Notes under the pieces: generated by a model | Databases searched by the model: none | What the model was told of the DNA's origin: nothing | The model's input: the letters and a program-made list of their open reading frames with translations, nothing else | Virus record (IMG/VR): IMGVR_UViG_3300045988_122072 | Location: 32,001 to 96,000 of that record | Length of the DNA stretch: 64,000 bases | DNA from: a virus | Strand: one strand, 5' to 3' | Shown: one piece after another, positions 1 through 64,000 of the stretch | Numbering within the stretch: position 1 is the stretch's first letter | How the letters are laid out: each line of letters starts with the position of its first letter | Program-made: the position numbers and the translations under genes

Positions 1-148
1 TAGATTGATTCTGAGTTAGATCAATTAACTGCAAAATATCTTTAACTGCAGCAAATCTCGCTCTGGCTTTTTCGTCTTTTTGGAGAGCCGCTATGCGCTC
101 TTGTTCTGTTAGCTCTTTCTTTTTCTGTTCAAAACTTTCCAAAGGCAT
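1..148 (-). CDS. hypothetical protein, N-terminal 49 codons only (ORF continues beyond window start)
   Basis: ATG at 146-148 (minus) directly after GAAAGGAGG; no stop down to position 1. It lies immediately downstream of the terminase gene, so it could begin a portal/structural gene (position only). Confidence 0.4.
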   Translation of the reverse strand, partial: MPLESFEQKKKELTEQERIAALQKDEKARARFAAVKDILQLIDLTQNQS

Positions 149-160
149 CGGCCTCCTTTC

Positions 161-2209
161 TTATCCAAATATTTTTTCAATTTGTTTGCGTGGAGTAACA
201 GGTAGCATGTCTATAAGTTTATAATTTGTTGTACGTTTTTTATTACGAATACGCTCTGCACGTTTTTCTGAAAGTGCCCATGCACATAACGCCGCACAAT
301 AGCTTCTATCGTCGTGCAACTTATTTGCTTTTTCTGGTATTAAGTCAAAAGAGTCTTTCCCAGAATCTCTTTTTTTACGAACCATATTCACCATTTCTTC
401 TTTCATTGCATCAATATTTTTCAGTGCAATTTCTTGATATGGATCAAGTTTTACAATTTTTGTTTTAATACAAGAAGATTTTTTCATTTCTTCTTCGACC
501 TTTTGAGCAAATTCTATTTCTGGAATGTTTTGCTTTTTCAGTTCTTCAGAAATGCGTTTCTTCTCTGAATTATATAATTTATCATCGACCTCAAATAACG
601 TTAAATAGCCCTTATTATCATAATCATTCGTGAAACTAATGCAATCAAGATTCATCATTTCAATAAGTGCTTCATATATAATCGACTTATATTGAGTAGG
701 GGAGACAAGCTTTAATTTATTAATAGCATTAGGATATTTACTAACATAATCAGCGCTATATTCCTTATCTATTAAGCCTCTATGTTTATTTCCCTTATCA
801 TCTACCCAATCTTCCATCAGATAGTCAGCAATATTTACGCCGCCACCACCAGAACCAGCATCTATTAAAATTGCTTCTATGTTTTCATAATCTGGAGCGT
901 TTCCATTATAATCCAATATAAGTTCTTTTAAATATTTAATCTGATCTGGTGTCTGCATTGGGCTTTTACGTTTTTTACCAACATCTAATAAATTAACACA
1001 ATTTACAATACGCCCTTTATAATTACCATGTTCGTCAACATAAAGTTCCATTATAAGAATAACGCTATTATCTCTGGAACGAGCAGGGTCATATGCAAAT
1101 ATAAATTTCTTTTTACCCGTATCATTATATAACAACGGGACACGAGTTTCGCTATTACGAGCAATAGTGCCGCGCTTAATAATAGCATTTAGCCCAGCAT
1201 CGGTAGTAAATTCACAATAATACTCACGACGTGCCTTTTCTGGGTTCGTTGCCATTTCGGTTTCAACTGTACTACGCATAAGCAAAGGAGCGATAACCTT
1301 ACCATGCATAGTCGGTTTAAAAGCAACCTCACAATCTATATGAGCAACAAAATAATCTTGGTCTCCCATAAGTTGTCGCTTAGCAAATTCTCTATATAAG
1401 CGATAAAATTCAGTATCAGTACTCGATGCTGAACTAATATAAAATTTTTGGTTTGGAATATTTGTAGGAAATGTACGAAGTCTAATTGGGTCAATAAGAT
1501 TGCCATCTCTGTCTTTACCAGTTTTAAAGCTTTTATTGACAATAGCAAATGCGCCATAAACCTTCATCATTTCTGCCGACAAGAAACCAGATTCATCAAA
1601 TATTACAGTTCCACGCATACCTCTCTTGGCGTCTATATTACTATTTAAAGTTTGAGTCATTGAACCATTATATAAAGAATACGTAAAACCATTGCTTGAA
1701 TGACTGAATCCATCTCCTGCAGCATTTTTAATTTCAACTTCGTGCTTAAAAATATATCCAGTTGAACCAACCATTTCATCAATATTGTCATTTGCCAGAC
1801 GTTCGAGCGTTGTAAATGTTTGTTCAGCCTGTCCGCCTGATCCTGACGCTATATAACTCCAAAAGTTATTGAATAACATACCTTTAGACATAAGAATTAA
1901 ATCAATTACCGTAGATTTTCCTAATCCACGAGTTGCCACAACAAGAACATTTGGGCAATTCCAAGACCTTTGAACTATCCATGCTTGTGCATCAATTAAT
2001 TCTATACCGAAAAAATCACTTATAAATCTAACAGGATTACATTGATAATATTTTTGTAATTCTGCAATTTTTATAAGTGATTCTATTTTACGAGTTGACA
2101 TTGCATATACACCGGGTTTTACATACACAGTGTTACTTTCATTCATTATATCCGAAAGATATCTGTCATTCATTTCATCAATTATTTTGATCTTCATCTG
2201 ACTGCTCAT
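161..2209 (-). CDS. terL: terminase large subunit
   Basis: 682-aa product with Walker A-like ATRGLGKST and Walker B VIFDESGF, followed by a long nuclease-type C-terminal half. GAGGAGG SD 9 nt before ATG 2209 (the track ORF extends to 2230). Confidence 0.85.
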   Translation of the reverse strand: MSSQMKIKIIDEMNDRYLSDIMNESNTVYVKPGVYAMSTRKIESLIKIAELQKYYQCNPVRFISDFFGIELIDAQAWIVQRSWNCPNVLVVATRGLGKSTVIDLILMSKGMLFNNFWSYIASGSGGQAEQTFTTLERLANDNIDEMVGSTGYIFKHEVEIKNAAGDGFSHSSNGFTYSLYNGSMTQTLNSNIDAKRGMRGTVIFDESGFLSAEMMKVYGAFAIVNKSFKTGKDRDGNLIDPIRLRTFPTNIPNQKFYISSASSTDTEFYRLYREFAKRQLMGDQDYFVAHIDCEVAFKPTMHGKVIAPLLMRSTVETEMATNPEKARREYYCEFTTDAGLNAIIKRGTIARNSETRVPLLYNDTGKKKFIFAYDPARSRDNSVILIMELYVDEHGNYKGRIVNCVNLLDVGKKRKSPMQTPDQIKYLKELILDYNGNAPDYENIEAILIDAGSGGGGVNIADYLMEDWVDDKGNKHRGLIDKEYSADYVSKYPNAINKLKLVSPTQYKSIIYEALIEMMNLDCISFTNDYDNKGYLTLFEVDDKLYNSEKKRISEELKKQNIPEIEFAQKVEEEMKKSSCIKTKIVKLDPYQEIALKNIDAMKEEMVNMVRKKRDSGKDSFDLIPEKANKLHDDRSYCAALCAWALSEKRAERIRNKKRTTNYKLIDMLPVTPRKQIEKIFG

Positions 2210-3449
2210 TTTCGGATACCTCCTCGTCAACAGGTTCTATTTCACTAAGAGGGGAGAAGAGTTCATTTAAATTGATAAGATTCTCTTGCGGCAATAAATC
2301 ATGCTCAGACAGCGTATCTTTCAAATCTAAATTTTCTCTCAATAAAATCCTACATATCTCTTTATAATTTTCTCTTTCGCTAGTAAGTTGAGTTACAAGT
2401 TTTCTTTGCTCTGCGACAATATCAGAATATTCAGATTCATCAAGAGCAAGTTGCTTTAAAATAGAAGCATTGCTCAAATCCATAACCTGTTGCATGCCTT
2501 TACATGTTGCAATGTCAAATCCGTTGACTTCTCCCTCACGGAGATTTAATTCTTTAATTTTCTTAATTTTACCAGTCCAAGTATTTTCGCCCTTACTCTG
2601 ATTTTTATTATGTTTTAAACTTAAACAAGATTGTTCTGCCAACAAAGAAACAGTAGAGGCTACATTTTTCTTAGAATCTAAATAAGATTTAATTTCACCA
2701 GATTTATTGGAAACATTTGGAGAAGACATAGCTTTAGCAATCATATCATCTAATTTTGCTTGTTGTAAAAAACCACGAACAATAGTAATTGCGGAAGAGG
2801 TTCTCATCATGTCATCATTTTCTCCACTTGCATCCAAATATCCAATCAACTGAGAGTAGAGTAGTGGTTTATCTTCTTCTTGTTCATGCTCAAAAGGATC
2901 ATATCCAAGTAATCTAACAACGTCTACACGGTTCTTTTCATACTCTTCATTGATTTCTTGATTTTTTGGGCGTTGGTCTTCTGATAATTCCTTACCAATA
3001 TCTTGTTTAGCTTGCTTAATTGCTTCCTCTTTATAATTTGCAAATAAATCTCCATCACGCCAACGCATTGTCTTATATTGTGGCATACTAATATTTTTAA
3101 TATATGCCGCCCATATATTGCTACGTTGCTTTGGATTTTTATCATTTATATACTCAAAATAACTAGAATTCCAAATATTTTCGAGGAAGGGTTTATCAAG
3201 ACGTTCAAGTGCTTCTTGGACGGACGCCTTCGTACAATCGCCATATGTCTTAGTCCTAGCGTTATAATTTCTTGCAATTTTTTCCGCACAGTCCTTACAC
3301 ATTACCGTTTTGCCAGTCATCACAAGTGGGTCAGAGCTCATATAAAAATCTCCAGCTTTTTTAATGGTATTACAATATGGGCATAAGTATTTTTCAATTT
3401 GACAAGCCTTAGAAGTTGCCTTTCTACCCGCACTTTTACCTGTTGCCAT
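2178..3449 (-). CDS. hypothetical zinc-ribbon protein; candidate small terminase/DNA-recognition subunit by position only
   Basis: 423 aa with an N-terminal CPYC-x24-CKDC ribbon and an acidic C-terminus, overlapping the terL start. GGGAGG SD 7 nt before ATG 3449 (the track starts at GTG 3452). Functional call is low confidence. Confidence 0.7.
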   Translation of the reverse strand: MATGKSAGRKATSKACQIEKYLCPYCNTIKKAGDFYMSSDPLVMTGKTVMCKDCAEKIARNYNARTKTYGDCTKASVQEALERLDKPFLENIWNSSYFEYINDKNPKQRSNIWAAYIKNISMPQYKTMRWRDGDLFANYKEEAIKQAKQDIGKELSEDQRPKNQEINEEYEKNRVDVVRLLGYDPFEHEQEEDKPLLYSQLIGYLDASGENDDMMRTSSAITIVRGFLQQAKLDDMIAKAMSSPNVSNKSGEIKSYLDSKKNVASTVSLLAEQSCLSLKHNKNQSKGENTWTGKIKKIKELNLREGEVNGFDIATCKGMQQVMDLSNASILKQLALDESEYSDIVAEQRKLVTQLTSERENYKEICRILLRENLDLKDTLSEHDLLPQENLINLNELFSPLSEIEPVDEEVSENEQSDEDQNN

Positions 3450-3495
3450 CACTCTTCCTCCCTTCTACTTAGCATTTTGTAACGAATATTATATA

Positions 3496-3723
3496 TTATT
3501 CCGTACAAATCTCAACGGATTCATCAGTTGCCTGTTTCTTAAGACTGTCATTCAGCTCTGCAAACGCAGCCTCGAAAGCCTCATCACGTTTAAAAACAAA
3601 AATAGTCTTATCTGGATTTTCTTTAGACTGCTTAATATCTGCAATGGTACATCCAGCGCGTAGTAAACGTCTGGCGCATCCGGGGTTAAAAACTAGCTTA
3701 AAATTCTTTTTAATATCTTCCAT
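3496..3723 (-). CDS. small protein resembling DUF5659-type phage proteins
   Basis: 75 aa starting MEDIKKNF, with AAAGGAGA SD. The segment ARRLLRAGCTIADIKQSKENPDKTIFVFKRD recalls DUF5659 from memory; not searched. Confidence 0.6.
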   Translation of the reverse strand: MEDIKKNFKLVFNPGCARRLLRAGCTIADIKQSKENPDKTIFVFKRDEAFEAAFAELNDSLKKQATDESVEICTE

Positions 3724-3762
3724 TTTATTATGTTCTCCTTTATTTTTTCTTGTTTTCAATAT

Positions 3763-3797
3763 AAAAGCGGCAGTAATTATATATTACTGCCGTTTTA
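3763..3797 (-). terminator. rho-independent terminator after the metallophosphoesterase gene
   Basis: GCGGCAGTAAT-tatat-ATTACTGCCGT stem flanked by A and T tracts (bidirectional shape). Confidence 0.75.
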
Positions 3798-4994
3798 TTA
3801 AAGTTTTATATTATATTCTACGACGTTTCCTTTGCCTTTCTCTAAAACGAATAGGGTAGCACCAGGATCAGACGCTTTATTTAAAGATAACGAATAATCA
3901 TCAACACCTATAATGCTAGGAACACTAATAATATCAGATTCAATTCCGACATTGCTACTTGACTTATGATGCTTGTGTCCACCAATTAAATAATCAATAT
4001 GTACCTTATAAATTCTAGAAAAGTCTTTAATCGCTTGTTCAAGGGACTTTCCTTCACCATGATACCCAAAAATATTATATCCGGCAATTTGATCAAATAC
4101 ATAGCCAGTAGGATTCTGAATGAATTCAAAATTAGGATTATCTCCAAGTCTATCCATAAGCTTATCTGTAATAATATATGATACATTTTCATCCTTGAAT
4201 GTATTTTTAGGTTGTCCCAACATCCTAAGTTGACAATGATTAGAATCTTTCACCATTTGATATCTAACTTTTACATACTTGGTTAATTCATTTAACCACT
4301 CTGTAATAAAACGTCCATATCTCGCGGTGCTTTCGATAACTCCATATCTTAATTTCATAAGTGCAGAGACTCTTAAACATCCCTCAATTTCGTCGCCAAG
4401 ATCATAAACATTTAGTATATCAAAGCCTTCTTTATTACAAATCTGAAGAACTTGATTAAGTAAATTCCACATTCTTTTTTCAAAAATTTCAGGAGAATAT
4501 TCATTTAAAATTTCCCCAAAAAGTCCTTGAATACATAAATCTTTCCCATAATGAGGATCTGCAAAAACTAAGTTTCCAAACCTTGTATTATATTTTGGCT
4601 CAATGACACGAGGAATATCTAGCTTTGGCATTTCTCTAATTGCCTCGGCAATATGTTCTGCGATAAGTTCTTCTCTTGCTTCTTCTCTAAGCCATCTATT
4701 ATATTCCACTTTTTCTGTCTGCAGCTTTTTACGTTCCTTTTCAATGCCTTTACGTTCAGAACGAATTTTTTCAAGATATTCATCTTCTGTAAAAAATGCA
4801 CCTTCATTTGCTTCCATCATTTTATTAAAACTCTGCACTTTTTTTCTATATGCACTCTCACCGTAGTTATATCCAAGAGATTCATTTAATATGTCTGCAA
4901 TATTTTGCCACGTCCATCCTTGTGACTCTTTCATGGAGCATATGCGCAGTATATATTGCTCTTCGTTTTCATTACTTAATTTATCATAACTCAT
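3798..4994 (-). CDS. calcineurin-like metallophosphoesterase with N-terminal helix-turn-helix-like region
   Basis: 398 aa with phosphoesterase motifs FADPHYG (DxH), DLGDEIEG (GD), GYHGEG and GGHKHH (GHxH). GGGGTGG SD. Confidence 0.7.
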   Translation of the reverse strand: MSYDKLSNENEEQYILRICSMKESQGWTWQNIADILNESLGYNYGESAYRKKVQSFNKMMEANEGAFFTEDEYLEKIRSERKGIEKERKKLQTEKVEYNRWLREEAREELIAEHIAEAIREMPKLDIPRVIEPKYNTRFGNLVFADPHYGKDLCIQGLFGEILNEYSPEIFEKRMWNLLNQVLQICNKEGFDILNVYDLGDEIEGCLRVSALMKLRYGVIESTARYGRFITEWLNELTKYVKVRYQMVKDSNHCQLRMLGQPKNTFKDENVSYIITDKLMDRLGDNPNFEFIQNPTGYVFDQIAGYNIFGYHGEGKSLEQAIKDFSRIYKVHIDYLIGGHKHHKSSSNVGIESDIISVPSIIGVDDYSLSLNKASDPGATLFVLEKGKGNVVEYNIKL

Positions 4995-5006
4995 AAAACC
5001 ACCCCA

Positions 5007-5312
5007 TTATTCACCATTAATTCTATATCTAAATGGCTGGCTAAATTTAGCATATGGGATGACTCTTTCTGGTGCCATCAAAGTTGTATTATCATGTGGG
5101 TTTCTTACTTCACGCGGAGCAACTCTACGAGCACCAATTGTAACACCGGGAATTAACTTCATCTCAGCATTTTCATCAAAGTTTGCTTCCTGCATAACGT
5201 CCGTAACTAGCGCCTCTAAAGCAGTCAGAAACTCTTCAATATTATACTTATAAAAGCCTGTACGGTCTGCGAGTTCATTAATTATATCTTGCTTTTTTAG
5301 TATTTTATTCAT
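5007..5312 (-). CDS. HU/IHF-family DNA-binding protein
   Basis: 101 aa. The N-terminus (KQDIINELADRTG...) and the beta-arm (IPGVTIGARRVAPREVRNP...ERVIPYAKFSQ) are typical of HU. AGGAGG SD. Confidence 0.8.
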   Translation of the reverse strand: MNKILKKQDIINELADRTGFYKYNIEEFLTALEALVTDVMQEANFDENAEMKLIPGVTIGARRVAPREVRNPHDNTTLMAPERVIPYAKFSQPFRYRINGE

Positions 5313-5336
5313 TTTTTGTTCCTCCTAATTTGTATT

Positions 5337-5525
5337 TTATTCATAATCCTCATCATACGAAATAGACATAGATACTGGCTTTTCTAGAAAATCTACAAAC
5401 AATCTAGATAATTCAATAAATTCACCAGTATCAGGGTTCTCAATACCAATAATGCCATCCTCGTCTAATCCAAGCACTCCCTTTGCAGAGAGTTTATAAT
5501 TCTTATTAATACTTGCCTTTGCCAT
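5337..5525 (-). CDS. hypothetical protein (62 aa)
   Basis: AGGAGG SD; tightly packed in the minus-strand operon. Confidence 0.65.
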   Translation of the reverse strand: MAKASINKNYKLSAKGVLGLDEDGIIGIENPDTGEFIELSRLFVDFLEKPVSMSISYDEDYE

Positions 5526-5541
5526 ATTATGTTCCTCCTAA

Positions 5542-6252
5542 TCATTCAAGTTCGTCGGCTTTTGTTGAAACAATACCTCTATGATTGGTCGTTAAATGAC
5601 AAATCTGTGCATATGGTTCATCTTTGAAATGTTCAATATATTTAACAAAACCACTATTTTCTGGATGGTGGTACAAATCACATTGTCCACTATGTCCGAT
5701 TACAATAGTTTTAGAAGTATCAGAAATTCTTGTTAAAACCTTTTTTAATTCATCTGTATACATATTTTGTGATTCTTCAATAATAACAACTTTATTTTCT
5801 AAATTGCATCCTCTTAGATAAACATGAGAAATGCAATCAATATATCCAGTTCCATTCTTTTGATTTTCTACTCCTTCTTGGATGACAGAAGTAAATGGAT
5901 TAATTCCAAGCTTCGCAAGTGCATCATATAATGGAGTAGTGTAAATAGATACTTTTTCATCAGCGCTACCCGGAAGAAATCCAAGTTTTTCTTCCTGAAC
6001 AGGGCTAACTATATACACGATGCCATCATACTCGCCATGTTGCACTAAAAGATTTGCAGCAGCTACAGCCATTAACGTCTTGCCTGTACCAGCTCTCGCG
6101 TTCGCAAATACGATTAATTTATCTGGATTCAAAATGGCATTTACAAATTCCTTTTGCTCGTTATCTAATTTAAGACCATAAAAAGGGTGCCCTTCAACAG
6201 TTTTTGGGGCGTCCCCGTACTCATTTGTAACAGTCTTTTTCTTTGTAGCCAT
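5542..6252 (-). CDS. phoH: PhoH-like ATPase
   Basis: 236 aa with Walker A ARAGTGKT and the PhoH-type Walker B/Q motif VVIIEESQN. GGAGGG SD. Confidence 0.8.
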   Translation of the reverse strand: MATKKKTVTNEYGDAPKTVEGHPFYGLKLDNEQKEFVNAILNPDKLIVFANARAGTGKTLMAVAAANLLVQHGEYDGIVYIVSPVQEEKLGFLPGSADEKVSIYTTPLYDALAKLGINPFTSVIQEGVENQKNGTGYIDCISHVYLRGCNLENKVVIIEESQNMYTDELKKVLTRISDTSKTIVIGHSGQCDLYHHPENSGFVKYIEHFKDEPYAQICHLTTNHRGIVSTKADELE

Positions 6253-6266
6253 ATAGTCCCTCCAAA

Positions 6267-6881
6267 TTATAGAATTTCATCAATATCTTTAATAATTCCA
6301 TCAACCATGCCAAGAGTAACAGCCTCTTCACATGTGATATACCATTCTGTACTCTTTTTTTTATTAAAAGTCTTAGAGTCAATGGATGTTTTATCTAAAA
6401 TATAATTTCTCATCTTGTCAACAAGGGCTTTATATTGTTTCATTTGCTCAGTTGTTTGCTCAAATGAACCACCACAGCCACCACTTCCGCTATGAAGCAA
6501 ATAATTAGTATTTGGCATAGCAAAACGCTTATGTCCAGATAATGCAATTAAACATGCTGCGGAATATGCCCATCCCATATTAACAGTTATAATTGGTGTC
6601 TTACTGGTTTCTACAAGTCCAACAAAAGACAATGTATCTTCTAATGTACCGCCAGGAGAATTAATAAATATCTTAATTGGCTTTCTATCCTCTGGTGGAG
6701 TACCTTTGTCTTCTCTGTTCCAATTCATAATCAGCTTTGATGCTTCAAATAGACTTTCATCAATTTCGCCCTCGATCCAAATACTACGATTTTCTACATC
6801 CTTATAGAACTGTAGGAGTTCTGGGTTTGGCAACGAAAGATTCTCAATTGAATTTGGAATTGCGATTGCTAATTGTTCCAT
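6267..6881 (-). CDS. clpP: ClpP-family serine protease
   Basis: 204 aa. INSPGG, GWAYSAACLI (Ser position) and LLHSGSGG (His position) align with the ClpP core. GGGAGG SD. Confidence 0.8.
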   Translation of the reverse strand: MEQLAIAIPNSIENLSLPNPELLQFYKDVENRSIWIEGEIDESLFEASKLIMNWNREDKGTPPEDRKPIKIFINSPGGTLEDTLSFVGLVETSKTPIITVNMGWAYSAACLIALSGHKRFAMPNTNYLLHSGSGGCGGSFEQTTEQMKQYKALVDKMRNYILDKTSIDSKTFNKKKSTEWYITCEEAVTLGMVDGIIKDIDEIL

Positions 6882-6978
6882 GTTTTGTACCTCCCTGTTG
6901 TGTGTTTTATTTAATAAAATATAAGCTTTTTTCTTATATCATTACTATTTTGTTCTAACTTTAGTTTACTGAAATGCC

Positions 6979-7007
6979 AAAAATGCAAGAGAATTCCTTG
7001 CATTTTT
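6979..7007. terminator. bidirectional AT-rich terminator hairpin after the GIY-YIG gene
   Basis: AAAAATGCAAG-agaattc-CTTGCATTTTT, a perfect 11-bp stem. Confidence 0.6.
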
Positions 7008-7038
7008 GACATTAATTTTGTGTTGTCAAATTAACAAA

Positions 7039-7758
7039 TCACTTCACATTTTTATTGTACCATCGCTTTTGCCTCTCTCTATTAATCAATTTGTTATGCT
7101 CTGTTTGACATTTTTCACATCTACAAATTGCTGTTGCCAATGGATTAATAACTACATCAATTCCACAATCAATACAAACAATCACTTTATTTTGAGCTGG
7201 CGCACGCTTTCTGCAATCTTCACATCTTTTAATTTTATTAGAATATGGGATCTTCTTAGTATGAGATTTGTTCCACTTTAATTTAATTTCAAATAATGCT
7301 CCGCATTGTGAACACTTTCTTATGGCAGGATCTCCATTGTTAAATCTTTCTTGATATTTTTCAAAAGACTGCTCTTTATGCCTTCTTCTTATTGTATTTT
7401 GCATAGAAGAAATTTGCTTTAATATAGAAGATTTAGAACGAATATGATTCTCTCCGCCAGATTTTAAATTATATCCCTTATCTGGATTTGTAGTTTCTAA
7501 TTTTTCTATTAATAATTCTTCAAAATGATTAGCTTCTTCCTGAGTTAAATTTGAAGCAATGACTTCATGCTCAAAATTATCCCAACCATATTTTTGAATA
7601 GCATGATAAAAATATGAAGATAATTCATACCCTAATCCATTGCGCCAACGTTTATTTGGATCGTCTCCATATTTCGTTTGTCCAACATATTTTTTTTCAT
7701 TTATCTTATTAATATGCATATAAACACAATAAGTATCATTGTAAATTTCCATTATCAC
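7039..7758 (-). CDS. GIY-YIG homing endonuclease-like protein with C-terminal zinc ribbons
   Basis: YCVYMH...KKYVGQT (GIY-YIG), RWRNG, YGWDNFEHEVI. C-terminal CSQC...CEDC...CIDC...CEKC. Start is GTG 7758 or ATG 7752. Confidence 0.8.
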   Translation of the reverse strand: MIMEIYNDTYCVYMHINKINEKKYVGQTKYGDDPNKRWRNGLGYELSSYFYHAIQKYGWDNFEHEVIASNLTQEEANHFEELLIEKLETTNPDKGYNLKSGGENHIRSKSSILKQISSMQNTIRRRHKEQSFEKYQERFNNGDPAIRKCSQCGALFEIKLKWNKSHTKKIPYSNKIKRCEDCRKRAPAQNKVIVCIDCGIDVVINPLATAICRCEKCQTEHNKLINRERQKRWYNKNVK

Positions 7759-8635
7759 TCATTGCAACCCTCCTATTTTTCATCATCGCATTTCTCTGAT
7801 ATTCTAACTGCTTTTGATGTTGGCATTCTTCACATCTACAACTTCTCTTATTAGAAGATGCTACAATAAAATGAGTTCCACATTCAATACATTCAATTTC
7901 TTTAGTACCCATTGGTTCATAATTTTCTCTATGAATACCGCAATATTGCATAGCATTATTTCTTACACGGAACCATCTTCCGCACGCCTTACATCTTTTA
8001 TATCCACCATTTTTATAATTCAAAAATGCATAAGCAAGTTCCAAATAATCATATTCATCAAGCGTAAGAATAACTTCGCCCTCATCATGATCTACAAAAG
8101 CGGCAGTCAAGGCATTATAACCTATGCTAAAATTCTGTTTGAGCAATCCTTCCTTATATGCAAACCCAAAATATAAATCTCTATCTTTAGCTGGAATAAC
8201 AACCCTTGCAAACTTAAATATTTCAGAAGTCTTTGCATAGAATGTATCATTATCTCTTTGACTTTCGGCATTTTGATATTTTGCTAATGCTAAAATGACA
8301 AATGCAATTTTTTCTTTCCTTATATCATTTAAAGACATAATTTTGTCCATTTCTCTTTTTGTAATATTAATAGTATTTACATCTTTAATTTTATATTTAT
8401 AAGCCTTATTAATATCCTTATTAATGGTATTTATATACCCCTGATACATAAAACCATTATAATTTTGAGCCATAAAGTCAACAATTTTCCAAAATACATC
8501 ATTCTTATCTGCAGGATTTAATTGTGTATAATAAATTGCTGCATTCCAAATTGCTTGAGTTATACTAACTCCATCAATATTTTTATCCTCTATAATGCTA
8601 TAAATCCTACTTTTTTCATTAAAATTAAATCTCAT
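7736..8635 (-). CDS. hypothetical protein with C-terminal zinc-ribbon module
   Basis: 299 aa with GGAGGTGA SD. The C-terminal CKACG...CIECG...CRCEECQHQKQLEYQR resembles the C-terminus of the neighbouring GIY-YIG protein. Confidence 0.75.
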   Translation of the reverse strand: MRFNFNEKSRIYSIIEDKNIDGVSITQAIWNAAIYYTQLNPADKNDVFWKIVDFMAQNYNGFMYQGYINTINKDINKAYKYKIKDVNTINITKREMDKIMSLNDIRKEKIAFVILALAKYQNAESQRDNDTFYAKTSEIFKFARVVIPAKDRDLYFGFAYKEGLLKQNFSIGYNALTAAFVDHDEGEVILTLDEYDYLELAYAFLNYKNGGYKRCKACGRWFRVRNNAMQYCGIHRENYEPMGTKEIECIECGTHFIVASSNKRSCRCEECQHQKQLEYQRNAMMKNRRVAMSDNGNLQ

Positions 8636-11471
8636 CTATAATTTCACCTCCAATTCTAATAGTTTTATTAGAAAATTTCGTACCACAACAACAAAAATCT
8701 GCATTTTCACTCTTTTCTGGATATGTAAGAGTATTATCATGTTTTTCTAACATATTTTTAATAATTTGAGTACCGCAAACATCCCAAACTATAGTTTTAC
8801 TCATTTTCCCAGTATAACAAATATCTAATAAAATATCACAAAGAGACTCTTCATTCGGGCAAATAGACGTCATATCTTCTATGAGAGTTTCGAGAAGTCT
8901 GTCTTTGTCCTCTAATAATATCTTTCTTTCTTCTTCATTATTAATTTTTCTACTATTTAAAGCCTTCAAATTCATTAAATAATGCTCGCACAAACCTTTT
9001 ATTTCTGCATAAGAGCTTCTTCTTACATTATTTTTTGATTTATAAATACTATAGTCAAATTCTAATTCTTCACAAGAAAAATTTCCGTCAAATTTCTCTT
9101 CTATTTTTCTACAAATACGATTCATAGTAGAAGGAGACATATCAATAGGGCATTTTGCAGAACAATATTGAACAAATTTAGCCTCATCTTCACTTAAATT
9201 ATCCATTTTTAGCATATCTTCAAACGAAATACCATATAGACCAATTGATTTTGAATTAACTTCTTCAATAAATTTTTGATAATTAATTCTTTCTGTATCG
9301 TAGTTATACATAAAGAAATACGGCTTTTTATTTGCACAAATTGTTTGATTAAATGCTTTTTTCTCTTGAATTTCCTCAGAATCATCAGGCTTTATGATAT
9401 TTGCGCCATATTGATACCATTCTTTTGGCATCGGAATAGGTAAAATCCCCTTTGCTTTATCAATTTCTCTTTGTTGCAGTGCTTGACCACATTGAGTTCT
9501 ATATCTTAATGTTTCATATTCTTTACTATTTGGGGCATAATTTGCCATCAAACTTGTCATTTGTGTAATTTTATTTGTTATGGAACCAATTTTACTGCCA
9601 AATCCAGCCTTATTTGAAGCAATTATATCCTCTTCTTTAACTACTTTTTTAGGAGCCTTTGTCTGTATACAATTCAATGCAGGAAGATTAGTTTGTCTTC
9701 TTATCAATGACACATTATTTGTTGTAAATAATAAATCACCATCAAAATCAAAGCCATTTAATGCAGCGGGCATTGTGTCCCACCCATTTACAACTATACA
9801 AGTATCAATATATTGAAACCAATCAAGAGCTTTTTTATCTTTACATATATTTTGAGCAACTATAGAATGAGCATTACTCATTGGAGCTCTAAAACAAAGA
9901 ACTCTATCTACGCCTTCATCATACCAATATTTACTATAAATTTCACCAGCCTTTAAAATTCCATGTGGTTCCAGCCCAAACATACTTTCACAAAGGGCAT
10001 ATAAATCCCCAGAAAGGATTTGGAAGTTCCCATGCAGATCCAAAACGCCAATTTTAGCATCTTTTATTCGTCTATTTATCATTTTTTTGATTTTTGAGCG
10101 AATATAAGGATCATTTATAGCAATTTTATCAATCATAAGCGCTTTTGCAATATTTTCAGCAAAGATTACATTTTTCTCATTTAATCCCTTGCCACATAAA
10201 TATGCAACGCTTTTTCTTGGATCTAACTCCATAATATCTTTAATTTCATTAACTGTTAGTGCAATAAGCTCATCTATATCATCATCTGTAAGGTCTAAAG
10301 ACTGTATAAATTGATAATTTAATTGCCTTATATCATCATTTTCTTCTTCAGATGTCTTTGTAACTCTTAAAGTATAATGATTCGCAATACATTTTTCATA
10401 ATAATCTTCCCATGAAGAATAACTGCCGCACAACTTAAGCTGGCTTTCAGTTAATATTAAATCAGCATCGCGTATATCTCTTTCTTTCCCCCAATAATCT
10501 TTAATTAAATACTTTTCTGGATGTTCTGCAGACGCACCAATAATTTCTTCTGCGAATCTAATAAAATCAAAAGTAAGAGCCATGCCTTTTGTAAAAGCAC
10601 AACGCATATTACATCCGCTCATTGTATGTTCTGAGTTTCCATTTAGCTCTCCATTCCACCTTTTAGACAAGTGGGGGAGCATCATTGAACATCCATCCGA
10701 CATATTATTTTCAAAATCTTCATTATGTTTTTCTGTTACTTTTGGTTCTACCGTTGGATCACTGTCATCTATTTCAATAAAATTCGTCTTAAAATGAACA
10801 ACACAGTCTTTTACAACAATAATGCCTCCGGGAATATTACTTTCACGAGATCTAGGCCAGCTAACTGGGATTGATGCACTAGCGGCAAGTGATTCATAGG
10901 CTCCATACTTAGCAGGAGAGAGCTTTACATCTGTATTTCTGCCATTTGCTATGCGTCTCTTTAACTCATCATGAATATTTACACTTTGCCCATTGTACTC
11001 AACGAATCTATCTGCGGCATATACAACACTGGATGTTTTTACTCCATTGGTAGTGCAAATCAATCTTTTATATGCAATTCCATTTACTTTAAACCCTTTA
11101 TTTGCTCTATCATAATCAGACTTTTTATCAAAAACCACACATAAATAGTCCTTTTTGAACTGTAAATCATATAATTCTGTATATTTTTCTGAAACTTTTT
11201 TCTTATTGTCATCACTATTTGGCTGTTTTTTAATTTCTTTTATGTCTTTTTTAATTTGTTTTGCTCTTGAATCATAATCCTCGGTTCCATTTAGCTCATT
11301 AATCCAAGTTAAAATTTGCGAATCAGCCAAAGAAACAACAACCCCAGGAATTTTTCTTGCGTCTGACAATGGTAATTCTAATTCCCAATTATTTTGCTTG
11401 AGCAGACTTGAATTAATTTTATATATATACTGTTGTGTTTTTTGCTGTTTTGCCAAACGCACCGCCTCCAA
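8625..11471 (-). CDS. YonO/cellular-RdRP-like single-subunit RNA polymerase (candidate)
   Basis: 948-aa ORF. RVLCFRAPMSNAHSIV is followed about 45 aa later by NGFDFDGDLLF, the DxDGD metal-binding signature of two-barrel RNA polymerases. GAT TTT GAT GGT GAT lies at 9735-9749 (minus). There is no ATG at the 5' end: candidates are TTG 11471, GTG 11462 and TTG 11456 (the last with GGAGG 7 nt upstream). Confidence 0.6.
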   Translation of the reverse strand: MEAVRLAKQQKTQQYIYKINSSLLKQNNWELELPLSDARKIPGVVVSLADSQILTWINELNGTEDYDSRAKQIKKDIKEIKKQPNSDDNKKKVSEKYTELYDLQFKKDYLCVVFDKKSDYDRANKGFKVNGIAYKRLICTTNGVKTSSVVYAADRFVEYNGQSVNIHDELKRRIANGRNTDVKLSPAKYGAYESLAASASIPVSWPRSRESNIPGGIIVVKDCVVHFKTNFIEIDDSDPTVEPKVTEKHNEDFENNMSDGCSMMLPHLSKRWNGELNGNSEHTMSGCNMRCAFTKGMALTFDFIRFAEEIIGASAEHPEKYLIKDYWGKERDIRDADLILTESQLKLCGSYSSWEDYYEKCIANHYTLRVTKTSEEENDDIRQLNYQFIQSLDLTDDDIDELIALTVNEIKDIMELDPRKSVAYLCGKGLNEKNVIFAENIAKALMIDKIAINDPYIRSKIKKMINRRIKDAKIGVLDLHGNFQILSGDLYALCESMFGLEPHGILKAGEIYSKYWYDEGVDRVLCFRAPMSNAHSIVAQNICKDKKALDWFQYIDTCIVVNGWDTMPAALNGFDFDGDLLFTTNNVSLIRRQTNLPALNCIQTKAPKKVVKEEDIIASNKAGFGSKIGSITNKITQMTSLMANYAPNSKEYETLRYRTQCGQALQQREIDKAKGILPIPMPKEWYQYGANIIKPDDSEEIQEKKAFNQTICANKKPYFFMYNYDTERINYQKFIEEVNSKSIGLYGISFEDMLKMDNLSEDEAKFVQYCSAKCPIDMSPSTMNRICRKIEEKFDGNFSCEELEFDYSIYKSKNNVRRSSYAEIKGLCEHYLMNLKALNSRKINNEEERKILLEDKDRLLETLIEDMTSICPNEESLCDILLDICYTGKMSKTIVWDVCGTQIIKNMLEKHDNTLTYPEKSENADFCCCGTKFSNKTIRIGGEIIDEI

Positions 11472-11480
11472 ACCACAAAA

Positions 11481-11720
11481 TTATTCGCCAACTTCTCTTA
11501 TTTCATAACAATTTTCACAATATTTATTACCATTTTCAACTTCTACATATGTTCCACAGAGCCAGTCATTACATCCATCACATTTATATGTTTCTGCATA
11601 GGCTCCACCACAAGATGGGCACCCATCCCATTCTTCATATGGAGGGGAGTCCAAACCGTGTGTTTCTATCCAATGTTTAGGCTCGTCAAAAACACATCCA
11701 CAATCCAAGCAAATAAACAT
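11481..11720 (-). CDS. small multi-CxxC zinc-ribbon protein
   Basis: 79 aa starting MFICLDCG, with CLDC, CPSC, CDGC and CENC pairs. GGTGGTGA SD before ATG 11720 (the track ORF starts at 11735). Confidence 0.65.
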   Translation of the reverse strand: MFICLDCGCVFDEPKHWIETHGLDSPPYEEWDGCPSCGGAYAETYKCDGCNDWLCGTYVEVENGNKYCENCYEIREVGE

Positions 11721-11741
11721 AATTATCACCACCATCCAAAA

Positions 11742-12086
11742 TTACTCAACCGTCATTGTCATAAGATTTCCATTTTGATCTGAAATGCCAATAAAACTTA
11801 TATTTGTCGTTAATGATTTATTAGATATATAACTTGCAACCTTACCATTATGAGAATAACAATCAACCGTATCTGTTGACATTTCAATTGTATTCAATAT
11901 TGGTTTTACTAATTGAGTAATATATACTTGTTGGCCATTCATATTTGTACGTATTTTCAAATAAAATAGTTCACCACTTTCAAAATCAACGGCACTCATA
12001 TCATAATAAGAAGTCCCACAATACGGGCATTTATTCTTATCAATATCATATGGAGCTCCGCAATTAGGGCAGTTTCTTCTTCGCAT
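11742..12086 (-). CDS. hypothetical protein with N-terminal zinc ribbon
   Basis: 114 aa with CPNCG...CPYCG. AAGGAG SD 7 nt before ATG 12086. Confidence 0.7.
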   Translation of the reverse strand: MRRRNCPNCGAPYDIDKNKCPYCGTSYYDMSAVDFESGELFYLKIRTNMNGQQVYITQLVKPILNTIEMSTDTVDCYSHNGKVASYISNKSLTTNISFIGISDQNGNLMTMTVE

Positions 12087-12097
12087 CAAACCACTCC

Positions 12098-12394
12098 TTA
12101 ATAGGCTGCTTCTTCTTTAATAAATTTTAAAATTTCTTTTGCGCAACCATCATCATCTGTATGGCACTCAAAGCATCTAAACGTAGTCGCACAATCATGA
12201 TATACGAGCTTAGAAAACCAAGATGCAAGCTCTTCATCAGACATAGAACGAAATTTATCACCATTCGTCATTGGAACTTCAATTTCACCAGTTCCATTAC
12301 ATTCAAAACATTTTTCACTCCAGATGGAGCAACTATTAAATTTTGAAATAAAACCATGCCCATCACAAGCAGGGCAATTAATTTTCTTTTTCAT
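12098..12394 (-). CDS. small protein with DnaJ-type CxxCxGxG zinc finger
   Basis: 98 aa with CPACDGHG and CFECNGTG. GAGGTGA SD. Confidence 0.7.
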   Translation of the reverse strand: MKKKINCPACDGHGFISKFNSCSIWSEKCFECNGTGEIEVPMTNGDKFRSMSDEELASWFSKLVYHDCATTFRCFECHTDDDGCAKEILKFIKEEAAY

Positions 12395-12402
12395 AATTCA
12401 CC

Positions 12403-12798
12403 TCAACCAAATTGATATTCTACATGACCGCATCTATCACAACAATATTCATATTTCGCAGGATAAGAAGTTAGCACTACCATTTCATTGCGACGCATAC
12501 CGCCTTTATGACATTTAGGGCAAATATACTTTGGTTCTGACCATTCTTGTGGATAGCACATAGAATCTTCAATAAATTTACGATATTCATCCGCAGTAGG
12601 GAGCCCTGTATTTAATTCACTCACAGATACATCACCGGTATTTTTACAATAAATAATTTGCAATGTCTTCATATCAGTGGTCGTAGTAGTGGTTACAGTC
12701 TTATTAATAGGAAAATCATTATTCTGACAATTCTCACAAGGGTTAATGATACTCCAATATGGCCCGTTATATGGACAATTCTCACATAATTTATTCAT
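12403..12798 (-). CDS. small multi-CxxC zinc-ribbon protein
   Basis: 131 aa with CENC, CENC, CPKC and CDRC. GGAGG SD. Confidence 0.7.
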   Translation of the reverse strand: MNKLCENCPYNGPYWSIINPCENCQNNDFPINKTVTTTTTTDMKTLQIIYCKNTGDVSVSELNTGLPTADEYRKFIEDSMCYPQEWSEPKYICPKCHKGGMRRNEMVVLTSYPAKYEYCCDRCGHVEYQFG

Positions 12799-12803
12799 AT
12801 ATT

Positions 12804-12902
12804 TTACCTCCGTATATTTTTTAAATTATTTTTATCAAAACGGTTAATAGCGAAAAGTCCTACAATAAATGCTAGAACAATCACGCATACTTCTAAAGAC
12901 AT
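12804..12902 (-). CDS. 32-aa putative membrane peptide
   Basis: MSLEVCVIVLAFIVGLFAINRF... GGAGG SD 7 nt upstream. Its stop overlaps the SD of the next gene. Below the ORF-track cutoff. Confidence 0.35.
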   Translation of the reverse strand: MSLEVCVIVLAFIVGLFAINRFDKNNLKNIRR

Positions 12903-13031
12903 AATAAAACCTCCAAAATTTAATCATTATACAATTGAAATACAATACTAATTTAAATATCAATACATGCACCCATGAGTTTATACTATTAAAATTTTCA
13001 TTTGAATTAATATTGTATTGTAATAAAAATA

Positions 13032-13304
13032 TTACTTATTTCTGCTTGCCTGTAGACGAGCGGCAATTGCAGCCCTTTGCTCATCTGATAGATTTACCTG
13101 CTTAGGAGGAGAAACCTTAATCCAAGACTTAGGCACCTCAAACTTCGACATTTCATCTGAACTACGAATAACATGAATATCCGGATTCACACCAACAAGT
13201 TTATTAAGCTTATTTTTCAAAGCTTTGTTGAAAGTATAAACAGAAGCAGTCTTTTCTTCTTCGTTAAAATTAATAATTGTTTCGCGTTCATAAGATGTTA
13301 ACAT
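13032..13304 (-). CDS. hypothetical protein (90 aa)
   Basis: GGAGG SD; co-oriented with its neighbours. Confidence 0.65.
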   Translation of the reverse strand: MLTSYERETIINFNEEEKTASVYTFNKALKNKLNKLVGVNPDIHVIRSSDEMSKFEVPKSWIKVSPPKQVNLSDEQRAAIAARLQASRNK

Positions 13305-13345
13305 AGATATACAACCTCCATTAATATCATATTATTCTTACTTCT

Positions 13346-13771
13346 TTAATCCCACAACGAAAAGAAGTATTCGCTAAAGAGTTTAAAAAACTCATTTTTA
13401 GCATTTGTCTGTGTTTCATATTCTGTTTTCCAATCCATATTGTCATAAATTTCATTATTTTCGTCCATTTTATCAAGAAGGTCAATCATTTTATCAAGGA
13501 TAGTATCATATGCCTTTTCATTTTCTTCACTCCATGTTTCGTAATCATTGAATTCAACAACACATGGACTACCGAGTCTATTATGACGATAATTTATTAA
13601 AATCTCTCGCATCATATCTATAAAATATGCAAAGGTTTCCCATTTGGCAACAGGAGAGTAGCCATGCTTGAGCGTAAAGAAAATGCGTTTAAAAAGAATA
13701 TGGATATCTCTGAAATTTTTCCAGAAATACTTACCACGGTACATAAAAAGGCCACAAGTAATTTTATTCAT
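13346..13771 (-). CDS. hypothetical protein (141 aa)
   Basis: GGAGGA SD 6 nt before ATG 13771 (the track starts at TTG 13777). Confidence 0.65.
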   Translation of the reverse strand: MNKITCGLFMYRGKYFWKNFRDIHILFKRIFFTLKHGYSPVAKWETFAYFIDMMREILINYRHNRLGSPCVVEFNDYETWSEENEKAYDTILDKMIDLLDKMDENNEIYDNMDWKTEYETQTNAKNEFFKLFSEYFFSLWD

Positions 13772-13773
13772 AG

Positions 13774-14094
13774 TCAATCCTCCATTTTACGCATATCATC
13801 ATTGAACCTCTTTTCTGTAGCTTCAACATCTGCCAAAACATCCTCTTTTGTCTTACCAAGCTTCTTGATGGTGCGTTCAATTGTATCTTTGGCCCAAACT
13901 GCTAGATTGTCCCAGCCAACGCACCAAACAATACCTACAATATCACTATAAGGCTCTAGACCTTCTTTCAAACATTCTTCACAATAAGCAGAACTGCAAG
14001 AACTTAGTGTAGATGCCGCAACGGCCACAGGAGCTTCCTTACCACATACTTCACAAGTGCCCATATGGGCAACATCATTAAATGTCTTTTTCAT
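13774..14094 (-). CDS. hypothetical protein with CxxC pairs (106 aa)
   Basis: CEVCG ... CEEC; co-oriented and tightly packed. Confidence 0.65.
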   Translation of the reverse strand: MKKTFNDVAHMGTCEVCGKEAPVAVAASTLSSCSSAYCEECLKEGLEPYSDIVGIVWCVGWDNLAVWAKDTIERTIKKLGKTKEDVLADVEATEKRFNDDMRKMED

Positions 14095-14185
14095 TATAAT
14101 TCAACCTTCCCTTATCAAATTTAATTTCTCCATGTATGTTTTTGTCTCTTAGATTCTTTAGTTCATCAGCATCAATTGGGCGCAT
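14078..14185 (-). CDS. 35-aa truncated member of the IDA-x-EL paralogue family
   Basis: MRPIDADELKNL... matches the N-termini of the next three genes. GGAGGG SD. Overlaps the next gene start. Confidence 0.35.
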   Translation of the reverse strand: MRPIDADELKNLRDKNIHGEIKFDKGRLNYNEKDI

Positions 14186-14188
14186 TAG

Positions 14189-14437
14189 TCAGCCCTCCAG
14201 TTCACCATACTTGCAGAAAAATTCTGAATCGTCTGGGCATTTCGTTTTGAGCACCCAGCAGTAGATATAATATTCTCCTTCATCATGATATTTGCAGTCC
14301 TTACACCGTACTACAGGTACAGCATCTACGGTAGGTGCTGTATCAATGCAATAAAATGTCGTTTCCTTATCATCATATTCACCGAAGTGTTCATTCTCAA
14401 TAGTGTCTCTTAGCTCATTAGCGTCAATCAGCCGCAT
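14189..14437 (-). CDS. small Cys-rich protein, IDA-x-EL paralogue family
   Basis: 82 aa starting MRLIDANELRD, with GGAGGTGA SD 5 nt before ATG 14437. C-terminal CKDCKY...C...C. Confidence 0.65.
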   Translation of the reverse strand: MRLIDANELRDTIENEHFGEYDDKETTFYCIDTAPTVDAVPVVRCKDCKYHDEGEYYIYCWVLKTKCPDDSEFFCKYGELEG

Positions 14438-14723
14438 CACCGTCACCTCCGTCCATCTTCGCGCCGCATCGCCAGCAATATCCGCCTATAATTGCCGTAT
14501 GCGGGTTTTCGTGTGCACCGCATTTTGAGCACTCAAAATATTTGCCCACAGGTACCGTTTTCTCAATCCACCGCCCATGTCTCACCGGGGCCACATCGGC
14601 AACGGGTGCATTTTTAATTCGCTGGATTGCGTCTTCTGTTCTATCTCTTTGATATGGATATTCGACAGATTTCAGCCATTCAAATTCTGCAAGCAACGCT
14701 TCCCGATCTATATATTCAGGCAT
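14424..14723 (-). CDS. small zinc-ribbon protein, paralogue family (DVAPVRHGRW)
   Basis: 99 aa starting MPEYIDREALL. Shares VAPVRHG(R/H)W and a C-terminal CxxCGAKMDG with 14716-14991. Confidence 0.65.
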   Translation of the reverse strand: MPEYIDREALLAEFEWLKSVEYPYQRDRTEDAIQRIKNAPVADVAPVRHGRWIEKTVPVGKYFECSKCGAHENPHTAIIGGYCWRCGAKMDGGDGDAAD

Positions 14724-14991
14724 TATATTCATCTCCATCCATTTTTGCGCCGCAATTGGGGCAGTATGACGACCTTACTTTATTTTTTCTATTACACCAA
14801 GCGTAATCTTCCTTGTATACTTTTTTATGACAAATTGAACAATATACCCCCGCATTCGAGCAATCGGTTAACGATATCCAATGTCCATGTCGTACCGGAG
14901 CAACATCAGTTATAAATGAATTCATACAAGAATAGCAGACTTGTATGCCTTCTGGAATAATTTCTCCGCAGCATACGCAACGATTCTCCAT
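14716..14991 (-). CDS. small zinc-ribbon protein, paralogue family (DVAPVRHGHW)
   Basis: 91 aa with CVCCG, DVAPVRHGHW and CPNCGAKMDGD. Confidence 0.65.
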   Translation of the reverse strand: MENRCVCCGEIIPEGIQVCYSCMNSFITDVAPVRHGHWISLTDCSNAGVYCSICHKKVYKEDYAWCNRKNKVRSSYCPNCGAKMDGDEYNA

Positions 14992-15004
14992 ATTTAAGCA
15001 CCTC

Positions 15005-15247
15005 CTATAATTTTGTATTGTTATTAAAATATTTTTCCCAAGTAGAAGTAGGGCAGTCTAGATAATTTAGATCAATGTCGTCATTCCATTCAACTTGTGG
15101 CCCAGTCTGTTCATCTGCAAAATGACAAACACAATTTACAGCAACACCATCTAATGCATCTTGCTTGATTAGAGTCTTAATTTCGTCCAGAGATAGGTCG
15201 TCTTCTAGGTCGCAGACATATAACGTCATTTTATAAAGTTGTGCCAT
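15005..15247 (-). CDS. hypothetical protein (80 aa)
   Basis: ATG 15247 with GGAGGT SD, preceded by a leader box and promoter. The longer track ORF (to 15289) would overlap the promoter. Confidence 0.65.
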   Translation of the reverse strand: MAQLYKMTLYVCDLEDDLSLDEIKTLIKQDALDGVAVNCVCHFADEQTGPQVEWNDDIDLNYLDCPTSTWEKYFNNNTKL

Positions 15248-15277
15248 TTTCTGTACCTCCATTAATTTTGTACTGTT

Positions 15278-15305
15278 ATTATAACACATTTTCCCAATTT
15301 GTCAA
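15278..15305 (-). promoter_or_regulatory. sigma-A type promoter (TTGACA-16-TATAAT, TG-extended)
   Basis: Minus strand reads TTGACAaattgggaaaatgtgtTATAAT, then acagtACAAAATTAAtGGAGG. Confidence 0.6.
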
Positions 15306-15309
15306 TAGG

Positions 15310-15672
15310 TTATAGCTCATCAAAATCATCTTCCTGTAGTGCTCTTTGTACAGTTCTTAGACTACAGCCAAGCGCATTTGCGATTTCTTGATTATCCATG
15401 CCCTGTTCATTTAGTTCTTTAATTTTGTCACTTGAGTATTTTGGCTGCCTTCCTTTTGCTTTAAGGGCAGAATTATATCTTTCCTTTGCTTTATTCATAC
15501 TGCACTCAATAGCTCCTTTAATAATTGCTTGAATCATTGGATCGTCTGTAGTAATTTCTCCAGATGTACCAAAAGACATAATTTGCCATAAAATTTCTTT
15601 TGCAGTAGTTTCATCAAAACCCTCTATCAATGTTCTCCATTTGCCATAGAATACAAAATTTTCATATTCCAT
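15310..15672 (-). CDS. helix-turn-helix DNA-binding protein, first gene of leftward arm
   Basis: 120 aa with a C-terminal HTH (DNQEIANALGCSLRTVQRAL). GAGGAGG SD. A consensus promoter lies just upstream. Confidence 0.7.
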   Translation of the reverse strand: MEYENFVFYGKWRTLIEGFDETTAKEILWQIMSFGTSGEITTDDPMIQAIIKGAIECSMNKAKERYNSALKAKGRQPKYSSDKIKELNEQGMDNQEIANALGCSLRTVQRALQEDDFDEL

Positions 15673-15710
15673 TTTTCACACCTCCTCATTAATTTTGTTT
15701 TGTTGAGTGG

Positions 15711-15739
15711 ATTATATCATAGGATGTAAAATTTGTCAA
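15711..15739 (-). promoter_or_regulatory. sigma-A type promoter of the leftward arm
   Basis: Minus strand reads cTTGACAaattttacatcctatgaTATAAT (17-nt spacer), followed by leader box 15689-15698. Confidence 0.7.
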
Positions 15740-15819
15740 GACATAAATGACAAAAACTTTTGTCGTTGTCGCGACATAAATGACAAAATAGCGACAGACA
15801 ACGACGACACGACATAAAG
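15740..15819. repeat. iteron-like direct repeats GACATAAATGACAAAA (two full copies plus one partial) with GAC-rich filler
   Basis: Copies at 15740-15755, 15773-15788 and partial 15811-15819. Palindrome GACAAAA-AC-TTTTGTC at 15749-15764. The array abuts the -35 of the leftward promoter. Confidence 0.6.
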
Positions 15820-15846
15820 TTAATATAAATAATAATAATAATATAA

Positions 15847-15880
15847 ATATTAATAAGAATAACAATATTAATAAGAATAA
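15847..15880. repeat. 18-bp-period tandem repeat ATATTAATAAGAATAA, two copies
   Basis: 15847-15862 and 15865-15880 are identical. Confidence 0.7.
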
Positions 15881-15883
15881 TAC

Positions 15884-15908
15884 GGATTTACTATGTAAAT
15901 CCTTTTTT
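15884..15908 (+). terminator. orphan rho-independent terminator-like hairpin
   Basis: GGATTTAC-tat-GTAAATCC followed by TTTTTT. No plus-strand CDS lies upstream. Confidence 0.5.
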
Positions 15909-15913
15909 ACATT

Positions 15914-15941
15914 TTGTCATTATATTTTGGCTAGGTATGAT
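15914..15941 (+). promoter_or_regulatory. possible plus-strand promoter inside control region
   Basis: TTGTCA-16 nt-TATGAT. Confidence 0.3.
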
Positions 15942-16068
15942 TCGCATTGATACATGTCTTTGGATGGTTAGAAGTAGCCCCATATATGGTACGTTTGTTT
16001 TATAATATATGTATGTGTATTATATCAACCCTCTAGCGAGTTTTTGCCGACTCGTTTCACTTCGTCTG

Positions 16069-16092
16069 CAAAAAGCGTCCCAGTCATGGGAC
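16069..16092 (-). terminator. minus-strand terminator-like hairpin in GC-rich island
   Basis: GTCCCA-gtca-TGGGAC (16077-16092). The minus strand continues GCTTTTTG. Confidence 0.45.
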
Positions 16093-16489
16093 TCTCGCTT
16101 TGTCTGGCTTGCTAAAGCAAACCATCCAAAATAAGATTTGAAACGGATTTGGGCAATGATTAGTTGGTGTGTAAATGTTTGTATAGTAATTGGACAGATA
16201 TTTTTGATGAATTTTATATATTCTGGATTGAATTATAAAGAAATTGTTGGTTAAATTAGCTGTTTTACAATTTTGATGCCGTAATAATTAAGAGAAAATT
16301 TATAGCAAAAGTTTAATATATAGGTAATTATATGTTGTTATTTTACGATTCATATTGTTAATTTAATCTGATAAATGATTTGTTTTATAATTTATATAAT
16401 GGATAATTTTGTATAAAGAGACGTGTAAAATGGGTTTGATGATAGAAGATTATTAGAAAAGAGTGCCGTTTTATGTGGTAGTGGTTAAC

Positions 16490-16520
16490 GATATTTAGAT
16501 GATATTTAGGTAATATTTGA
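16490..16520. repeat. three 11-bp-phased direct repeats (GATATTTAG, GATATTTAG, AATATTTGA)
   Basis: 16490-16498, 16501-16509 and 16512-16520. Confidence 0.55.
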
Positions 16521-16661
16521 CACAATGATAGTGAAAAAGTTTAGAGAAATTTTTCTGAGTTAGTGTATATGATAACCTCGTGTACCCAACATTGAAAAAA
16601 CCATTGCAAACGCTAGTTTTATGTACCCCGGATGCGTGATTACACGTCGAAAAAATCAATT

Positions 16662-16693
16662 TTCTCAAAATATCAATTTTGAGAAGTTTTTTG
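16662..16693 (+). terminator. terminator-like hairpin upstream of first rightward gene
   Basis: TTCTCAAAAT-atca-ATTTTGAGAA, then GTTTTTTGCTTTT. Confidence 0.45.
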
Positions 16694-16703
16694 CTTTTCT
16701 GGC

Positions 16704-16733
16704 TGTCAAAACACAAAAAAATTGTGCTATGTT
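16704..16733 (+). promoter_or_regulatory. possible extended -10 promoter for rightward early genes
   Basis: TGTCAA ... TGcTATGTT, with a weak -35. Confidence 0.3.
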
Positions 16734-16809
16734 GGTGGTGGGCAACGGCTCAGCGGTTGACTGAGTTTGTTAGCTTTAGCTACTTAACTGTAGCAGATTG
16801 GAGTTAATC

Positions 16810-17175
16810 ATGTTGAAAGTTACTTTGGCAAATGGTACTGTTATCGAGGCTTCTACCGTTGAAGAATTGGCTGCTGTTCAGTCTCTTCTTTCTTCTTCTG
16901 TTCCTAGTAAACCTACCAGGACTACTGGAATGAGTGCTGCTGAAAAGTGGGAAAAGAACAAAGCTGACAGAGCCGCTGAACGTGAGGCATTTTACAAGAC
17001 ACATAAATGTGTCAAGACAGCTGACGAAAATAGGGCTATGGTCTATGAAGCTATGGGCTATGTTCCTAAGTCTGGAATGTACTTTGACAAGGCACTTTAC
17101 AAGGCTACTGCAAAGAAACTTGGCGTTCTTGGTAAGTCCGGCAAGGTTGTCGGCACTTATGAAGAGATCAAGTAA
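16810..17175 (+). CDS. hypothetical protein (121 aa), first rightward gene
   Basis: ATG 16810 with TTGGAG SD. Followed by a strong terminator. Confidence 0.7.
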   Translation: MLKVTLANGTVIEASTVEELAAVQSLLSSSVPSKPTRTTGMSAAEKWEKNKADRAAEREAFYKTHKCVKTADENRAMVYEAMGYVPKSGMYFDKALYKATAKKLGVLGKSGKVVGTYEEIK

Positions 17176-17192
17176 CGCGACCTGATCCCTAT

Positions 17193-17229
17193 AGCCTCTC
17201 ACCCTTCGGGGTGAGGGGCTTATTTTTTT
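17193..17229 (+). terminator. rho-independent terminator
   Basis: 12-bp stem AGCCTCTCACCC / GGGTGAGGGGCT with a TTCG loop, then TATTTTTTT. Confidence 0.85.
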
Positions 17230-17231
17230 GT

Positions 17232-17270
17232 GTGAACGGTTTTGTATTTTTTCAAGCCGTTCACTTTTCT
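17232..17270 (+). terminator. second tandem terminator-like hairpin
   Basis: GTGAACGG-17 nt-CCGTTCAC, then TTTTCT. Confidence 0.45.
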
Positions 17271-17423
17271 TATGTTCTCGTGTCTATGTGTTTTTGCATA
17301 GATGCGTTTTTATATATTTCACCGGGCTATGAGGTGTGAGTCCCCATAGCTCAACAAACAAACACCCAGTGTGAAACAGACGAGCATTATATGCGAGTCA
17401 ATAATATTTAGGAGGTACAAATT

Positions 17424-17627
17424 ATGAAAAAGTCCATTATCATCTTCTCTGCTATCTGTCTCATGCTCATTGCCTATATCATTGGTGTCAAGGTTGGTCG
17501 CAACGAGGCTATTCATAATGCTTACTTGGTGAGTGACGACGGCGATACCTACGTCATTGGTTACGGCTACAATAATGACGACGAGCTTGACGATGAATAT
17601 CATGAGTACATTCGAGAGGAGGAATAA
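17424..17627 (+). CDS. small membrane protein (67 aa)
   Basis: AGGAGG SD. N-terminal hydrophobic helix IIIFSAICLMLIAYIIGV. Confidence 0.7.
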   Translation: MKKSIIIFSAICLMLIAYIIGVKVGRNEAIHNAYLVSDDGDTYVIGYGYNNDDELDDEYHEYIREEE

Positions 17628-17630
17628 CCT

Positions 17631-17834
17631 ATGAACAAACTAACCCTTATCCAATTGCTCAACGTAGCAAACATCCCTTTCTTATCTTACACTGACAAGG
17701 TTGTCTTTGTGGTTGAGGATGAACTTCACAAATGCTTTCTCGATGAGAATGACTGTGTAGCCGCAGAAGAAACATGGTCTGACGGATGCACACTTGATGA
17801 TTATGTCAAAGAAGCTGGGAGGAATGATTTATGA
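17631..17834 (+). CDS. hypothetical protein (67 aa)
   Basis: GAGGAGG SD. Confidence 0.65.
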   Translation: MNKLTLIQLLNVANIPFLSYTDKVVFVVEDELHKCFLDENDCVAAEETWSDGCTLDDYVKEAGRNDL

Positions 17835-17953
17835 AATGTATCGATTGTTGTTACTGTTGGAAGGACGAGGATGATAAATATCCTTGTTGTCATTGGGCAT
17901 CCAAATGTCCTGATGACATTCCACCATGTGAGGATGAGGAGGCTGATGAATAA
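17831..17953 (+). CDS. 40-aa Cys-rich acidic peptide
   Basis: MKCIDCCYCWKDEDDKYPCCHWASKCPDDIPPCEDEEADE. ATGA overlap with the upstream stop. Below the ORF-track cutoff. Confidence 0.45.
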   Translation: MKCIDCCYCWKDEDDKYPCCHWASKCPDDIPPCEDEEADE

Positions 17954-17955
17954 AT

Positions 17956-18171
17956 ATGAGCGTTGAATTCCTACTTAAAACTCTTGCACTCAAGTGCAAA
18001 AATATCATTTGCACCGACCTTAGCATTGTGTTTGAGGTCGGTAATGTTTTGCATGAAGCAATGTATGCACATGGTCATGTCTATCAGGAGTACATCTTGG
18101 ATGACATGACGCTCAACGACTACATTGCACTTTGCAAAACTTATCATGTTCACTATCAACAAATTGCTTAG
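17956..18171 (+). CDS. hypothetical protein (71 aa)
   Basis: GAGGAGG upstream; co-oriented. Confidence 0.6.
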   Translation: MSVEFLLKTLALKCKNIICTDLSIVFEVGNVLHEAMYAHGHVYQEYILDDMTLNDYIALCKTYHVHYQQIA

Positions 18172-18327
18172 TAGGAACACAAAATGACATTTACATTCAC
18201 TGACCTGAAGAATCTCTACTGAAGTGATAGTTATGACATCTACCAAAAAGGTATCCACTACACATTGAGTACCAAATCACTTAACTGTGATGGTATTTAT
18301 GCTCGACTCAAATTTGGAGGTAATGAT

Positions 18328-18459
18328 ATGAATGTCAACTGGGATGAGCAGTATGCTCAGCTTGAGATGGATGAGGCTTATGACAAGTATCTTGACAGGT
18401 GTGCCATACTCGGCATGCCTCCAATGCCTTTCGGTGTGTGGAAGAAGTACTACAAATAA
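18328..18459 (+). CDS. hypothetical protein (43 aa)
   Basis: GGAGG SD 7 nt before ATG 18328 (the track starts at TTG 18265). Confidence 0.5.
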   Translation: MNVNWDEQYAQLEMDEAYDKYLDRCAILGMPPMPFGVWKKYYK

Positions 18460-18470
18460 ACCTGTAGCAA

Positions 18471-18496
18471 AAGCCCTTGACTTATGTCGAGGGCTT
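18471..18496 (+). terminator. conserved hairpin element copy A
   Basis: AAGCCCTTGAC-ttat-GTCGAGGGCTT, then ctctatGGGCTTATTT. Confidence 0.5.
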
Positions 18497-18568
18497 CTCT
18501 ATGGGCTTATTTAATGACCACCCACTAGCAATAGGGGTTAAGGTCAAGCTCATAGGAAGGAGCAAACA

Positions 18569-18766
18569 ATGACTAAGTTTGAGCAAAGAGGTATCAATTT
18601 CCAGTATGATGCAACAACTAAGGAGCAAGCACAAAAATCTTTCCAATATTCTTGCGACTGCTGCTGCAACAAGGGTATGCGCATTGATTGCGACCACTGC
18701 GCAATCAGCTACACCCACAAAATGGTTGTGGCGTATTTTGAAACTAAGGAGGAAGAAGCCCACTAA
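18569..18766 (+). CDS. Cys-rich small protein (65 aa)
   Basis: GGAAGGAG SD; contains CDCCCNKGMRIDCDHC. Confidence 0.65.
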   Translation: MTKFEQRGINFQYDATTKEQAQKSFQYSCDCCCNKGMRIDCDHCAISYTHKMVVAYFETKEEEAH

Positions 18767-18818
18767 CAATTAAATGTCACTGGTCAAATCAACAAGTATA
18801 AAACAGGAGGATTGCAAT

Positions 18819-19013
18819 ATGACTAAACAGCAGCGAGACATCATTGACGCCAAGAAAGAAGTATTCCGTGGTTTCTGCCTCAAGTGGGACAAGGACATTG
18901 AGCGCCGCTTCCTTGATGAGTGCTCCCGGCGTCCTAATGCCGACCATCAAATCATCATGGACAGGCTGACTCATGACAAAATTCAGGAGCGTTTCGATGA
19001 GTTCTACGGATGA
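18819..19013 (+). CDS. hypothetical protein (64 aa)
   Basis: AGGAGG SD 8 nt before ATG 18819. Confidence 0.6.
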   Translation: MTKQQRDIIDAKKEVFRGFCLKWDKDIERRFLDECSRRPNADHQIIMDRLTHDKIQERFDEFYG

Positions 19014-19114
19014 CTAGTTACAACCCATGCTGGCTAAGCAACGAGGTGTGCAACGTCAATAAGTCACAATTTTTCCGATGAGCCGCGCCAGTTCCAACTG
19101 AATAAAACCTATAT

Positions 19115-19143
19115 GAAGCCCTTGACCTTGCGTCGAGGGTTTC
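19115..19143 (+). terminator. conserved hairpin element copy B
   Basis: GAAGCCCTTGAC-cttgc-GTCGAGGGTTTC, then cttatGGGCTTT. Related to 18471-18510. Confidence 0.45.
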
Positions 19144-19170
19144 CTTATGGGCTTTGCTCAGAGACTTGCA

Positions 19171-19212
19171 TAAAACACGAATCAAACAGACAAGTGTAAA
19201 ACACGAGTCAAA
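19171..19212. repeat. direct repeat TAAAACACGA(A/G)TCAAA, two copies
   Basis: 19171-19186 and 19197-19212, in the leader of the 19249 gene. Confidence 0.6.
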
Positions 19213-19248
19213 TTTAATAGCCGACGGGCTTAAAACGTGGAGGTTTTT

Positions 19249-19746
19249 ATGAATAAGCAGGAAGTTATGAAGGCTCTGGCTATCTGCGGTGGTATCAATC
19301 GTGTGGGCTGTGAGGAGTGTCCTTACTATGGTGTGGAGAGCTGTGATGCTCGTATGAACAACGATGCTATTGCTCTGCTCAATTCTGAGCCTGAGCATAA
19401 CTCCAAACCCGCTTATCACACCGCTTACATCTACACCAAGCACGACAACCTGAGCAAGTGGTTCAATGTGAATTGCAGCAAGTTCATTGTTGACGGCAAC
19501 ATGGAGTACTCCGCACACTTCGTAAGAGCCGAAGCACATTATGCTCAGGAGCGTATCGTTAAGCTCGTTATCCTTGTTCGTCATGAGGCTGGCAAGTGCA
19601 TTTGCCGCATCAAGTGTCCCATCAATCCTCTGCCCATTAAGGGCGAGTTTGAAACTACTGCTGCCGCTGATGTTGGCAGACTGATTATGTCCATGGGCTG
19701 GAACTTCAGCCACAAGATTGAACTCAACTCTCCGCTTTACAAATAA
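19249..19746 (+). CDS. hypothetical protein (165 aa)
   Basis: GGAGG SD before ATG 19249. Confidence 0.7.
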   Translation: MNKQEVMKALAICGGINRVGCEECPYYGVESCDARMNNDAIALLNSEPEHNSKPAYHTAYIYTKHDNLSKWFNVNCSKFIVDGNMEYSAHFVRAEAHYAQERIVKLVILVRHEAGKCICRIKCPINPLPIKGEFETTAAADVGRLIMSMGWNFSHKIELNSPLYK

Positions 19747-19822
19747 GGCGGAGCGCAAGAAAGGGGGTGATGCCAAAACAATTATATCCACGCAAATCAT
19801 TAAATTTTAGGAGGTAAATCAA

Positions 19823-20071
19823 ATGAAACTCAAAAGCGAAATTCCTTTCATCAAGGCAAACTTCAGTAAAATCCCCAACTTGCCCGAGTATGCCGAAAGA
19901 CTCAAGGCAAATGGGAACTACAAGGACTTCGGCACTCGTCTTGCTTGGGATTGCATCCACGCAACCATCCCAAGCGAAATTGTTTGCGGCTGGTACGACA
20001 AGTACAACTGCCATGACGACCATATCACAACCGCAGCAAAAGCTGCATTAAGGGAAATGGGGGTACTCTAA
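19823..20071 (+). CDS. hypothetical protein (82 aa)
   Basis: AGGAGG SD. Confidence 0.65.
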   Translation: MKLKSEIPFIKANFSKIPNLPEYAERLKANGNYKDFGTRLAWDCIHATIPSEIVCGWYDKYNCHDDHITTAAKAALREMGVL

Positions 20072-20244
20072 TGAAGGCAAATGAATATATGCGCCAGCTT
20101 AAAGCCGCGTTCCCAAAGGCAGATGCAATTTATGAGGACACAATCATTGATATCTGTGGCATGGAAGGGTTTCTTTCTTTAAGGGAAAGCCGCCTGATCG
20201 AACTGTGCGGTGTTCTCGAATGCAGACGACTTTATGCCATTTAA
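20071..20244 (+). CDS. hypothetical protein (57 aa)
   Basis: TAATG stop/start overlap with the upstream gene. Below the ORF-track cutoff. Confidence 0.45.
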   Translation: MKANEYMRQLKAAFPKADAIYEDTIIDICGMEGFLSLRESRLIELCGVLECRRLYAI

Positions 20245-20268
20245 GGCAAATGGAAAGGAGAATGTAAA

Positions 20269-20781
20269 ATGACTGAATATCAAGCTCAAGCGAAATCATT
20301 CCTTGCTAACTGCAAGGCAACAATGGAAATCAACTTTGTTGGAAGGGAAATTCCTTCCCACTGGTTGGGCGAAACCAAGCCGCACAACAAGTATCAGTTC
20401 ACCATCACAACTCCCAAAGGCAAATACACAAGTTACTTCTGGGACAGTCTGCACAACACCGAGGTAAGCGAAATGACTGCCGATAATCTTGCGTGTAAGA
20501 AATACAAGGCACACTATGATGTGCTCAGGATGCATGAAAGAACCAATGTGTTGCGTGAACTCAGAAAACTCAAGGCAAACGCAATTCCTACCGAATACGA
20601 CATCCTTGCAGCCGTAGAGAAGTACAGCTACGACAGCTTCAGCGACTTCTGCTCCGAGTCTGGCTACAGTACCGACAGTATCTCTGCAAGGGAAACATTC
20701 CTTGCTTGTGGTGAGGAATATGCAGGGCTTCGCCGTATCTTTACGGAGGAGCAAATGGAAATGTTAAGGGAAATTAATTAA
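20269..20781 (+). CDS. hypothetical protein (170 aa)
   Basis: AAAGGAGA SD. Confidence 0.7.
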   Translation: MTEYQAQAKSFLANCKATMEINFVGREIPSHWLGETKPHNKYQFTITTPKGKYTSYFWDSLHNTEVSEMTADNLACKKYKAHYDVLRMHERTNVLRELRKLKANAIPTEYDILAAVEKYSYDSFSDFCSESGYSTDSISARETFLACGEEYAGLRRIFTEEQMEMLREIN

Positions 20782-20794
20782 GGAGGTAAGGCAA

Positions 20795-21028
20795 ATGACA
20801 TTCAAGGAATTTATGCACACACCTAACTCGCACCTTGACAATCTTGCAAGGGAAGCAGAAGCTCAGAGAACTGCTGACGAGGAAGCCATCTTTGATGAAC
20901 GAATCAGCAAGGCAGAACAGTGTCTGATTGACAACGGAATTGAACCAGATGAAGCACCTGTTGTTCTTCAGGCATTGGGTTACATTCTGCTCGATGAAGA
21001 ACTTTATCCAGAGGAGGAATCAAAATGA
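20795..21028 (+). CDS. hypothetical acidic protein (77 aa)
   Basis: AAGGAGG SD. Confidence 0.65.
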   Translation: MTFKEFMHTPNSHLDNLAREAEAQRTADEEAIFDERISKAEQCLIDNGIEPDEAPVVLQALGYILLDEELYPEEESK

Positions 21029-21231
21029 CCATTCAAGATAAACTCGGCATTATTTATGCTATTTCTGATTGTTCGGGTAGGTCATGCAATAATTGTGTCG
21101 CAGGGAAAACATGTCGTGGCGGACAAAAAACCTTTGTCATTGACCTGGTAAACGAAGTTAAAGCTCTTATCAAAGAGCGAGATGAGGCAGTTGCTGAACT
21201 TGCCGCCCTCAAAGAAAAACCCGAAAATTAA
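21025..21231 (+). CDS. hypothetical protein (68 aa)
   Basis: GAGGAGG SD; ATGA overlap. Confidence 0.65.
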   Translation: MTIQDKLGIIYAISDCSGRSCNNCVAGKTCRGGQKTFVIDLVNEVKALIKERDEAVAELAALKEKPEN

Positions 21232-21266
21232 ACAATACAAAATTATTACTGAAAGGAAATAAAACC

Positions 21267-21686
21267 ATGAAAAAGATTCTTGCTATCGTTCTTGCCCTGC
21301 TCGTTATCCTGTCCATGACTGCTTGCGCCAACTCTACCATGAAGGCAACTGAGCCTACCGAAAAGGAAAGCGATATCATTGAAGATGCATTCGTAAGCGA
21401 AATTGATGCAGAGTTCAAGTTGATTTTCGGAGATGATATGCTCTTCTCCATGTACGAGGACGAATGCTACTCCATCGTAATTAGCTTTGAAGGAATTCAG
21501 GATATCTATGATTATTATCACAGAATCCCTGACGAAGTATCTGACTCCATCGCGGAAATGAGCAACGCAACTTGTGAAGCAGGTCTTGACAATATGTTTG
21601 TGGTGGTGAGTGACATTGACCAGACAGAGCTACTCATCATCTACAACGGGACTGATGTAACGGAGGAGGTGCTCAATGCAGACTGA
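21267..21686 (+). CDS. putative lipoprotein
   Basis: Signal peptide MKKILAIVLALLVILSMTAC with a lipobox-like MTAC. Confidence 0.65.
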   Translation: MKKILAIVLALLVILSMTACANSTMKATEPTEKESDIIEDAFVSEIDAEFKLIFGDDMLFSMYEDECYSIVISFEGIQDIYDYYHRIPDEVSDSIAEMSNATCEAGLDNMFVVVSDIDQTELLIIYNGTDVTEEVLNAD

Positions 21687-21789
21687 AATCAAATGTGAAC
21701 ATGGGCATTACGTTGTCTATGTGAATGGAAAATTCTATTGCAGCGCTGATACATACAGCGAGGCAGAAAGAGAAATTGAGGAGGATTAA
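21676..21789 (+). CDS. 37-aa peptide
   Basis: GGAGGAGG SD 6 nt upstream. Overlaps the lipoprotein gene end. Below the ORF-track cutoff. Confidence 0.45.
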   Translation: MQTEIKCEHGHYVVYVNGKFYCSADTYSEAEREIEED

Positions 21790-21792
21790 ATC

Positions 21793-23607
21793 ATGTTCAA
21801 TGTTGGTGACAAGGTAATTGGCGTTCCTTGTTCTCCATACAGCATCACAGGATGTGGATGGATTGGCGTTGTAACTAAAATTATAGGCGAACACACCATG
21901 AAGGTGTTCGATGAAACATCCGGCGAATTTATTGTTGAGAAAAAATATTTCAAACTGTTCAAGGCAGAAGAAAAGGAGGAAAATAAAATGGATGTAAAAG
22001 AAATTATCACTGAGGAAGAAAAGGAAATGCTTCTTGAGGACATGAAGCATCTGCTTGATGAGTATGACTACGACTACACCGAGGAAGCGCTCGACAGGAT
22101 CATTAACACATGGGCAGAAAACAAGGCAGACCTTATCACCGCTTTCAAGAAGCATCCGAACTATCTCAAAGGCAAATTCATGATTGTATTCAGCCACAAT
22201 TTTGCACGCGAGACAAGCACCAATGCGCTTAGAGACTTTGCCAAATGGCTTCTGGATTTGGACAATACACTTGCAGTAAGGGAATTCATGCCTGATGACA
22301 TGAAAGACTATTGCACGTCTTATGGTAAAAAACTTCCTGAAGCTATCTTCAATTTCGTTATCAATCTGTACCAATTTTCTGACCAGTACATTGACGAGGC
22401 AACCGCAGGTAAATTTAATGAAATGTTGCCTGACATTCACGCTCACAACGGACAGAAGATGAGCCGCGTTATGAGCAAGCTGCTCACATACATTGGCTAC
22501 AATAAGCTGCCCGACTACAATAGGGAATTTGCAAAGTATGCTGATGCAATCAATCCGCTTCAGATTGTAAGGCATACCGTTCTTTCTGTGAACCCGCTTG
22601 ATTATCTCACCATGTCGTTTGGTAATTCGTGGGCAAGCTGCCATACCATCGACAAGACCAATAAGAGAAATATGCCGAACAGTTATGAGGGGATGTATTC
22701 CTCTGGCACTGTAAGCTACATGTTGGATAAGCCTTCCATGGTATTCTATACTGTGGACGCAGCCTACGGAGGGAAAGATTTCTGGCATGAGCCTAAGATT
22801 AACCGTCAGATGTTCCATTGGGCAGAAGACAAACTCGTACAGGGCAGACTGTACCCGCAAGACAATGACGGAAACGGTGGTGCATATGCTCCTTACAGAG
22901 AAATTGTCCAAAAGATTATGTCCGAAATCTTTGAGTTTCCGAATCTGTGGACTGTCTCAAAGGGAACTGATGCGGCAAGCAAATATGTGGTATCCGAAGG
23001 CACTCACTATAGAGACTATGAGAGCTACAGTAATTGCACACTTTCTCGTCCGAAGGGAAGCGAGAATGAAGAATACTTCACCGTTGGTCATGCACCGATT
23101 TGTATCAAGTGCGGCTATGAACATGACAAACAGGGAAATATTTCTTGCTGCGCTAGTAAAGTAACTTGCGCAAATTGCGGTTGTCTCATTGAAAGTGATA
23201 GCGAAGAAGTCGTTTGGATTAACGGAGAACCGTATTGCAGCGATTGTGTAAGCTGGTGCGACTGCTGTGATAGCTACGTTGTTGGCGGTGTAACAGAAGT
23301 AGATGGTGGCAATTTTGTGTGTGACGATTGTTTGGAAGATTACTACAGACAGTGTCACGATTGTGGAGAGTACCATAGGGAAATCCGCATGGTATATGTA
23401 GATTCCATTGAAGATTATGTTTGCCGCGATTGTCTTGAAGAGAATTATTGTTTCTGCGATGACTGTGGAGAATACTTCAGAAGCGGAGACTTGACAGAGC
23501 ATAACGGACGTTGGCTATGTGATAGTTGTCTTGAAGGAGCGGAAGCACAGGAAGAAGACGATGAAGAAGAAAACTCCGAGGCAAACGCCGAAGAACAGGC
23601 TATTTAA
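21793..23607 (+). CDS. large protein of unknown function, paralogue A; C-terminal LIM-like CxxC repeat array and acidic tail
   Basis: 604 aa with GAGGAGG SD. The conserved core NPLDYLTMSFGNSWASCHTIDK...GMYSSGTVSYMLD...LVQGRLYPQDNDGN is shared with 26943-28484. Confidence 0.8.
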   Translation: MFNVGDKVIGVPCSPYSITGCGWIGVVTKIIGEHTMKVFDETSGEFIVEKKYFKLFKAEEKEENKMDVKEIITEEEKEMLLEDMKHLLDEYDYDYTEEALDRIINTWAENKADLITAFKKHPNYLKGKFMIVFSHNFARETSTNALRDFAKWLLDLDNTLAVREFMPDDMKDYCTSYGKKLPEAIFNFVINLYQFSDQYIDEATAGKFNEMLPDIHAHNGQKMSRVMSKLLTYIGYNKLPDYNREFAKYADAINPLQIVRHTVLSVNPLDYLTMSFGNSWASCHTIDKTNKRNMPNSYEGMYSSGTVSYMLDKPSMVFYTVDAAYGGKDFWHEPKINRQMFHWAEDKLVQGRLYPQDNDGNGGAYAPYREIVQKIMSEIFEFPNLWTVSKGTDAASKYVVSEGTHYRDYESYSNCTLSRPKGSENEEYFTVGHAPICIKCGYEHDKQGNISCCASKVTCANCGCLIESDSEEVVWINGEPYCSDCVSWCDCCDSYVVGGVTEVDGGNFVCDDCLEDYYRQCHDCGEYHREIRMVYVDSIEDYVCRDCLEENYCFCDDCGEYFRSGDLTEHNGRWLCDSCLEGAEAQEEDDEEENSEANAEEQAI

Positions 23608-23622
23608 GGGAGGTAAATGAAT

Positions 23623-24534
23623 ATGAATAAAGAGTTTGAAAAAATCTGCCGCATGTCTCAGAAATCACTAAAGAATCATGTGAAACAGAAACTGGTAAAA
23701 ACACACGGCGAAATTGTCAGCGGGGATGGTTTTGTGTTTGCACAAGGCAAATTCCCCGTGCTCTTGATGGCACATCTTGACACAGTGCACAAAAGCTTGC
23801 CGACCATGGTTGAATATGATACAGAACAGAACATTATTTCTTCTCCTAATGGAATTGGAGGGGATGATCGATGTGGTGTATACATGATTTTTAAGATTCT
23901 CAAAAAATATAACTGCTCAGTCCTTTTCTGCGAGGATGAGGAGATTGGATGTGTTGGCGCAGGGAAATTCATTAAAACAGAACTTGCAAAGGAACTTGAT
24001 TTTAATTACATCATTGAGTTCGACCGTGCCAACGCAAACGACGCAGTATTTTATCAGTGCGCAAATGATGAGTTCGAAAAATTCATCACAAAGGAATTCT
24101 ATAAGACAGCATTCGGTTCGTTCTCTGATATTTGCGAGGTTGCGCCATTCATTGGGTGTGCGGCAGTGAATCTCAGCTGTGGATATTACAGAGCGCATAC
24201 CACAAGCGAATATGTGGTGATTTCTGAAATGGAAAGGAGTATTCAGGAAGCATGCAAGATTCTTGAAAGGACAACGGAAAACGACAAATTCAATTATGTG
24301 GAAAGCTATTGCAGTGCCGCAGCAGATTGGATTGATGATATGTATGATGACTATTATGGCAGCAAGTATTATGTTGTCGAATATGTAGACAAAAATAATA
24401 TTATGTGCTGGTATGATACGATTGCACATTCCAAGGCAGAGGCAGTCGGCAAATTCGTTATGGAATGCCCCGACATTCCTTTCGAAAACGTAATTGACGT
24501 CATGGTTGACAGTAACGTATATAACTATATCTAA
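23623..24534 (+). CDS. M20/M28/M42-like metallopeptidase
   Basis: MAHLDTVH, GGDDRCGV and CEDEEIGCVGA. GGGAGG SD 9 nt before ATG 23623 (alternative ATG 23617). Confidence 0.6.
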   Translation: MNKEFEKICRMSQKSLKNHVKQKLVKTHGEIVSGDGFVFAQGKFPVLLMAHLDTVHKSLPTMVEYDTEQNIISSPNGIGGDDRCGVYMIFKILKKYNCSVLFCEDEEIGCVGAGKFIKTELAKELDFNYIIEFDRANANDAVFYQCANDEFEKFITKEFYKTAFGSFSDICEVAPFIGCAAVNLSCGYYRAHTTSEYVVISEMERSIQEACKILERTTENDKFNYVESYCSAAADWIDDMYDDYYGSKYYVVEYVDKNNIMCWYDTIAHSKAEAVGKFVMECPDIPFENVIDVMVDSNVYNYI

Positions 24535-24581
24535 TAACAAAAACAAAATTATTGCCAACTGGCAGAAAGGGAATTGACATT

Positions 24582-24941
24582 ATGAAAAACATCACCATCA
24601 TCAAGGCTAAGTACATTGTGGAGAGCGACCGTCGTAAAGGTAAGGCAGTCATGTGTCTTGACACTGGTGAGGTATTCACTAGTGCAAAGGAATGTGCAGA
24701 TAAAAAGCATATGCCGTATGATAATTTTGCATATAAACTGCGCGATGGCAAGATTGCCGTGGATGGCAAACTGTATTGCTATGTCGAAGACATGAGCTAC
24801 TATGCAAACGCTATTCAGTCCAGAATCTATGCAAAGGCAAAGATGGAGTATGATGCGGCGGTGCTCCAGTTGGCAGAGATTGAGCGCAAAAAGACAGTTG
24901 CAAAGGCAAAGGTTGATAAGCTGAAAATGATTGTTGAATGA
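24582..24941 (+). CDS. hypothetical protein (119 aa)
   Basis: GAAAGGGA SD before ATG 24582 (the track starts at TTG 24552). Confidence 0.6.
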   Translation: MKNITIIKAKYIVESDRRKGKAVMCLDTGEVFTSAKECADKKHMPYDNFAYKLRDGKIAVDGKLYCYVEDMSYYANAIQSRIYAKAKMEYDAAVLQLAEIERKKTVAKAKVDKLKMIVE

Positions 24942-24955
24942 GGAGGTAAAGTAAA

Positions 24956-25150
24956 ATGAAAAAATTTCGCAAATGGTTCTTCAAACTGCTCACGGGCTAT
25001 GATCTGGTTGAATATGAAGATATATTGAATGAATGGGGCAAAACACTCAAGATTGCAAAGGAAGTACAACAAACTAATGAAGCAGTTTGCAAACATTCTG
25101 GTGAAGTTATAGATCTACTGAAGCGTTATGTTAATGAGGTGGCAAAGTAA
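24956..25150 (+). CDS. hypothetical protein (64 aa)
   Basis: GAGGAGG SD. Confidence 0.6.
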   Translation: MKKFRKWFFKLLTGYDLVEYEDILNEWGKTLKIAKEVQQTNEAVCKHSGEVIDLLKRYVNEVAK

Positions 25151-25231
25151 AGCAAGTTGACACAGCAGTATAATAAGGGTAAAATAATTACGAATAATGT
25201 ATAGGTCTTGTTAATAAAGGGAGGTAAACAA

Positions 25232-25378
25232 ATGGTTGTTATTTTACTTATTATCATTGCTTGTGTACTACTATTCGGAAAGGACGAAACAAAAGACGGG
25301 ATTATTGCTCTCATTGGAACTATCGTAGTCTTTGCAATTATTGCAATGATTGCAAATGCATGTGGATTTTTAGACTAA
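25232..25378 (+). CDS. 48-aa two-helix membrane peptide
   Basis: MVVILLIIIACVLLFGKDETKDGIIALIGTIVVFAIIAMIANACGFLD, with GGGAGG SD. Below the ORF-track cutoff. Confidence 0.5.
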   Translation: MVVILLIIIACVLLFGKDETKDGIIALIGTIVVFAIIAMIANACGFLD

Positions 25379-25455
25379 ACAAAATAGTTTGTCCTATAAT
25401 AGGGCAAACTAACACGAAACGAAAATACAATACGAAATTAAAGGGAGGAATAAAT

Positions 25456-25878
25456 ATGAACGTATCAAAAGAAATCAAAAAGGCAGAGGCAATTAACCGC
25501 ATGAAAGAGCTTGGGCTGTTTGCTCCGTGTATCAAGGCATTCAAGAGAGGCGAGGTGCAGCTTTCTGAACAGACTGGAGGTTTGTATGAGTTCAGCAGCG
25601 ACAAGGAACTTACTGCAAAGGTGCAGGAGTTTGAAAAGGAAAACAATGCGCTTGTGTATCATGTAATTCATACTCCTGTAATGATTGACGGTGAAGTAAT
25701 GGATATGTACAATTTCTTGTATGTATCGGATTATCAAGAGGAATACGAAATGGACAATGCCGACATTAAGGAGGGATATGTGCTTGCATATGTATGGAAC
25801 AAAACTATTGACTACTTCAGCGAGTTTGGCAGCATTGCTGTCAAGGAAAGGTTCGGTGGGCTTGTGCGAATCGGCTAA
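25456..25878 (+). CDS. hypothetical protein (140 aa)
   Basis: AAGGGAGGA SD before ATG 25456, with a leader-box variant just upstream. Confidence 0.7.
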   Translation: MNVSKEIKKAEAINRMKELGLFAPCIKAFKRGEVQLSEQTGGLYEFSSDKELTAKVQEFEKENNALVYHVIHTPVMIDGEVMDMYNFLYVSDYQEEYEMDNADIKEGYVLAYVWNKTIDYFSEFGSIAVKERFGGLVRIG

Positions 25879-25901
25879 GAAAATTTGTTGAATATGACAT
25901 A

Positions 25902-25929
25902 TTGAATTTTGAGAAAGAGGTGATATAAT
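25902..25929 (+). promoter_or_regulatory. sigma-A type promoter
   Basis: TTGAAT-16 nt-(TGa)TATAAT. Confidence 0.5.
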
Positions 25930-25952
25930 AAAGGCAAAAGGGGCTGATGCGA

Positions 25953-26084
25953 ATGGAAAACAAAGAGTTACAAGAAGTGGTTGATGTAATACTTCAGGCG
26001 CTACTTGAAATGGAAGAAAGATTAAATAAGAAGTTCGATGAAATAGACAAGTGGTTCGACAAGTTTGAAGAAAAGTCAAAGTAA
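25953..26084 (+). CDS. 43-aa coiled-coil peptide
   Basis: Lies between promoter 25902-25929 and hairpin 26086-26105. Below the ORF-track cutoff. Confidence 0.4.
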   Translation: MENKELQEVVDVILQALLEMEERLNKKFDEIDKWFDKFEEKSK

Positions 26085-26085
26085 G

Positions 26086-26105
26086 CGAGGGGCATTTGCC
26101 CCTTG
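26086..26105 (+). terminator. terminator-like hairpin
   Basis: CGAGGGGC-attt-GCCCCTTG, with a weak T tract. Confidence 0.45.
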
Positions 26106-26138
26106 TCTTACGCAATACAAAATTAACGGAGGCATCTT

Positions 26139-26927
26139 ATGAAACTTTTACTTAGACAGTTTGGAGACGAATGCTACGTATGGAAAAATGCAGAAATGAA
26201 TGATGAAAAAACATTTATTGTAAATGGGAGAACTGTAAATCAGGGAAACGTCGTATCTATTTATAGAGACAATAGAAATAAATTCGTCAAATGTTCGCAT
26301 TGTGGCACTATTCTCAAGAACGCGGATGTGGAAATCAAGGAACATAGACTTAAAAGTACAACTTCTACAACATGTTTTGGATGCCCGAACTTAAGAACAT
26401 GTGAAGAAATTACAAAGTCGATTAAATATGTGTTGCAAGATGACGGTAAGTATATTGCAACGGTCAAAAGTGAAATGCAGCTCAAGTGCCGTCAGGGATG
26501 GGGCAGATTGTACGACATTAACTCCGAAGATGCAAGAACTGGTTGTAAATATAGGGGATGTATTGATGCAACGATGAAAAGCATTCAGGATATTTTCACA
26601 GAGTACCCCGGTATTTTTGATGACATTATTACCATTGACTGTATTCTGGATACAAATTTCGAAGACAGAACTTCACATAGAAACGGCATGACATATAAAC
26701 TCAAGGGAAGAGACAACATTGTGGCGGTTGTAAACAAGATTGGTATTGTTGACCATTTTAATATCAGTCGTTATTCGCACTGCTGGGATGTTGTATATTC
26801 AAAAAAGTATAATGAATTTTATAAAATTTGGAACGGTTTATATATTAAATGGAATCCAGATGACGAGGATATGCCGCACGGAACCTTGCAAAGAATCAAA
26901 GACAGAATTGCAAAGCTGTATGCTTAA
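26139..26927 (+). CDS. hypothetical protein (262 aa)
   Basis: CGGAGG SD directly after the leader box. Confidence 0.75.
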   Translation: MKLLLRQFGDECYVWKNAEMNDEKTFIVNGRTVNQGNVVSIYRDNRNKFVKCSHCGTILKNADVEIKEHRLKSTTSTTCFGCPNLRTCEEITKSIKYVLQDDGKYIATVKSEMQLKCRQGWGRLYDINSEDARTGCKYRGCIDATMKSIQDIFTEYPGIFDDIITIDCILDTNFEDRTSHRNGMTYKLKGRDNIVAVVNKIGIVDHFNISRYSHCWDVVYSKKYNEFYKIWNGLYIKWNPDDEDMPHGTLQRIKDRIAKLYA

Positions 26928-26942
26928 AGGAGGACATAAATT

Positions 26943-28484
26943 ATGGCAAGATACAATGTTGGTGATCGCGTAGTTGTAAGAGAAGGCCTGGGGACTCGTT
27001 CCAGTAATTATGCATATGGATATGGCGACGGGATGGAGCAATATAATGGGCGGACTGTTACGATTGCAAGTTCCAGTGGAAATCAATACCGTATTGAAGA
27101 AGACAACCGTCGGTATTTTTGGGGTGATTCTGATTTTGTTGGTTTAGCAGATGGCTCTAGTGTTCCAGTAGCTCAGCACGCCACTTTCACAAAGGCAAAT
27201 CTGAAAGAAGCATGGGGTCAGTATTGTGACACCGACAAACTCGTTGATGATGTGATGACATTGCTCACTAAGTATAATCACAGAAATAGTGAGCACGGCG
27301 TTTGCACTATGCTTAATGAATACTTCACCAACAAGAAAGACTTGATTGAGCTGTTACAGAAATCTGAGCATTACATGGGAGATATGCGCATGATGATTGA
27401 CATTGAACTTGCAAGAGAAAATAATGCAAGGGACATTTGTGATTTCTGTGATAATTTCTATGTCAATGTAGGTGCAAGTAAACTGTTACTAAAGTACGAA
27501 GATGAGAACGGAAAGAAACTTGAGGATTATCTTAGAACTGGAGTAAAGTACATTACGGCAAAAGATTTGATGAAGCGCGAAGTAGTTTCCAAGTTGAAGA
27601 AAATAACGGATGTACAAAGTAAGTTCGCAGATGATGGGGCAACGATTGCATCTCATGCAAATGAAGATGAATGCTACAATGTGGTACGTAAATTTAGAGG
27701 GGTAAGTCTTTCTACTATTAGCAAAGAATTTTCTGATAGCATGGACGAGAAATATAAAGTAAGAGAAGGTATGAAAACCAGCCGCGCCTTTAACCGCGTG
27801 TGTGGCTTTTATGGAGTAGATAAATTACCTGAATATAACAAACTCTTTGCTCAGTATGCAGACATGGTGAGCAGTCTTAAGCGAAAGCTAAAGTTCTTCA
27901 TCAGTGTGAATCCTATTGACTACTTAACTATGAGTTTTGGCGTAAACTGGGCGAGTTGTCATACGATTGATAAAGAGAATCGTAGACATATAGAAAATAG
28001 TTATCATGGTATGTACTGCGCAGGTACTGTGAGCTATATGCTTGATGCAACATCGATTATCACATTTGTCCATGACCATGTACCCACTGACTGGGAAGAC
28101 GGTAAGATTTATCGCTGCATGTTCCATTATGGACAAAACATTCTTGTGCAAGGACGTGTCTATCCACAAGGGAATGATGGTAATACAGATTTGTACAAAG
28201 TATTCCGTAATTATGTTCAGAATGAGATTACGCCGCTGATTGGGATTACTGATACTACGTGGACGAAAAAGACAAGTGGAGATGTTGCATGTAATGTTAG
28301 CTCTTGCGGGTTGCATTATAAAGATTATGTTCAATTTAGTTATTGTAATGTGTCTTATCCAAGAGAAAGAAGTTTGGCAAAAGACAACGTGATTATGATT
28401 GGTCATACTGGCATCTGTCCTTATTGTGGAAGGGAATTTAGTGCAGATAAGGGAGCAATTAGCCATGCAAATTGTGTAATTTGA
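26943..28484 (+). CDS. large protein of unknown function, paralogue B
   Basis: 513 aa. NPIDYLTMSFGVNWASCHTIDK...GMYCAGTVSYMLD...LVQGRVYPQGNDGN align with the 21793-23607 product. Confidence 0.8.
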   Translation: MARYNVGDRVVVREGLGTRSSNYAYGYGDGMEQYNGRTVTIASSSGNQYRIEEDNRRYFWGDSDFVGLADGSSVPVAQHATFTKANLKEAWGQYCDTDKLVDDVMTLLTKYNHRNSEHGVCTMLNEYFTNKKDLIELLQKSEHYMGDMRMMIDIELARENNARDICDFCDNFYVNVGASKLLLKYEDENGKKLEDYLRTGVKYITAKDLMKREVVSKLKKITDVQSKFADDGATIASHANEDECYNVVRKFRGVSLSTISKEFSDSMDEKYKVREGMKTSRAFNRVCGFYGVDKLPEYNKLFAQYADMVSSLKRKLKFFISVNPIDYLTMSFGVNWASCHTIDKENRRHIENSYHGMYCAGTVSYMLDATSIITFVHDHVPTDWEDGKIYRCMFHYGQNILVQGRVYPQGNDGNTDLYKVFRNYVQNEITPLIGITDTTWTKKTSGDVACNVSSCGLHYKDYVQFSYCNVSYPRERSLAKDNVIMIGHTGICPYCGREFSADKGAISHANCVI

Positions 28485-28499
28485 AAGGAGAAAGAATAA

Positions 28500-28655
28500 A
28501 TGTCATACAACATGCTGGATATGGAACTTGATTATAAGGATCAGATTAAGTATCTTGAGTCCGAAGTCAAAAGGCTGAAAGCAAAGTGCGATAGGCTTAT
28601 CCGAGAGAATAGAGAATTGAAAGGAGATAACAATGAGAGATCCAAAGAGAATTGA
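28500..28655 (+). CDS. 51-aa coiled-coil peptide
   Basis: AAAGGAGA SD 7 nt upstream. Below the ORF-track cutoff. Confidence 0.45.
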   Translation: MSYNMLDMELDYKDQIKYLESEVKRLKAKCDRLIRENRELKGDNNERSKEN

Positions 28656-28815
28656 CAAGTTTTGTAATATGCTCAAGGCATACTTGTATACGGGTGACGA
28701 CCGGAGGGCTATGCAGTTAGTGTGTAATCTTCAGGCACAGATTGAAAGTGATGGATTCTATCTGGAAGACGATAAGGCAATGGAACTGATTGGGCAGATG
28801 TTAAAAGGAGAATAA
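28633..28815 (+). CDS. hypothetical protein (60 aa)
   Basis: AAAGGAGA SD. Confidence 0.55.
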   Translation: MRDPKRIDKFCNMLKAYLYTGDDRRAMQLVCNLQAQIESDGFYLEDDKAMELIGQMLKGE

Positions 28816-28816
28816 A

Positions 28817-29149
28817 ATGCTGATTAATTATAACAATAATGAAACTAATCATGTAAAGTTTGTTTCTTATACTGGGAAATATCCAAATCTTTGCACTGGA
28901 GATTTAACACTTGAAATTGATGGAGAGATTGCAACGTTTGGCTATGGCTTTGAGTCTAAAGAGAAACCGAAATACCATCGGTTTTGGAGTAGCGGCGGTG
29001 GTCTAAATCCCAATTATGAGGGAGCGTGGCAAGGCGAATGGAAAATTGATATTAATGATATTCCCGAACAGTTCCGTAAATATGCAACGGAAATTAATGA
29101 AGTGTTCAATGATAACGTTGAGTGGGGATGTTGTGGAGGATGTATCTAA
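28817..29149 (+). CDS. hypothetical protein (110 aa)
   Basis: AAAGGAGA SD. Confidence 0.7.
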   Translation: MLINYNNNETNHVKFVSYTGKYPNLCTGDLTLEIDGEIATFGYGFESKEKPKYHRFWSSGGGLNPNYEGAWQGEWKIDINDIPEQFRKYATEINEVFNDNVEWGCCGGCI

Positions 29150-29179
29150 AACGATACAAAATTAAAGGAGGATTTCATT

Positions 29180-29608
29180 ATGGGTAACAGAGCTGTAATC
29201 ACTACGAGGGAGAACTTTAATAACGATGGAGTAGGTGTATACCTGCACTGGAACGGAGGTCGAGATAGTGTACAAGCATTCTTAACCTATTGCAAAATGA
29301 AAGGATATAGAGAGCCGACAAGTGATAATTATGGGTGGGCAAGACTCTGCCAGGTGATTGGAAACTTCTTTGGCGGGGAACTTTCTATTGGGATTGATAA
29401 GTGTAGTCATCTTGACTATGATAACTACGATAACGGAACTTATATCATTGATGGGTGGGACATTGTAGACAGAGAATATTTTAATGAAAACGAGCAGTAT
29501 AATTACGACTTGTATGGAATGCTTTGCGACATTGATGATGCACAGCCAACAAGAGAACAGCTTGGCGCAAATAAAATTAAAGAGATGATTAATAAAGGAG
29601 GATTTTAA
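29180..29608 (+). CDS. hypothetical protein (142 aa)
   Basis: Leader box fused to AAAGGAGGA SD. Confidence 0.7.
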   Translation: MGNRAVITTRENFNNDGVGVYLHWNGGRDSVQAFLTYCKMKGYREPTSDNYGWARLCQVIGNFFGGELSIGIDKCSHLDYDNYDNGTYIIDGWDIVDREYFNENEQYNYDLYGMLCDIDDAQPTREQLGANKIKEMINKGGF

Positions 29609-29609
29609 T

Positions 29610-30203
29610 ATGGGACAGAGGCTTGTAGTAACAGTAAAAAGTACAGGAGAAGATTTATGTAAAATGTATTTTCATTGGAGTGCATACACAATCTCAGCTC
29701 TAATTGAAGTGAGAGATATGATGGCTGAGTTTCAAATGGAAACAAATAGTAAAGAAGATGCAATTCTTTACTTCATCAGATATTGTGAAGAGTATGGTGG
29801 AGGTATTGATGGTGGTATGGACGGCAAGGAATGGAATTATATCACCAATAAGTATCCGCATTATAAGTTCAAAAGCGAAAACATTAACAGAAATAGAGGG
29901 TTGATTGCAATTTCTGAAGATGGGATGGATGAAATGCAAAGTTGGAGCGAGGGAGATATTTATATCAATCTTGATGAAATGACTGTGCATAATGAACTTT
30001 TCTGGTATTATGACGATATTGATGAATATAATCGAGAGCTGGCAGACCGAGAAGATGAATCTATTACGCTGGACAAAATTCCAGAAGTAGGAGAGATTTG
30101 TGATTTTGATCTTGAAGATATTGACGATGTAATTGCAAATCTTGAAGATATTCCAGGTCATGTTTGTCGTAATGGAAATGAAATTTATGAACTGATTGCT
30201 TAA
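29610..30203 (+). CDS. hypothetical protein (197 aa), possibly distant paralogue of 29180-29608
   Basis: AAAGGAGGA SD. The N-termini MG-R-V-T...(Y/F)HW are similar. Confidence 0.7.
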   Translation: MGQRLVVTVKSTGEDLCKMYFHWSAYTISALIEVRDMMAEFQMETNSKEDAILYFIRYCEEYGGGIDGGMDGKEWNYITNKYPHYKFKSENINRNRGLIAISEDGMDEMQSWSEGDIYINLDEMTVHNELFWYYDDIDEYNRELADREDESITLDKIPEVGEICDFDLEDIDDVIANLEDIPGHVCRNGNEIYELIA

Positions 30204-30216
30204 GGAGGATTTAAAA

Positions 30217-30690
30217 ATGAATAATCAATATGAAGTAACTGCTACTGCTATCAAACAGGCAGAAGAAGCATTAGAAACATTAAAAGATTTTTCAGAAAGT
30301 CAATATAAGGCAAAAGGCAAAACAATGATGGAACAAATTATTGATTATATCACTCGTACGCTATCCAACGCAGATTATATGTTTTGTGGTTGTAAGCATT
30401 ATCATCTTGCATTAAGCAATACTAGAAAACAATTCACTTTTTATATTTATGATAATAGTGCGATTGGTTCTGGTTATCCAGTCTTTTCAATTACGACTAA
30501 TGGAGAGGTAAAAAATGTTTGCACCTTAAGCGAATGGATGATACTTACTCTTGTAAAAGAATGGGGAGAATTCAAAAAAGAACTCGACTTTTCAATTAAG
30601 ACAACAATGAAAATGCGTACAAAAAGTATTAATGATCGACTTGCTCATATTGGATATGTAAATGAGCAGTTATCAAAATGGCATGTATAA
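30217..30690 (+). CDS. hypothetical protein (157 aa)
   Basis: AAGGAGGA SD 8 nt before ATG 30217. Confidence 0.7.
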   Translation: MNNQYEVTATAIKQAEEALETLKDFSESQYKAKGKTMMEQIIDYITRTLSNADYMFCGCKHYHLALSNTRKQFTFYIYDNSAIGSGYPVFSITTNGEVKNVCTLSEWMILTLVKEWGEFKKELDFSIKTTMKMRTKSINDRLAHIGYVNEQLSKWHV

Positions 30691-30712
30691 ATAATTAAAG
30701 GAGGATTTTATT

Positions 30713-31099
30713 ATGAAAGAAATTAAAAAGGAAACTATTGTATATCAAGCATGTGATGGGAAAGAGTTTGTGAATAAAAATGATTGTATGGAATATGAAG
30801 CAAAAGTATTTAAGGATATTAATTTAAAACATTTTGATATTAATATTCCATATGGAGATGATGGATTATATAGCTGGATTGTTTACAAGGTAAATTCTGA
30901 AAATGAGTTTAATATGTTACACGCATATCTTGATTATAACTATGATGATATCTATGGCATTGATGGATATGAAGGAAATGGTTGGTACATTGTACAGGAA
31001 TCTGAATTTGCATGGGCAGATTTACGTCTTATGAATGATGTTGTAAGAGATTTTACAAATATGCTTGCAGAAATTGCAGAAAACACTTTGAAATTTTAA
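30713..31099 (+). CDS. hypothetical protein (128 aa)
   Basis: AAAGGAGGA SD. Confidence 0.7.
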   Translation: MKEIKKETIVYQACDGKEFVNKNDCMEYEAKVFKDINLKHFDINIPYGDDGLYSWIVYKVNSENEFNMLHAYLDYNYDDIYGIDGYEGNGWYIVQESEFAWADLRLMNDVVRDFTNMLAEIAENTLKF

Positions 31100-31111
31100 G
31101 GAGGAAATCAA

Positions 31112-31378
31112 ATGGATAAGATTAAAATTGACCTTGGATTTGCAACATTAGTTGCCGAAAAGGGAATTGATAATAACTATCGTGAAATATATCTCAGTCT
31201 TGAAGATAAAAACGGTGTATGGCTGCAAGACCTTGCGATTGTTGGACAGCAATATCATTATGACGCAAATGATGGTATTGTACATGACAAGGGAATTGAC
31301 GTAAAAGTATATACGGACTGTGGCAATGAAGATTTCACAGAGGAATTTGAAATTGATGTCTATGAGGAGGAAAATTAA
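31112..31378 (+). CDS. hypothetical protein (88 aa)
   Basis: AAGGAGGA SD. Confidence 0.7.
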   Translation: MDKIKIDLGFATLVAEKGIDNNYREIYLSLEDKNGVWLQDLAIVGQQYHYDANDGIVHDKGIDVKVYTDCGNEDFTEEFEIDVYEEEN

Positions 31379-31723
31379 ATGACTCGTAAAAAGTATTACA
31401 AACTCGTTAATGAATTTTTCCGCATTAAAAATTGGGAGGAAACTTTGGACAAGTATCCAAAAATGTTTAATGCAATTTGCATTTATTGCTTTAAGCTTCC
31501 AAAGAGAGTTCGCAAAGACCTGTTCACAAATCTTGTACAGGGAAATTGGATTCATCTTTGGGAAACGGATGAAGAAAAAGAAATGAACATTGTAGAATTG
31601 TGTAATGACCTTAGAACAGAAGTATTTTATTGCAGCGACAGAATGTCTTGGGACAGACTTTGCCGGATTCATTGGTATTGGCAGAGAATCCAAGATAGAT
31701 TGCGAATGCAGAACAAGGCGTAG
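31379..31723 (+). CDS. hypothetical protein (114 aa)
   Basis: GAGGAGG SD. Confidence 0.65.
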   Translation: MTRKKYYKLVNEFFRIKNWEETLDKYPKMFNAICIYCFKLPKRVRKDLFTNLVQGNWIHLWETDEEKEMNIVELCNDLRTEVFYCSDRMSWDRLCRIHWYWQRIQDRLRMQNKA

Positions 31724-31743
31724 AGAAATCTGCGTCTTTTCTA

Positions 31744-31771
31744 TTGACAGAATACAAAATTAATGTATAAT
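31744..31771 (+). promoter_or_regulatory. sigma-A type promoter with leader box in the spacer
   Basis: TTGACAgaatACAAAATTAAtgTATAAT. Confidence 0.6.
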
Positions 31772-31788
31772 TAGAAAGGAAGAAAATT

Positions 31789-32484
31789 ATGGAAAAGAAA
31801 ACAAGAGAAGAATTAAAGGCATTAAGTTATGCTGAAAAGATTGATTATTATGCGCACATTAACGATTTGATTTCTGTTAACAATGGAAATCACAAAACAG
31901 GTATTGGTTGCTTAACAATGTCTATGCCAGTACTTACCTGTAGACCTGACGCTCCATGTCGCAACAACGGAATTTGTTATTGTATGCGTGGACATCAAGC
32001 ATATCCAAGTGTGTGTGGGGCATATCATAGGAACTGGAGATTGTGGACTGAGAATCCAGATAAATTTGAAGAACAGCTAAATGCAATTTTGACTTTTTCT
32101 GGAGTTGGAATGTTTCGATACAATGATGCAGGAGAAATTCCAGATTCAAGATTCCTTGCAATGATGTGTCGTGTTGCAGAAAAACATCCAGAAGTTATTT
32201 TTCTTGCATATACGAAGAAATATGAAATGATTAATAGTTTTCTTGATAATGGAAATGAGATTCCAAAGAATTTAACAATTAGATTTTCTGCATGGGATAA
32301 AAGCTGGAATGTTCCAAATCCGTATAATCTTCCTATGGCGTATGTCGATTTTAAGAAAAATGAAAATAATCCAGATATTCCAAACAACACATTTATGTGT
32401 CCTGGTAATGGAAAAACTACTTGTTCGGCATGTAAAGTATGTTGGCGCAAGAACGTAAAATCAGTAGTATTTAAACAACATTAA
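31789..32484 (+). CDS. Cys-rich protein, possibly GP88-like
   Basis: 231 aa. KTGIGCLTMSMPVLTCRPDAPCRNNGICYC recalls the phage GP88 family from memory; not searched. Confidence 0.7.
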   Translation: MEKKTREELKALSYAEKIDYYAHINDLISVNNGNHKTGIGCLTMSMPVLTCRPDAPCRNNGICYCMRGHQAYPSVCGAYHRNWRLWTENPDKFEEQLNAILTFSGVGMFRYNDAGEIPDSRFLAMMCRVAEKHPEVIFLAYTKKYEMINSFLDNGNEIPKNLTIRFSAWDKSWNVPNPYNLPMAYVDFKKNENNPDIPNNTFMCPGNGKTTCSACKVCWRKNVKSVVFKQH

Positions 32485-32595
32485 ACAATACAAAATTAAT
32501 ATAAGGATGTGATATTTATGATTATTTGTAAACAATGTTTTAAAGGAGATGAACCGCGCAAGAAGGAAACAACACAAAATTAAGGAGGAACGAAA

Positions 32596-33348
32596 ATGAA
32601 AATATTTGCAGTATCAGATATTCATTCGTTTTATACGCCTATGAAAGAAGCGCTTGATAAAGCTGGATTTGAGTCTGGGAATGAGCAACAGTTGCTAGTG
32701 ATTTGTGGAGATTGCTTTGATAGGGGCAATGAAAGTCAACAGGTTTTAGACTATTTAATGAATGTACCAAATAAGGTACTTGTCAAAGGCAATCACGAGA
32801 GCCTTTTCGAAGAGTTTTGTCAGCGCCGCTATCCTATGTCTCATGACTGGTCAAATGGTACGGCAAAAACTATTATGGATTTGGCTCCAGAAGCAAAAAA
32901 CTGGGATGTCGCTTGCATGGTTGCAATTGAAAAGATGAAGCCGCTGCTAGATCAAATGGTTGATTACTATGAAACAGAAAACTATATATTCGTGCATAGC
33001 TTCGTTGCCCTAAAGTGCAATGATAATTATCCTGTATATTATACAAGAAATAGAAAGTTTGAGTATGATCCAGATTGGAGAACGGCTCACGCTTCTGCTT
33101 GGGAAACTGCCAGATGGGGAAATCCACTTGATCTTGCAATGAAAGGGCTAAACAAAACAGGGAAAACAATCATAGCGGGTCACTGGCACTGTTCGACTGG
33201 CTGGGCAATGGAAGCTGGTATCCCTGAGTTTGGATATGGTTCATGTTTTGAACCGTATTATTACAAGGATGAGCTAATTATGATTGATGCTTGTACAGCT
33301 TACACGCACAAAGTAAATATACTTGTGATTGAAGATAATTTAATTTGA
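32596..33348 (+). CDS. PPP-family metallophosphatase (lambda phosphatase/ApaH-like)
   Basis: VSDIH, GDCFDRG, GNHE and GHWH motifs in canonical order. Confidence 0.8.
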   Translation: MKIFAVSDIHSFYTPMKEALDKAGFESGNEQQLLVICGDCFDRGNESQQVLDYLMNVPNKVLVKGNHESLFEEFCQRRYPMSHDWSNGTAKTIMDLAPEAKNWDVACMVAIEKMKPLLDQMVDYYETENYIFVHSFVALKCNDNYPVYYTRNRKFEYDPDWRTAHASAWETARWGNPLDLAMKGLNKTGKTIIAGHWHCSTGWAMEAGIPEFGYGSCFEPYYYKDELIMIDACTAYTHKVNILVIEDNLI

Positions 33349-33361
33349 AAGGAAATTAATT

Positions 33362-33736
33362 ATGAAAAACTGGTGGAAGAATCCTGTACTACAGGGAGAA
33401 GACAATGATTATGGTCAGTATGATTATCTTATTGAAGAGCTTCCACATGACGAAGCCAATTGGGAATGGTATTACAGAAAGTGTGATGCTTGCGGGAAAT
33501 ATCATAGGTTGAATTTTTATTCTAACCATTACTTTTACACGTATGACGGTTGGGATTCGTTTGATTATACTGATTGTTGGAAGTGCAGATTTGAGAATAA
33601 GGTTTGGGGAATCAAGAATAAAATTAAAAAGGAAATTAAAGCTCATAAGCTGGCGTTTTCTCTGCTAAATAGAAAACATTCTGTTAAGAGAAATCTTGAG
33701 TATTATAAACTTGGGCTTAAAATTGGTAGAAATTGA
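33362..33736 (+). CDS. hypothetical protein (124 aa)
   Basis: GAAAGGAA SD. Confidence 0.65.
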   Translation: MKNWWKNPVLQGEDNDYGQYDYLIEELPHDEANWEWYYRKCDACGKYHRLNFYSNHYFYTYDGWDSFDYTDCWKCRFENKVWGIKNKIKKEIKAHKLAFSLLNRKHSVKRNLEYYKLGLKIGRN

Positions 33737-33762
33737 GACTCGTGAATAACGGGTCTCTTTTT
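33735..33762 (+). terminator. rho-independent terminator
   Basis: GAGACTCG-tgaataa-CGGGTCTC, then TTTTT. Confidence 0.8.
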
Positions 33763-33781
33763 AATTGAAAGGAGATTAATT

Positions 33782-34303
33782 ATGCAACATATTATCAAAA
33801 AAGGATATAAGTTATTTGAAATGAGGGATGACAATAAGTTATTCCCTCTTTTTATTTCTAAGACTACAGAAACACCAATGCATGAATGGGTTATGGCGGA
33901 AATAGTTGAATATCACCCTCAGTTTGCACATCGTCCGGGGTGGCATTTGGGTGCGGTAATTCCCTCTGCTCCATGGCTTATGTCTGCAAATGGAACTTAT
34001 AAAAGCCAAAGAGGAAAACGCTTCAAGAGAGTTTGGTGCGAAGTAGAATATGTGGCAGATATTGATTATACAGAAATTGTAGAAAAGCTTCCTAAGAAAT
34101 GTTTTACAGATAGATTACCTGATAATGGATTTTATAAATTCAGAGAATCTGGAAATAGACTCTGGGTTATTGCTGATAGAATCAGGATTACAAGAATTAT
34201 TAGTGAAGATGAAAGACAGAACATTTTGGTATCTATGAATTATAACGAAGCAGAAGCATTTGAACCTTATCGTAAGGCAATGAAAAAGAGGATGGCGAGT
34301 TGA
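33782..34303 (+). CDS. hypothetical protein (173 aa)
   Basis: AAAGGAGA SD. Confidence 0.7.
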   Translation: MQHIIKKGYKLFEMRDDNKLFPLFISKTTETPMHEWVMAEIVEYHPQFAHRPGWHLGAVIPSAPWLMSANGTYKSQRGKRFKRVWCEVEYVADIDYTEIVEKLPKKCFTDRLPDNGFYKFRESGNRLWVIADRIRITRIISEDERQNILVSMNYNEAEAFEPYRKAMKKRMAS

Positions 34304-34322
34304 CAAAATATTCTCAAAATTC

Positions 34323-34351
34323 TTGACAAAACAAAATTAATGTGGTAAGAT
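34323..34351 (+). promoter_or_regulatory. sigma-A type promoter with leader box in the spacer
   Basis: TTGACAaaACAAAATTAAtgTGgTAAGAT (17-nt spacer). A second TTGACA lies at 34299. Confidence 0.5.
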
Positions 34352-34378
34352 TATCATAGAAAGGAAAGGATGGTTTGG

Positions 34379-34603
34379 ATGAAAACGTTATACGGATGTG
34401 AATCTGAAAACTGTGCAGCTTATTGTAAATTGCATGGGTGTTGTATGACGGTAAAGCAAATTAGGACAAAGAATTGTTTACAAAAGCAGTGTCATTATTT
34501 AGAAAAGATTGAAACACATGATTGGTGGAGGCAGAGAGCGGTCACAAAGCAAAGACGCATTGATAGAAAAGAAAAATTATATGGAGGTATCAAAAATGTA
34601 TAA
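34379..34603 (+). CDS. Cys-rich small protein (74 aa)
   Basis: ATG 34379 (alternative 34370) after GAAAGGAAAGG. Confidence 0.6.
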   Translation: MKTLYGCESENCAAYCKLHGCCMTVKQIRTKNCLQKQCHYLEKIETHDWWRQRAVTKQRRIDRKEKLYGGIKNV

Positions 34604-35018
34604 AAAGGTAAAGTATAATGGAGAACCTGCATTTGTATACTATAACGCAAATCCAAAAGAAAAAAATACTGATGATTGTGTAATTAGAGCAATCGCAGCA
34701 GCAGAGGGAAGAGAATGGGTGGACGTGTTAAAGCAACTGACTGATTATGCAATTAAAACTGGGTATATGACAACAGCTGTAGAAAATTATACCATATATT
34801 TTAAGGAAAACGGCTGGACAGAAAAATCACAGCCAAAGAAAGCGAATGGTAAAAAATATAAGGCATATGAATTTGCAAAAATTTATAACGGGAGATGTCT
34901 TGCTCATGTTGGAGTGCACCACATGAGCTATTTGTGTGATCATAGCTGGTACGATTCTTGGAACTGTACGGAAGGCGTCGTAGGGAAATATTGGGTTTAT
35001 GAAGGAGAGATTAAATGA
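34596..35018 (+). CDS. hypothetical protein (140 aa), possible papain-like Cys/His fold
   Basis: GGAGG SD 8 nt before ATG 34596. DDCVIRAIA ... AHVGVHHMSY suggests a Cys/His pair (weak). Confidence 0.65.
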   Translation: MYKKVKYNGEPAFVYYNANPKEKNTDDCVIRAIAAAEGREWVDVLKQLTDYAIKTGYMTTAVENYTIYFKENGWTEKSQPKKANGKKYKAYEFAKIYNGRCLAHVGVHHMSYLCDHSWYDSWNCTEGVVGKYWVYEGEIK

Positions 35019-35446
35019 GCTATGCTAATCAGAATTTTAATGAATGGCTTGCAGATAAGCAATTGAGCGGAAGATACAAGACAAAATTATATCTTGATGG
35101 TGATATAGAATGTCAAGCAGATCATAAAATCTATCATCTGAAAGGAATATATTATGTTGATTCAATGTATAATAATGGCGTTTACAGCTGCGTTAATGAA
35201 GATGGGATTGGAATAAGTGCAAAGCATAAAGATTTGGTTAGAATTGTTAAGCAAGTATATAACCAAAAGGATGTAGACAATTGGGTTAAATCTTCACGAG
35301 ATAAAAATCAGTATGTAGATACTTTCAACGGAACGCTTTGGTATATCGTATTGATGATTTTAGTAAGCTTATTTACTGGAAGGATTGTAGGCTGGATATT
35401 CATTACGATTGTATATTTTATATGGAAATATCAAAAACATAATTAA
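35015..35446 (+). CDS. hypothetical membrane-anchored protein (143 aa)
   Basis: C-terminal TM segment WYIVLMILVSLFTGRIVGWIFITIVYFIW. Confidence 0.7.
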   Translation: MSYANQNFNEWLADKQLSGRYKTKLYLDGDIECQADHKIYHLKGIYYVDSMYNNGVYSCVNEDGIGISAKHKDLVRIVKQVYNQKDVDNWVKSSRDKNQYVDTFNGTLWYIVLMILVSLFTGRIVGWIFITIVYFIWKYQKHN

Positions 35447-35463
35447 TATTAAGGAGGTAAATT

Positions 35464-36444
35464 ATGAACGGAAGACTTGAAGCTGAATTAAATAAACAAA
35501 AGTTAATTAAAGACAAACTTAAATATTTGCCTAAAGTTTTCGAAGAATTTTATTATTACATGGATGAAGATGATAGATCATATAATACTATTGAGCATTA
35601 TATTGATTATAATGTAGAATTTATGAACTATATTACAAACGGAAATAAAGATGAATATTATTATAAAAATGTAAATTCAACGCACATCAAACAATTTATT
35701 AGTTCACAACGTACTAAAGAAATTAATGGAGAGCTGGTTAGAATCGGTGATAGCATTTTGGCTACAAAATTTTCAGCTATTAAAAAATTCTTTTCATTTT
35801 TAATTGATTCAAATTATATTGATGAAAATCCGGTAGAAGGAGTTCGAAGACCAAAAGTTAAAACAGATCATACGGTTACATTTCTTGAAGAAAACGAAAT
35901 CAATAAGTTGTTTTCAAATATTAAAACAATGGCAAATGAAAGATTATTAAATAGAGATTTGTGTATGTTCTCTTTATTTATTTCTACTGGTCTTAGAAAA
36001 TCTGCGTTAGTGCAGATCAATGTGGAAGATGTTAATTTTAAGACAAATACAATTAAGGTAATTGAAAAAGGAAGAAAGGAAAGGTTGATTAGTTTTGGCG
36101 GAAATATGAGACAGCTTTTATTAAACTGGATTCAAGATAGAAGAGATTATTTTAAAGTAGAAGAAAGTGGGCCATTATTTGTTTCTCAATGGAATAATAG
36201 AATGTCTACAAAAAATGTAGAAATGTTGTTAGCGAAGTATCTAGATGGCGTGAGCGATAAACATATCACAGTTCATAAACTTAGGGCGACCGCTGCAACC
36301 CAAATGGCAGCACATGATGTCCCGGTTCAGGTTATAAAGGAAATGTTGAATCATGAAAATGTTTCTACAACAATGAGATATGTTGCTGCAATTGACAGCC
36401 AGAAGCAAGAAGCAGTCAATATTCTTGATAGCATCGTGAAATAA
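35464..36444 (+). CDS. tyrosine recombinase/integrase (XerC/D-like)
   Basis: 326 aa with GLRKSAL, HKLRATAATQM and LNHENVSTTMRYV (R-H-R-Y catalytic pattern). Confidence 0.85.
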   Translation: MNGRLEAELNKQKLIKDKLKYLPKVFEEFYYYMDEDDRSYNTIEHYIDYNVEFMNYITNGNKDEYYYKNVNSTHIKQFISSQRTKEINGELVRIGDSILATKFSAIKKFFSFLIDSNYIDENPVEGVRRPKVKTDHTVTFLEENEINKLFSNIKTMANERLLNRDLCMFSLFISTGLRKSALVQINVEDVNFKTNTIKVIEKGRKERLISFGGNMRQLLLNWIQDRRDYFKVEESGPLFVSQWNNRMSTKNVEMLLAKYLDGVSDKHITVHKLRATAATQMAAHDVPVQVIKEMLNHENVSTTMRYVAAIDSQKQEAVNILDSIVK

Positions 36445-36446
36445 TC

Positions 36447-36475
36447 TTGACTAAATTAATATTGTATTGTATAAT
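36447..36475 (+). promoter_or_regulatory. sigma-A type promoter
   Basis: TTGACT-17 nt-TATAAT. The spacer carries the 18-nt repeat AATTAATATTGTATTGTA. Confidence 0.55.
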
Positions 36476-36501
36476 GTAAACCATAGGGGAGTGAAAAGGA
36501 G

Positions 36502-37389
36502 ATGTTTGACAAAGAACAAAAAGAGGCATTTATAAAGGAATATTTAAAAAGTAAGGTAGTTGCAAAGACTAGCCTTTATGCGGTTTTCAGAAAGACGGAA
36601 CCATTTGAAGAGAAATTAAATAAAGATGTATCACAATTTACAAGAGAAGAAATATTGGATATGTTTGCGCAATTCAGAGCGAAATCTGTAAATTCATTAT
36701 TAAATTACGCCATCATATTGAAGCATTATTCACGTTTAATGCGTGGAGAAAATGAATATGAATCAATTACAAAGGCAGATGTTGTGGATCTCATTGATAA
36801 AAGCGGAAATATATTATTAAGTAGAGAAGAACTTGATGATATTGAAGCGCAACTTTTAAACTGGTCAGATAAAGCCATAGTTGAACTACTTTGGGAGGGT
36901 ATATCTGGCAAAAATATGATTGATATATATTCGGTCTCAGAAGAATGTATACAAGGTGATATGCTGTGCGTTAATGGAAAAGAATTTTATATGACTAACA
37001 GATTAAAAGAATTGTTACTAAAGGCTTTTGCCGAAACAGAGATCATGAGCTATGGCAATACAATGCGAATAGTTGAAGTAGAAGGCAAAGGAAGACTTTA
37101 CAAGGAAAGAGCAAATACTAGAGGCGTCGATTCTGACGATCAAAAATTCCGTTATTTCTATCGTCGTATTCAAATATTCAGAGAGTATTTAGATATACCA
37201 GGACTAACCATGAAGAATCTTAGCGCATCTGGAATGTTTTACTATATTCAACTTGGTATAAAGGAAACAGGTCTAGCGCTTAGAGAGTTTTTAAAAACTT
37301 CAAAAGGAAAAGAATTAGCAATTCAATATGGATTTGCAGAAGACTATTATGTTGATACGATAGCACAGAAATACGAGCAATATATTTAA
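36502..37389 (+). CDS. hypothetical protein (295 aa)
   Basis: Lies downstream of the promoter and adjacent to the recombinase. No motif recognised. Confidence 0.75.
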   Translation: MFDKEQKEAFIKEYLKSKVVAKTSLYAVFRKTEPFEEKLNKDVSQFTREEILDMFAQFRAKSVNSLLNYAIILKHYSRLMRGENEYESITKADVVDLIDKSGNILLSREELDDIEAQLLNWSDKAIVELLWEGISGKNMIDIYSVSEECIQGDMLCVNGKEFYMTNRLKELLLKAFAETEIMSYGNTMRIVEVEGKGRLYKERANTRGVDSDDQKFRYFYRRIQIFREYLDIPGLTMKNLSASGMFYYIQLGIKETGLALREFLKTSKGKELAIQYGFAEDYYVDTIAQKYEQYI

Positions 37390-37463
37390 TTATGTTGCTC
37401 ATTATTCAAATGCTTACAGTACAAAATTAATTAGGATATTGCAGGAAATATACGAACTAATGT

Positions 37464-37492
37464 TTGCATGTTATGGAAAAGTATAGTATAAT
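37464..37492 (+). promoter_or_regulatory. possible promoter
   Basis: TTGCAT-17 nt-TATAAT. Confidence 0.45.
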
Positions 37493-37529
37493 AGTAGTAC
37501 AAACTTTAGACGAAAAGGGGAGAAAAAAC

Positions 37530-37781
37530 ATGAGACAATTAATCAAAGCATTAAAAGAAATAGAGGGGGCAAATGTGGACATCCATACTGAGCATAAGCT
37601 CTTTGGTAAACAACATATTCAAATGAAGTTTGTACCTGAAACGGAAGCAGGATGGGGGTTCTGTGTGCGTGGACAGGCAATTTATATTGATAAAGATGAT
37701 ATTGTTTCATATGATATTGACAACGAAAAGGTGGAAATTAACGGAAAAATGATGCATATTAAAATTATTCCAAGGGCTTGA
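37530..37781 (+). CDS. hypothetical protein (83 aa)
   Basis: AAGGGGAGA SD before ATG 37530. Confidence 0.65.
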   Translation: MRQLIKALKEIEGANVDIHTEHKLFGKQHIQMKFVPETEAGWGFCVRGQAIYIDKDDIVSYDIDNEKVEINGKMMHIKIIPRA

Positions 37782-37805
37782 CAAATTGGAAATATGTGGT
37801 ATAAT
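37778..37805 (+). promoter_or_regulatory. sigma-A type promoter followed by operator-like palindrome
   Basis: cTTGACAAATtggaaatatgTGgTATAAT, then AAGGGCAC-N14-GTGCCCTT (37806-37835). Confidence 0.65.
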
Positions 37806-37883
37806 AAGGGCACAAGATAGGGGTCTGGTGCCCTTGTAACTAACATATTTGCAGAAAGGGGGAAGCTGGATGTCGGTTTGGAC

Positions 37884-38102
37884 ATGAGCGTAAGTATGAG
37901 CGAGAAATATTATTGGCAGTGTCAACGATGCGGGGATATACATGAGACACGTTTTGAATATAAAACAGAAAATATGTTTGTAGATTTATATTGTGGGCAA
38001 TGTGAAACGGAAACCCCGCAATTGTATGTTGGAACGGATTTATTAGAAAAATATTTGTATATGAACCCAAATTTCGATGAGCGATTTTTTATTTATGATT
38101 AA
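37884..38102 (+). CDS. small zinc-ribbon protein
   Basis: CQRCG...CGQC. Start uncertain (TTG 37878, ATG 37884 or ATG 37896). Confidence 0.6.
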   Translation: MSVSMSEKYYWQCQRCGDIHETRFEYKTENMFVDLYCGQCETETPQLYVGTDLLEKYLYMNPNFDERFFIYD

Positions 38103-38141
38103 CACAATACAAAATTAATTTAAAAGGAGATATAAAGGCAT

Positions 38142-39281
38142 ATGAATAATTTCAGTTTTGTAGGCTATCTACGTAAGGTAAAGGACAAGGAAAATTTTAA
38201 AGGATTCGAATCGAAAACTTACGACAGCGGGTGGATGTCAGAAAGAACAAGATTCAATATTGTATGTGGCGATTCAAGCCATCTGGTAGAAGTTAATGCA
38301 GGACGTTGGATTGACGAGTCGAAGAACGTTATCTACGGATTTACCAAGGGAGATGCCAATAAGAAGGGTGAAACTTTCCAAGTTCCTTGGAATCAGAGAA
38401 ATAATCCAGATATCATTGAAAAAATGGCAGGTTTCAAGATCATGACGATAGATCTCGACACATATCAGCACCGTAAGGACGTAGAAGATAGCGGTGATGC
38501 TGAGGCTATTGCTAAGTCTAATAGTAAGAGAAAGCATTTTCTTGCTGGCACTGAATTCTGTGAGTATGTAAATAAGCTAGTCAATAGTGACAAGATTGCA
38601 AATGTAAAATTTAGAGTTAACGGTAACGTAACCTATACATATAGCGAAAAGAATGATAGATATTATTCAACTTTTGAAGTGAATAAGATTTACAGAGTAG
38701 ATGATTCTGTTGAATCTTCAAGTGAAGTCAACATTGATTTTTATTTTGGCAATGATTGCGTTGATGCAGATGATTATGACGAAACAGGACACGCAATTGT
38801 TAATGGTTGGACTCCGTTCTACGATGGAAATACAAAGAAGAATTGGTATTGCCCAATCACTCTTGCAATGAGATTCGGAACAGACGATAAGGGAAAGAAG
38901 CAGCTAAAGGGATGGAAGAAAATTTTTGATAAGTTTGAAGATGAAGAAATTCGTAGAATCGTACTAACATGCGACCAGATTAATGGGGCACAAAAAGTAG
39001 ATATTTCTTATGATGACCTCGATGAAGATACACGAGATAATATTGATTTTGGAATTATCTCTCTAGAAGACGTTATTAGGGATCTTGGTGGTCAGATGTA
39101 TGGCGATAGAATTCAGGAAATTAGAATCAACAAGCCGGGTCGTGGCTTCACTAAGGGATCTGAAACTACTATGTATACAATTGATGATATGAACCAGAAG
39201 CCTGTAAGAGAGATTGCGGCGAAGGTTGAAGATAATGACGAAGAGGACGAGGATATCGATCTTTTTGATGACGAACTTTGA
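38142..39281 (+). CDS. putative single-stranded DNA-binding protein
   Basis: 379 aa at the head of the replication module. The acidic tail EDNDEEDEDIDLFDDEL is typical of SSB C-termini. The fold was not verified. Confidence 0.45.
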   Translation: MNNFSFVGYLRKVKDKENFKGFESKTYDSGWMSERTRFNIVCGDSSHLVEVNAGRWIDESKNVIYGFTKGDANKKGETFQVPWNQRNNPDIIEKMAGFKIMTIDLDTYQHRKDVEDSGDAEAIAKSNSKRKHFLAGTEFCEYVNKLVNSDKIANVKFRVNGNVTYTYSEKNDRYYSTFEVNKIYRVDDSVESSSEVNIDFYFGNDCVDADDYDETGHAIVNGWTPFYDGNTKKNWYCPITLAMRFGTDDKGKKQLKGWKKIFDKFEDEEIRRIVLTCDQINGAQKVDISYDDLDEDTRDNIDFGIISLEDVIRDLGGQMYGDRIQEIRINKPGRGFTKGSETTMYTIDDMNQKPVREIAAKVEDNDEEDEDIDLFDDEL

Positions 39282-39284
39282 TAA

Positions 39285-39307
39285 GTAGGGGGATTAATTC
39301 TCCCTAC
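39285..39307 (+). other. 9-bp hairpin after SSB-like gene (no T tract)
   Basis: GTAGGGGGA-ttaat-TCTCCCTAC. Confidence 0.4.
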
Positions 39308-39341
39308 AACACAAAATTAATTGATAAAAGGAGATAAGAAC

Positions 39342-40529
39342 ATGGCAAGAAAGTATGGACGTACATATAAACTAAGTAAGAATTTTGAAGATTATTCGTA
39401 TATCATTAACGGAATTGGTGGTATTGGTAAGACTACAATGGTTTATGAAATCGGTAAGCTAATCACTGGCAGTAATGAGGGCACATTTATTATCACTTGT
39501 GGCGTAGAAAATAAGCCAAAGCATATTGATGATGCATTCGGTGATGTTGCACCTGATTTTAAGACTTTTACTGACATTGTAAAGGAGCTTTGTGAAAACA
39601 AAGCAGATTATCCAGCAACCAAGTTCGTAGCTATTGATTCCATGGACGAATATGCAAGAATTACGGAGAATTATGTTGTGGCAGAGTGGAATAAGACTTG
39701 TGACATCAATGATAGAGCGAAGTCAATTTCTCAGGCTTACAAGGGATTCCAAAAGGGCGAGAACAGAGCTTGCGATTTGATGCTAAACCAGATCATGAAG
39801 CTACAAAATGCGGGTTATTCGCTACTACTCGTAGGCCACACAAAGACAAAACTCAAGGAAGACGTTATTACGAAGGTTCAATTTGAGCAACTTACATGTA
39901 ATCTTGATAACAAATATTATAACGCATTAAAGGACAAAGTGAATTTGGTCGTAATGTGTTATAACGAAAACGTTGTTGATAACATTGAGGAGAAGAAGAA
40001 TGCTTTTACTAAGAAGATGGAGAAGATTGGTCAGCTTACTGATCGTAAGAGAGTGATGGTCTTTGCAGATACGGAAAACGCCGTTGATTGTAAGAGCCAT
40101 TTCCCGTACATTGTAGCAAAAGCCGATTTTGGAGCCGCCAATTTTATTAAGGCAGTTAGAGATGCGCTTGAAGAACAGAGCAAGCATCCAAATTGCGAAG
40201 CCGATATTTCAAAAGTCAAGAAGCTAAACGCAAATGAAGAATCGCTTGAAGACCACGTAACCGTCACAAAGGAAGAAGCACAGGAGCTTCACGATATGGG
40301 AGCAGTTCTTCTAGACGATGAAGATGAGGATCTAGACTCTCCGCCTTTTGATGCAGATGATGATGAAGAGCCATTTGATGTAGAATCTGCCAAGGCAAAT
40401 TTACGCAGCCTTTTTAAAACTGGCACAGCAGAGCAGAAGAAGGCAGTAAAGGAAATCCGTGGCGATAAGACTTTAGCTCAGATTAGCGATCAAGAGACCA
40501 TTGAGAAGATGTTGGCGGTATTTGAATAA
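39342..40529 (+). CDS. AAA_24/Sak4-like ATPase
   Basis: Walker A GIGGIGKTT, Walker B FVAIDSMDE, and LLLVGHTK. Acidic C-terminal region. Confidence 0.65.
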   Translation: MARKYGRTYKLSKNFEDYSYIINGIGGIGKTTMVYEIGKLITGSNEGTFIITCGVENKPKHIDDAFGDVAPDFKTFTDIVKELCENKADYPATKFVAIDSMDEYARITENYVVAEWNKTCDINDRAKSISQAYKGFQKGENRACDLMLNQIMKLQNAGYSLLLVGHTKTKLKEDVITKVQFEQLTCNLDNKYYNALKDKVNLVVMCYNENVVDNIEEKKNAFTKKMEKIGQLTDRKRVMVFADTENAVDCKSHFPYIVAKADFGAANFIKAVRDALEEQSKHPNCEADISKVKKLNANEESLEDHVTVTKEEAQELHDMGAVLLDDEDEDLDSPPFDADDDEEPFDVESAKANLRSLFKTGTAEQKKAVKEIRGDKTLAQISDQETIEKMLAVFE

Positions 40530-40538
40530 ACAATTTAT

Positions 40539-40565
40539 GGAGGAGGTGGAGGTTCTGCCTCCTCC
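40539..40565 (+). other. hairpin GGAGGAGG-11 nt-CCTCCTCC
   Basis: Perfect 8-bp stem made of an SD-like sequence and its complement. Confidence 0.5.
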
Positions 40566-40593
40566 AATGTTTAGAAATATGAGTGAAAGGAGA

Positions 40594-41106
40594 ATGGAAA
40601 TGAGGCAAGTTAAATGCCGTAACTGTGGCACATTTATCAATAGAGACTCTGCCATTAGCGTCCAAAATGGAAAGGCAAAACTATGGTATTGCAATTCTTC
40701 GTGTTTAGAGCAAGCAACAAAAAATGCGTTAGAAACTGCAAAGAAAAAAGAAGAATATGACTCTATTTTTGAAGAGACGAAAGTTATATTTGGATATGAT
40801 TTTCAGGGATATAGTCTTCTAAAAAAAGAAGTTCAAAACTGGGAAAAACTCGCGAATAGAAATAAGATATTAAATTATCTTAAAGAAAACGAAAATTATT
40901 TATCTTCTATCTTGGCAAAAAAAGAATTTGCAAATGACTATAATAGAATAAGATATTATAGCGTTATTGTATCTTCAAAATTGCACGATTATCAAGGTAA
41001 AACAGAAGAGAAAGTTGTCCCGAAGGTTGATATGATTTTTTACGAACCAAGCCAAACGAGCAACAACAAACGTAGATCATTGGAGGACTTGGAGGATGAA
41101 TTTTAA
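40594..41106 (+). CDS. zinc-ribbon protein upstream of helicase (possible loader/organizer by position)
   Basis: 170 aa with GAAAGGAGA SD and CRNCG...CNSSC. Its stop overlaps the helicase ATG. Confidence 0.6.
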   Translation: MEMRQVKCRNCGTFINRDSAISVQNGKAKLWYCNSSCLEQATKNALETAKKKEEYDSIFEETKVIFGYDFQGYSLLKKEVQNWEKLANRNKILNYLKENENYLSSILAKKEFANDYNRIRYYSVIVSSKLHDYQGKTEEKVVPKVDMIFYEPSQTSNNKRRSLEDLEDEF

Positions 41107-42686
41107 TGAACAAAACAGATTTTATTAATGGAGTTTTTGAATTGTATGACGAGAGACTTTTAGAATCTAGATTAACAGAAGAAGGTAATGTTTGTGGATG
41201 TCTACTCAAATCATTACCTTTGTATGATGATTGTGGATTATCCTCTAAAGATTTCGTCACAAAATCAGGTCGGCTTTTATTTATAATTGGCAAACAAATT
41301 CGAGATAAAAAATATAGTGAGTTTGATGAAATAAGTTTTATTTCTAATACTAGTGAAGATGTTCGTAATAAAATTAATGATGAGTTTGGCGGGTTTAAGG
41401 CAATTCAAAATGTTATGGATGTTGTATCTATTAAAAACTACGATTCTTTTCTAGATGATTTGAATAAAAGCAATATTATTCTGTCGCTGTATAGGAAAAA
41501 TTTTAATGTTTTAGAAGAAATGACTTTAGATAACGGTAAAAGGGTAGTTCCATTTAATGTGTTTAAAAAACTAACTGCATCTGAGGTTATTGATTTTTAC
41601 GAAGGCACTTTAGCAACGCTTGATACAAAAATTAATTCTTCGAAAATTGTTGAAGAAGGTTATATTAGTTTCGGAGAAGATTTTGTAAACAGGCTAGTGA
41701 ATAAAGAGGAAATGGGTGTTAGTTTCGGATCTGCTGGGTTAGATATTTCTGGAAATGAAATTAGAACGTTCCCATTTATGTCAAACGATATTCTAGGATT
41801 AAAACATGGTACTTTATCATGCTGGTCGGCGCATTCCGGTGCAGGAAAATCAACCTATATGGTAACGGTGTGTATGTCATTAATTTCTCAGGGAGAACGT
41901 GTTACTGTAATTACTAATGAAAGCTCAAAGTCGGATGTAGAGGTACAGTTTTTAATTTGGCTTCTAACAAGATGTCTTGGCTATTGGAAAATTAATAAAA
42001 AGAAACTTGTATCTGGGAATTTAACAGACGAAGACCGTATTAAAATAAAAGAGGCACAGCAATGGTGGAATGAACATTATGCAAAATCTATTAAAGTGAC
42101 AAGTCTAAGTGATGCAGATGCAAGACTTACATGTCAAATTATTAAAAAGGATATTACTCGTGGCGGCTTTTCAACGTTTCTGGTAGATACTTTTAAGCTT
42201 ACTATTGATAATGGAAGCAACGATGCGGCGTGGATGAGTTTGATTAAAGATACAAGAAGTTTAACGGAGATTGCAATGAAATATAATGTTATTGGTCTTA
42301 TGACAGTCCAGCTTGCACTTAGTTCTTTAAATAGATGTTGGATTTCTTCAGACTGTCTCGCGGGGAGTAAAGCTATTAAGGAAACCCTGTCAAACTTGGT
42401 AATGTTCAAAAAAGTAACAGACATGGAACTTGACCCATCTTCTCCAGTTTTTATCCATCCATTTAGACATAAGCAAAAAGAAGATGGAACGTGGTATGAA
42501 GAAGAATTTTTCCCAGATAGGAGTAAAGTATGGAGATTATTTTTTATAGATAAATGTAGACGAGGCGCAGACTCTGGTGATACTGGAATTGCTTATTTGG
42601 TTAGATATGATGGGGACTTTTGTTGTTTTTATGAAACCGCGAAAGCAAGACCTACACATAAACTGATTAATACAGATGGTAGGTAA
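41106..42686 (+). CDS. dnaB: DnaB-like replicative DNA helicase
   Basis: 526 aa with Walker A SAHSGAGKST, Walker B FLVDTF, and RecA-like C-terminal domain organisation. Confidence 0.75.
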   Translation: MNKTDFINGVFELYDERLLESRLTEEGNVCGCLLKSLPLYDDCGLSSKDFVTKSGRLLFIIGKQIRDKKYSEFDEISFISNTSEDVRNKINDEFGGFKAIQNVMDVVSIKNYDSFLDDLNKSNIILSLYRKNFNVLEEMTLDNGKRVVPFNVFKKLTASEVIDFYEGTLATLDTKINSSKIVEEGYISFGEDFVNRLVNKEEMGVSFGSAGLDISGNEIRTFPFMSNDILGLKHGTLSCWSAHSGAGKSTYMVTVCMSLISQGERVTVITNESSKSDVEVQFLIWLLTRCLGYWKINKKKLVSGNLTDEDRIKIKEAQQWWNEHYAKSIKVTSLSDADARLTCQIIKKDITRGGFSTFLVDTFKLTIDNGSNDAAWMSLIKDTRSLTEIAMKYNVIGLMTVQLALSSLNRCWISSDCLAGSKAIKETLSNLVMFKKVTDMELDPSSPVFIHPFRHKQKEDGTWYEEEFFPDRSKVWRLFFIDKCRRGADSGDTGIAYLVRYDGDFCCFYETAKARPTHKLINTDGR

Positions 42687-42761
42687 AATAAATAAGAAAG
42701 GAGTATATTGTGATTATTAAAAAGAAACAATAAGAAAATAATTTATATATGGTAAAACATT

Positions 42762-44207
42762 ATGTCTAAGAAGAAAACACATGAAGAATATATATCAGAG
42801 GTACAAAAGAAAAATCCTAATGTAGAAGTAGTAGAGGAGTATCGAGGGAAAAGGGAAAAAATTTTACACAGATGTAAAGTTTGTGGACATCAATGGCCAG
42901 TATATCCAGGAAGTATTCTACAAGGATATGGATGCCCAAAATGTGGTAGAATTAAACAGGCAAACTCTAAGAAAATGTCACACGAAAAATACCTATCTAA
43001 ACTATCTAAACTAAATTCAAACATAGAAGTATTAGAAAAATATAATGGCATGTCTGTGCCTATACGGCATAGATGTAAAGTTTGCGGATATGGTAAGAAT
43101 GGGGAATGGAACCCTAAACCTTGTAATATTTTGCACGGAGATGGCTGCCCAGTGTGCTGTTTTCCCCCTAAAAAAATCGGCCAACCTCCAGAGTATAAAA
43201 ATAGTATATGGGCGAGTGAATATAAAAAATTAGCGGAGTATTATGGTATGGCAGAGGAGCAAATGAAAGAAATTATGCCCATGAGTCATAAAAATATAGA
43301 TATAAAATGCCCAAATTGTGGTAATATTAAATTAATAACTCCAATGCAGTTATTTAAAACAGGACTTAGTTTCTCAAAATGTTCAGACGGAATTAGTTAT
43401 CCTGAAAAATTTATGATATCATTATTAGATCAACTTCATTTTAAATATCAATTACAATATTCTCCTAATTGGGCAGATGATAAAAAATATGATTTTTATA
43501 TTCCAAATTATAATTGTATTGTCGAAACACATGGAGGGCAACATTATAAAGACCAAAAAAGAGGAAGGTCTCTAAAAGAAGAGCAAGAAAATGATCTATT
43601 AAAGGAGAATGTTGCGAGATTAAATGGCATTATAAAATATATTGTTCTTGATTGTAGAGAGTCAGTAGAAGAATGGATTAAAAATAGCATTATGAATAGC
43701 GATATACCAAATTTATTACATTTTACAGACAATGATATTAATTGGAGTAAATGTAATATAGACGCTTTAAGTAGTAAAGTTAAATATGCGGCAGTTTTAT
43801 GGAGCAATGGATTATCAATTGGTAAAATTGCAAAGAATATAAATGTAAATGCATGTACGGTAACAAGGTGGCTTAAAAAAGCGGCTAATTGTGGGATGTG
43901 TGATTATACGCCAGAAAAAAGTAAAAAAAGGCAAGGAGAATTAATGAGAGGAAGGACTGTCTCAGAAGAATCTAAGAGAAAAAATAGTGAATCACATAAA
44001 GGAGTTCAAACTGGTGAAAACGAGACAAAAGCACGCAAGGTAATTCGTTTAGTTGATTTTAAAATTTATGGCTGTCTTAATTATGCAGCACAAAATAACA
44101 ACATAAGCAATGTCACAATGCGAAATCGTTGTAAAGCTCACAAAGATTTTATGTACTACGATGAATGGTTGGCAGAACAAGAGAATTTGAAAGGAGAGGT
44201 ACTATGA
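42762..44207 (+). CDS. free-standing homing endonuclease-like protein
   Basis: Duplicated HRCKVCG...GCP(K/V)CG ribbons. Vsr/PD-(D/E)xK-like YDFYIPNYNCIVETHGGQHY. NUMOD3-like GRTVSEESKRKNSESHKG. Weak SD. Confidence 0.65.
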   Translation: MSKKKTHEEYISEVQKKNPNVEVVEEYRGKREKILHRCKVCGHQWPVYPGSILQGYGCPKCGRIKQANSKKMSHEKYLSKLSKLNSNIEVLEKYNGMSVPIRHRCKVCGYGKNGEWNPKPCNILHGDGCPVCCFPPKKIGQPPEYKNSIWASEYKKLAEYYGMAEEQMKEIMPMSHKNIDIKCPNCGNIKLITPMQLFKTGLSFSKCSDGISYPEKFMISLLDQLHFKYQLQYSPNWADDKKYDFYIPNYNCIVETHGGQHYKDQKRGRSLKEEQENDLLKENVARLNGIIKYIVLDCRESVEEWIKNSIMNSDIPNLLHFTDNDINWSKCNIDALSSKVKYAAVLWSNGLSIGKIAKNINVNACTVTRWLKKAANCGMCDYTPEKSKKRQGELMRGRTVSEESKRKNSESHKGVQTGENETKARKVIRLVDFKIYGCLNYAAQNNNISNVTMRNRCKAHKDFMYYDEWLAEQENLKGEVL

Positions 44208-44536
44208 ATGAAGTATATTTAAGTAAACAGACTGTAAAAGTACTAAAAGATTTATTAAAGAAAGAAAATAATGAATTTGGAGGGAAAGACATTCCAGAAA
44301 ATGAATATGAAAATATAGAAGAAGAAATAAAAGAATTAAAAGATGTTTCTTTTGTTAAAATTACTTGGTTGCCACAGATTAATGAAGTAGAAGATAGAAT
44401 ATATCGTATTCAGATAACACAAGATGGAAAGAGTTATTTTAAGAAACAAAGAGAAAATAAATTTAGATTTTGGTTCCCAACTATTATTTCTATCGGAGCA
44501 TTTATAATGTCTATCTTTAGTTTTATTTGTGCTTAA
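44204..44536 (+). CDS. hypothetical C-terminally membrane-anchored protein (110 aa)
   Basis: AAAGGAGAGG SD; ATGA overlap. Confidence 0.6.
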   Translation: MNEVYLSKQTVKVLKDLLKKENNEFGGKDIPENEYENIEEEIKELKDVSFVKITWLPQINEVEDRIYRIQITQDGKSYFKKQRENKFRFWFPTIISIGAFIMSIFSFICA

Positions 44537-44544
44537 TTCTCCTC

Positions 44545-44572
44545 TTGACAAACCGAAAATCTATGATATAAT
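44545..44572 (+). promoter_or_regulatory. sigma-A type promoter (family member)
   Basis: ctcTTGACAAACcgaaaatctaTGaTATAAT, then the leader box 6 nt downstream. Confidence 0.7.
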
Positions 44573-44605
44573 CATAGTACAAAATTAATTGGAAGGTGAT
44601 AATAA

Positions 44606-45031
44606 ATGAGTAACTACACCGCTTACAATGCCGACATTAAGATTATCAACTCAGAACTCACAGTAGATAAAAACAGAAACCTGACTAGCTTCGATGCACT
44701 ATGTGAATGCAACGGCAACCAGCTTGTGCTTACATATGTTGCTGATTCTGGCAACACTCCAGAAGATTGGTGCTTTGCAGTTTTGGACAATATGTACAAC
44801 AAAGCACTAGAATACCTATCTGACGCTCTAACAAATGAGGAAGATGTATTTGTTAATGCGTTTAGATATAAGGATTCGCCAACCGCATATGATATCTATT
44901 ATGGTTGCGAAGACCAGTTTGAAACTCCAGCAGATGCAGCAAGATGGGTTCTTGCGCATGGAGGCATCGAAAACATCGGGCATTATTATACTGAAACTAG
45001 AGACGGAAAGAAGACCGCAATTGAATTTTAA
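44606..45031 (+). CDS. hypothetical protein (141 aa)
   Basis: GGAAGGTGA SD. Confidence 0.7.
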   Translation: MSNYTAYNADIKIINSELTVDKNRNLTSFDALCECNGNQLVLTYVADSGNTPEDWCFAVLDNMYNKALEYLSDALTNEEDVFVNAFRYKDSPTAYDIYYGCEDQFETPADAARWVLAHGGIENIGHYYTETRDGKKTAIEF

Positions 45032-45068
45032 TATAAAGTAAATAATACAGAAAGGAGCTTGACAATGA

Positions 45069-46082
45069 GTGCTTAATGAAATCTTGCAAAAACTAAATGA
45101 AAATTCAGATGCAATTGTCGAGCTCCTTGACTATTATGAGTGCGGCAAAATAAAAGTAAATACACGCGAGGTAAGATTCGCTAGAGATGATAGATCAGAG
45201 AGTGGTCTTAATATATCAATTAGGCTTGAAAATAATGATGCGTGTCTTGTGAAAGACTTTGCACGTAGTGAAGTAAATAATATTATTTCATGGTTATGTA
45301 AAGAAAAGAATGCTGACTTCAAATCAGTTTTACTGACAGTTAAACGTATTCTTAATTTGTCTGATGATTGGAGACCACGAAGAAATACACCTAAACTTTT
45401 TGGAGGAGTTTACGACTGTATTATTAATAAAACTCAGCCTGAACCTAAAACATACCCAGAAGAAATCTTGAAGCAGTATGTTCAAATTGGAAATGAACTT
45501 TGGCTGAAAGACGGAATAAGTCTTGAAGTGCAGAGAGAATTTGATGTGTGTTTTTCTCCAGAAGATAATGCAATAATTTTTCCATGGAAAGATGCAAAAG
45601 ACGATATTATTGCAATTAAATCAAGATATAATGGTACGCCACCAGAAGGTATGAGCAAATATTTTTATCCTGTAGGCGGCAATATATCAAGCAGCCTATA
45701 TGGATATAGTCACAATTATCAATATTTATATGGAAATGATGTTGTTATTGTAGAAGCAGAAAAAAGCTGTCTACAAGGATGTACATTTGGATATAGAAAT
45801 ATTGTTGCAATTGGCTCAAACAATCTTAGTGAAGCGCAATCAAAGCTAATATTGCAATTGCAACCAAAAAGAATTATTATGGCACTTGATGAGGGTCTTG
45901 AATTTGAGCAGATAAAAAAGAATTTGGATTTATTAAAATCACTTGCTACAATGAGGCAAGTGGAGCTTTACTATTGGGATAGCACATTAGATTTAGACAT
46001 TCCATCTAAAGCATCTCCTACGGATATGGGAGCAAAAAAATTCAATGAAATAATGCAGGAACAGCTTGTAGAATATACTTGA
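45069..46082 (+). CDS. Toprim-domain DNA primase-like protein
   Basis: VVIVEAEKSCLQ (Toprim Glu) and IIMALDEGLE (acidic cluster). GTG start, so the start is uncertain. Confidence 0.6.
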   Translation: MLNEILQKLNENSDAIVELLDYYECGKIKVNTREVRFARDDRSESGLNISIRLENNDACLVKDFARSEVNNIISWLCKEKNADFKSVLLTVKRILNLSDDWRPRRNTPKLFGGVYDCIINKTQPEPKTYPEEILKQYVQIGNELWLKDGISLEVQREFDVCFSPEDNAIIFPWKDAKDDIIAIKSRYNGTPPEGMSKYFYPVGGNISSSLYGYSHNYQYLYGNDVVIVEAEKSCLQGCTFGYRNIVAIGSNNLSEAQSKLILQLQPKRIIMALDEGLEFEQIKKNLDLLKSLATMRQVELYYWDSTLDLDIPSKASPTDMGAKKFNEIMQEQLVEYT

Positions 46083-46106
46083 CAGATTAGTATTTTATGT
46101 TATAAT
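46079..46106 (+). promoter_or_regulatory. sigma-A type promoter (family member)
   Basis: TTGACAGATtagtattttaTGtTATAAT, then gacaatACAAAATTAAAGGAGA. Confidence 0.65.
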
Positions 46107-46135
46107 GACAATACAAAATTAAAGGAGAAATAATT

Positions 46136-46312
46136 ATGACACCTGAAGAATTCGCTAAAAAGGCGCAGAAAATTTATGACAAGCATGAAGGTTACGCAGG
46201 AGAAGATGGTCATATTGATATAGATCGTCTTATGACTGAATGCCTTGAAAGCTTAGGTTATCAAGATGGATGTGATATTTTGTGGAGTATGTCTAGTATT
46301 TGGTATGCATAA
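46136..46312 (+). CDS. hypothetical protein (58 aa)
   Basis: Leader box fused to AAAGGAGA SD. Below the ORF-track cutoff. Confidence 0.55.
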   Translation: MTPEEFAKKAQKIYDKHEGYAGEDGHIDIDRLMTECLESLGYQDGCDILWSMSSIWYA

Positions 46313-46331
46313 AAATAAGGGAGAATTAATT

Positions 46332-46487
46332 ATGAGAAAGTTATGGCAAAAGATTTATTCGTTTTTCGGCTTTTGGCACTATTATGAGCTTATTTCAAAT
46401 AGGGTATACAAAGTAACATATTGGCGTTGCTTACCATGGGGAAAGTTTTTCCGAAAGTTTAATTTGTTTAGAAAGAGGGTATGGTGA
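46332..46487 (+). CDS. hypothetical basic aromatic-rich peptide (51 aa)
   Basis: AAGGGAGA SD before ATG 46332. Confidence 0.5.
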   Translation: MRKLWQKIYSFFGFWHYYELISNRVYKVTYWRCLPWGKFFRKFNLFRKRVW

Positions 46488-46756
46488 CAATTATGCTAAC
46501 ACCGGAACAATACCAAGTATACGTAGATGTTGTTGATAAGTTTGACAAATATATTCGAGAACATCCAGAAGTTATAGAAGAGGCTGCGCGTAAGTATGCA
46601 GAGCAGTTTGTTGACGTTAAGGACGTTGCACTTGGAGACAAAGTTCCATTCACAAGAGATTATCACAAATGTGTCTACGAAGTTGGCTGTCATGGCAATC
46701 CAGTAGGTTGCAAGGACTATAAGAGAGATGCACCAGATGGAGGTTATTATGGATAA
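46481..46756 (+). CDS. hypothetical protein (91 aa)
   Basis: Start is ATG 46481 or 46493. Confidence 0.6.
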   Translation: MVTIMLTPEQYQVYVDVVDKFDKYIREHPEVIEEAARKYAEQFVDVKDVALGDKVPFTRDYHKCVYEVGCHGNPVGCKDYKRDAPDGGYYG

Positions 46757-46777
46757 TATCACCAAGGAGAATGAATT

Positions 46778-47047
46778 ATGTTGATGAAAATTGCACACCA
46801 CAATGATGGTAAAGAAAAATGGCAATCACATACCTGTTATTTGTTTAATGATGCTGACGAACATCATAATTTTGATATAACAAACGTTTACGGACATGGT
46901 GAAACAAAAGAAGAAGCAATAGAAAATCTCAAGAAAGAACTTGAATATTATTTTAATGAACTTAATGCATTGGAAAAGATGCTTTACGAAACAGATGCAC
47001 TTGATAATGATATTGTTGAAGTTGATTGCCTAGGGAGGAAAATTTAA
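46778..47047 (+). CDS. hypothetical protein (89 aa)
   Basis: AAGGAGA SD. Confidence 0.65.
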   Translation: MLMKIAHHNDGKEKWQSHTCYLFNDADEHHNFDITNVYGHGETKEEAIENLKKELEYYFNELNALEKMLYETDALDNDIVEVDCLGRKI

Positions 47048-47241
47048 TGAGCGATATTAAAAATTTAAAGTGCTATTGTTGCAAATGCTATGATAGTTTT
47101 GATGGGTGTACAGCATGGTCATGCAAAGATGACTTTGAGATTAGTATTGATAAAATCAAGCAGGTGTCGAAGGAGTATGGGATAAGTATTTCGGACATTA
47201 CCGCGTTGATTGACTTTGAACGAAGAGGTGGTAGCAGATGA
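47047..47241 (+). CDS. hypothetical protein (64 aa)
   Basis: GGGAGGA SD; TAATG overlap. Confidence 0.6.
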   Translation: MSDIKNLKCYCCKCYDSFDGCTAWSCKDDFEISIDKIKQVSKEYGISISDITALIDFERRGGSR

Positions 47242-47633
47242 ATTATATTATTGCGGCACTTATTGGTATTGTTGTATGGCAGATAATTTGTTTTATTGCA
47301 TATGAAGTCAGTAAAGAAAGTTGGGAAATCCTAGAATACTGGGCACTAGGATTTGTTGTTGTTACTGTAGGATTTGTTGGACTAGTATACAGAACGCTTC
47401 GTTTTAGATGGTGTAAAAAGCATCTAAATGGTTATAGATTTTACAATAAAGGAACTAGCCTTTACATGTACTATATGACAGATAAACAAGCACAGAAGTT
47501 GTATAGTGAAGGTGAAAATGAATGCTATATTATAAAGTGTTCAGAAGGATGTAATTGGAAATCTGCTCCACACAAAGGAGAAATTTACAAGGGGCAAGAA
47601 GTATTTCATGGTGGTGATATGAAAAAGTATTAG
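47238..47633 (+). CDS. membrane protein (131 aa, two N-terminal TM helices)
   Basis: IIAALIGIVVWQIICFIAY and WALGFVVVTVGFVGLVY. Confidence 0.7.
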   Translation: MNYIIAALIGIVVWQIICFIAYEVSKESWEILEYWALGFVVVTVGFVGLVYRTLRFRWCKKHLNGYRFYNKGTSLYMYYMTDKQAQKLYSEGENECYIIKCSEGCNWKSAPHKGEIYKGQEVFHGGDMKKY

Positions 47634-47647
47634 AAGGAGCAACCAGT

Positions 47648-47971
47648 ATGACGAACGAAGAAATTATTGCAAAGATTGCTGAACTGGGCGACCTTAAAGA
47701 TAATCCAGTAACATGGGGAGATTTATTTGAAGTCTTGTATGATATGAGCACTGAGATTATGCAAACAATACAAACTGCAGATGAGTGCCAAGACAAGGTT
47801 GTTGACAGCTTAGGACAACACGTATTGGAATTGTACAATGAAGCTGAGTATCGTCGTATGCGTAGTATGGCATTTGTTCTCGCTATTACTGGGCATACAG
47901 ACCCAACTAAATGGTATCCTATTTATGAAGAGTTTTGCAAGGAGTATGATAAGTTAAATAGAAAGGAATGA
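47648..47971 (+). CDS. hypothetical protein (107 aa)
   Basis: GAAGGAG SD. Confidence 0.65.
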   Translation: MTNEEIIAKIAELGDLKDNPVTWGDLFEVLYDMSTEIMQTIQTADECQDKVVDSLGQHVLELYNEAEYRRMRSMAFVLAITGHTDPTKWYPIYEEFCKEYDKLNRKE

Positions 47972-47977
47972 CATGTA

Positions 47978-48379
47978 ATGGGGTTAGACAATGGTGTTAT
48001 GTTAAAAGTCAAAAATGAAAAGGATTATGAAAAGGCACACTGCCTATTTAATCATGAATCATGGTATGAACCATGTGAATGTGAAGTGGCATACTGGAGA
48101 AAATGCTATGGCATCAGAAATGCAATTCTACGAGTGGTAGATCCAAGTGTAACAAATGAATATAGATTTCCTGTGACACTTGATAATATTGATGATATCA
48201 TCAAGACATTTAAGTACTTTCTACATAAGAAAGAATGGGAAGAGGAAGCGGATACAATCTGGGAGTGGGACGAAAATACGAGACGTAATCAAGCAAGGAA
48301 TTTAAGAGGATTGCGATGTTTGCGGCGTTGGCTCAGGAGACACCCAGATGATACTGCGTATTTTTATGACAGTTATTAA
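47978..48379 (+). CDS. hypothetical protein (133 aa)
   Basis: AAAGGAA SD. Confidence 0.65.
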   Translation: MGLDNGVMLKVKNEKDYEKAHCLFNHESWYEPCECEVAYWRKCYGIRNAILRVVDPSVTNEYRFPVTLDNIDDIIKTFKYFLHKKEWEEEADTIWEWDENTRRNQARNLRGLRCLRRWLRRHPDDTAYFYDSY

Positions 48380-48389
48380 GGAGGGCAAT

Positions 48390-48638
48390 ATGGCAGAAAA
48401 AGATCAATTGTTGCAGAATATTTTATCACGTGTGGGACAATTTGAATATAATTTCGGATATGATTCTGTTAAGGCAATTTTTGTAAATGATTATGCATGG
48501 AAGCTGATTACAACGTACCGCATATATGAAATGCAATATTTCAATGGTGGTTATGGATGTGTCGGTAGGCTTTATGGATATTTAACGTACAGATATCATG
48601 ACGATAAGAATGCGCCAGATTTTTATATTGGCGTATAA
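48390..48638 (+). CDS. hypothetical protein (82 aa)
   Basis: AAGGAGGG SD before ATG 48390. Confidence 0.65.
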   Translation: MAEKDQLLQNILSRVGQFEYNFGYDSVKAIFVNDYAWKLITTYRIYEMQYFNGGYGCVGRLYGYLTYRYHDDKNAPDFYIGV

Positions 48639-48664
48639 CAGCACGAAATTAATGAGGTGATATT

Positions 48665-48886
48665 ATGAAAAATGAAAAGCCTACGCGTTGTATTGATCCT
48701 GTCATAAAGTATTGTCAGAGCTGCGAATATGGTTGGATGTCGTATCCAGATTGGGTTGAAACGGTAGGAGACCTTGATGGATGTTGCTTCGATTCTGGTT
48801 GCATATATGGGCTAGAAAATACTCAACCTACGGAGGAAGAGCTTGCAGAGTTTAATAAGTGGTGGAATGAATGGAATGAGGTGTAA
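48665..48886 (+). CDS. hypothetical Cys-containing protein (73 aa)
   Basis: Leader-box variant followed by GAGGTGA SD. Confidence 0.65.
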   Translation: MKNEKPTRCIDPVIKYCQSCEYGWMSYPDWVETVGDLDGCCFDSGCIYGLENTQPTEEELAEFNKWWNEWNEV

Positions 48887-48888
48887 AT

Positions 48889-49053
48889 ATGAAACAAACA
48901 ATTCAGTTAAATGCAAAAGATATTCAACAGCTAATTGCAAAAGAGTTTGGTGTTAAAGAAGAACAGGTACTTGTCTCGCTCAGCAAAGTATATAGTGGAT
49001 ATGGAATGGGAGAACATAAGGATTATGAAATCTATGCTACGGTAAATAAGTGA
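48889..49053 (+). CDS. hypothetical protein (54 aa)
   Basis: Starts 2 nt after the upstream stop. Below the ORF-track cutoff. Confidence 0.45.
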   Translation: MKQTIQLNAKDIQQLIAKEFGVKEEQVLVSLSKVYSGYGMGEHKDYEIYATVNK

Positions 49054-49064
49054 TGGTGATGTGA

Positions 49065-50672
49065 ATGAAGAAAAAATGGAATATAAAGATTGACGGTAGA
49101 GGACTAGAGCAGGACGAGATTATAGACTCCCTGCTCTCTAGTCGCAATATAGATAATGTTGGCGAATTTTTACATCCTAGTGAAGAAGATATATTACCGC
49201 TTGAAAAGCTACATAATATTGATAAGGCAGCCCAGATGATTCTTGATGGAGTAGAAAATTTAGAATCATTTTATGTTTACTATGACGTGGACGTGGACGG
49301 ATGCGGAAGCGGTAGTATTGCGACAAGATATTTAAATCATTTGGGTGCAGATGTAACAATTGGAATTAATAATTGGAAAGAGCATGGCATCAAGAATACA
49401 AATATTGATGATTTTGACGGCATTGATATTTTGTGGATTGTAGATAGCATTCAGGATTCAATTGAACCTTATAAAAAGTTTTTAGACAAAGATATTAAAA
49501 TTGTAATAAGTGATCACCACATTGTGTCAAATAAACTTGCAAAAGAGATGGAAGAAGTGGGAATCATTCTTGTATCTTCCGCTTATCACTATGAGAATCC
49601 TGACTTGAGTGGATCTTGCGTAACATGGAAAGTGTGCAAGATGATTGATGAACTATGTCTTGATGATTATGCAGACAGTTTAATTGACTTAGCAGCTACA
49701 GGGCTGATTGCAGATATGTGCAATATGATGTCGCCAGAGAATAGAGCAATTTGTGATAAGGCTTTTAAGAATTTACGCAATCCTGGTATTAAAAAGATTA
49801 ATGGTAGTTATGCTTTTGTAGCTAGAAATGTAAGCTTTGGAGTCTCGCCTAAAATTAATGCGGCCAACAGGGTTAATCATAACGACTTAGCAATGAAAGT
49901 GTTTCTGTCGGATGATGAAGATGAAATTGCAGAAATTGTTAAAGGTCTTAACCAATGTAGAGAAGAACAAAATAAAATTGTTGATGAAATTATGCCTAAT
50001 TTAGAAGAACAAGCACAAAGCCAATTGGATAAGAAATGTATGTTTTTCTTTATTCCAGATAATATTAAAGCTGCAGTTAGTGGGCTCGTCGCCAACCGCC
50101 TCCTGGAGCGATATAGCCGCCCTTTATGCGTGCTGAAGAAGTGTGAAGATGAATATAGCGGATCGATGCGAGCAACAGGCGTGAAGTCATTTAAGAAGTA
50201 TTGCGATAATACTGGTATTGGTTGGTGCTCAGGACATGAGAATGCCGCTGGTATTGGTATTCCAATTGCACAGCTTGATGAATTTAAGAAAAAGATTGAA
50301 GAAGAACTGGCAGATATTGAATTTGTATGTGAAACTTCGGCAGATATTCAACTTGATGCAGAGCAAGTAACGGACAACCTAATTAAGAGCTTAAACGCAT
50401 TAAATAGAATCAGTGGAACTGGGTTTGAACCGATTACTGTTATGGTTGAAACAGATAATTATTCTGTTAGCAGTATGTCTGGTGGGAAACATGTAAAGAT
50501 TATAGACAATGAGACAGAAATGATATTCGTAAAATGGAACTATAATGGTGATTGGGATTTTGATGGTACATTTAAGGCTATTGGAACGTTAGAGAATGCT
50601 CATTATGGTAGGAACAATTATAAGCAATTGACTATCCAAGATTTCAAGCTTGACAAATCGGAAAAATTGTGA
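49065..50672 (+). CDS. recJ: RecJ-like DHH/DHHA1 phosphoesterase (ssDNA exonuclease)
   Basis: YDVDVDGCGSG, VISDHH, GLIADM and GHENAAG motifs in DHH-family order. Confidence 0.8.
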   Translation: MKKKWNIKIDGRGLEQDEIIDSLLSSRNIDNVGEFLHPSEEDILPLEKLHNIDKAAQMILDGVENLESFYVYYDVDVDGCGSGSIATRYLNHLGADVTIGINNWKEHGIKNTNIDDFDGIDILWIVDSIQDSIEPYKKFLDKDIKIVISDHHIVSNKLAKEMEEVGIILVSSAYHYENPDLSGSCVTWKVCKMIDELCLDDYADSLIDLAATGLIADMCNMMSPENRAICDKAFKNLRNPGIKKINGSYAFVARNVSFGVSPKINAANRVNHNDLAMKVFLSDDEDEIAEIVKGLNQCREEQNKIVDEIMPNLEEQAQSQLDKKCMFFFIPDNIKAAVSGLVANRLLERYSRPLCVLKKCEDEYSGSMRATGVKSFKKYCDNTGIGWCSGHENAAGIGIPIAQLDEFKKKIEEELADIEFVCETSADIQLDAEQVTDNLIKSLNALNRISGTGFEPITVMVETDNYSVSSMSGGKHVKIIDNETEMIFVKWNYNGDWDFDGTFKAIGTLENAHYGRNNYKQLTIQDFKLDKSEKL

Positions 50673-50678
50673 TATAAA
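50650..50678 (+). promoter_or_regulatory. sigma-A type promoter overlapping recJ 3' end
   Basis: cTTGACAAATcggaaaaattgTGaTATAAA (17-nt spacer), then leader-box variant 50685-50694. Confidence 0.55.
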
Positions 50679-50706
50679 TACAATACGAAATTAATGGAGG
50701 ACAACA

Positions 50707-51210
50707 ATGCAGATTAATCGTGTGTGGGCTATGCCGAATAGCAAGACATTTCAAATTAAACCAATTAGAGAATTAATCAACAAATATGCATATGGGGTTA
50801 TTGTAGATCCATTCGCTAATGATAGTAAAATTGGAACCATTACCAATGATTTGGATGAACAATATGATACTGATTACCACATGGATGCTTTGGATTTTTT
50901 GAAGATGCTTGGAGACAATTCTGTTGATACTGTTCTGTATGATCCGCCATACTCACCACGTCAAGTGTCAGAATGTTACACATCACTTGGCAAAACAGTA
51001 AATATGCAAACAACACAAGCATCTTACTGGAGCAAACAAAAGGAGCAAATTGGCAGAATCGTCAAGAAAGATGGTATTGTAATTACTTGCTGCTGGAACA
51101 GCGGCGGCATTGGTAAGAAATATGGATTTGAAATTGAAGAAATTCTGCTTGTTCCGCATGGCGGTTGGCATAATGACACAATTGTAACAGTTGAAAGAAA
51201 AGTAGTGTAA
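50707..51210 (+). CDS. small DNA methyltransferase (N6-adenine/N4-cytosine type)
   Basis: 167 aa with IVDPFAN and LYDPPYSP (DPPY catalytic motif). Confidence 0.7.
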   Translation: MQINRVWAMPNSKTFQIKPIRELINKYAYGVIVDPFANDSKIGTITNDLDEQYDTDYHMDALDFLKMLGDNSVDTVLYDPPYSPRQVSECYTSLGKTVNMQTTQASYWSKQKEQIGRIVKKDGIVITCCWNSGGIGKKYGFEIEEILLVPHGGWHNDTIVTVERKVV

Positions 51211-51226
51211 AAGTAGGAGGAACGTT

Positions 51227-51613
51227 ATGACCTGTATCGAAAAGTACAACGAACAAAAAAATATAACAACCAAGATTATTAGCAATCTTAATAAGGCTAA
51301 GGGTCTTACTGCTATTGGAGAGAAAGACCCTCGCAATGATAAATATGGATTTAATTTTTACGACCATAGTATTTGGGGTGATGATATCCCTGTATATTTT
51401 CATGCGTCATATGGGTATTATGGGGATTCCGGTGGTTATAATGCTTGCTGCCCAGAGATGCAGAAGTATCTTTTAAGAGCACTTAATTATTATAAGGATG
51501 ATATTGTAAATTATATTATGGAACAAGCAGAAAAGGATAAGAATGATGCTCTGTTAGCTTGCAAGCAAGAAGCCGAGAGTATTTTAAAGCAAATTGAAGA
51601 GAAGACGTTTTGA
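51227..51613 (+). CDS. hypothetical protein (128 aa)
   Basis: AGGAGG SD. Confidence 0.7.
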   Translation: MTCIEKYNEQKNITTKIISNLNKAKGLTAIGEKDPRNDKYGFNFYDHSIWGDDIPVYFHASYGYYGDSGGYNACCPEMQKYLLRALNYYKDDIVNYIMEQAEKDKNDALLACKQEAESILKQIEEKTF

Positions 51614-51645
51614 GAATATGAAATTAATGGAGGAGGTGTGAGAGA

Positions 51646-52692
51646 ATGTCTGCTTTAAAAGATTTAACTGGGCAAACAAAAGGGGATTGGACAGTAAAAA
51701 GAAGAGTAGATCCTCCAGAAAATGCTAAGGTTAAAAATAGACCATGGTATCTTCTTGAATGCAATAGGGGACATAATAGAATATGCATGGGGCAAAATTT
51801 TTCAAATGGGAAAGTAACTCAATGTCATGAATGTGCGGCTATTATAAGAGAGGAAAAGAAACAAAAGAAAAGAGAAGAAGCTCTAACAATAGAGCAAGTT
51901 CGCAAACTCACAATTGATAAACATAGACAAATTAAATTAGGTGAAGAACGATTAAATAATGATGGAGATTTAATGAAACTAGTTGAATATAATGGAAGTA
52001 CATCTGTCACAATTGAGTTTCAAGACGAGTTTAAGCATAGAACCACTACATGGTATGCCAATTTTAAAAAGGGGACAATGAAAAACCCATATCATAAATT
52101 GTTATATGGCAGAGGTTATATAGGCGTTGGGCCATACGAGCAAACTATTAATCGTAAATCGACTAGAGAATATGATATGTGGAGAAGAATGTTTGATAGG
52201 TGTTATAGTGGAAAACAACCAGCATATGACGATTGTGAAGTTTGTGAAGAATGGTGGAATTTCCAAAATTTTGCAAAATGGTACAGAGAACATTATTATG
52301 AAATTCCAGGGCAAAACATGCAAGTCGATAAGGATTGGCTACGTGTCGGGAATAGAATTTATTGTCCTGAAAATTGTTGCATAGTCCCTCAAATAATCAA
52401 TACATGTCTATTGACTCATACAAAACATAATGAATCAAATATTCCAAATGGTGTTAGCATTACTACGTCAAATAGATACAAAGCTAGATGCTCAGTAGAG
52501 GGGAAAAGAAAAGATTTAGGAACATACAGTACTATAGAAGAAGCATTTAATGTTTATAAAGAATTTAAAATTGAATATATAAGAAATTTAGCAGAAAAAT
52601 ATAAAGATTATTTACCAGAAAATTTATATCAAGCAATGTTAAATTATAGAAATACTTTTGAAGTAAGGAGTAAATATTCTTTAATGGATTAA
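51646..52692 (+). CDS. free-standing homing endonuclease-like protein with AP2-type DNA-binding domain
   Basis: NGVSITTSNRYKARCSVEGKRKDLGTYSTIEEAFNVYKEFK fits the AP2 pattern. Lies immediately upstream of the polymerase gene. Confidence 0.55.
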   Translation: MSALKDLTGQTKGDWTVKRRVDPPENAKVKNRPWYLLECNRGHNRICMGQNFSNGKVTQCHECAAIIREEKKQKKREEALTIEQVRKLTIDKHRQIKLGEERLNNDGDLMKLVEYNGSTSVTIEFQDEFKHRTTTWYANFKKGTMKNPYHKLLYGRGYIGVGPYEQTINRKSTREYDMWRRMFDRCYSGKQPAYDDCEVCEEWWNFQNFAKWYREHYYEIPGQNMQVDKDWLRVGNRIYCPENCCIVPQIINTCLLTHTKHNESNIPNGVSITTSNRYKARCSVEGKRKDLGTYSTIEEAFNVYKEFKIEYIRNLAEKYKDYLPENLYQAMLNYRNTFEVRSKYSLMD

Positions 52693-52705
52693 AGGAGGTG
52701 ACATA

Positions 52706-55700
52706 ATGCAAAATTACCATCGTCATACAAGTTATAGCGAAGGTGATAGCGCTGCAATGCCTGAAGAATATGCGAAAAGAGCAGTAGAACTTGGGCACAA
52801 AGTCATTAGTTCTGTAGAGCATGGATGGCAAGGCTATTATCACAAAGCATTTGAATTGGCAAAAGAATATAATTTGAAATTTATTTTTGGTACAGAAGCA
52901 TATTGGGTCAAGGATCGTCAGAAAGAATATGAAGAATATGATAAAGAAACTGGTGAAGTTAAGAAAAATAAAGATGGAACAATTCGTACCAATAAAGATA
53001 AGTCAAATAACCATATAATTATTCTTGCTAAAAATGAGAATGGAAGACGATCCATAAATCGTATTTTGTCTGATGCCAACGAAACGGGATATTATTACAA
53101 GCCCAGAATTGACCTTGATTTAATTTTTTCACTTCCTGCAGATGATGTGTTTATTACAACTGCGTGTGTTGCGTTTTGGAAATATGAAGATAGTGATGAT
53201 ATTGTAAAGCACATGCATGATTATTTCAAAGATAATTTTATGCTAGAGATTCAGAATCATAATACTGCAAGACAGATTGCATTGAACAAGCATATTAAAG
53301 AATTGTCCGAGAAATATAACATTCCAATGATAGTTGGTCTTGACAGCCACTATATTTATCCAGAACAATCTGTAGAAAGAGATGATATTCTCGCTGGGCG
53401 CAATATCCAATTCGACGACAATGAAGTTGGTTGGTATATGGATTATCCAGATGACGACACTGTACATAAGAGATTTGCAGAACAGGGAGTGTTCGATGCA
53501 GAAACCGTGCAGAAAGCTATGGACAATACTGACATTCTGCTAACTTTTGATGACTATGATAATGTACCAGTATTTACTACTGATATTAAATTGCCTACAT
53601 TGTATCCAGACAAGACACAAGAGGCACGAAATAAAATATATAGCCAGCTTATTTCTAGACTTTTTAAAGACTACGTAAAACATGTTCCAAAGGACAAGTA
53701 TAAAGAATATTTTGATGGAGTTAAGCAAGAAGTATCTGTGTATAAAGAAACAGGGATGGTAGATTATCCATTAATGGACTACGCTATTATCAAACGTGGT
53801 ATTGAAAAGGGTGGACTAATTACAACTACTGGTCGTGGTAGTGCGGTTGGTTACTTTACAAATACTCTATGCGGATTTTCTAAGGTGGATAGATTTACAT
53901 CTCCTATTAAATTATATCCAGAGCGTTTCATTAGTAAGACAAGAATTCTTGAGACCCATAGCCTCCCAGATTTGGACATGAATCTCGGAACAGTAGAACC
54001 TTTTGCGGAAGCTCAGAAAGAGATTCTTGGAGAGGATCATGCATATCCAATGATTGCTTTCGGTACATTGAAGAAGAAGTCTGCGTTTAAACTTTATGCA
54101 AGAGCAACTAACTTGGATTATGAAATTGCTAATGAGATTTCTAAACAGCTTGATAAATATGAAGAAGCTGTTAAATATGCAGACGATGATGAAAAAGATG
54201 AAATTAATATTTACGATTTCATTGACGAGAAGTATAAGAAGTATATTGATCAGAGCAAAAAGTATTGGGGCGTAATTGACCATAAGAATAAAGCTCCTTG
54301 TGCATATCTTCTATATCAAGGAAGTATCAGAGAAGAAATTGGACTTATAAAGTGCAAAAGTGAGAGTACAAAGCGTGAATATATTACTGCTGTTATTGAT
54401 GGCGCAATTGCAGAAAAATATAAGTTCCTTAAAAATGATCTACTTAAAGTAGATGTCGTTCTGCTTATTGATATGATTTATAAGCGTATTGGAATCCCAG
54501 TACATACCGCTAGTGAAATTAGTGATCTTGTTGATGGAGATAAAAAAGTGTGGGATATTTATGCCAATGGATATACCATTGGTGTCAATCAGTGCGAAAA
54601 AGAATCTGCAATGAGGAAACTTAGAAAGTATAAACCTCAGAATATTTCAGAATTAGCTGCTTGGATTGCAGCAATTCGTCCTGCTTTTAAATCAATGTAT
54701 TCTAAGTTTGAATCACGAGAACATTTTGAATATGGAATTAAGGCTTTTGATAAGATTCTTCAAACACCACAATTCCCATATTCTTATATTCTTTATCAAG
54801 AGCAGAGTATGAATACACTAAACTATGCTGGGTTCCCTCTTGATGAGTGCTATGGCATCATTAAAGCTATTGCAAAGAAGCATCCAGAAAAGGTTCGTCC
54901 TTTGAAATCTAGATTCATTGAAGGATTCAAGAAGCGTATTATGGAAGACGATCATATTCCAGATGCAGAAGCAGAAGAAATGAGTGCAAAGGTGTGGCAG
55001 ATTATTGACGACTCCTGCGGTTACGGATTTAATAGTGCCCATGCTTATTGTATGGCTCTTGATAGCCTGTATTGTGCATGGCTAAAAGCTCATTATCCAT
55101 ATGAATTTTATGAAGTTCTTCTGCAGGTATTTTCTGATAAGGGCAAAAAGGATAAAGTTCAAGCGCTTAAACAGGAAATGCAAGGAGCTTTTGGAATTAA
55201 AGAGGGAGCATATAAATTTGGAGTAGATAATAGAAAATTTGTAGCAGATAAAGAAAATCATACAATCAATCCTTCATTATTATCAATCAAGGGTCTGAGC
55301 CAAGCTTGTGCCGATGATTTATATGAACTTTCACAAAGCAGACAGTTTAATAATTTTGTAGAACTTCTTCAAGCCATGACCAAAATTCCTAGTCTGAATT
55401 CTGCAAAAATAGACACGCTTATAAAGATTGGTTATTTCTCTCAATTTGGAAGCATAGGTACTTTACTACGTATAGTGGATCTCTATAATCTCTATGCAGG
55501 AAAGAAACTTCTCAAGAAAGATAAGTGCTCATTGCCTCCAGAAATTCTATCTAAGTATTGTACAGAAACCGCAAAGCAGTACAAAATTACCGATTCAGAC
55601 GGACTACTACAGGAACTATGTGGTATGATACCAAAGGACTGTCATGTACCATTGATGAGCGAGATTCAGTGGCAACAGGAATATCTCGGTTATTGTTCTA

Positions 55701-55975
55701 TTATTATGCCAGAGCAGAAAGATGTAGGTTATGTAATGAACGTGGATTGCAAGTATTCTCCGAAGATCACTATGTACCTCTTAAACAAAGGGGCCACAGT
55801 CACATATAAACTTTCTAAAGCAGCTTATCAGAAGCAGCCATTTGATACAGGGGATTTTATTCAAATGCGCACAGAACAACGTAATAAGTCTAGAAAGACG
55901 GAGAATGGTTGGGAGAAGGTACCGAACGAGTACGATACTTGGATTACGGCATATATCATAAAAAATAATTTCTAG
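52706..55975 (+). CDS. dnaE: DNA polymerase III alpha subunit-like (DnaE/PolC family) with N-terminal PHP domain
   Basis: 1089 aa with PHP motifs YHRHTSYS and GLDSHY. Pol III alpha palm motifs TGRGSAVGY and LPDLDMNL. Confidence 0.85.
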   Translation: MQNYHRHTSYSEGDSAAMPEEYAKRAVELGHKVISSVEHGWQGYYHKAFELAKEYNLKFIFGTEAYWVKDRQKEYEEYDKETGEVKKNKDGTIRTNKDKSNNHIIILAKNENGRRSINRILSDANETGYYYKPRIDLDLIFSLPADDVFITTACVAFWKYEDSDDIVKHMHDYFKDNFMLEIQNHNTARQIALNKHIKELSEKYNIPMIVGLDSHYIYPEQSVERDDILAGRNIQFDDNEVGWYMDYPDDDTVHKRFAEQGVFDAETVQKAMDNTDILLTFDDYDNVPVFTTDIKLPTLYPDKTQEARNKIYSQLISRLFKDYVKHVPKDKYKEYFDGVKQEVSVYKETGMVDYPLMDYAIIKRGIEKGGLITTTGRGSAVGYFTNTLCGFSKVDRFTSPIKLYPERFISKTRILETHSLPDLDMNLGTVEPFAEAQKEILGEDHAYPMIAFGTLKKKSAFKLYARATNLDYEIANEISKQLDKYEEAVKYADDDEKDEINIYDFIDEKYKKYIDQSKKYWGVIDHKNKAPCAYLLYQGSIREEIGLIKCKSESTKREYITAVIDGAIAEKYKFLKNDLLKVDVVLLIDMIYKRIGIPVHTASEISDLVDGDKKVWDIYANGYTIGVNQCEKESAMRKLRKYKPQNISELAAWIAAIRPAFKSMYSKFESREHFEYGIKAFDKILQTPQFPYSYILYQEQSMNTLNYAGFPLDECYGIIKAIAKKHPEKVRPLKSRFIEGFKKRIMEDDHIPDAEAEEMSAKVWQIIDDSCGYGFNSAHAYCMALDSLYCAWLKAHYPYEFYEVLLQVFSDKGKKDKVQALKQEMQGAFGIKEGAYKFGVDNRKFVADKENHTINPSLLSIKGLSQACADDLYELSQSRQFNNFVELLQAMTKIPSLNSAKIDTLIKIGYFSQFGSIGTLLRIVDLYNLYAGKKLLKKDKCSLPPEILSKYCTETAKQYKITDSDGLLQELCGMIPKDCHVPLMSEIQWQQEYLGYCSIIMPEQKDVGYVMNVDCKYSPKITMYLLNKGATVTYKLSKAAYQKQPFDTGDFIQMRTEQRNKSRKTENGWEKVPNEYDTWITAYIIKNNF

Positions 55976-55980
55976 ACCTC

Positions 55981-56008
55981 TTGACAAATCCAAAATCTAT
56001 GCTATAAT
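55981..56008 (+). promoter_or_regulatory. sigma-A type promoter (AGACAG subclass), first of a tandem pair
   Basis: ctcTTGACAAATccaaaatctaTGcTATAATacAGACAcAGT. Confidence 0.7.
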
Positions 56009-56060
56009 ACAGACACAGTCAAGGGGCGATTCAAAACTTACACATACTGCGAATTGCCTC

Positions 56061-56088
56061 TTGACAAATTAAAATTTTGTGTTATAAT
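56061..56088 (+). promoter_or_regulatory. sigma-A type promoter, second of a tandem pair
   Basis: ctcTTGACAAATtaaaattttgTGtTATAATcacaatACAAAATTAAtGAAGGAGA. Confidence 0.7.
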
Positions 56089-56120
56089 CACAATACAAAA
56101 TTAATGAAGGAGAATTTAAA

Positions 56121-56315
56121 ATGAAGATGATCCCTGAAAAAGACAGAGACTTTCGGAAGTGTTACTTCTGCGGTGGTTTTCACACCAAAGAAAATCCTGT
56201 GGCTTTTGAACTGGATGTAGATGAGACAACTATTCCAGAGAGTGAAGCAAAGTTTCTTGGCGGTTCAGTTTATTGTTGTAAAAAGTGCTTAGAGAAGGAG
56301 TGGATGGCAACATAA
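56121..56315 (+). CDS. small zinc-ribbon protein (64 aa)
   Basis: CYFCGG...CCKKC; GAAGGAGA SD. Confidence 0.7.
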   Translation: MKMIPEKDRDFRKCYFCGGFHTKENPVAFELDVDETTIPESEAKFLGGSVYCCKKCLEKEWMAT

Positions 56316-56431
56316 TGGAACTTCTGATTTTGGCAGTTATTGCTTTTGTTTTTGGTGGCATCTGGTGCGCTATCTTTGGAAGGAATTGGAGGAAGACAGA
56401 TGACGATTCTGAATCAATACGAGATTCTTAA
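56315..56431 (+). CDS. 38-aa putative membrane peptide
   Basis: TAATG overlap. MELLILAVIAFVFGGIWCAIFG. Overlaps the next gene by 32 nt. Confidence 0.35.
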   Translation: MELLILAVIAFVFGGIWCAIFGRNWRKTDDDSESIRDS

Positions 56432-56741
56432 AAATGTAACCCCAACTTGGTGGATTATTACCCTTATGGCATTGATTGTATTTATTTTTATCATGACTAT
56501 TATTGCAACCGAAAGCACATCAAGGTCTGCACTGGCAGTCTTATCCTTTGCTATTATTTTCACCATTGTATGGGGATGGGTAGTGAGGCCCATTGTGACT
56601 AAAGAGGACATTCCAACAGGTCGTTATCGTTACGAATGCACAATTGATGATGATGCGTCATTCATTGATATTTATGAGAAGTACATTGTAGTTGAGCAGC
56701 GTGGAGATTTGTGGGTTTTGGAGGATAAAGATGACACTTGA
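56400..56741 (+). CDS. two-TM membrane protein, paralogue of 57543-57872
   Basis: MTILNQYEILKNVTPTWWI... ends VEQRGDLWVLEDKDD. GGAGG SD 7 nt upstream. Confidence 0.7.
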   Translation: MTILNQYEILKNVTPTWWIITLMALIVFIFIMTIIATESTSRSALAVLSFAIIFTIVWGWVVRPIVTKEDIPTGRYRYECTIDDDASFIDIYEKYIVVEQRGDLWVLEDKDDT

Positions 56742-56913
56742 TAGCTTATTCCTTTGTCCAAAGTGCCAGAGTAATGACCACGAAGAGATTAGTAAGGAAT
56801 TTTGTGTTGATGACGGCAAGTTTTATGTGAAATGTCTTTGTAGTAATTGTGGATACCTCTATAAATATCGTTTTTGGTTTGACTTTTATTTGAATGAAGA
56901 AGAGGAGAATTGA
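56731..56913 (+). CDS. small zinc-ribbon protein (60 aa)
   Basis: CPKC...CSNCG; GGAGGA SD. Confidence 0.6.
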   Translation: MTLDSLFLCPKCQSNDHEEISKEFCVDDGKFYVKCLCSNCGYLYKYRFWFDFYLNEEEEN

Positions 56914-56914
56914 A

Positions 56915-57349
56915 ATGACTTATACTTTTGGCAGACAGGTTCCCACTGGCTATTATGCGTATCTCAATCGAAAGGGCACTCTCATCATTGGGAGGCAGAC
57001 TTTTGATGGAAGATGTAATATCTTTTCAGGTAGCTATAGCGAAGCGAAAGAGCGTGGTCTTATCAATCGTCTTGCTTTTGATGCTCCACGCATTCATCGA
57101 AATATCGCAGAACATTATGAAGATTGGTCGGAAATTAGTCGTCCGAAGGTTGAAGACAGAGTAGTAAGACACGAAGACTTCTATGAAGGCGACGAAGAAG
57201 CGAATAGAATGGGTTGGCAGGTAATGTCGGTGTCTTCGTATTATGTCAATGATCCGTGGAATAATAAGGAATATGTGGGTTATACAAGACTTCTGCGTCG
57301 TGTTCCGCGCGACATCAATACGGATAAAGTTATTTATGAGGAGGGCTAA
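56915..57349 (+). CDS. hypothetical protein (144 aa)
   Basis: AGAGGAGA SD 6 nt before ATG 56915. Confidence 0.7.
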   Translation: MTYTFGRQVPTGYYAYLNRKGTLIIGRQTFDGRCNIFSGSYSEAKERGLINRLAFDAPRIHRNIAEHYEDWSEISRPKVEDRVVRHEDFYEGDEEANRMGWQVMSVSSYYVNDPWNNKEYVGYTRLLRRVPRDINTDKVIYEEG

Positions 57350-57354
57350 TTATA

Positions 57355-57543
57355 ATGAGTATCAATATTTGGCAACTTGAAATTCTTGATAACGAGACAC
57401 ATGAGAATGTCCACTCGATGTATTTCCTTACTCGCAGAGGTGCTCGTCATTATGGTGCGAAGCGAGAGAAGGAGTGGAAGGAGTACGGCTGGACTTGGAC
57501 TTATGGTGGTGAACCGTTGTATTTCGGGAGGGTTAGAGACTAA
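57355..57543 (+). CDS. hypothetical protein (62 aa)
   Basis: GAGGAGGG SD. Confidence 0.65.
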   Translation: MSINIWQLEILDNETHENVHSMYFLTRRGARHYGAKREKEWKEYGWTWTYGGEPLYFGRVRD

Positions 57544-57872
57544 TGACAATTGTAAATCAGTATCCTATTATGGAGCTTATGACACCTGTTTGGGTAATCC
57601 TTCTTCTTTGTATTGTTACTTGTGTTTTTGCTTTTCTCGCAACAAAGACTCTTATAGAAGAAGATTGGAGAATAGCGAGTGTTCTATTTGGAGTTACTTT
57701 AGTCTTTGGAATAGCTTTATGTCTTGCCGCAAATATAAAACAAGAGGGTAAGCGAAATCGTTATGAATGTCTGATTAATAATACAATATCTTTTGTAGAA
57801 GTGGCTGAAAATTATGATATTGTCGAACAACGCGGAGATCTGTGGATTCTGGAGGATAAAATAGATGAGTAA
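57543..57872 (+). CDS. two-TM membrane protein, paralogue of 56400-56741
   Basis: MTIVNQYPIMELMTPVWVI... ends VEQRGDLWILEDKIDE. Confidence 0.7.
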   Translation: MTIVNQYPIMELMTPVWVILLLCIVTCVFAFLATKTLIEEDWRIASVLFGVTLVFGIALCLAANIKQEGKRNRYECLINNTISFVEVAENYDIVEQRGDLWILEDKIDE

Positions 57873-58107
57873 TGTTCGCTGTGATTTTTATGTACAGATG
57901 TCAAAGGATAGAAAACTCTCTATCAAAGAAGGTATTACTTTGGATGAGCTTGCTTATGTCCTTTCTTCTTTCTTCGAACGCGAAGAAAATTGGCATAAGA
58001 TGAAGGAGTGTTGGCTTGAAAATGGGAAGTCTAAGGACTTTCAGCATTTGATGAAAGAAGCACTGCTTGGGGCTTATGACACTTTCTGTACAGATGAATT
58101 CGGTTGA
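57865..58107 (+). CDS. hypothetical protein (80 aa)
   Basis: GGAGGA SD. Confidence 0.65.
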   Translation: MSNVRCDFYVQMSKDRKLSIKEGITLDELAYVLSSFFEREENWHKMKECWLENGKSKDFQHLMKEALLGAYDTFCTDEFG

Positions 58108-58121
58108 AAGGAGATTTGAAA

Positions 58122-58403
58122 ATGAATATCTATAGGATTTGGGTTGACGAGTGGCTTGGTTATGATACCTATGATAGTGCGATTGTCGTGGCTAAGGACG
58201 AAGAGTCTGCGCGACATATTCATCCGCGAGGCGCTGCGCGTGGGTGGAATGAAAAAACTCGCCGTTATGATAAATTGTGGTATGAGAGTGATGAGCCTCT
58301 TGACAGTTGGGTAATGCCAGAAAGAGTAAATGTTAGACTGGTTGGAACAACAGAGATTTTCCACGAAGGGACGGTTCTGTGCTCGAGCTATAATGCGGGG
58401 TAA
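58122..58403 (+). CDS. hypothetical protein (93 aa)
   Basis: AAAGGAGA SD before ATG 58122. Confidence 0.65.
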   Translation: MNIYRIWVDEWLGYDTYDSAIVVAKDEESARHIHPRGAARGWNEKTRRYDKLWYESDEPLDSWVMPERVNVRLVGTTEIFHEGTVLCSSYNAG

Positions 58404-58409
58404 ACGGGT

Positions 58410-58559
58410 ATGAGATGTGTCGAAGTAAAACTCTGTGAGGGCATCAATGAATTGAGAAGGTTTATTGAGGAAGCTAATAGAAAAAGCTATGAAATTATTG
58501 CTATGACAGAAGTAGTGCGTGGCTATACTTCTTATTATACAATTCTCTATAGGACGTGA
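58410..58559 (+). CDS. hypothetical protein (49 aa)
   Basis: Fills the gap between neighbours, with a weak SD. Below the ORF-track cutoff. Confidence 0.35.
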   Translation: MRCVEVKLCEGINELRRFIEEANRKSYEIIAMTEVVRGYTSYYTILYRT

Positions 58560-58563
58560 TGAA

Positions 58564-58773
58564 ATGAAAATGATTTATTGCCCAAAATGCGGTGCCAAGC
58601 TCTATTCAAATACAGCCGGATATTACTGCACTAATCTTACTTGTCTCCTTCATATTCGTCCTAACGGAATTTGGGATGAAAATCCGTGGTGGTATTATAT
58701 GCCATCAGAAGATTATCATCGCACTTATTATGAAGTGGATGAAAATCCAAAGGAGGTTCGTCAGTGGATGTAG
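58564..58773 (+). CDS. small zinc-ribbon protein (69 aa)
   Basis: MKMIYCPKCGAKL...YYCTNLTC. Confidence 0.6.
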   Translation: MKMIYCPKCGAKLYSNTAGYYCTNLTCLLHIRPNGIWDENPWWYYMPSEDYHRTYYEVDENPKEVRQWM

Positions 58774-58916
58774 AAGAAGTAAAGACTAAGGAAAACCCCG
58801 AAGTGAAAATTGCTGAAGTTGTTGAGGATATTAGTGATACGAGAGAAGATCCGGCAGAGCTTGTGCGTCTAATACATGATCTATTTTATAACGGTGAAGG
58901 GCCATGGTATAGATGA
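58764..58916 (+). CDS. 50-aa acidic peptide with GTG start
   Basis: AAAGGAGG SD 7 nt before GTG 58764. Its stop overlaps the next ATG (ATGA). Confidence 0.4.
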   Translation: MDVEEVKTKENPEVKIAEVVEDISDTREDPAELVRLIHDLFYNGEGPWYR

Positions 58917-59116
58917 TACTGTGCGGAGAAGGTTGTATTCCCTGCTGTGACTTTTGTATTTACTCAATTCGTGATATTTGGGTTGATGAAAATGGCTGGG
59001 AAAATGACCAAGGGCCAAAAGGATGCGCGAAATATAATGATGAAGCGCACCAAGATATAGCATTTGATAATGGTTTTTGTGAAGATTTTCATTGTTTTAG
59101 AGCTAAAAATAATTAA
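58913..59116 (+). CDS. Cys-rich small protein (67 aa)
   Basis: CGEGCIPCCDFC ... CEDFHC. Confidence 0.6.
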   Translation: MILCGEGCIPCCDFCIYSIRDIWVDENGWENDQGPKGCAKYNDEAHQDIAFDNGFCEDFHCFRAKNN

Positions 59117-59124
59117 AATATCTC

Positions 59125-59152
59125 TTGACAAATAAGAAAAACGTGTTATAAT
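59125..59152 (+). promoter_or_regulatory. sigma-A type promoter (AGACAG subclass)
   Basis: ctcTTGACAAATaagaaaaacgTGtTATAATctAGACAGT, with the leader box 21 nt downstream of the -10. Confidence 0.7.
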
Positions 59153-59210
59153 CTAGACAGTAAGAAACACAAAACAAAATTAAAGTAAAATCAAAAAGGA
59201 GAATTGAGTT

Positions 59211-59795
59211 ATGACAAATGTGTTCAATGGTATGTTCGGAAAGATTGCTCCCGGTATGTGCCGACTTTCTATGAGCGGAGGAATCGCTGTTAAGACTTCC
59301 AATGGCTATAAGAGCTATAATGTGAAGAATGGGCGTCTTACAAATTGTGACAGCTTTGTTTTTGACATTGGCGAAGAGTTCTTCTTCGTTATGCCAACCA
59401 ACAAGGTTGAAGTTGGAGACATTATTCTAGTGTCTGGCAAGCCAAAGTGTGTTATTAAGGCTGAGAAGGAGACCATTACGGTTATTAATTATGAGGATTC
59501 TACTGTAGAAACCGTCCTCCCTGAGCGTCATGTATTTATGGGAAGTACTTATTTCTATGGTAAGATCGTATCTATGTTCGGTAACAATTTTATGAAGGGC
59601 AAGAAGGGTGTGGACAAGATGATGTCTTATATGGTCATGTCCGAGATGATGAAGGGTGGTAATGGTTCAAGCAACGGAATGAATTCTATGCTTCCTATGA
59701 TGATGCTTATGAATGGCGGTAATATGTCGGATATGTTTAGCGGAATGTTTAATTTTGATATTGATGCAATCGACGATGAAAGTGAGGCTGAGTAA
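59211..59795 (+). CDS. hypothetical protein with Met/Gly/Asn-rich low-complexity C-terminal region
   Basis: 194 aa with AAAGGAGA SD. C-terminal MMSYMVMSEMMKGGNGSSNGMNSMLPMMMLMNGGNMSDMFSGMF. Confidence 0.75.
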   Translation: MTNVFNGMFGKIAPGMCRLSMSGGIAVKTSNGYKSYNVKNGRLTNCDSFVFDIGEEFFFVMPTNKVEVGDIILVSGKPKCVIKAEKETITVINYEDSTVETVLPERHVFMGSTYFYGKIVSMFGNNFMKGKKGVDKMMSYMVMSEMMKGGNGSSNGMNSMLPMMMLMNGGNMSDMFSGMFNFDIDAIDDESEAE

Positions 59796-59797
59796 TT

Positions 59798-60661
59798 ATG
59801 GGTGGCGGTTCTTGGACGAGAGATAACTTTACTAGCTATGTAACTACTGCAAAGTGTGCAATGGTAGACGATTTTGGTGTTGTCAGAGGACTAAATAGTG
59901 TTCAGGATAATTTTAAATCGAGATGCCTAGTGGCGGAGCTTAATCCTAAAAATGTTGTTCGCGAGTGTGTAGATTCCGCAGAGCATCCCAATACAAAGCC
60001 TGTTATTCTAGCACTCGATGTCACTGGTAGTATGGGCAGTGCAGCCATGGAAGTTGCAAAGCAGATCAATGTTGTTATGACAAGCCTATATGAGAAGATG
60101 ACAGATGTTGAATTTATGATTATGGGCATTGGAGATCTTGCTTATGATAACGCTCCAATTCAGGCATCTCAGTTTGAATCAGATATCAGAATCGCAGAAC
60201 AGCTTGATAAAATTTATTTTGAGGGCGGTGGCGGCGGCAATTCTTATGAGTCCTATACTGCCGCATGGTATTTTGGGCTTAATCATACCAAACTAGATTG
60301 TTGGAATCGTGGGCAGAAGGGTGTTATTATTACAATGGGTGATGAACCTTTGAATCCGTATCTGCCTAAGAATACTCTATCTGTTGCGACTGGTGATAAC
60401 CTACAGGATGATGTTGAGACAGCTCAGCTTTACAAGGATGCTTCTGAGAAGTTTGATATCTACCATTTGTATGTAAAGCATGGGTATGGTCGTTATGAAG
60501 AAGCCGTTAAGGATACTTTCGGCAAGTTTCTTGATACGAATCATCTCAAGACTACATCTGTAAATAAGATTGCAGATGACATTATTGAGATTGTAACAAA
60601 TGCATTTACTGGAAGCGATACAAGTACATTTGTAAATACTAGCGAAGGAATTTCTTGGTAA
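59798..60661 (+). CDS. von Willebrand factor A (vWA) domain protein
   Basis: MIDAS-type ILALDVTGSMGS, followed by alternating beta/alpha-like segments (IITMGDEP). Confidence 0.7.
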   Translation: MGGGSWTRDNFTSYVTTAKCAMVDDFGVVRGLNSVQDNFKSRCLVAELNPKNVVRECVDSAEHPNTKPVILALDVTGSMGSAAMEVAKQINVVMTSLYEKMTDVEFMIMGIGDLAYDNAPIQASQFESDIRIAEQLDKIYFEGGGGGNSYESYTAAWYFGLNHTKLDCWNRGQKGVIITMGDEPLNPYLPKNTLSVATGDNLQDDVETAQLYKDASEKFDIYHLYVKHGYGRYEEAVKDTFGKFLDTNHLKTTSVNKIADDIIEIVTNAFTGSDTSTFVNTSEGISW

Positions 60662-60675
60662 GAGGAGATAAACAC

Positions 60676-61824
60676 ATGTCTAATGTTAAAGTAGTAATCG
60701 GTAGCAATTTTGGGGACGAAGGAAAAGGATTGATGACTGATTATTTCTGCGCAGAAGCAAAAAAGCGGAATGAATCCTGTATTGTTGTTTTATCTAATGG
60801 CGGAGCGCAGAGAGGGCACACTGTGGTTACGCCAGATGGCATTAGACATGTGTTTCATCATTTTGGTTCTGGCACTTTTGCAGAAGCCCCTACATATTTT
60901 AGTGAGCAATATATTTTGAATCCTATGACTTTCAGAAAAGAGCATGAAGAATTGGATTCTTTAGGCTTTAAGCCACTCGTTTGTGCTCATTGGAATTGCA
61001 GATGGTCAACGCCGTATGACGTGATCGTAAATCAAATTCTTGAAGATAGTCGTGGAGAAAATCGACATGGATCTTGCGGCATGGGAATCTGGGAAACTAT
61101 CTGCAGATATACAAGTACTGGAGCACCATCATTGCGGCACTTTAATATGATGAGTGAAGAATATAAAGTTCAATTTCTAAAAAATATTAGAGATAAATAT
61201 ATGCCGCAGAGATTAGCGTCTGCGAATCCAGATGTAGTAAAACAGTGGGAAGAAATTCTATATTCTGATAATCTAATTTATAATTTTATTGCGGACATTC
61301 AGTTCATGTGTTCGCATATGGTTTTTGATTATGGACGCATATTGAGACGATATGACAATGTTGTATTTGAAAATGGGCAAGGTCTGCTACTAGATCAGAA
61401 CCAGACAAGATACGGAGACAATACAACTCCTAGCAATACTGGAATTCAGAACCCGCATGTGATTATTGAAAAGTATTTATTTGGCGCTAACGTTGAAGTG
61501 TGTTATGTTACAAGAACATACCTAACAAGACATGGTGCTGGGGCTTTTGATGGTGAATGTGATAAATCTGAAATCAATGGTTCTATGAAAGATAAGACCA
61601 ATGTGCCAAATCCGTATCAGGGCAGTATTCGATATGGTAAGCTGGATGTTAATGAACTTGTAAACAGAATCAAAAAGGATATTGGGGAGCATTCTTATAA
61701 TGTATCTTTGGCAGTGACACATTTGAACGAGTTTGAAAACAAAGAGTTATTGGCACTAAAGGAACTAAATGTTAAGTATTTGTCTTATAATGAGACTAGA
61801 AAATTAACAGAAAAAATTTCCTGA
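60676..61824 (+). CDS. adenylosuccinate synthetase (PurA)/PurZ-family enzyme, divergent
   Basis: 382 aa. GSNFGDEGKGLMTDY (PurA P-loop GDEGKGK), GGAQRGHT (GGHNAGHT), FENGQGLLLD (FEGAQGTLLD) and TRHGAGAF (TRVGAGPF). The TKLD guanine box is replaced by THLN. Confidence 0.75.
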   Translation: MSNVKVVIGSNFGDEGKGLMTDYFCAEAKKRNESCIVVLSNGGAQRGHTVVTPDGIRHVFHHFGSGTFAEAPTYFSEQYILNPMTFRKEHEELDSLGFKPLVCAHWNCRWSTPYDVIVNQILEDSRGENRHGSCGMGIWETICRYTSTGAPSLRHFNMMSEEYKVQFLKNIRDKYMPQRLASANPDVVKQWEEILYSDNLIYNFIADIQFMCSHMVFDYGRILRRYDNVVFENGQGLLLDQNQTRYGDNTTPSNTGIQNPHVIIEKYLFGANVEVCYVTRTYLTRHGAGAFDGECDKSEINGSMKDKTNVPNPYQGSIRYGKLDVNELVNRIKKDIGEHSYNVSLAVTHLNEFENKELLALKELNVKYLSYNETRKLTEKIS

Positions 61825-61830
61825 AAGTAC

Positions 61831-61858
61831 TTGACAAATAAAAAATATATGATATAAT
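61831..61858 (+). promoter_or_regulatory. sigma-A type promoter (AGACAG subclass)
   Basis: acTTGACAAATaaaaaatataTGaTATAATatGGACAGT, with the leader box at 61881. Confidence 0.7.
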
Positions 61859-61910
61859 ATGGACAGTTGAAAGAAACAAAACAAAATTAATTGAAAAGGA
61901 GCAAGAAAAA

Positions 61911-62240
61911 ATGATTAAGTATTATCACCTGAGCGATGGCACGACGATTGGCGAGCTGCGGGGTACAAAGTATGACTGTATTAACCGGATTGCAAAGGCA
62001 ATGGGTATGACAAAGAGCCTGTGCTTCGATCCTAGTAAGTATCTTATGAATGATGTCTTCAAGGCTGCGTCTAAGCCCTATGGCGGCGACGAGTACGACA
62101 AGGAATATGGCGAACAGGAAGTAAAGCGCAAGGTCATGCGGAAGTATTATAAGCAGCTTGATAGACTGTCTTCTGCGTTCGTAGAGGATCTCAATAAGGC
62201 GATGTTCGAAGCATCTTGGCGGCTTACAAAAAATTCTTAA
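61911..62240 (+). CDS. hypothetical protein (109 aa)
   Basis: AAAGGAG SD. Confidence 0.7.
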   Translation: MIKYYHLSDGTTIGELRGTKYDCINRIAKAMGMTKSLCFDPSKYLMNDVFKAASKPYGGDEYDKEYGEQEVKRKVMRKYYKQLDRLSSAFVEDLNKAMFEASWRLTKNS

Positions 62241-62247
62241 AAACCTC

Positions 62248-62275
62248 TTGACAAATAAAAAATTTATGATATAAT
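62248..62275 (+). promoter_or_regulatory. sigma-A type promoter (AGACAG subclass) driving the structured-RNA array
   Basis: ctcTTGACAAATaaaaaatttaTGaTATAATacAGAtAGT, with the leader box at 62295. No SD or CDS follows for about 540 nt. Confidence 0.7.
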
Positions 62276-62340
62276 ACAGATAGTTCAAGACAATACAAAA
62301 TTAAAGTTCCTGAGCACGAACTGAAAAGGCTCAACTATAT

Positions 62341-62464
62341 GCGATGATAGTCAAATGGTTAAGACGGCAGCGATTATTTTGAAGTGTCTAGCTAGACATG
62401 AACAGCAAGTTTGCAAAATTAATGCTCCAAGCTGCAATTGTGGGTTCGATTCCTACTCATCGCA
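62341..62464 (+). tRNA. tRNA-like gene 1 (Trp-like features) with 59-nt segment in place of the 7-nt anticodon loop
   Basis: Acceptor GCGATGA (62341-47) / TCATCGC (62457-63). D arm TA-GTCA..GAC. Anticodon-stem strands GCAGC (62367-71) / GCTGC (62431-35). T arm GTGGG-TTCGATT-CCTAC (62440-56). The last loop nt read CTCCAA. Confidence 0.55.
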
Positions 62465-62472
62465 ATCATATG

Positions 62473-62590
62473 TCTCCTGTAGCTCAGTCGGGTAGAGCGC
62501 TTAATAACGAGACTTGTAAAAGCCTTAAACAGCAAGTTTCTAACTGGTCTGTTAAACCAGAGGTCACAGGTTCGAGCCCTGTCAGGAGAC
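62473..62590 (+). tRNA. tRNA-Asn(GUU)-like gene 2 with 44-nt insertion between D arm and anticodon arm
   Basis: Acceptor TCTCCTG / CAGGAGA. D arm GCTC-AGTCGGGTA-GAGC. Anticodon arm CTGGT-CTGTTAA-ACCAG (62544-60). Variable AGGTC. T arm ACAGG-TTCGAGC-CCTGT. The insertion at 62500-62543 forms its own 8-bp hairpin. Confidence 0.6.
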
Positions 62591-62596
62591 TTTAAA

Positions 62597-62651
62597 AAGG
62601 CACTAGCAGCAACTTTAAACAATATGCTGGATATTATATTGATGGTGCCTT
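62597..62651 (+). ncRNA. minihelix unit 3 (7-bp closing stem plus CAGCAA box)
   Basis: AAGGCAC (62597-603) / GTGCCTT (62645-51). The box TAGCAGCAACTTT follows the stem directly. Inner stem CAGCA/TGCTG. Confidence 0.4.
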
Positions 62652-62661
62652 GCCTTACATA

Positions 62662-62729
62662 GAGACGCTTACAGCAATTTAAAAAAGATGAAAATGATAT
62701 TTTTACTAATGATTTTATTTTGGCGTCTC
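62662..62729 (+). ncRNA. minihelix unit 4
   Basis: GAGACGC (62662-68) / GCGTCTC (62723-29). The box TTACAGCAATTT follows the stem directly. Confidence 0.4.
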
Positions 62730-62744
62730 GTTGAATAAACTCCA

Positions 62745-62798
62745 AAGACACTAACAGCAAATTTTTAATGTTGGAGATTGTACATAAGAATGTGTCTT
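62745..62798 (+). ncRNA. minihelix unit 5
   Basis: AAGACAC (62745-51) / GTGTCTT (62792-98). The box TAACAGCAAATTT follows the stem directly. Confidence 0.4.
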
Positions 62799-62835
62799 GG
62801 GATTTAGAAATAAATCAAAAATGGAGGAAAGAAAA

Positions 62836-64000
62836 ATGTCTTTTATGAATGCAGTAAAGAATACTCTGAACGAGGATTTCAACTATTCGGTGACTGAGAA
62901 TGGTGCTCTTGGGTATCGTACTTCTGGCAAAGAACTGACTGACCTAAACTTTGCCGTTGCTTCTATGCGCGGTATGAACGAGAAGACCATCTATGATAAG
63001 TTCACGAAGGCTTATTTCGAAGACAAGATGATGGCTTTACGTTGGTTATTTTTCGCAAGAGATGTTCGTGGCGGTCTTGGCGAGAGACGTTTGTTCAGAA
63101 CGGTTCTTAAAAATATGGTAAAGGACGACCCCAATACTGTTAAACGTCTTGCCTGTCTGGTGAGCGAGTATGGCCGTTATGATGACCTGTGGTGTCTGTT
63201 TGGAACGGATGTGGATGGTGTTGTTTTCGATATCATTAAGAAGCAGCTTTCTGATGACATCGCAAATATGGCAGAGAATAAACCCGTATCTCTTCTTGCT
63301 AAGTGGCTCCCTTCCGTAAATGCTTCTTCTACAAGAACTAAGATGAATGCAAGATATATTTGCAAGAATCTTAGTATGACTGAGCGTGAGTATCGTAAGA
63401 CACTTTCTTCTCTTCGTTCTTACATTGATATTGTAGAGAGCAAGATGTCTGCAAAGAAGTGGGAAGACATTAAGTATGAAACGGTTCCTTCTCGTGCAAA
63501 TCTCATTTATAACAGAGCTTTCCTTCGTAATGATGAGGAGCGTCGCAGAGAGTATCTGAGTAAGCTCGAAAATGGTGAAGCTAAGATTAATGCGGGAACT
63601 TTGTTTCCTCACGACATTGTGCATAAGTATTCTAGCACAACTGGATGGGGCTGCCGCGTCAACGAGTACGATGCAACTCTTGAATCTCTTTGGAAGGCTT
63701 TGCCTGACACAGTAAATGGGTGTGGAAACACCATTGTAGTCGCAGACAGTTCTGGCTCTATGTGTTGCAATATTGGTGGAAATACTCATATTGCAGCACT
63801 TGAAGTTGCGAATGCACTTGCAATTTACTTTGCAGAACATTCTTCTGGTGACTTTAAGGATAAGTACATTACTTTCTCTAGCAGACCTCAATTGGTTGAT
63901 TTTAGTCAGTGCAATTCTCTAAGAGATAAGCTTCGTGTTGCATATAGTCATAGTGAGTGTTCAAATACGAACATTGAAAAGGTGTTTGATTTGATTCTTA
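62836..64000 (+). CDS. DUF2828-type protein (helical N-domain plus C-terminal vWA/MIDAS), 3' end outside window
   Basis: Not in the ORF track because there is no stop before the window end. GGAGG SD. TENGALGYRTSG, LAKWLPS, YETVPSRANLIYNRAFLRNDEERRREYL, KINAGTLFPHDIV and MIDAS VVADSSGSM match my memory of the DUF2828/UCP015417 vWA family. Confidence 0.8.
   Translation, partial: MSFMNAVKNTLNEDFNYSVTENGALGYRTSGKELTDLNFAVASMRGMNEKTIYDKFTKAYFEDKMMALRWLFFARDVRGGLGERRLFRTVLKNMVKDDPNTVKRLACLVSEYGRYDDLWCLFGTDVDGVVFDIIKKQLSDDIANMAENKPVSLLAKWLPSVNASSTRTKMNARYICKNLSMTEREYRKTLSSLRSYIDIVESKMSAKKWEDIKYETVPSRANLIYNRAFLRNDEERRREYLSKLENGEAKINAGTLFPHDIVHKYSSTTGWGCRVNEYDATLESLWKALPDTVNGCGNTIVVADSSGSMCCNIGGNTHIAALEVANALAIYFAEHSSGDFKDKYITFSSRPQLVDFSQCNSLRDKLRVAYSHSECSNTNIEKVFDLIL

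What the first reader, a model, noticed from the sequence alone, without database searches (positions are those of the whole stretch)
62341..62590. Two tRNA-shaped genes, each interrupted by a 44-59 nt structured insertion at a non-canonical position
Both genes have perfect 7-bp acceptor stems, TA at positions 8-9, D arms and canonical TTCGA T arms. Gene 2 (62473-62590) also has a textbook Asn anticodon arm, CTGGT-CTGTTAA-ACCAG. It nevertheless carries 44 extra nt (62500-62543) between position 26 and the anticodon stem. That insert folds on itself: GAGACTTG (62509-16) pairs with CAAGTTTC (62533-40). In gene 1 (62341-62464) the anticodon-stem strands GCAGC and GCTGC are separated by 59 nt instead of 7. 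The 3' end of that segment reads CTCCAA, like a Trp CCA loop lacking one nt, and the T arm is identical to what I recall for Bacillus tRNA-Trp. The inserts are far too short for group I introns, and neither lies at the 37/38 intron site. Both inserts contain the identical 12-mer AACAGCAAGTTT. Possible interpretations are expanded tRNA mimics (decoys or resistant substitutes for anticodon-nuclease defences), Y-RNA-like scaffolds, or tRNA genes disrupted by a small repeat.
Basis: partly seen in the sequence, partly recalled or inferred. Interest (0 to 1): 0.85.

Follow-up and report, generated by a model that had tools for sequence, protein, structure and literature searches.

The report
tRNA-shaped partner RNAs of Ro-like protein
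The two interrupted "tRNA genes" are real, conserved non-coding RNAs: tRNA bodies carrying a small hairpin-plus-ACAGCAA module that also sits on three neighbouring stem-loop RNAs and that accompanies a Ro60-like gene across very diverse phages and bacteria, so they are most likely a new, circularly permuted kind of Y-RNA-like tRNA mimic.

Summary
Rfam's tRNA model hits 62341-62464 (48.7 bits) and 62473-62590 (42.6 bits). Each carries a 59- or 44-nt insert. Default ARAGORN finds no tRNA in the window.

They are not broken tRNAs. Both inserts hold one module: a short hairpin, two nt, then ACAGCAA. The same module lies on three non-tRNA stem-loops at 62597-62799.

All five RNAs follow a consensus promoter and directly precede a DUF2828 gene (62836 onward). 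The predicted fold of that protein matches only Ro60/TROVE proteins over its full length.

The helix+ACAGCAA module flanks DUF2828 genes in 78 of 80 sampled viral loci, on the gene strand. It also flanks them in all seven cultured phages examined, whose hosts include Mycobacterium, Listeria, Enterococcus, Bacillus, Staphylococcus, E. coli and Campylobacter. In bacterial genomes 17 of 36 such loci also carry RtcB.

Helices covary strongly. The canonical Y-RNA motif GNCGAA is absent.

Elsewhere the module encloses YrlA-like tRNA-like domains. Here the topology is permuted: the ends lie at the acceptor stem.

Verdict: Y-RNA-like tRNA mimics, probably partners of a Ro60-like protein and tied to tRNA/RNA repair. 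This is a new variant of a known kind. RNA-protein binding and function are inferred, not shown.

The parts
62248..62275 (+). Promoter-like site: TTGACA, 16 nt, TG-TATAAT (12 of 12 consensus matches). It lies 65 nt upstream of the first tRNA-shaped RNA.
   Evidence: No terminator-like site was found between here and the Ro60-like ORF. Co-transcription is inferred.
62341..62464 (+). tRNA-shaped RNA 1 (class A). Acceptor stem 62341-47/62457-63. D arm 62350-65. Anticodon stem GCAGC 62367-71 / GCTGC 62431-35. A 59-nt insert (62372-62430) replaces the anticodon loop. T arm 62440-56. Discriminator A at 62464. No encoded CCA.
   Evidence: Rfam tRNA 48.7 bits. Twelve homologues show compensatory changes in 17 of 20 pairs. 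Absence of CCA.
62373..62423 (+). Module in RNA 1. Outer helix ATTATTTTG (62373-81) / CAAAATTAAT (62414-23). Capped hairpin GTGTCT-AGCT-AGACAT (62384-99). Spacer GA. ACAGCAA at 62402-08.
   Evidence: Direct reading. Homologues keep the hairpin with different sequences, for example GTGACTA-GTTG-TAGTCAC and CAAAAC-GTAG-GTTTTG.
62473..62590 (+). tRNA-shaped RNA 2 (class B). Acceptor stem 62473-79/62583-89. D arm 62482-98. A 44-nt insert at 62500-62543. Anticodon-arm-like hairpin CTGGT-CTGTTAA-ACCAG (62544-60). T arm 62566-82. Discriminator C at 62590. No encoded CCA.
   Evidence: Rfam tRNA 42.6 bits. In 13 sequences, 96.4% of cells are paired against 76.4% in shuffles (0/500), and 19 of 26 pairs have changes on both sides.
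62509..62535 (+). Module in RNA 2. Hairpin GAGACTT-GTAA-AAGCCTT (62509-26; GNRA loop; one A-C mismatch). Spacer AA. ACAGCAA at 62529-35.
   Evidence: Hairpin: 6 of 7 pairs have double changes and 87.9% of cells are paired. The loop is GCAA in L002 and GGGA in L012.
62597..62652 (+). Stem-loop RNA E3. AAGGCAC (62597-603), TA, GCAGCAA (62606-12), then GTGCCTT-G (62645-52).
   Evidence: Conserved in relatives.
62662..62730 (+). Stem-loop RNA E4. GAGACGC (62662-68), TT, ACAGCAA (62671-77), then GCGTCTC-G (62723-30).
62745..62799 (+). Stem-loop RNA E5. AAGACAC (62745-51), TA, ACAGCAA (62754-60), then GTGTCTT-G (62792-99). It is the last element, 37 nt before the start codon, and could double as an mRNA leader.
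   Evidence: In 29 sequences the 8-bp helix is 94.4% paired against 75.4% in shuffles (0/500) and 28-55% when slid. All 8 pairs have double changes.
62836..64000 (+). Ro60-like protein gene, with DUF2828 and DUF7788 (vWA-type) domains. The window end cuts it at residue 388. Full length is about 516 aa in P0001, which is 99% identical.
   Evidence: Pfam DUF2828 7.9e-36. PHROG 850 'RNA-binding protein' 1e-141. The AF2 model's top five Foldseek hits are Ro60/TROVE proteins over the full length, E 8e-8 to 1e-5.

Best explanation
The two tRNA-shaped genes are Y-RNA-like non-coding RNAs. They are probably the RNA partners of the Ro60-like DUF2828/vWA protein encoded right after them.

Each is a full tRNA body: acceptor stem with free ends, D arm and T arm. 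The anticodon region carries a grafted recognition module. The module is a short helix followed on its 3' side by two nt and single-stranded ACAGCAA, faced on the other strand by an A-rich ..AAUG segment. Three simple stem-loop RNAs (E3-E5) carry the same module.

Likely sequence of events:
1. The five RNAs and the Ro-like mRNA are made from one promoter (inferred).
2. The tRNA-shaped units are released by RNase P and RNase Z, like tRNAs in an array (inferred).
3. The Ro-like protein binds the helix+ACAGCAA module (inferred from co-occurrence).
4. The tRNA body or anticodon-arm mimic then recruits, or is attacked by, factors that recognise tRNA. Candidates are repair enzymes such as RtcB, modification enzymes, or host anticodon nucleases (speculative).

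Relative to bacterial YrlA the architecture is circularly permuted. In YrlA the protein-binding stem holds the 5'/3' ends and the acceptor stem is closed by a loop. Here the ends are at the acceptor stem and the module is capped by a tetraloop.
For: (1) Shared module. Five copies lie on one strand in 360 nt.

(2) Neighbouring gene. It is DUF2828. Its model matches only Ro60/TROVE structures over the full length: 9kop, 9l5y, 2nvo, 1yvp. Mycobacteriophage annotators call homologues 'Ro-like RNA binding protein'.

(3) Linkage.
- In 80 viral loci (57-92% protein identity), exact ACAGCAA on the gene strand reaches 5.3 per kb in the 500 nt upstream. It is 0.06 per kb inside the gene and 0.13 per kb or less on the other strand.
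- 78 of 80 loci have at least 2 copies.
- It is also present next to the gene in all seven cultured phages examined, from five bacterial phyla of hosts.

(4) Reverse test. A DNA-only search for the RNA pattern returned 120 viral loci. 51 held a DUF2828 gene in the fetched stretch, all on the same strand, 33 within 500 nt. It also returned 120 genome loci, 36 with the gene.

(5) Structure.
- A perfect helix of at least 7 bp adjoins the motif at 58% of 293 sites, against 11% of control positions. There are 134 distinct helix sequences.
- Covariation counts are strong.

(6) Both topologies exist.
- In Enterococcus phage EFGrKN, Bacillus phage FADO, mycobacteriophage Samty, L012 and L247, the module helix holds the ends and encloses a YrlA-like T/acceptor/D domain. 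Rfam YrlA scores 36-48 bits there.
- In the gut-phage clade, 1-3 tRNA hits of 111-139 nt per locus carry the capped module.

(7) Not ordinary tRNAs.
- Encoded CCA is present in 338 of 404 canonical tRNAs of these loci but only 7 of 42 insert-bearing ones.
- Class B keeps U33 and A37-38, but the 'anticodon' varies: GTT, GCT, TTT, TGA.

(8) Repair context.
- RtcB lies in 17 of 36 genome loci, directly downstream in 13.
- L247 reads WYL regulators, 3 RNAs, DUF2828, RtcB. This mirrors the Salmonella rsr-yrlBA-rtcBA operon (PMC7790460, PMC4201824).
Against: - No experiment shows that the protein binds these RNAs, or that stable RNAs of about 120 nt accumulate.
- The protein has no sequence-level match to Pfam TROVE or to any PDB chain. 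The Ro60 link rests on a medium-confidence model (pLDDT 68, pTM 0.60).
- The canonical Ro60-binding motif GNCGAAN0-1G is absent, so the binding mode cannot be transferred from known Y RNAs.
- The last element could act in cis as an mRNA leader.
- About half of the pattern hits in the reverse test had no DUF2828 gene in the fetched stretch. Some are chance matches inside ORFs. Others may be distant members of tRNA arrays.
- No RtcB gene was found among the large window ORFs that were scanned.
Confidence: 0.72

Rival explanations
1. They are working tRNAs whose inserts are a new kind of short intron. The insert would be removed by a protein enzyme that recognises the helix+ACAGCAA module, perhaps with RtcB-type ligation, to yield about 75-nt decoding tRNAs.
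For: - ARAGORN with its intron option calls both genes.
- Gene 2 keeps an Asn-type anticodon arm.
- RtcB, a tRNA-splicing ligase, neighbours the Ro-like gene in 17 of 36 genome loci.
- Other tRNAs with 45-70-nt inserts occur in related tRNA arrays.
Against: - Removing the insert of gene 1 leaves the loop GCUCCAA, which has no U33. Homologues leave no consistent anticodon.
- Class-B 'anticodons' and discriminators vary while the body is conserved.
- The same module sits on RNAs with no tRNA part at all (E3-E5). It also sits at the ends of YrlA-like RNAs, where nothing could be spliced.
- Canonical tRNA-Asn and tRNA-Trp exist in the arrays of related phages.
- Most insert-bearing genes lack the encoded CCA typical of this group's tRNAs.
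- No bulge-helix-bulge motif is visible at the insert borders.
Confidence: 0.08
2. The ACAGCAA stem-loops are cis-acting signals of the operon rather than trans-acting RNP scaffolds. They would be processing or stability sites for the tRNA array, or a leader through which the Ro-like protein or a host factor controls translation of the Ro-like mRNA. On this view the tRNA bodies are merely neighbours.
For: - An element lies within about 100 nt of the start codon in most loci, with conserved spacing to the ribosome-binding site.
- No terminator separates the RNAs from the ORF.
- Elements are scattered through tRNA arrays in some phages.
Against: - There are 2 to 9 copies per locus.
- In Samty and L015 the copies lie downstream of the gene.
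- The module is built into defined positions of three conserved tRNA-like classes, and into YrlA-like RNAs.
- The motif stays invariant across hosts from Actinobacteria to Campylobacter. The DUF2828 gene is the only constant neighbour, which argues against a host factor.
- Autoregulation by the last element is compatible with the main explanation and is not an alternative to it.
Confidence: 0.12
3. They are tRNA pseudogenes inactivated by insertion of a small dispersed repeat (MITE/REP-like), with no function.
For: An identical 12-mer occurs in both inserts, and there are five copies of the motif in 460 nt.
Against: - The inserts are kept in homologues down to 57% protein identity.
- Compensatory changes occur in the acceptor, T, anticodon-like and insert helices.
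- Only the heptamer and the helix geometry are conserved, not a repeat sequence. There are 134 distinct helix strands.
- The motif is at chance level elsewhere in the window.
- There are no target-site duplications or terminal inverted repeats.
Confidence: 0.02
4. The real RNA is a single canonical YrlA spanning 62418-62526. It would comprise the T arm of gene 1, a spacer and the D arm of gene 2.
For: Rfam YrlA hit of 26 bits, E 0.0027 in the 661-nt search.
Against: - The hit is far below the gathering score of 69.
- The segment between the T and D arms cannot form the acceptor-like hairpin. Each half-stem instead has a perfect, covarying 7-bp partner in its own tRNA.
- Chen et al. 2014 name dimeric tRNAs as a false-positive source for this model.
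- GNCGAA is absent.
Confidence: 0.02

Closest known systems
YrlA, the bacterial tRNA-like Y RNA (Rfam RF02553; Chen et al. 2014, PMC4201824), with Rsr/Ro60
   Same: - A non-coding RNA encoded beside, and on the same strand as, a Ro60-type ring+vWA protein.
- It contains a tRNA-like D arm, T arm and acceptor stem.
- A long helix with the presumed protein-binding site occupies the place of the anticodon arm.
- It is accompanied by simpler YrlB-like RNAs.
- It is linked to RtcB repair operons in bacteria.
- M. smegmatis YrlA is even cut by RNase P and receives CCA.
   Different: - The protein is DUF2828, not Pfam TROVE.
- The conserved RNA element is helix+NN+ACAGCAA, not GNCGAAN0-1G.
- In the window the topology is circularly permuted: 5'/3' ends at a 7-bp acceptor stem, module capped by a tetraloop.
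- RNA 2 keeps an anticodon-arm-like hairpin beside the module.
- There are five RNAs per locus.
- The Rfam YrlA model does not reach its gathering score.
Phage Ro60 with Y-RNA-like Yrl1/Yrl2 of Thermus phage phiLo (PMC12135203; PDB 9KOP, 9L5Y)
   Same: - A phage-encoded Ro60-type protein with small structured RNAs encoded just upstream.
- It is the best structural match to the window's protein model (E 8e-8, TM 0.52-0.56).
   Different: - The phiLo RNAs are stem-bulge-stem Y RNAs with the CGAA motif and no tRNA body.
- The phiLo protein is a recognised TROVE protein.
- Sequence identity to the window protein is only 16-17% in the structural alignment.
Canonical phage tRNA genes and tRNA arrays
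   Same: - Cloverleaf body and conserved D- and T-loop nucleotides.
- Location at the head of a large tRNA array in related phages.
- An 8-nt spacer between the two genes.
   Different: - There is no intact anticodon arm in RNA 1.
- A 44-nt branch interrupts the anticodon stem of RNA 2.
- There is no encoded CCA, although 84% of the array's tRNAs have it.
- The 'anticodon' and discriminator vary among homologues.
tRNA genes with group I or archaeal-type introns
   Same: Extra sequence lies in or near the anticodon arm of a tRNA gene.
   Different: - The inserts of 44-59 nt are far too short for group I, and Rfam gives no intron hit.
- There is no bulge-helix-bulge motif.
- The same insert module also occurs on non-tRNA RNAs.

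Membership tests
tRNA (canonical, decoding) | Cloverleaf body: 7-bp acceptor stem, D arm and T arm with conserved nucleotides. Score above the Rfam RF00005 gathering score. | tested here: met
   48.7 and 42.6 bits against a gathering score of 29. Stems covary in homologues.
tRNA (canonical, decoding) | Uninterrupted 5-bp anticodon stem with a 7-nt loop (U33, anticodon, purine 37) at the canonical place. | tested here: not met
   - RNA 1 has 59 nt in place of the loop. The best 'spliced' loop, GCUCCAA, lacks U33.
- RNA 2 has the loop, but a 44-nt branch lies in or before the 5' strand of the stem.
- Default ARAGORN finds neither gene.
tRNA (canonical, decoding) | 3' end like the genome's bona fide tRNAs (encoded CCA in this phage group), and fixed identity elements. 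| tested here: not met
   - Encoded CCA: 338 of 404 canonical tRNAs against 7 of 42 insert-bearing ones, and none in the window genes.
- Anticodon triplet and discriminator vary within class B.
tRNA (canonical, decoding) | Aminoacylation and use on the ribosome. | not testable with these tools
   Needs acid-gel Northern blots or charged-tRNA sequencing from infected cells.
YrlA / bacterial Y RNA (RF02553) | Reaches the Rfam gathering score (69 bits). | tested here: not met
   26 bits, on a stretch made of the T arm of gene 1 plus the D arm of gene 2. This is a dimeric-tRNA artefact of the kind described in PMC4201824.
YrlA / bacterial Y RNA (RF02553) | Encoded next to, and on the same strand as, a Ro60 orthologue. 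| tested here: met
   The ORF starts 37 nt after E5, on the same strand. Ro60-like by fold only. Pfam TROVE is not hit.
YrlA / bacterial Y RNA (RF02553) | tRNA-like domain with D and T arms and an acceptor-like stem. | tested here: met
YrlA / bacterial Y RNA (RF02553) | GNCGAAN0-1G (GGUCCGA-like) Ro60-binding motif near the 5' end. | tested here: not met
   No GNCGAA in 62281-62835. In 80 loci, 13 GNCGAAN0-1G against 235 ACAGCAA in the 600 nt upstream.
YrlA / bacterial Y RNA (RF02553) | 5' and 3' ends pair to form the protein-binding stem, and the acceptor-like stem is closed by a loop. | tested here: not met
   In the window the ends are at the acceptor stem and the module is capped by a tetraloop. 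The YrlA-type topology with the same module does occur in other phages.
YrlA / bacterial Y RNA (RF02553) | Bound by the Ro60 protein in vivo. | not testable with these tools
   Needs RIP, CLIP or EMSA.
Ro60/TROVE protein family (for the neighbouring gene) | HEAT-repeat ring followed by a vWA domain with a MIDAS motif. | tested here: met
   Foldseek top five hits are Ro60/TROVE over about 520 aligned columns, E 8e-8 to 1e-5, TM 0.39-0.56. DxSxS is present as D-S-S-G-S in VVADSSGSM. The model has only medium confidence.
Ro60/TROVE protein family (for the neighbouring gene) | Sequence match to Pfam TROVE (PF05731) or to solved Ro60 chains. | tested here: not met
   No hit even at E up to 10. The family is DUF2828 + DUF7788.
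tRNA gene with group I intron | Intron of about 200 nt or more with a P1-P9 core, in the anticodon loop. | tested here: not met
   The inserts are 44 and 59 nt. No Rfam intron family is hit at gathering threshold or at E up to 10.
tRNA gene with archaeal-type (BHB) intron | Bulge(3)-helix(4 bp)-bulge(3) motif at the exon-intron borders. | tested here: not met
   By inspection. In RNA 1, 1 nt (5' side) and 7 nt (3' side) lie between the anticodon stem and a 9-bp helix. In RNA 2 the insert borders are unpaired. No splicing endonuclease was searched for.

The most novel reading that the evidence does not exclude
A very widespread ribonucleoprotein has gone unrecognised. It occurs in Felix-O1-like, Listeria P100-like, Staphylococcus Twort-like, Enterococcus, Bacillus, Campylobacter and Mycobacterium phages, in large gut phages, and in RtcB operons of Clostridia.

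In it, a Ro60-like DUF2828 protein binds a helix+ACAGCAA module. Evolution has grafted that module onto whole tRNA bodies, onto permuted tRNA-like domains and onto bare anticodon-arm mimics.

The tRNA-shaped versions in this window would act as protein-held baits or sensors for tRNA-targeting nucleases, handing damaged tRNA to repair. This would give phages a dedicated counter-measure to anticodon-nuclease defences.
Probability: 0.3. Interest if true: 0.82.

Novelty: new variant of a known kind. Interest (0 to 1): 0.66.

Why it matters
Ro60 and Y RNAs are conserved from bacteria to humans, yet the purpose of the tRNA-like domain of bacterial Y RNAs is still unknown.

This locus shows several new things:
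- A second, sequence-unrelated branch of Ro60-like proteins (DUF2828) has its own conserved RNA recognition element.
- That element has been combined with tRNA parts in at least three topologies, including complete tRNAs with free acceptor ends.
- The repeated, independent coupling of a Ro-type protein to tRNA shapes, next to tRNA arrays in phages and to RtcB in bacteria, points to tRNA damage, surveillance or repair as the core business of these particles.

The module also occurs in easily grown and therapeutically used phage groups, so the hypothesis can be tested directly. In addition, the short ACAGCAA signature offers a simple way to annotate hundreds of overlooked non-coding RNAs in phage genomes.

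Tried and rejected
- **Default ARAGORN:** no tRNA found. With the intron option it calls tRNA-Gly(tcc) and a forced tRNA-Thr(ggt). I do not accept either assignment, because there is no U33 and the stems are implausible.
- **Rfam at E up to 10 on 62200-62860:** only tRNA, a weak YrlA artefact and noise. No family matches E3-E5.
- **blastn of the RNA region against GenBank phages:** only a 40-nt tRNA-like match.
- **Sequence searches of the protein** against PDB chains, Pfam TROVE, PADLOC and NCBIfam: nothing.
tested and not conserved.
- **Inner helix CAGCA/TGCTG in E3** from RNAfold: lost in relatives.
- **Ancestry test:** the cores of the two RNAs are only 60-70% identical to any canonical tRNA of related phages, and not specifically closest to Trp.
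- **Anticodon-arm mimics downstream of the motif:** enrichment is moderate and confounded by T loops. 162 of 307 sites against 59 of 388 controls, with about half of the former being T loops. I treat this as an observation, not a proof.
- **RtcB:** not found in the window or in viral loci, except Listeria phage LP-124.
- **Literature:** no paper was found linking DUF2828 to an RNA partner. Burroughs and Aravind 2016 on RNA repair systems could not be read.
- **Supplement tables of Chen et al. 2014:** not held. I therefore could not check which phage 'Ro' proteins they used.
Full report

Yes.
- The Rfam tRNA covariance model matches 62341-62464 (48.7 bits) and 62473-62590 (42.6 bits), both well above the gathering score of 29. 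It has to skip 59 nt and 57 nt around the anticodon region.
- Direct reading confirms the perfect 7-bp acceptor stems, TA at positions 8-9, the D arms, the GGTTCGA T arms, GCAGC...59 nt...GCTGC in gene 1 and CTGGT-CTGTTAA-ACCAG in gene 2. It also confirms the shared 12-mer AACAGCAAGTTT at 62401-62412 and 62528-62539.
- ARAGORN in default mode finds no tRNA anywhere in the 64-kb window.
- With its intron option ARAGORN calls both genes, but as 'tRNA-Gly(tcc)' with a loop GCUCCAA lacking U33 and as a forced 'tRNA-Thr(ggt)'.

**2.

- The heptamer ACAGCAA (once GCAGCAA) occurs five times on the + strand between 62402 and 62760. Over the whole window it is at chance level.
- The three extra copies lie in plain stem-loops: E3 at 62597-62652, E4 at 62662-62730 and E5 at 62745-62799.
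- In every case the heptamer follows, after two nucleotides, one strand of a 6-8-bp helix: AGGCAC, AGACGC, AGACAC, AGACAT, AAGCCTT.
  - In E3-E5 the partner strand lies 30-50 nt downstream.
  - In the two tRNA-shaped RNAs the partner lies just upstream and the helix is capped by a tetraloop: GTGTCT-AGCT-AGACAT and GAGACTT-GTAA-AAGCCTT.
  - It is therefore the same local module in two circularly permuted connections.
- A perfect sigma-70-type promoter (TTGACA, 16 nt, TG-TATAAT at 62248-62275) precedes the array. No terminator separates the array from the next ORF.

**3. The neighbouring gene.**

- The ORF starting at 62836 is cut by the window end. It carries Pfam DUF2828 (7.9e-36) and DUF7788 and matches PHROG 850 'RNA-binding protein' (1e-141).
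- It has more than 8000 homologues. P0001 is 99% identical and 516 aa long.
- An AlphaFold2 model of P0001 has pLDDT 68 and pTM 0.60. Searched against the PDB, its five best hits, all over about 520 aligned columns, are:
  - the TROVE domain and Ro60 of Thermus phage phiLo (9kop, 9l5y; two chains of 9l5y are among the five);
  - Deinococcus Rsr (2nvo);
  - Xenopus Ro60 with RNAs (1yvp).
  - E-values run from 8e-8 to 1e-5. Everything below matches only the vWA domain.
- There is no sequence-level match to TROVE or to any PDB chain.
- The MIDAS motif is present as D-S-S-G-S.
- tblastn finds the family in 710 GenBank phage records. Mycobacteriophage annotators already call it 'Ro-like RNA binding protein'.

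**4. Linkage of the RNA module to the gene.**

- In 18 close relatives the array is conserved upstream of the gene.
- In 80 further viral loci (57-92% protein identity), the density of exact ACAGCAA on the gene strand is as follows:

| Region | ACAGCAA per kb, gene strand |
|---|---|
| 0-500 nt upstream | 5.3 |
| 500-1000 nt upstream | 2.8 |
| 1000-1500 nt upstream | 1.9 |
| 1500-2000 nt upstream | 0.9 |
| Inside the gene | 0.06 |

  - On the opposite strand the density is 0-0.13 per kb throughout.
  - 78 of 80 loci have at least two copies.
- More distant relatives (53-54% identity) carry 3-5 copies just downstream instead.
- All seven cultured phages examined have helix+ACAGCAA elements beside the gene. 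They are mycobacteriophage Samty, Enterococcus EFGrKN, Bacillus FADO, Listeria LP-124, Escherichia JH2, a Staphylococcus Twort-like phage and Campylobacter F370.
  - The helix sequences follow the genome's composition, for example GTGGACNNNN...NNNNGTCCAG in Samty.
  - The heptamer is unchanged.
- Reverse test. A DNA-only search for AAGACNNNNACAGCAAN{18,48}GTCTTG gave these results:
  - Viral contigs: 120 loci (capped). 51 had a DUF2828 homologue (mostly 33-98% identity) in the fetched stretch, always on the same strand, 33 within 500 nt.
  - Bacterial and archaeal genomes: 120 loci (capped). 36 had the gene, 34 within 500 nt.
- The motif stays constant while the hosts range from Actinobacteria to Campylobacter. 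The DUF2828 gene is the only constant neighbour. The encoded protein is therefore the most economical candidate for what reads the motif. This step is an inference.

**5. Are the RNAs under selection for structure?**

- A perfect helix of at least 7 bp adjoins the motif at 58% of 293 non-redundant sites, against 11% of 388 control positions. There are 134 different helix strands.
- For the last element before the gene, an unfitted MAFFT alignment of 29 sequences gives an 8-bp helix. It is 94.4% paired, against 75.4% in shuffles (0/500) and 28-55% when slid. All eight pairs show changes on both sides.
- For RNA 2 and 12 homologues ('class B'), 96.4% of cells are paired against 76.4% in shuffles (0/500). 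19 of 26 pairs have double changes. These include 7 of 7 in the acceptor stem, 6 of 7 in the insert hairpin, 3 of 3 in the anticodon-like hairpin and 3 of 5 in the T stem.
- For RNA 1 and 12 homologues ('class A'), 17 of 20 pairs in the acceptor, D, anticodon and T stems show compensatory changes.
It is not conserved: 62% paired, 152 of 500 shuffles as good.

**6. How general are tRNA-shaped carriers?**

- In 20 diverse loci the Rfam tRNA model finds one to three hits of 111-139 nt upstream of the gene. Nearly all contain [AAUG]-hairpin-NN-ACAGCAA.
- They fall into three recurrent classes:
  - Class A, as RNA 1. The insert replaces the anticodon loop.
  - Class B, as RNA 2. The insert lies in the 5' strand of the anticodon stem after pair 28:42, and a 7-nt loop with invariant U33 and A37-38 is kept. 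The triplet varies: GTT, GCT, TTT, TGA.
  - Class C, absent from the window.
- Canonical tRNAs in these loci mostly encode CCA (338 of 404). The insert-bearing ones mostly do not (7 of 42), and the window's two do not.
- Related phages carry normal tRNA-Asn and tRNA-Trp genes in the large tRNA array that follows the Ro-like gene.
- In other phages the same module holds the RNA ends and encloses a T arm, an acceptor-like hairpin and a D arm. That is the YrlA topology.
  - Examples are EFGrKN units at L100 2440-2760 (Rfam YrlA 45.9 and 35.7 bits, with the model's terminal stem not matched), Samty, FADO, JH2, L012 and L247.
  - No insert-bearing tRNA hit was seen in the seven cultured phages.
  - The acceptor-ended topology therefore seems typical of this clade of large uncultured phages.
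- Many 'last elements' carry an inner 4-5-bp hairpin with a loop such as CTTTTAA, CTGTTAA, CTGATAA or CTGCTAA. These are anticodon-arm mimics. The enrichment is moderate.

**7. Comparison with known systems.**

- Chen et al. 2014 (PMC4201824) showed that bacterial Ro60 genes are flanked by YrlA RNAs.
  - The 5'/3' stem of YrlA carries GNCGAAN0-1G, and its centre mimics tRNA.
  - M. smegmatis YrlA is cut by RNase P and receives CCA.
  - They also warn that tandem tRNAs score as false YrlA hits. This explains the 26-bit YrlA hit at 62418-62526.
- GNCGAA is absent from the window array and rare in the 80 loci: 13 against 235 ACAGCAA.
- The phiLo phage Ro60 binds two upstream Y-like RNAs with a CGAA motif (PMC12135203).
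- The window RNAs therefore work like Y RNAs by every contextual criterion. They fail the defining tests of YrlA membership: gathering score, motif and topology. They also fail the tests of canonical tRNAs.

**8. Functional context.**

- In the genome collection, 17 of 36 DUF2828 loci also contain RtcB. It lies directly downstream on the same strand (27-154-nt gap) in 13 of them.
- L247, a Clostridia MAG, reads: two WYL-domain regulators; three ACAGCAA RNAs, one with a T arm and one with an anticodon-arm mimic; DUF2828; RtcB.
- This parallels the Salmonella rtcR-rsr-yrlBA-rtcBA RNA-repair operon, which is induced by damaged tRNAs (PMC7790460).
- Listeria phage LP-124 has RtcB 1.3 kb downstream.
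- Cluster L1 mycobacteriophage LeBron combines the Ro-like protein with an RNA ligase and a polynucleotide kinase (PMC13148394).
- In the window's relatives the gene heads a tRNA array.
- Together this supports a role in tRNA or RNA damage, surveillance or repair. Whether the tRNA-shaped RNAs are tethers, sensors or decoys is open.

**9. Verdict.**

- The finding is real and is not a pair of pseudogenes.
- Best reading (confidence about 0.7): Y-RNA-like tRNA mimics that carry the recognition module of a Ro60-like DUF2828 protein.
- Shown: the anatomy, conservation, covariation, genomic linkage and fold similarity.
- Inferred: co-transcription, RNase P/Z processing and protein binding.
- Speculative: the downstream effector.
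- Novelty: a new variant of a known kind, with a new motif, a new protein branch and a permuted topology. I found no paper describing it, but the literature search was limited.

Noticed in passing
window 60655-61824 (+): Adenylosuccinate-synthetase-like gene. Pfam Adenylsucc_synt 1.4e-29. Best PHROG is 1211 (PurZ-type, 4.6e-65). A weak NCBIfam PurZ hit is far below its cut-off. The phage may make 2-aminoadenine (Z) DNA, but this is not established.
   Followed up: partly
window 8625-11471 (-): A 948-aa protein matches Pfam RdRP (PF05183, 7.5e-15), the two-barrel RNA polymerase fold seen in crAss-like virion RNA polymerases. This is unusual for a phage protein.
   Followed up: no
L004 8568-8687; L011 6610-6739; L011 8821-8964: Further tRNA-model hits of 120-144 nt sit in the tRNA arrays of related phages. 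They carry 45-70-nt inserts in the anticodon loop but no ACAGCAA. One example is a tRNA-Gln-like gene with CTT[48 nt]GAC. This may be a second kind of short tRNA insert.
   Followed up: no
L005 6164-6240; L006 6173-6249: ARAGORN reports a tRNA with anticodon CTA (amber suppressor, labelled 'Pyl') in the tRNA arrays of two relatives. This hints at TAG recoding in this phage group.
   Followed up: no
L102 1474-2025 (Listeria phage LP-124): A ROOL-RNA-like match (87.4 bits, below the gathering score of 99.1) lies about 1 kb upstream of the DUF2828 gene, between tRNA genes. An RtcB-like ligase lies 1.3 kb downstream.
   Followed up: no
L247 100-5047 (Clostridia MAG) and 16 other genome loci: A cellular operon reads WYL regulators, ACAGCAA RNAs, DUF2828, RtcB. 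It is an apparent DUF2828 counterpart of the rsr-yrlBA-rtcBA RNA-repair operon.
   Followed up: partly
L100 2390-2810 (Enterococcus phage EFGrKN): Each of the three ACAGCAA units is preceded by a second repeated hairpin: GGTTTTGNCATAG..GTTCC-(loop)-GGAAC-ATAAAGAA. Its role is unknown. It may be a processing signal.
   Followed up: no
L276 (contig USJD01000001.1, 147 kb): A relative whose Ro-like protein is 92% identical to P0001 sits on a 147-kb contig binned as 'uncultured Prevotella sp.'. It is probably the phage genome itself. The window's TTGACA/TATAAT promoters look more like those of a Firmicute host.
   Followed up: no
window 59798-60661 (+): A 287-aa protein of unknown function (phrog_2971) has a MIDAS-like DVTGSMG motif. 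This is a second vWA-type protein, two genes upstream of the RNA array.
   Followed up: no
window 62740-62745 with 62773-62778: CTCCAA just 5' of the E5 helix can pair with TTGGAG inside the E5 loop, giving a pseudoknot-like arrangement. CTCCA/TGGAG is kept in close relatives.
   Followed up: partly
window 35464-36444 and 36502-37389 (+): Two adjacent tyrosine-recombinase genes (Phage_integrase and MrpR-type) lie in a phage that otherwise looks like a large lytic type with its own Pol III alpha and a DnaB-like helicase.
   Followed up: no

What the first reader, a model, noticed from the sequence alone, without database searches (positions are those of the whole stretch)
62401..62800. Five copies of a CAGCAA box, three of them opening minihelix units closed by 7-bp stems
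The box is T-W-R-CAGCAA-N-TTT. Its CAGCAA cores start at 62403, 62530, 62607, 62672 and 62755. In units 3-5 the box begins immediately after the 5' strand of a perfect 7-bp closing stem of consensus RAGRCRC: AAGGCAC/GTGCCTT, GAGACGC/GCGTCTC and AAGACAC/GTGTCTT. The arrangement stem + TA/TT + (G/A)CAGC mimics a tRNA acceptor stem followed by positions 8-9. Unit 3 reuses the GCAGC...GCTG pairing seen in the anticodon stem of tRNA-like gene 1. So the 460-bp non-coding stretch looks like an array of five related structured RNA modules under one strong promoter (62248-62275), not random spacer.
Basis: seen in the sequence. Interest (0 to 1): 0.8.

Follow-up and report, generated by a model that had tools for sequence, protein, structure and literature searches.

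The report
Y-RNA-like partners of phage Ro60
The five CAGCAA boxes mark a conserved small-RNA module that sits beside a Ro60-like RNA-binding protein gene in phages of many bacterial groups, so these RNAs are most likely that protein's undescribed partner RNAs, counterparts of Y RNAs.

Summary
Five CAGCAA boxes lie on one strand in 360 bp, between a perfect sigma-70 promoter and a gene whose product (Pfam DUF2828/DUF7788) models as a Ro60 ring plus vWA domain.

- **The module.** One helix strand ends in ..GRCRC and is followed by NNA-CAGCAA-NUUU. The partner strand reads GYGYCUU-G.
- **Two arrangements.** Units 3-5 are free hairpins closed by this helix. In boxes 1-2 the same module, circularly permuted, is grafted into two tRNA-shaped genes. 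One is a tRNA-Asn(GUU)-like RNA with an extra arm; the other is probably derived from tRNA-Gly.
- **Specificity.** A covariance model built on the module hits only units 3-5 in the 64-kb window. It gives 179 hits in 84 related loci, all on the gene's strand. All 7 stem pairs show compensatory changes.
- **Breadth.** The module flanks DUF2828 genes down to about 33% identity. Examples are Listeria phage P100, Felix O1-like coliphages, Vibrio phage KVP40, and Staphylococcus, Bacillus, Campylobacter and Mycobacterium phages.
- **Link to Y RNAs.** Some relatives enclose a permuted tRNA-like domain of the YrlA type.

Best reading: these are Y-RNA-like ligands of a divergent phage Ro60, with a binding motif not found in Rfam 15 or in the literature I could search. 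Binding itself is inferred, not shown. I class it as a new variant of a known kind.

The parts
62248..62275 (+). Promoter of the RNA array and the downstream gene: TTGACA, 16 nt, TGATATAAT (extended -10).
   Evidence: 12/12 consensus match with TG. No terminator-like site anywhere in 61700-63000.
62341..62464 (+). tRNA-like gene 1. It has a standard acceptor stem (GCGATGA/TCATCGC), D arm and T arm. Its anticodon stem GCAGC/GCTGC (62367-71 / 62431-35) encloses 59 nt instead of a 7-nt loop.
   Evidence: Rfam tRNA 48.7 bits against a gathering score of 29. ARAGORN does not call it. Orthologues in L005, L011 and L012 keep the arms with compensatory changes, and it is absent from L003, L009 and L010. 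The 3' end of the insert reads ..GCUCCAA, which is like the anticodon loop of tRNA-Gly(UCC). The identity stays ambiguous after in-silico deletion.
62384..62412 (+). Module 1, hairpin form: GUGUCU-AGCU-AGACAU (62384-62399), linker GAA, box CAGCAA (62403-62408), then GUUU.
   Evidence: Read from the sequence. It has the same strand-A/linker/box consensus as the free units. Orthologous hairpins covary, for example GTGACTA/TAGTCAC in L005.
62473..62590 (+). tRNA-like gene 2: a tRNA-Asn(GUU)-like RNA with 44 extra nt (62500-62543) between G26 and the anticodon stem. The anticodon arm is intact: CUGGU-CUGUUAA-ACCAG (62544-62560).
   Evidence: Rfam tRNA 42.6 bits. Deleting the insert in silico makes ARAGORN call tRNA-Asn(gtt) in 100 of 168 deletion variants. 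RNAalifold on 16 homologues gives a cloverleaf plus an extra hairpin, and 20 of its 26 pairs show compensatory change.
62509..62539 (+). Module 2, hairpin form: GAGACUU-G-UAA-AAGCCUU (62509-62526, with one A.C mismatch), linker AAA, box CAGCAA (62530-62535), then GUUU.
   Evidence: The extra hairpin has 7 pairs in the RNAalifold consensus, with changes on both sides. L012 has GUGUCUU-GGGA-AAGACGU at the same place. The alternative minimum-free-energy pairing, in which the box itself is base-paired, is broken in L011 and L012.
62597..62652 (+). Unit 3, free form: AAGGCAC, linker UAG, box 62607-62612, a 32-nt interior, GUGCCUU, then G.
   Evidence: Model R1 gives 29.0 bits, E 3.9e-5. The homologous unit in L019 and L020 encloses a whole tRNA-like body.
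62662..62720 (+). Unit 4, free form: GAGACGC, linker UUA, box 62672-62677, an AU-rich interior, GCGUCUC, then G.
   Evidence: Model R1 gives 41.3 bits, E 1.9e-8. The unit is conserved with loop indels that are not multiples of 3 in close relatives.
62745..62799 (+). Unit 5, free form and the one nearest the gene: AAGACAC, linker UAA, box 62755-62760, interior, GUGUCUU, then G. It ends 37 nt before the start codon.
   Evidence: Model R1 gives 37.2 bits, E 2.4e-7. L015 (53% aa identity) keeps only this unit upstream, with the same stem, between the promoter and the RBS. L019 and L020 show the compensatory variant AAGACGC/GCGUCUU.
62836..64000 (+). Gene for the Ro60-like protein (DUF2828 + DUF7788/vWA with a DxSxS MIDAS motif). 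It runs off the window; full length is about 512 aa in L018. The RBS GGAGGA is at 62823-62828.
   Evidence: Pfam DUF2828 E 7.9e-36 and DUF7788 E 5.2e-12. PHROG 850 is named 'RNA-binding protein'. The AF2 model of a 95%-identical homologue has Ro60/Rsr structures as its six best PDB matches, over the full length.

Best explanation
The 550-nt leader is a polycistronic array of five small non-coding RNAs. They are the cognate RNA partners of the Ro60-like (DUF2828-vWA) protein encoded just downstream, and so are counterparts of bacterial Y RNAs (YrlA/YrlB).

Shown:
- Each RNA carries one copy of a two-strand module. One helix strand ends in ..GRCRC and continues as single-stranded NNA-CAGCAA-NUUU. 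Its partner strand reads GYGYCUU-G.
- In units 3-5 the helix is formed by the RNA's own 5' and 3' ends, as in canonical Y RNAs.
- In tRNA-like genes 1 and 2 the same module, circularly permuted into a hairpin, is grafted onto a tRNA body. This gives a protein handle plus a tRNA-shaped domain, which is the two-module logic of YrlA.

Inferred:
- The ring protein binds the helix plus the single-stranded box.
- The array is transcribed from the promoter at 62248 together with the gene, and is cut into units by tRNA-processing enzymes.
- The resulting particles act on RNA. By analogy with Ro-Y RNA particles they would tether or gate an exonuclease or an RNA-repair enzyme, or serve as an anti-defence device.
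- Binding to the gene-proximal unit may also feed back on the protein's own translation.
For: 1. **The protein is Ro60-like.** The six best PDB matches of the AF2 model are Ro60/Rsr over 505-558 aligned columns (E 8e-6 to 2e-4). The DxSxS MIDAS motif is invariant.
2. **Tight, strand-specific linkage.** Box density is 7.5 per kb on the gene strand against 0 on the other strand just upstream of 78 non-identical loci. All 179 R1 hits in 84 loci are on the gene strand. Of 120 loci found by the motif alone, 44 carry a DUF2828 homologue, always on the same strand, down to about 33% identity.
3. **RNA-level constraint.** All cells are paired, 7 of 7 pairs have compensatory changes and G-U pairs occur. 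The hairpin-form helices also covary.
4. **Specificity.** R1 hits only units 3-5 in the 64-kb window. In the complete 131-kb genome of Listeria phage P100 it hits only the two sites directly upstream of gp165.
5. **Breadth.** Modules flank the gene in Mycobacterium phage Nicholasp3, Listeria P100, Staphylococcus BE02, Bacillus Thrax3, Felix O1-like garuso, Vibrio KVP40 and Campylobacter F357.
6. **Link to Y RNAs.** Some units enclose a T arm, then an acceptor hairpin, then a D arm, which is the YrlA topology. L136 5356-5467 scores 50.3 bits on Rfam YrlA (E 2.5e-8).
7. **L015 has modules but no tRNAs.** It carries one unit in the 5' UTR and four after the gene.
8. **Precedent.** Y RNAs lie upstream of rsr on the same strand, are processed from one precursor, and carry a short conserved motif on the 5' strand (PMC4201824). 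Phage phiLo Ro60 binds two RNAs encoded upstream of its gene (PMC12135203).
Against: - No binding, transcript or processing data exist for any member. The protein-RNA pairing rests on guilt by association.
- The box is unlike the known Ro60-binding motifs (GGUCCGA, GNCGAAN0-1G).
- The protein has no detectable sequence similarity to Ro60, and the structural match is moderate (TM about 0.45 on a model with pLDDT 72.5).
- Modules also occur between ordinary tRNAs several kb from the gene, or without a detected gene in the stretch held (L102, L113, L119, L120). A tRNA-array function independent of the protein is therefore not excluded.
- One sampled DUF2828 phage (Staphylococcus Alsa_4) shows no convincing module within 3 kb.
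Confidence: 0.62

Rival explanations
1. The modules are purely cis-acting leader elements. They would be operators or attenuators that control translation or stability of the DUF2828 mRNA, not stand-alone RNAs.
For: - One unit almost always sits 87-110 nt before the start codon.
- No terminator separates the array from the gene.
- In Vibrio phage KVP40 the single module's loop holds the Shine-Dalgarno sequence, and its 3' strand contains the start codon.
Against: - Five to nine copies occur per locus.
- Copies lie downstream of the gene (L014, L015, Nicholasp3, Staphylococcus BE02, garuso) and inside tRNA arrays kb away.
- Copies are grafted into tRNA bodies.
- In the window, unit 5 does not touch the RBS.

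This rival is compatible with the main explanation as an added autoregulatory role.
Confidence: 0.15
2. The modules are punctuation or processing signals of phage tRNA-array transcripts. A host or phage RNase would read them, and the nearby Ro60-like gene would be just another resident of the tRNA region.
For: - In L119 and L120, R1 hits sit exactly between neighbouring tRNAs, within a few nt of their ends.
- Many DUF2828 genes lie in or next to tRNA arrays.
Against: - L015, KVP40 and Nicholasp3 have modules next to the gene but no tRNA in the 2.5-4 kb held on either side, and Staphylococcus BE02 has none next to its modules.
- In whole P100, R1 finds no modules inside the 18-tRNA array, only beside gp165.
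- RNase P and RNase Z read shape, not a 6-nt box that stays invariant from Actinobacteria phages to Proteobacteria phages.
Confidence: 0.12
3. Boxes 1 and 2 mark a new kind of short protein-dependent intron. It would be removed, with the ends rejoined by an RtcB-type ligase, to give working tRNA-Gly and tRNA-Asn.
For: - Deleting the insert restores a canonical tRNA-Asn(GUU).
- The anticodon loop CUGUUAA is kept in many lineages.
- RtcB, an Rnl-type ligase and phosphoesterases lie just downstream of the gene in P100.
Against: - The same module exists as free hairpins with nothing to splice.
- The insertion sites differ (26/27 against the 5' side of the anticodon loop).
- No endonuclease is known or evident.
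- Close relatives also carry an ordinary tRNA-Asn(GTT).
- No RtcB was seen among the window proteins I scanned.
Confidence: 0.06
4. It is a DNA-level repeat (recombination site, iteron or miniature mobile element) with no RNA function.
For: L013 and L017 carry a deletion whose ends lie in boxes 4 and 5, so the repeats do recombine.
Against: - The strand bias relative to the gene is absolute.
- Compensatory changes and G-U pairs occur in the stems.
- The location lies downstream of a consensus promoter.
- The modules are embedded in tRNA-shaped genes.
Confidence: 0.02

Closest known systems
Bacterial and phage Y RNAs of the YrlA/YrlB type (Rfam RF02553; Chen et al. 2014, PMC4201824)
   Same: - They are encoded next to a Ro60-type gene, on the same strand, often several in a row and processed from one precursor.
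- The terminal helix carries a short conserved motif on its 5' strand.
- A second domain mimics tRNA.
- Some relatives of this array (L136 5338-5460, L152, L161) have the very same permuted order of T arm, acceptor hairpin and D arm.
   Different: - The conserved motif is NNA-CAGCAA-NUUU after a GRCRC strand, not GNCGAAN0-1G.
- The window's RNAs score at most 26 bits on the YrlA model, whose gathering score is 69.
- The window's two tRNA-like RNAs keep normal tRNA ends, with the handle grafted inside.
- The partner protein belongs to another sequence family (DUF2828, not Pfam TROVE).
- Chen et al. searched only genomes annotated as having a TROVE-domain protein.
Thermus phage phiLo Ro60 with Yrl1/Yrl2 (PMC12135203)
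   Same: A phage-encoded Ro60 ring has two stem-bulge-stem RNAs encoded just upstream of its gene, and binding has been shown in vitro.
   Different: Those RNAs were picked by a CGAA motif. No tRNA graft and no CAGCAA box are described.
Felixounavirus Bas63 gp130 (PhageMaP preprint, PMC11482910)
   Same: It appears to be the same kind of protein: a Ro60-like fold, directly upstream of the tRNA array of a Felix O1-like phage. A Felix O1-like homologue in phage garuso carries four modules in that array. The authors guessed that some 'tRNAs' might be Y RNAs.
   Different: No RNA was identified there. The reported phenotype is countering the Ppl defence system. I did not check directly that Bas63 gp130 is a DUF2828 member.
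Intron-containing and disrupted tRNA genes (group I introns in bacterial tRNAs; archaeal bulge-helix-bulge introns at non-canonical positions)
   Same: A tRNA gene is interrupted by extra sequence, once in the anticodon loop and once at the 26/27 junction.
   Different: At 44-59 nt the insert is far too small for a group I intron. No bulge-helix-bulge motif was seen on reading the junctions. The insert is the same module that also exists free-standing.
ROOL, GOLLD and drum RNAs (phage-associated structured RNAs found near tRNAs)
   Same: They share the genomic neighbourhood. A ROOL-like RNA lies just upstream of the modules in P100, and a drum RNA lies in L019.
   Different: Their sequences and structures are unrelated. 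No Rfam family matches the modules.

Membership tests
Y RNA (functional class) | Bound by a Ro60 orthologue in vivo | not testable with these tools
   No binding data exist. This is inferred only from linkage.
Y RNA (functional class) | Encoded close to the Ro60-type gene and on the same strand | tested here: met
   The array ends 37 nt before the gene. Strand bias is absolute in 84 loci, and same-strand linkage holds in 44 of 44 motif-first loci that carry the gene.
Y RNA (functional class) | Helix formed by the RNA's 5' and 3' ends, carrying a conserved protein-binding motif on the 5' strand | tested here: met
   This holds for units 3-5, whose 7-bp closing stems covary and are followed by the box. 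In boxes 1-2 the helix is a local hairpin instead. Transcript ends have not been mapped.
YrlA (Rfam RF02553) | Reaches the family's gathering score (69 bits) | tested here: not met
   The best window hit scores 26 bits and bridges the T arm of gene 1 and the D arm of gene 2, so it is an artefact of adjacency. The best relative, L136, scores 50.3 bits.
YrlA (Rfam RF02553) | GNCGAAN0-1G motif near the 5' end | tested here: not met
   The consensus of 259 unique contexts is aaRGRCRC-nnA-CAGCAA-nUUUa.
YrlA (Rfam RF02553) | Permuted tRNA-like domain (T arm, then closed acceptor hairpin, then D arm) | tested here: not met
   In the window, both tRNA-like genes have ordinary topology and units 3-5 have no T arm. 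The permuted domain is present in relatives L136, L152 and L161.
tRNA (Rfam RF00005) | Cloverleaf that passes the gathering score | tested here: met
   48.7 and 42.6 bits against 29.
tRNA (Rfam RF00005) | Contiguous 17-nt anticodon arm at the canonical place, so that a standard finder calls it | tested here: not met
   ARAGORN finds 0 tRNAs in the window. Gene 1 has 59 nt in place of the 7-nt loop. Gene 2 has 44 nt between G26 and the anticodon stem.
Ro60 / TROVE proteins | Pfam TROVE domain or sequence similarity to solved Ro60 structures | tested here: not met
   Only DUF2828 and DUF7788 are hit. Neither phmmer nor a profile search finds a Ro60 chain in the PDB sequences.
Ro60 / TROVE proteins | Alpha-helical repeat ring followed by a vWA domain with a MIDAS motif | tested here: met
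   The six best Foldseek matches are Ro60/Rsr over the full length (E 8e-6 to 2e-4, TM 0.38-0.46). vWA and MIDAS domains follow in the ranking. D304-x-S306-x-S308 is invariant. The model's confidence is only moderate (pLDDT 72.5).

The most novel reading that the evidence does not exclude
The CAGCAA module is a portable handle by which a pan-phage Ro60-like ring captures tRNA-shaped RNAs. The tRNA-Asn-like and tRNA-Gly-like RNAs that carry the handle inside their bodies would then be working parts of a new anti-defence or tRNA-repair particle. They could be tRNAs escorted or shielded by the ring, decoys for anticodon-directed nucleases, or precursors whose handle is cut out and the tRNA resealed by phage RtcB/Rnl ligases. 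On this reading they are more than passive Y-RNA look-alikes.
Probability: 0.2. Interest if true: 0.92.

Novelty: new variant of a known kind. Interest (0 to 1): 0.8.

Why it matters
Ro60-Y RNA particles are known from animals, some bacteria and a few phages. The DUF2828 branch of Ro60-like proteins matches 711 GenBank phage records, among them well-studied phages such as Listeria phage P100, Vibrio phage KVP40 and Felix O1-like coliphages, and no RNA partner has been assigned to it.

This finding gives a concrete candidate partner that can be searched for. It has a sharply defined motif and a working covariance model. It also explains why these genes sit at phage tRNA arrays.

One Felix O1-like protein with a Ro60 fold, in the same genomic position, was recently reported to counter the Ppl defence system. 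The RNAs may therefore be the missing half of an anti-defence particle.

The tRNA bodies carrying an internal protein handle are a structural arrangement I have not seen described. They are also missed by ARAGORN.

Tried and rejected
- **ARAGORN on the window** found no tRNAs. The tRNA-like genes are seen only by the Rfam covariance model.
- **blastn of 61800-64000 against GenBank phages** found no relative beyond a 40-nt tRNA piece.
- **Single-sequence folding of each unit** gave z-scores of only +0.3 to -2.1. This is uninformative; comparative data were needed.
- **MFE pairing of box 2.** The predicted pairing GAGACUUGU/GCAAGUUUC is rejected because it breaks in L011 and L012. The alternative hairpin upstream of the box is kept instead.
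- **One permuted Y RNA spanning genes 1 and 2.** I considered an RNA running from box 1 to box 2, with T arm 1 followed by D arm 2, as the weak YrlA hit suggests. I rejected it because the two acceptor halves in between (UCAUCGC and UCUCCUG) are not complementary, and each gene has its own perfect 7-bp acceptor stem.
- **Unit 3's GCAGC/GCUG pairing** is not conserved.
- **The 113-aa reverse ORF 62419-62760** is rejected as coding. It overlaps the tRNA-like genes, and close relatives differ by 1-2-nt indels in the loops.
- **A different RNA-binding protein next to modules that lack a nearby DUF2828 gene** was looked for, and none was found.
- **Literature searches** for DUF2828, Ro60 with phage, and TROVE with phage found no description of these RNAs.
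Full report
**Anatomy of the region**

Downstream of a perfect sigma-70 promoter (TTGACA-16-TATAAT with TG, 62248-62275) there is no terminator-like site before the ATG at 62836. The interval holds five elements, all on the + strand.
- tRNA-like gene 1, 62341-62464.
- tRNA-like gene 2, 62473-62590.
- Three hairpin units, each closed by a perfect 7-bp stem: 62597-62652, 62662-62720 and 62745-62799.

ARAGORN finds no tRNA in the whole window. The Rfam tRNA model scores the two genes 48.7 and 42.6 bits against a gathering score of 29, with 59 and 57 nt looped out of the alignment.

Reading gene 2 by eye shows a complete tRNA-Asn body. The anticodon arm CUGGU-CUGUUAA-ACCAG (62544-62560) is intact. 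The extra 44 nt (62500-62543) lie between G26 and the anticodon stem. After in-silico deletion, ARAGORN calls tRNA-Asn(gtt) in 100 of 168 boundary variants.

Gene 1 keeps its acceptor stem, D arm, T arm and a 5-bp anticodon stem. That stem encloses 59 nt whose 3' end (..GCUCCAA) looks like the 3' part of a tRNA-Gly(UCC) loop. Its identity stays ambiguous.

**Checking the observation**

The five CAGCAA cores are at the stated coordinates, and the three stems are as described. Five of the window's 15 WRCAGCAA matches lie in these 360 bp, all on one strand.

**Comparative evidence**

The protein downstream has many relatives in IMG/VR contigs of about 100-170 kb.
- In 78 loci with non-identical upstream regions, CAGCAA occurs at 7.5 per kb on the gene strand in the 250 nt before the start codon, and never on the other strand. 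A second peak lies just after the stop codon.
- The consensus of 259 unique contexts is aaRGRCRC-nnA-CAGCAA-nUUUa.
- In a fixed register, 50% of boxes have a perfect 7-bp partner downstream (free form). A further 12% have one just upstream (hairpin form). The figures at random positions are about 8% and 2%.

I built a covariance model (R1) from 45 trimmed units, modelling the stem and the box only.
- In the 64-kb window it finds exactly three matches up to E = 10: units 4, 5 and 3, at 41.3, 37.2 and 29.0 bits.
- In 84 related loci it finds 179 matches, every one on the gene strand.
- On the 109 distinct matches, all 763 stem cells are paired and all 7 pairs show changes on both sides (158 cells). 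The covariation score is 0.611 against 0.231 in shuffles, and G-U pairs occur. That alignment is fitted to the model, so the percentage paired is inflated. The variety of pair types is not.
- A nearly invariant unpaired G follows the 3' strand. The same G follows the equivalent strand of the hairpin form.

The module is therefore a two-strand motif that exists in two circular permutations. RNAalifold on 16 homologues of gene 2 gives a cloverleaf plus an extra 7-bp hairpin directly before the box, and 20 of the 26 pairs are compensated.

**The neighbouring gene**

The ORF from 62836 matches Pfam DUF2828 and DUF7788 and PHROG 850, which is named 'RNA-binding protein'. It has no sequence match to any PDB chain.

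An AF2 model of a 95%-identical full-length homologue has pLDDT 72.5. Its six best PDB matches are Xenopus and human Ro60 and Deinococcus Rsr, over the full length (E 8e-6 to 2e-4, TM about 0.4-0.46). vWA/MIDAS domains follow in the ranking. The DxSxS MIDAS motif is invariant.

So the gene encodes a divergent Ro60-like ring. SEA-PHAGES annotators already call the mycobacteriophage members 'Ro-like RNA binding protein'.

**Breadth of the module**

tblastn finds the protein in 711 GenBank phage records. In nine sampled records the module, or its ACAGCAA core with a closing stem, lies next to the gene on its strand in at least seven.

| Phage | Modules |
|---|---|
| Mycobacterium phage Nicholasp3 | two, just after the gene |
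| Listeria phage P100 | three, just before the gene |
| Staphylococcus phage BE02 | three, after the gene |
| Bacillus phage Thrax3 | four |
| Felix O1-like coliphage garuso | four in the tRNA array, stems AGACCR/YGGUCU-G |
| Campylobacter phage F357 | two |
| Vibrio phage KVP40 | one; its loop holds the Shine-Dalgarno sequence and its 3' strand holds the start codon |

In the complete P100 genome (131,384 bp, both strands) R1 gives only two matches up to E = 1. Both lie directly upstream of gp165. R1 contained no Listeria phage sequence.

In the reverse test, a degenerate pattern for the motif was scanned over IMG/VR and returned 120 stretches. Of these, 44 hold a DUF2828 homologue (33-94% identity), always on the same strand. 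Relatives also occur in the genomes of gut Clostridia, mostly Lachnospiraceae and Oscillospiraceae, and again carry modules. This suggests the window's host range.

**Link to Y RNAs**

Several units in relatives enclose tRNA-like domains.
- L019 2680-2806 and L136 4671-4786 enclose a whole tRNA. The box is the joint between the closing stem and the acceptor stem.
- L136 5338-5460, L152 and L161 enclose a T arm, then a closed acceptor hairpin, then a D arm. This is the permuted topology that defines YrlA.
- L136 scores 50.3 bits on Rfam YrlA (E 2.5e-8, below the gathering score of 69).

Known Y RNAs are encoded upstream of rsr on the same strand and are processed from one precursor. They carry a short conserved motif (GNCGAAN0-1G) on the 5' strand of the terminal helix, and they pair a Ro-binding module with a tRNA-like module (PMC4201824). 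Thermus phage phiLo Ro60 binds two RNAs encoded upstream of its gene (PMC12135203).

The present array has the same logic with a different motif, a different protein family and an additional topology, in which the handle is grafted inside a normal-ended tRNA.

**Mechanism**

Shown:
- The module, its covariation and its strand-specific linkage to the gene.
- The Ro60-like fold of the protein, at moderate model confidence.
- Co-orientation under one promoter with no terminator-like site.

Inferred:
- The ring binds the helix plus the single-stranded ACAGCAA-NUUU.
- The array is cut into units, probably by RNase P and RNase Z at the tRNA-like bodies.
- The particles act in RNA surveillance, RNA repair or anti-defence.

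Context for the inferred steps: P100 has RtcB, an Rnl-type ligase and phosphoesterases just downstream of the gene. A preprint reports that a Felix O1-like protein with a Ro60 fold, sitting directly upstream of the tRNA array, counters the Ppl defence system. Its authors guessed that some 'tRNAs' might be Y RNAs, without identifying any (PMC11482910).

**Caveats**

- Modules also occur between ordinary tRNAs, kb away from the gene or without a detected gene in the stretch retrieved (L102, L113, L119, L120).
- I could not test whether every module-bearing phage encodes the protein.
- The pattern scan must include some chance hits. My estimate, not a tool result, is about 2e-10 per position.
- No Rfam 15 family matches the modules, and five literature searches found no description. 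The searchable library is incomplete, however.

**Verdict**

The best explanation is an array of Y-RNA-like ligands of a divergent phage Ro60 with a new binding motif. That makes it a new variant of a known kind. It is of high interest because the protein family is widespread in well-studied phages and has had no RNA partner assigned.

Noticed in passing
window 60655-61824: The 389-aa ORF is adenylosuccinate-synthetase-like (Pfam PF00709) and matches PHROG 1211, named '2-aminooxy adenylosuccinate synthetase'. That makes it PurZ-like, so the phage may replace adenine with 2-aminoadenine.
   Followed up: no
window 61831-61858 and 62248-62275: Two identical-quality consensus promoters (12/12 with a TG extension) lie 417 bp apart. 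The first drives a 109-aa ORF of unknown function. The roughly 60-nt promoter cassette recurs in related loci.
   Followed up: partly
L005 8778-8897; L010 8162-8281 and 9002-9130; L011 6610-6739; L019 1542-1664: Other phage tRNA genes in these arrays carry a different insert of about 45-60 nt in the anticodon loop, with a conserved GGGGCAG(C/T)ACC core. This is a second, unrelated class of short tRNA interruption.
   Followed up: no
L223 1468-2019 (Listeria phage P100, record 124572-125123): A ROOL-like RNA (86 bits, E 2.5e-16, just under the gathering score of 99.1) lies between tRNAs, directly upstream of the three CAGCAA modules and the Ro60-like gp165. RtcB (gp160), an HD phosphohydrolase (gp162), an RNA ligase (gp155) and a phosphoesterase (gp151) follow on the same strand.
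   Followed up: partly
L227 2960-2999 (Vibrio phage KVP40): The only module here wraps the ribosome-binding site. GAGGA is in its loop, and the start codon of the Ro60-like gene (2995) is inside its 3' stem strand. This suggests translational autoregulation.
   Followed up: partly
L019 976-1091: A drum RNA (RF02958, 56.5 bits, above its gathering score of 43) sits in the tRNA array upstream of the modules.
   Followed up: no
L005 6164-6240; L119 1721-1795: Suppressor-type tRNAs with anticodon CTA occur in related phage tRNA arrays. ARAGORN labels them tRNA-Pyl. They hint at stop-codon reassignment.
   Followed up: no
L013 and L017, about 3910-3965: The 5' half of unit 4 is fused to the 3' half of unit 5, giving a hybrid stem AAGACGC/GTGTCTT with one G-U pair. 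This is a deletion between two boxes, so the repeats recombine.
   Followed up: partly
window 62418-62526: A weak Rfam YrlA match (26 bits, E 0.0045 in the 1.1-kb search) arises because the T arm of tRNA-like gene 1 is followed by the D arm of gene 2. It is an adjacency artefact, but it was the first pointer to Y RNAs.
   Followed up: yes
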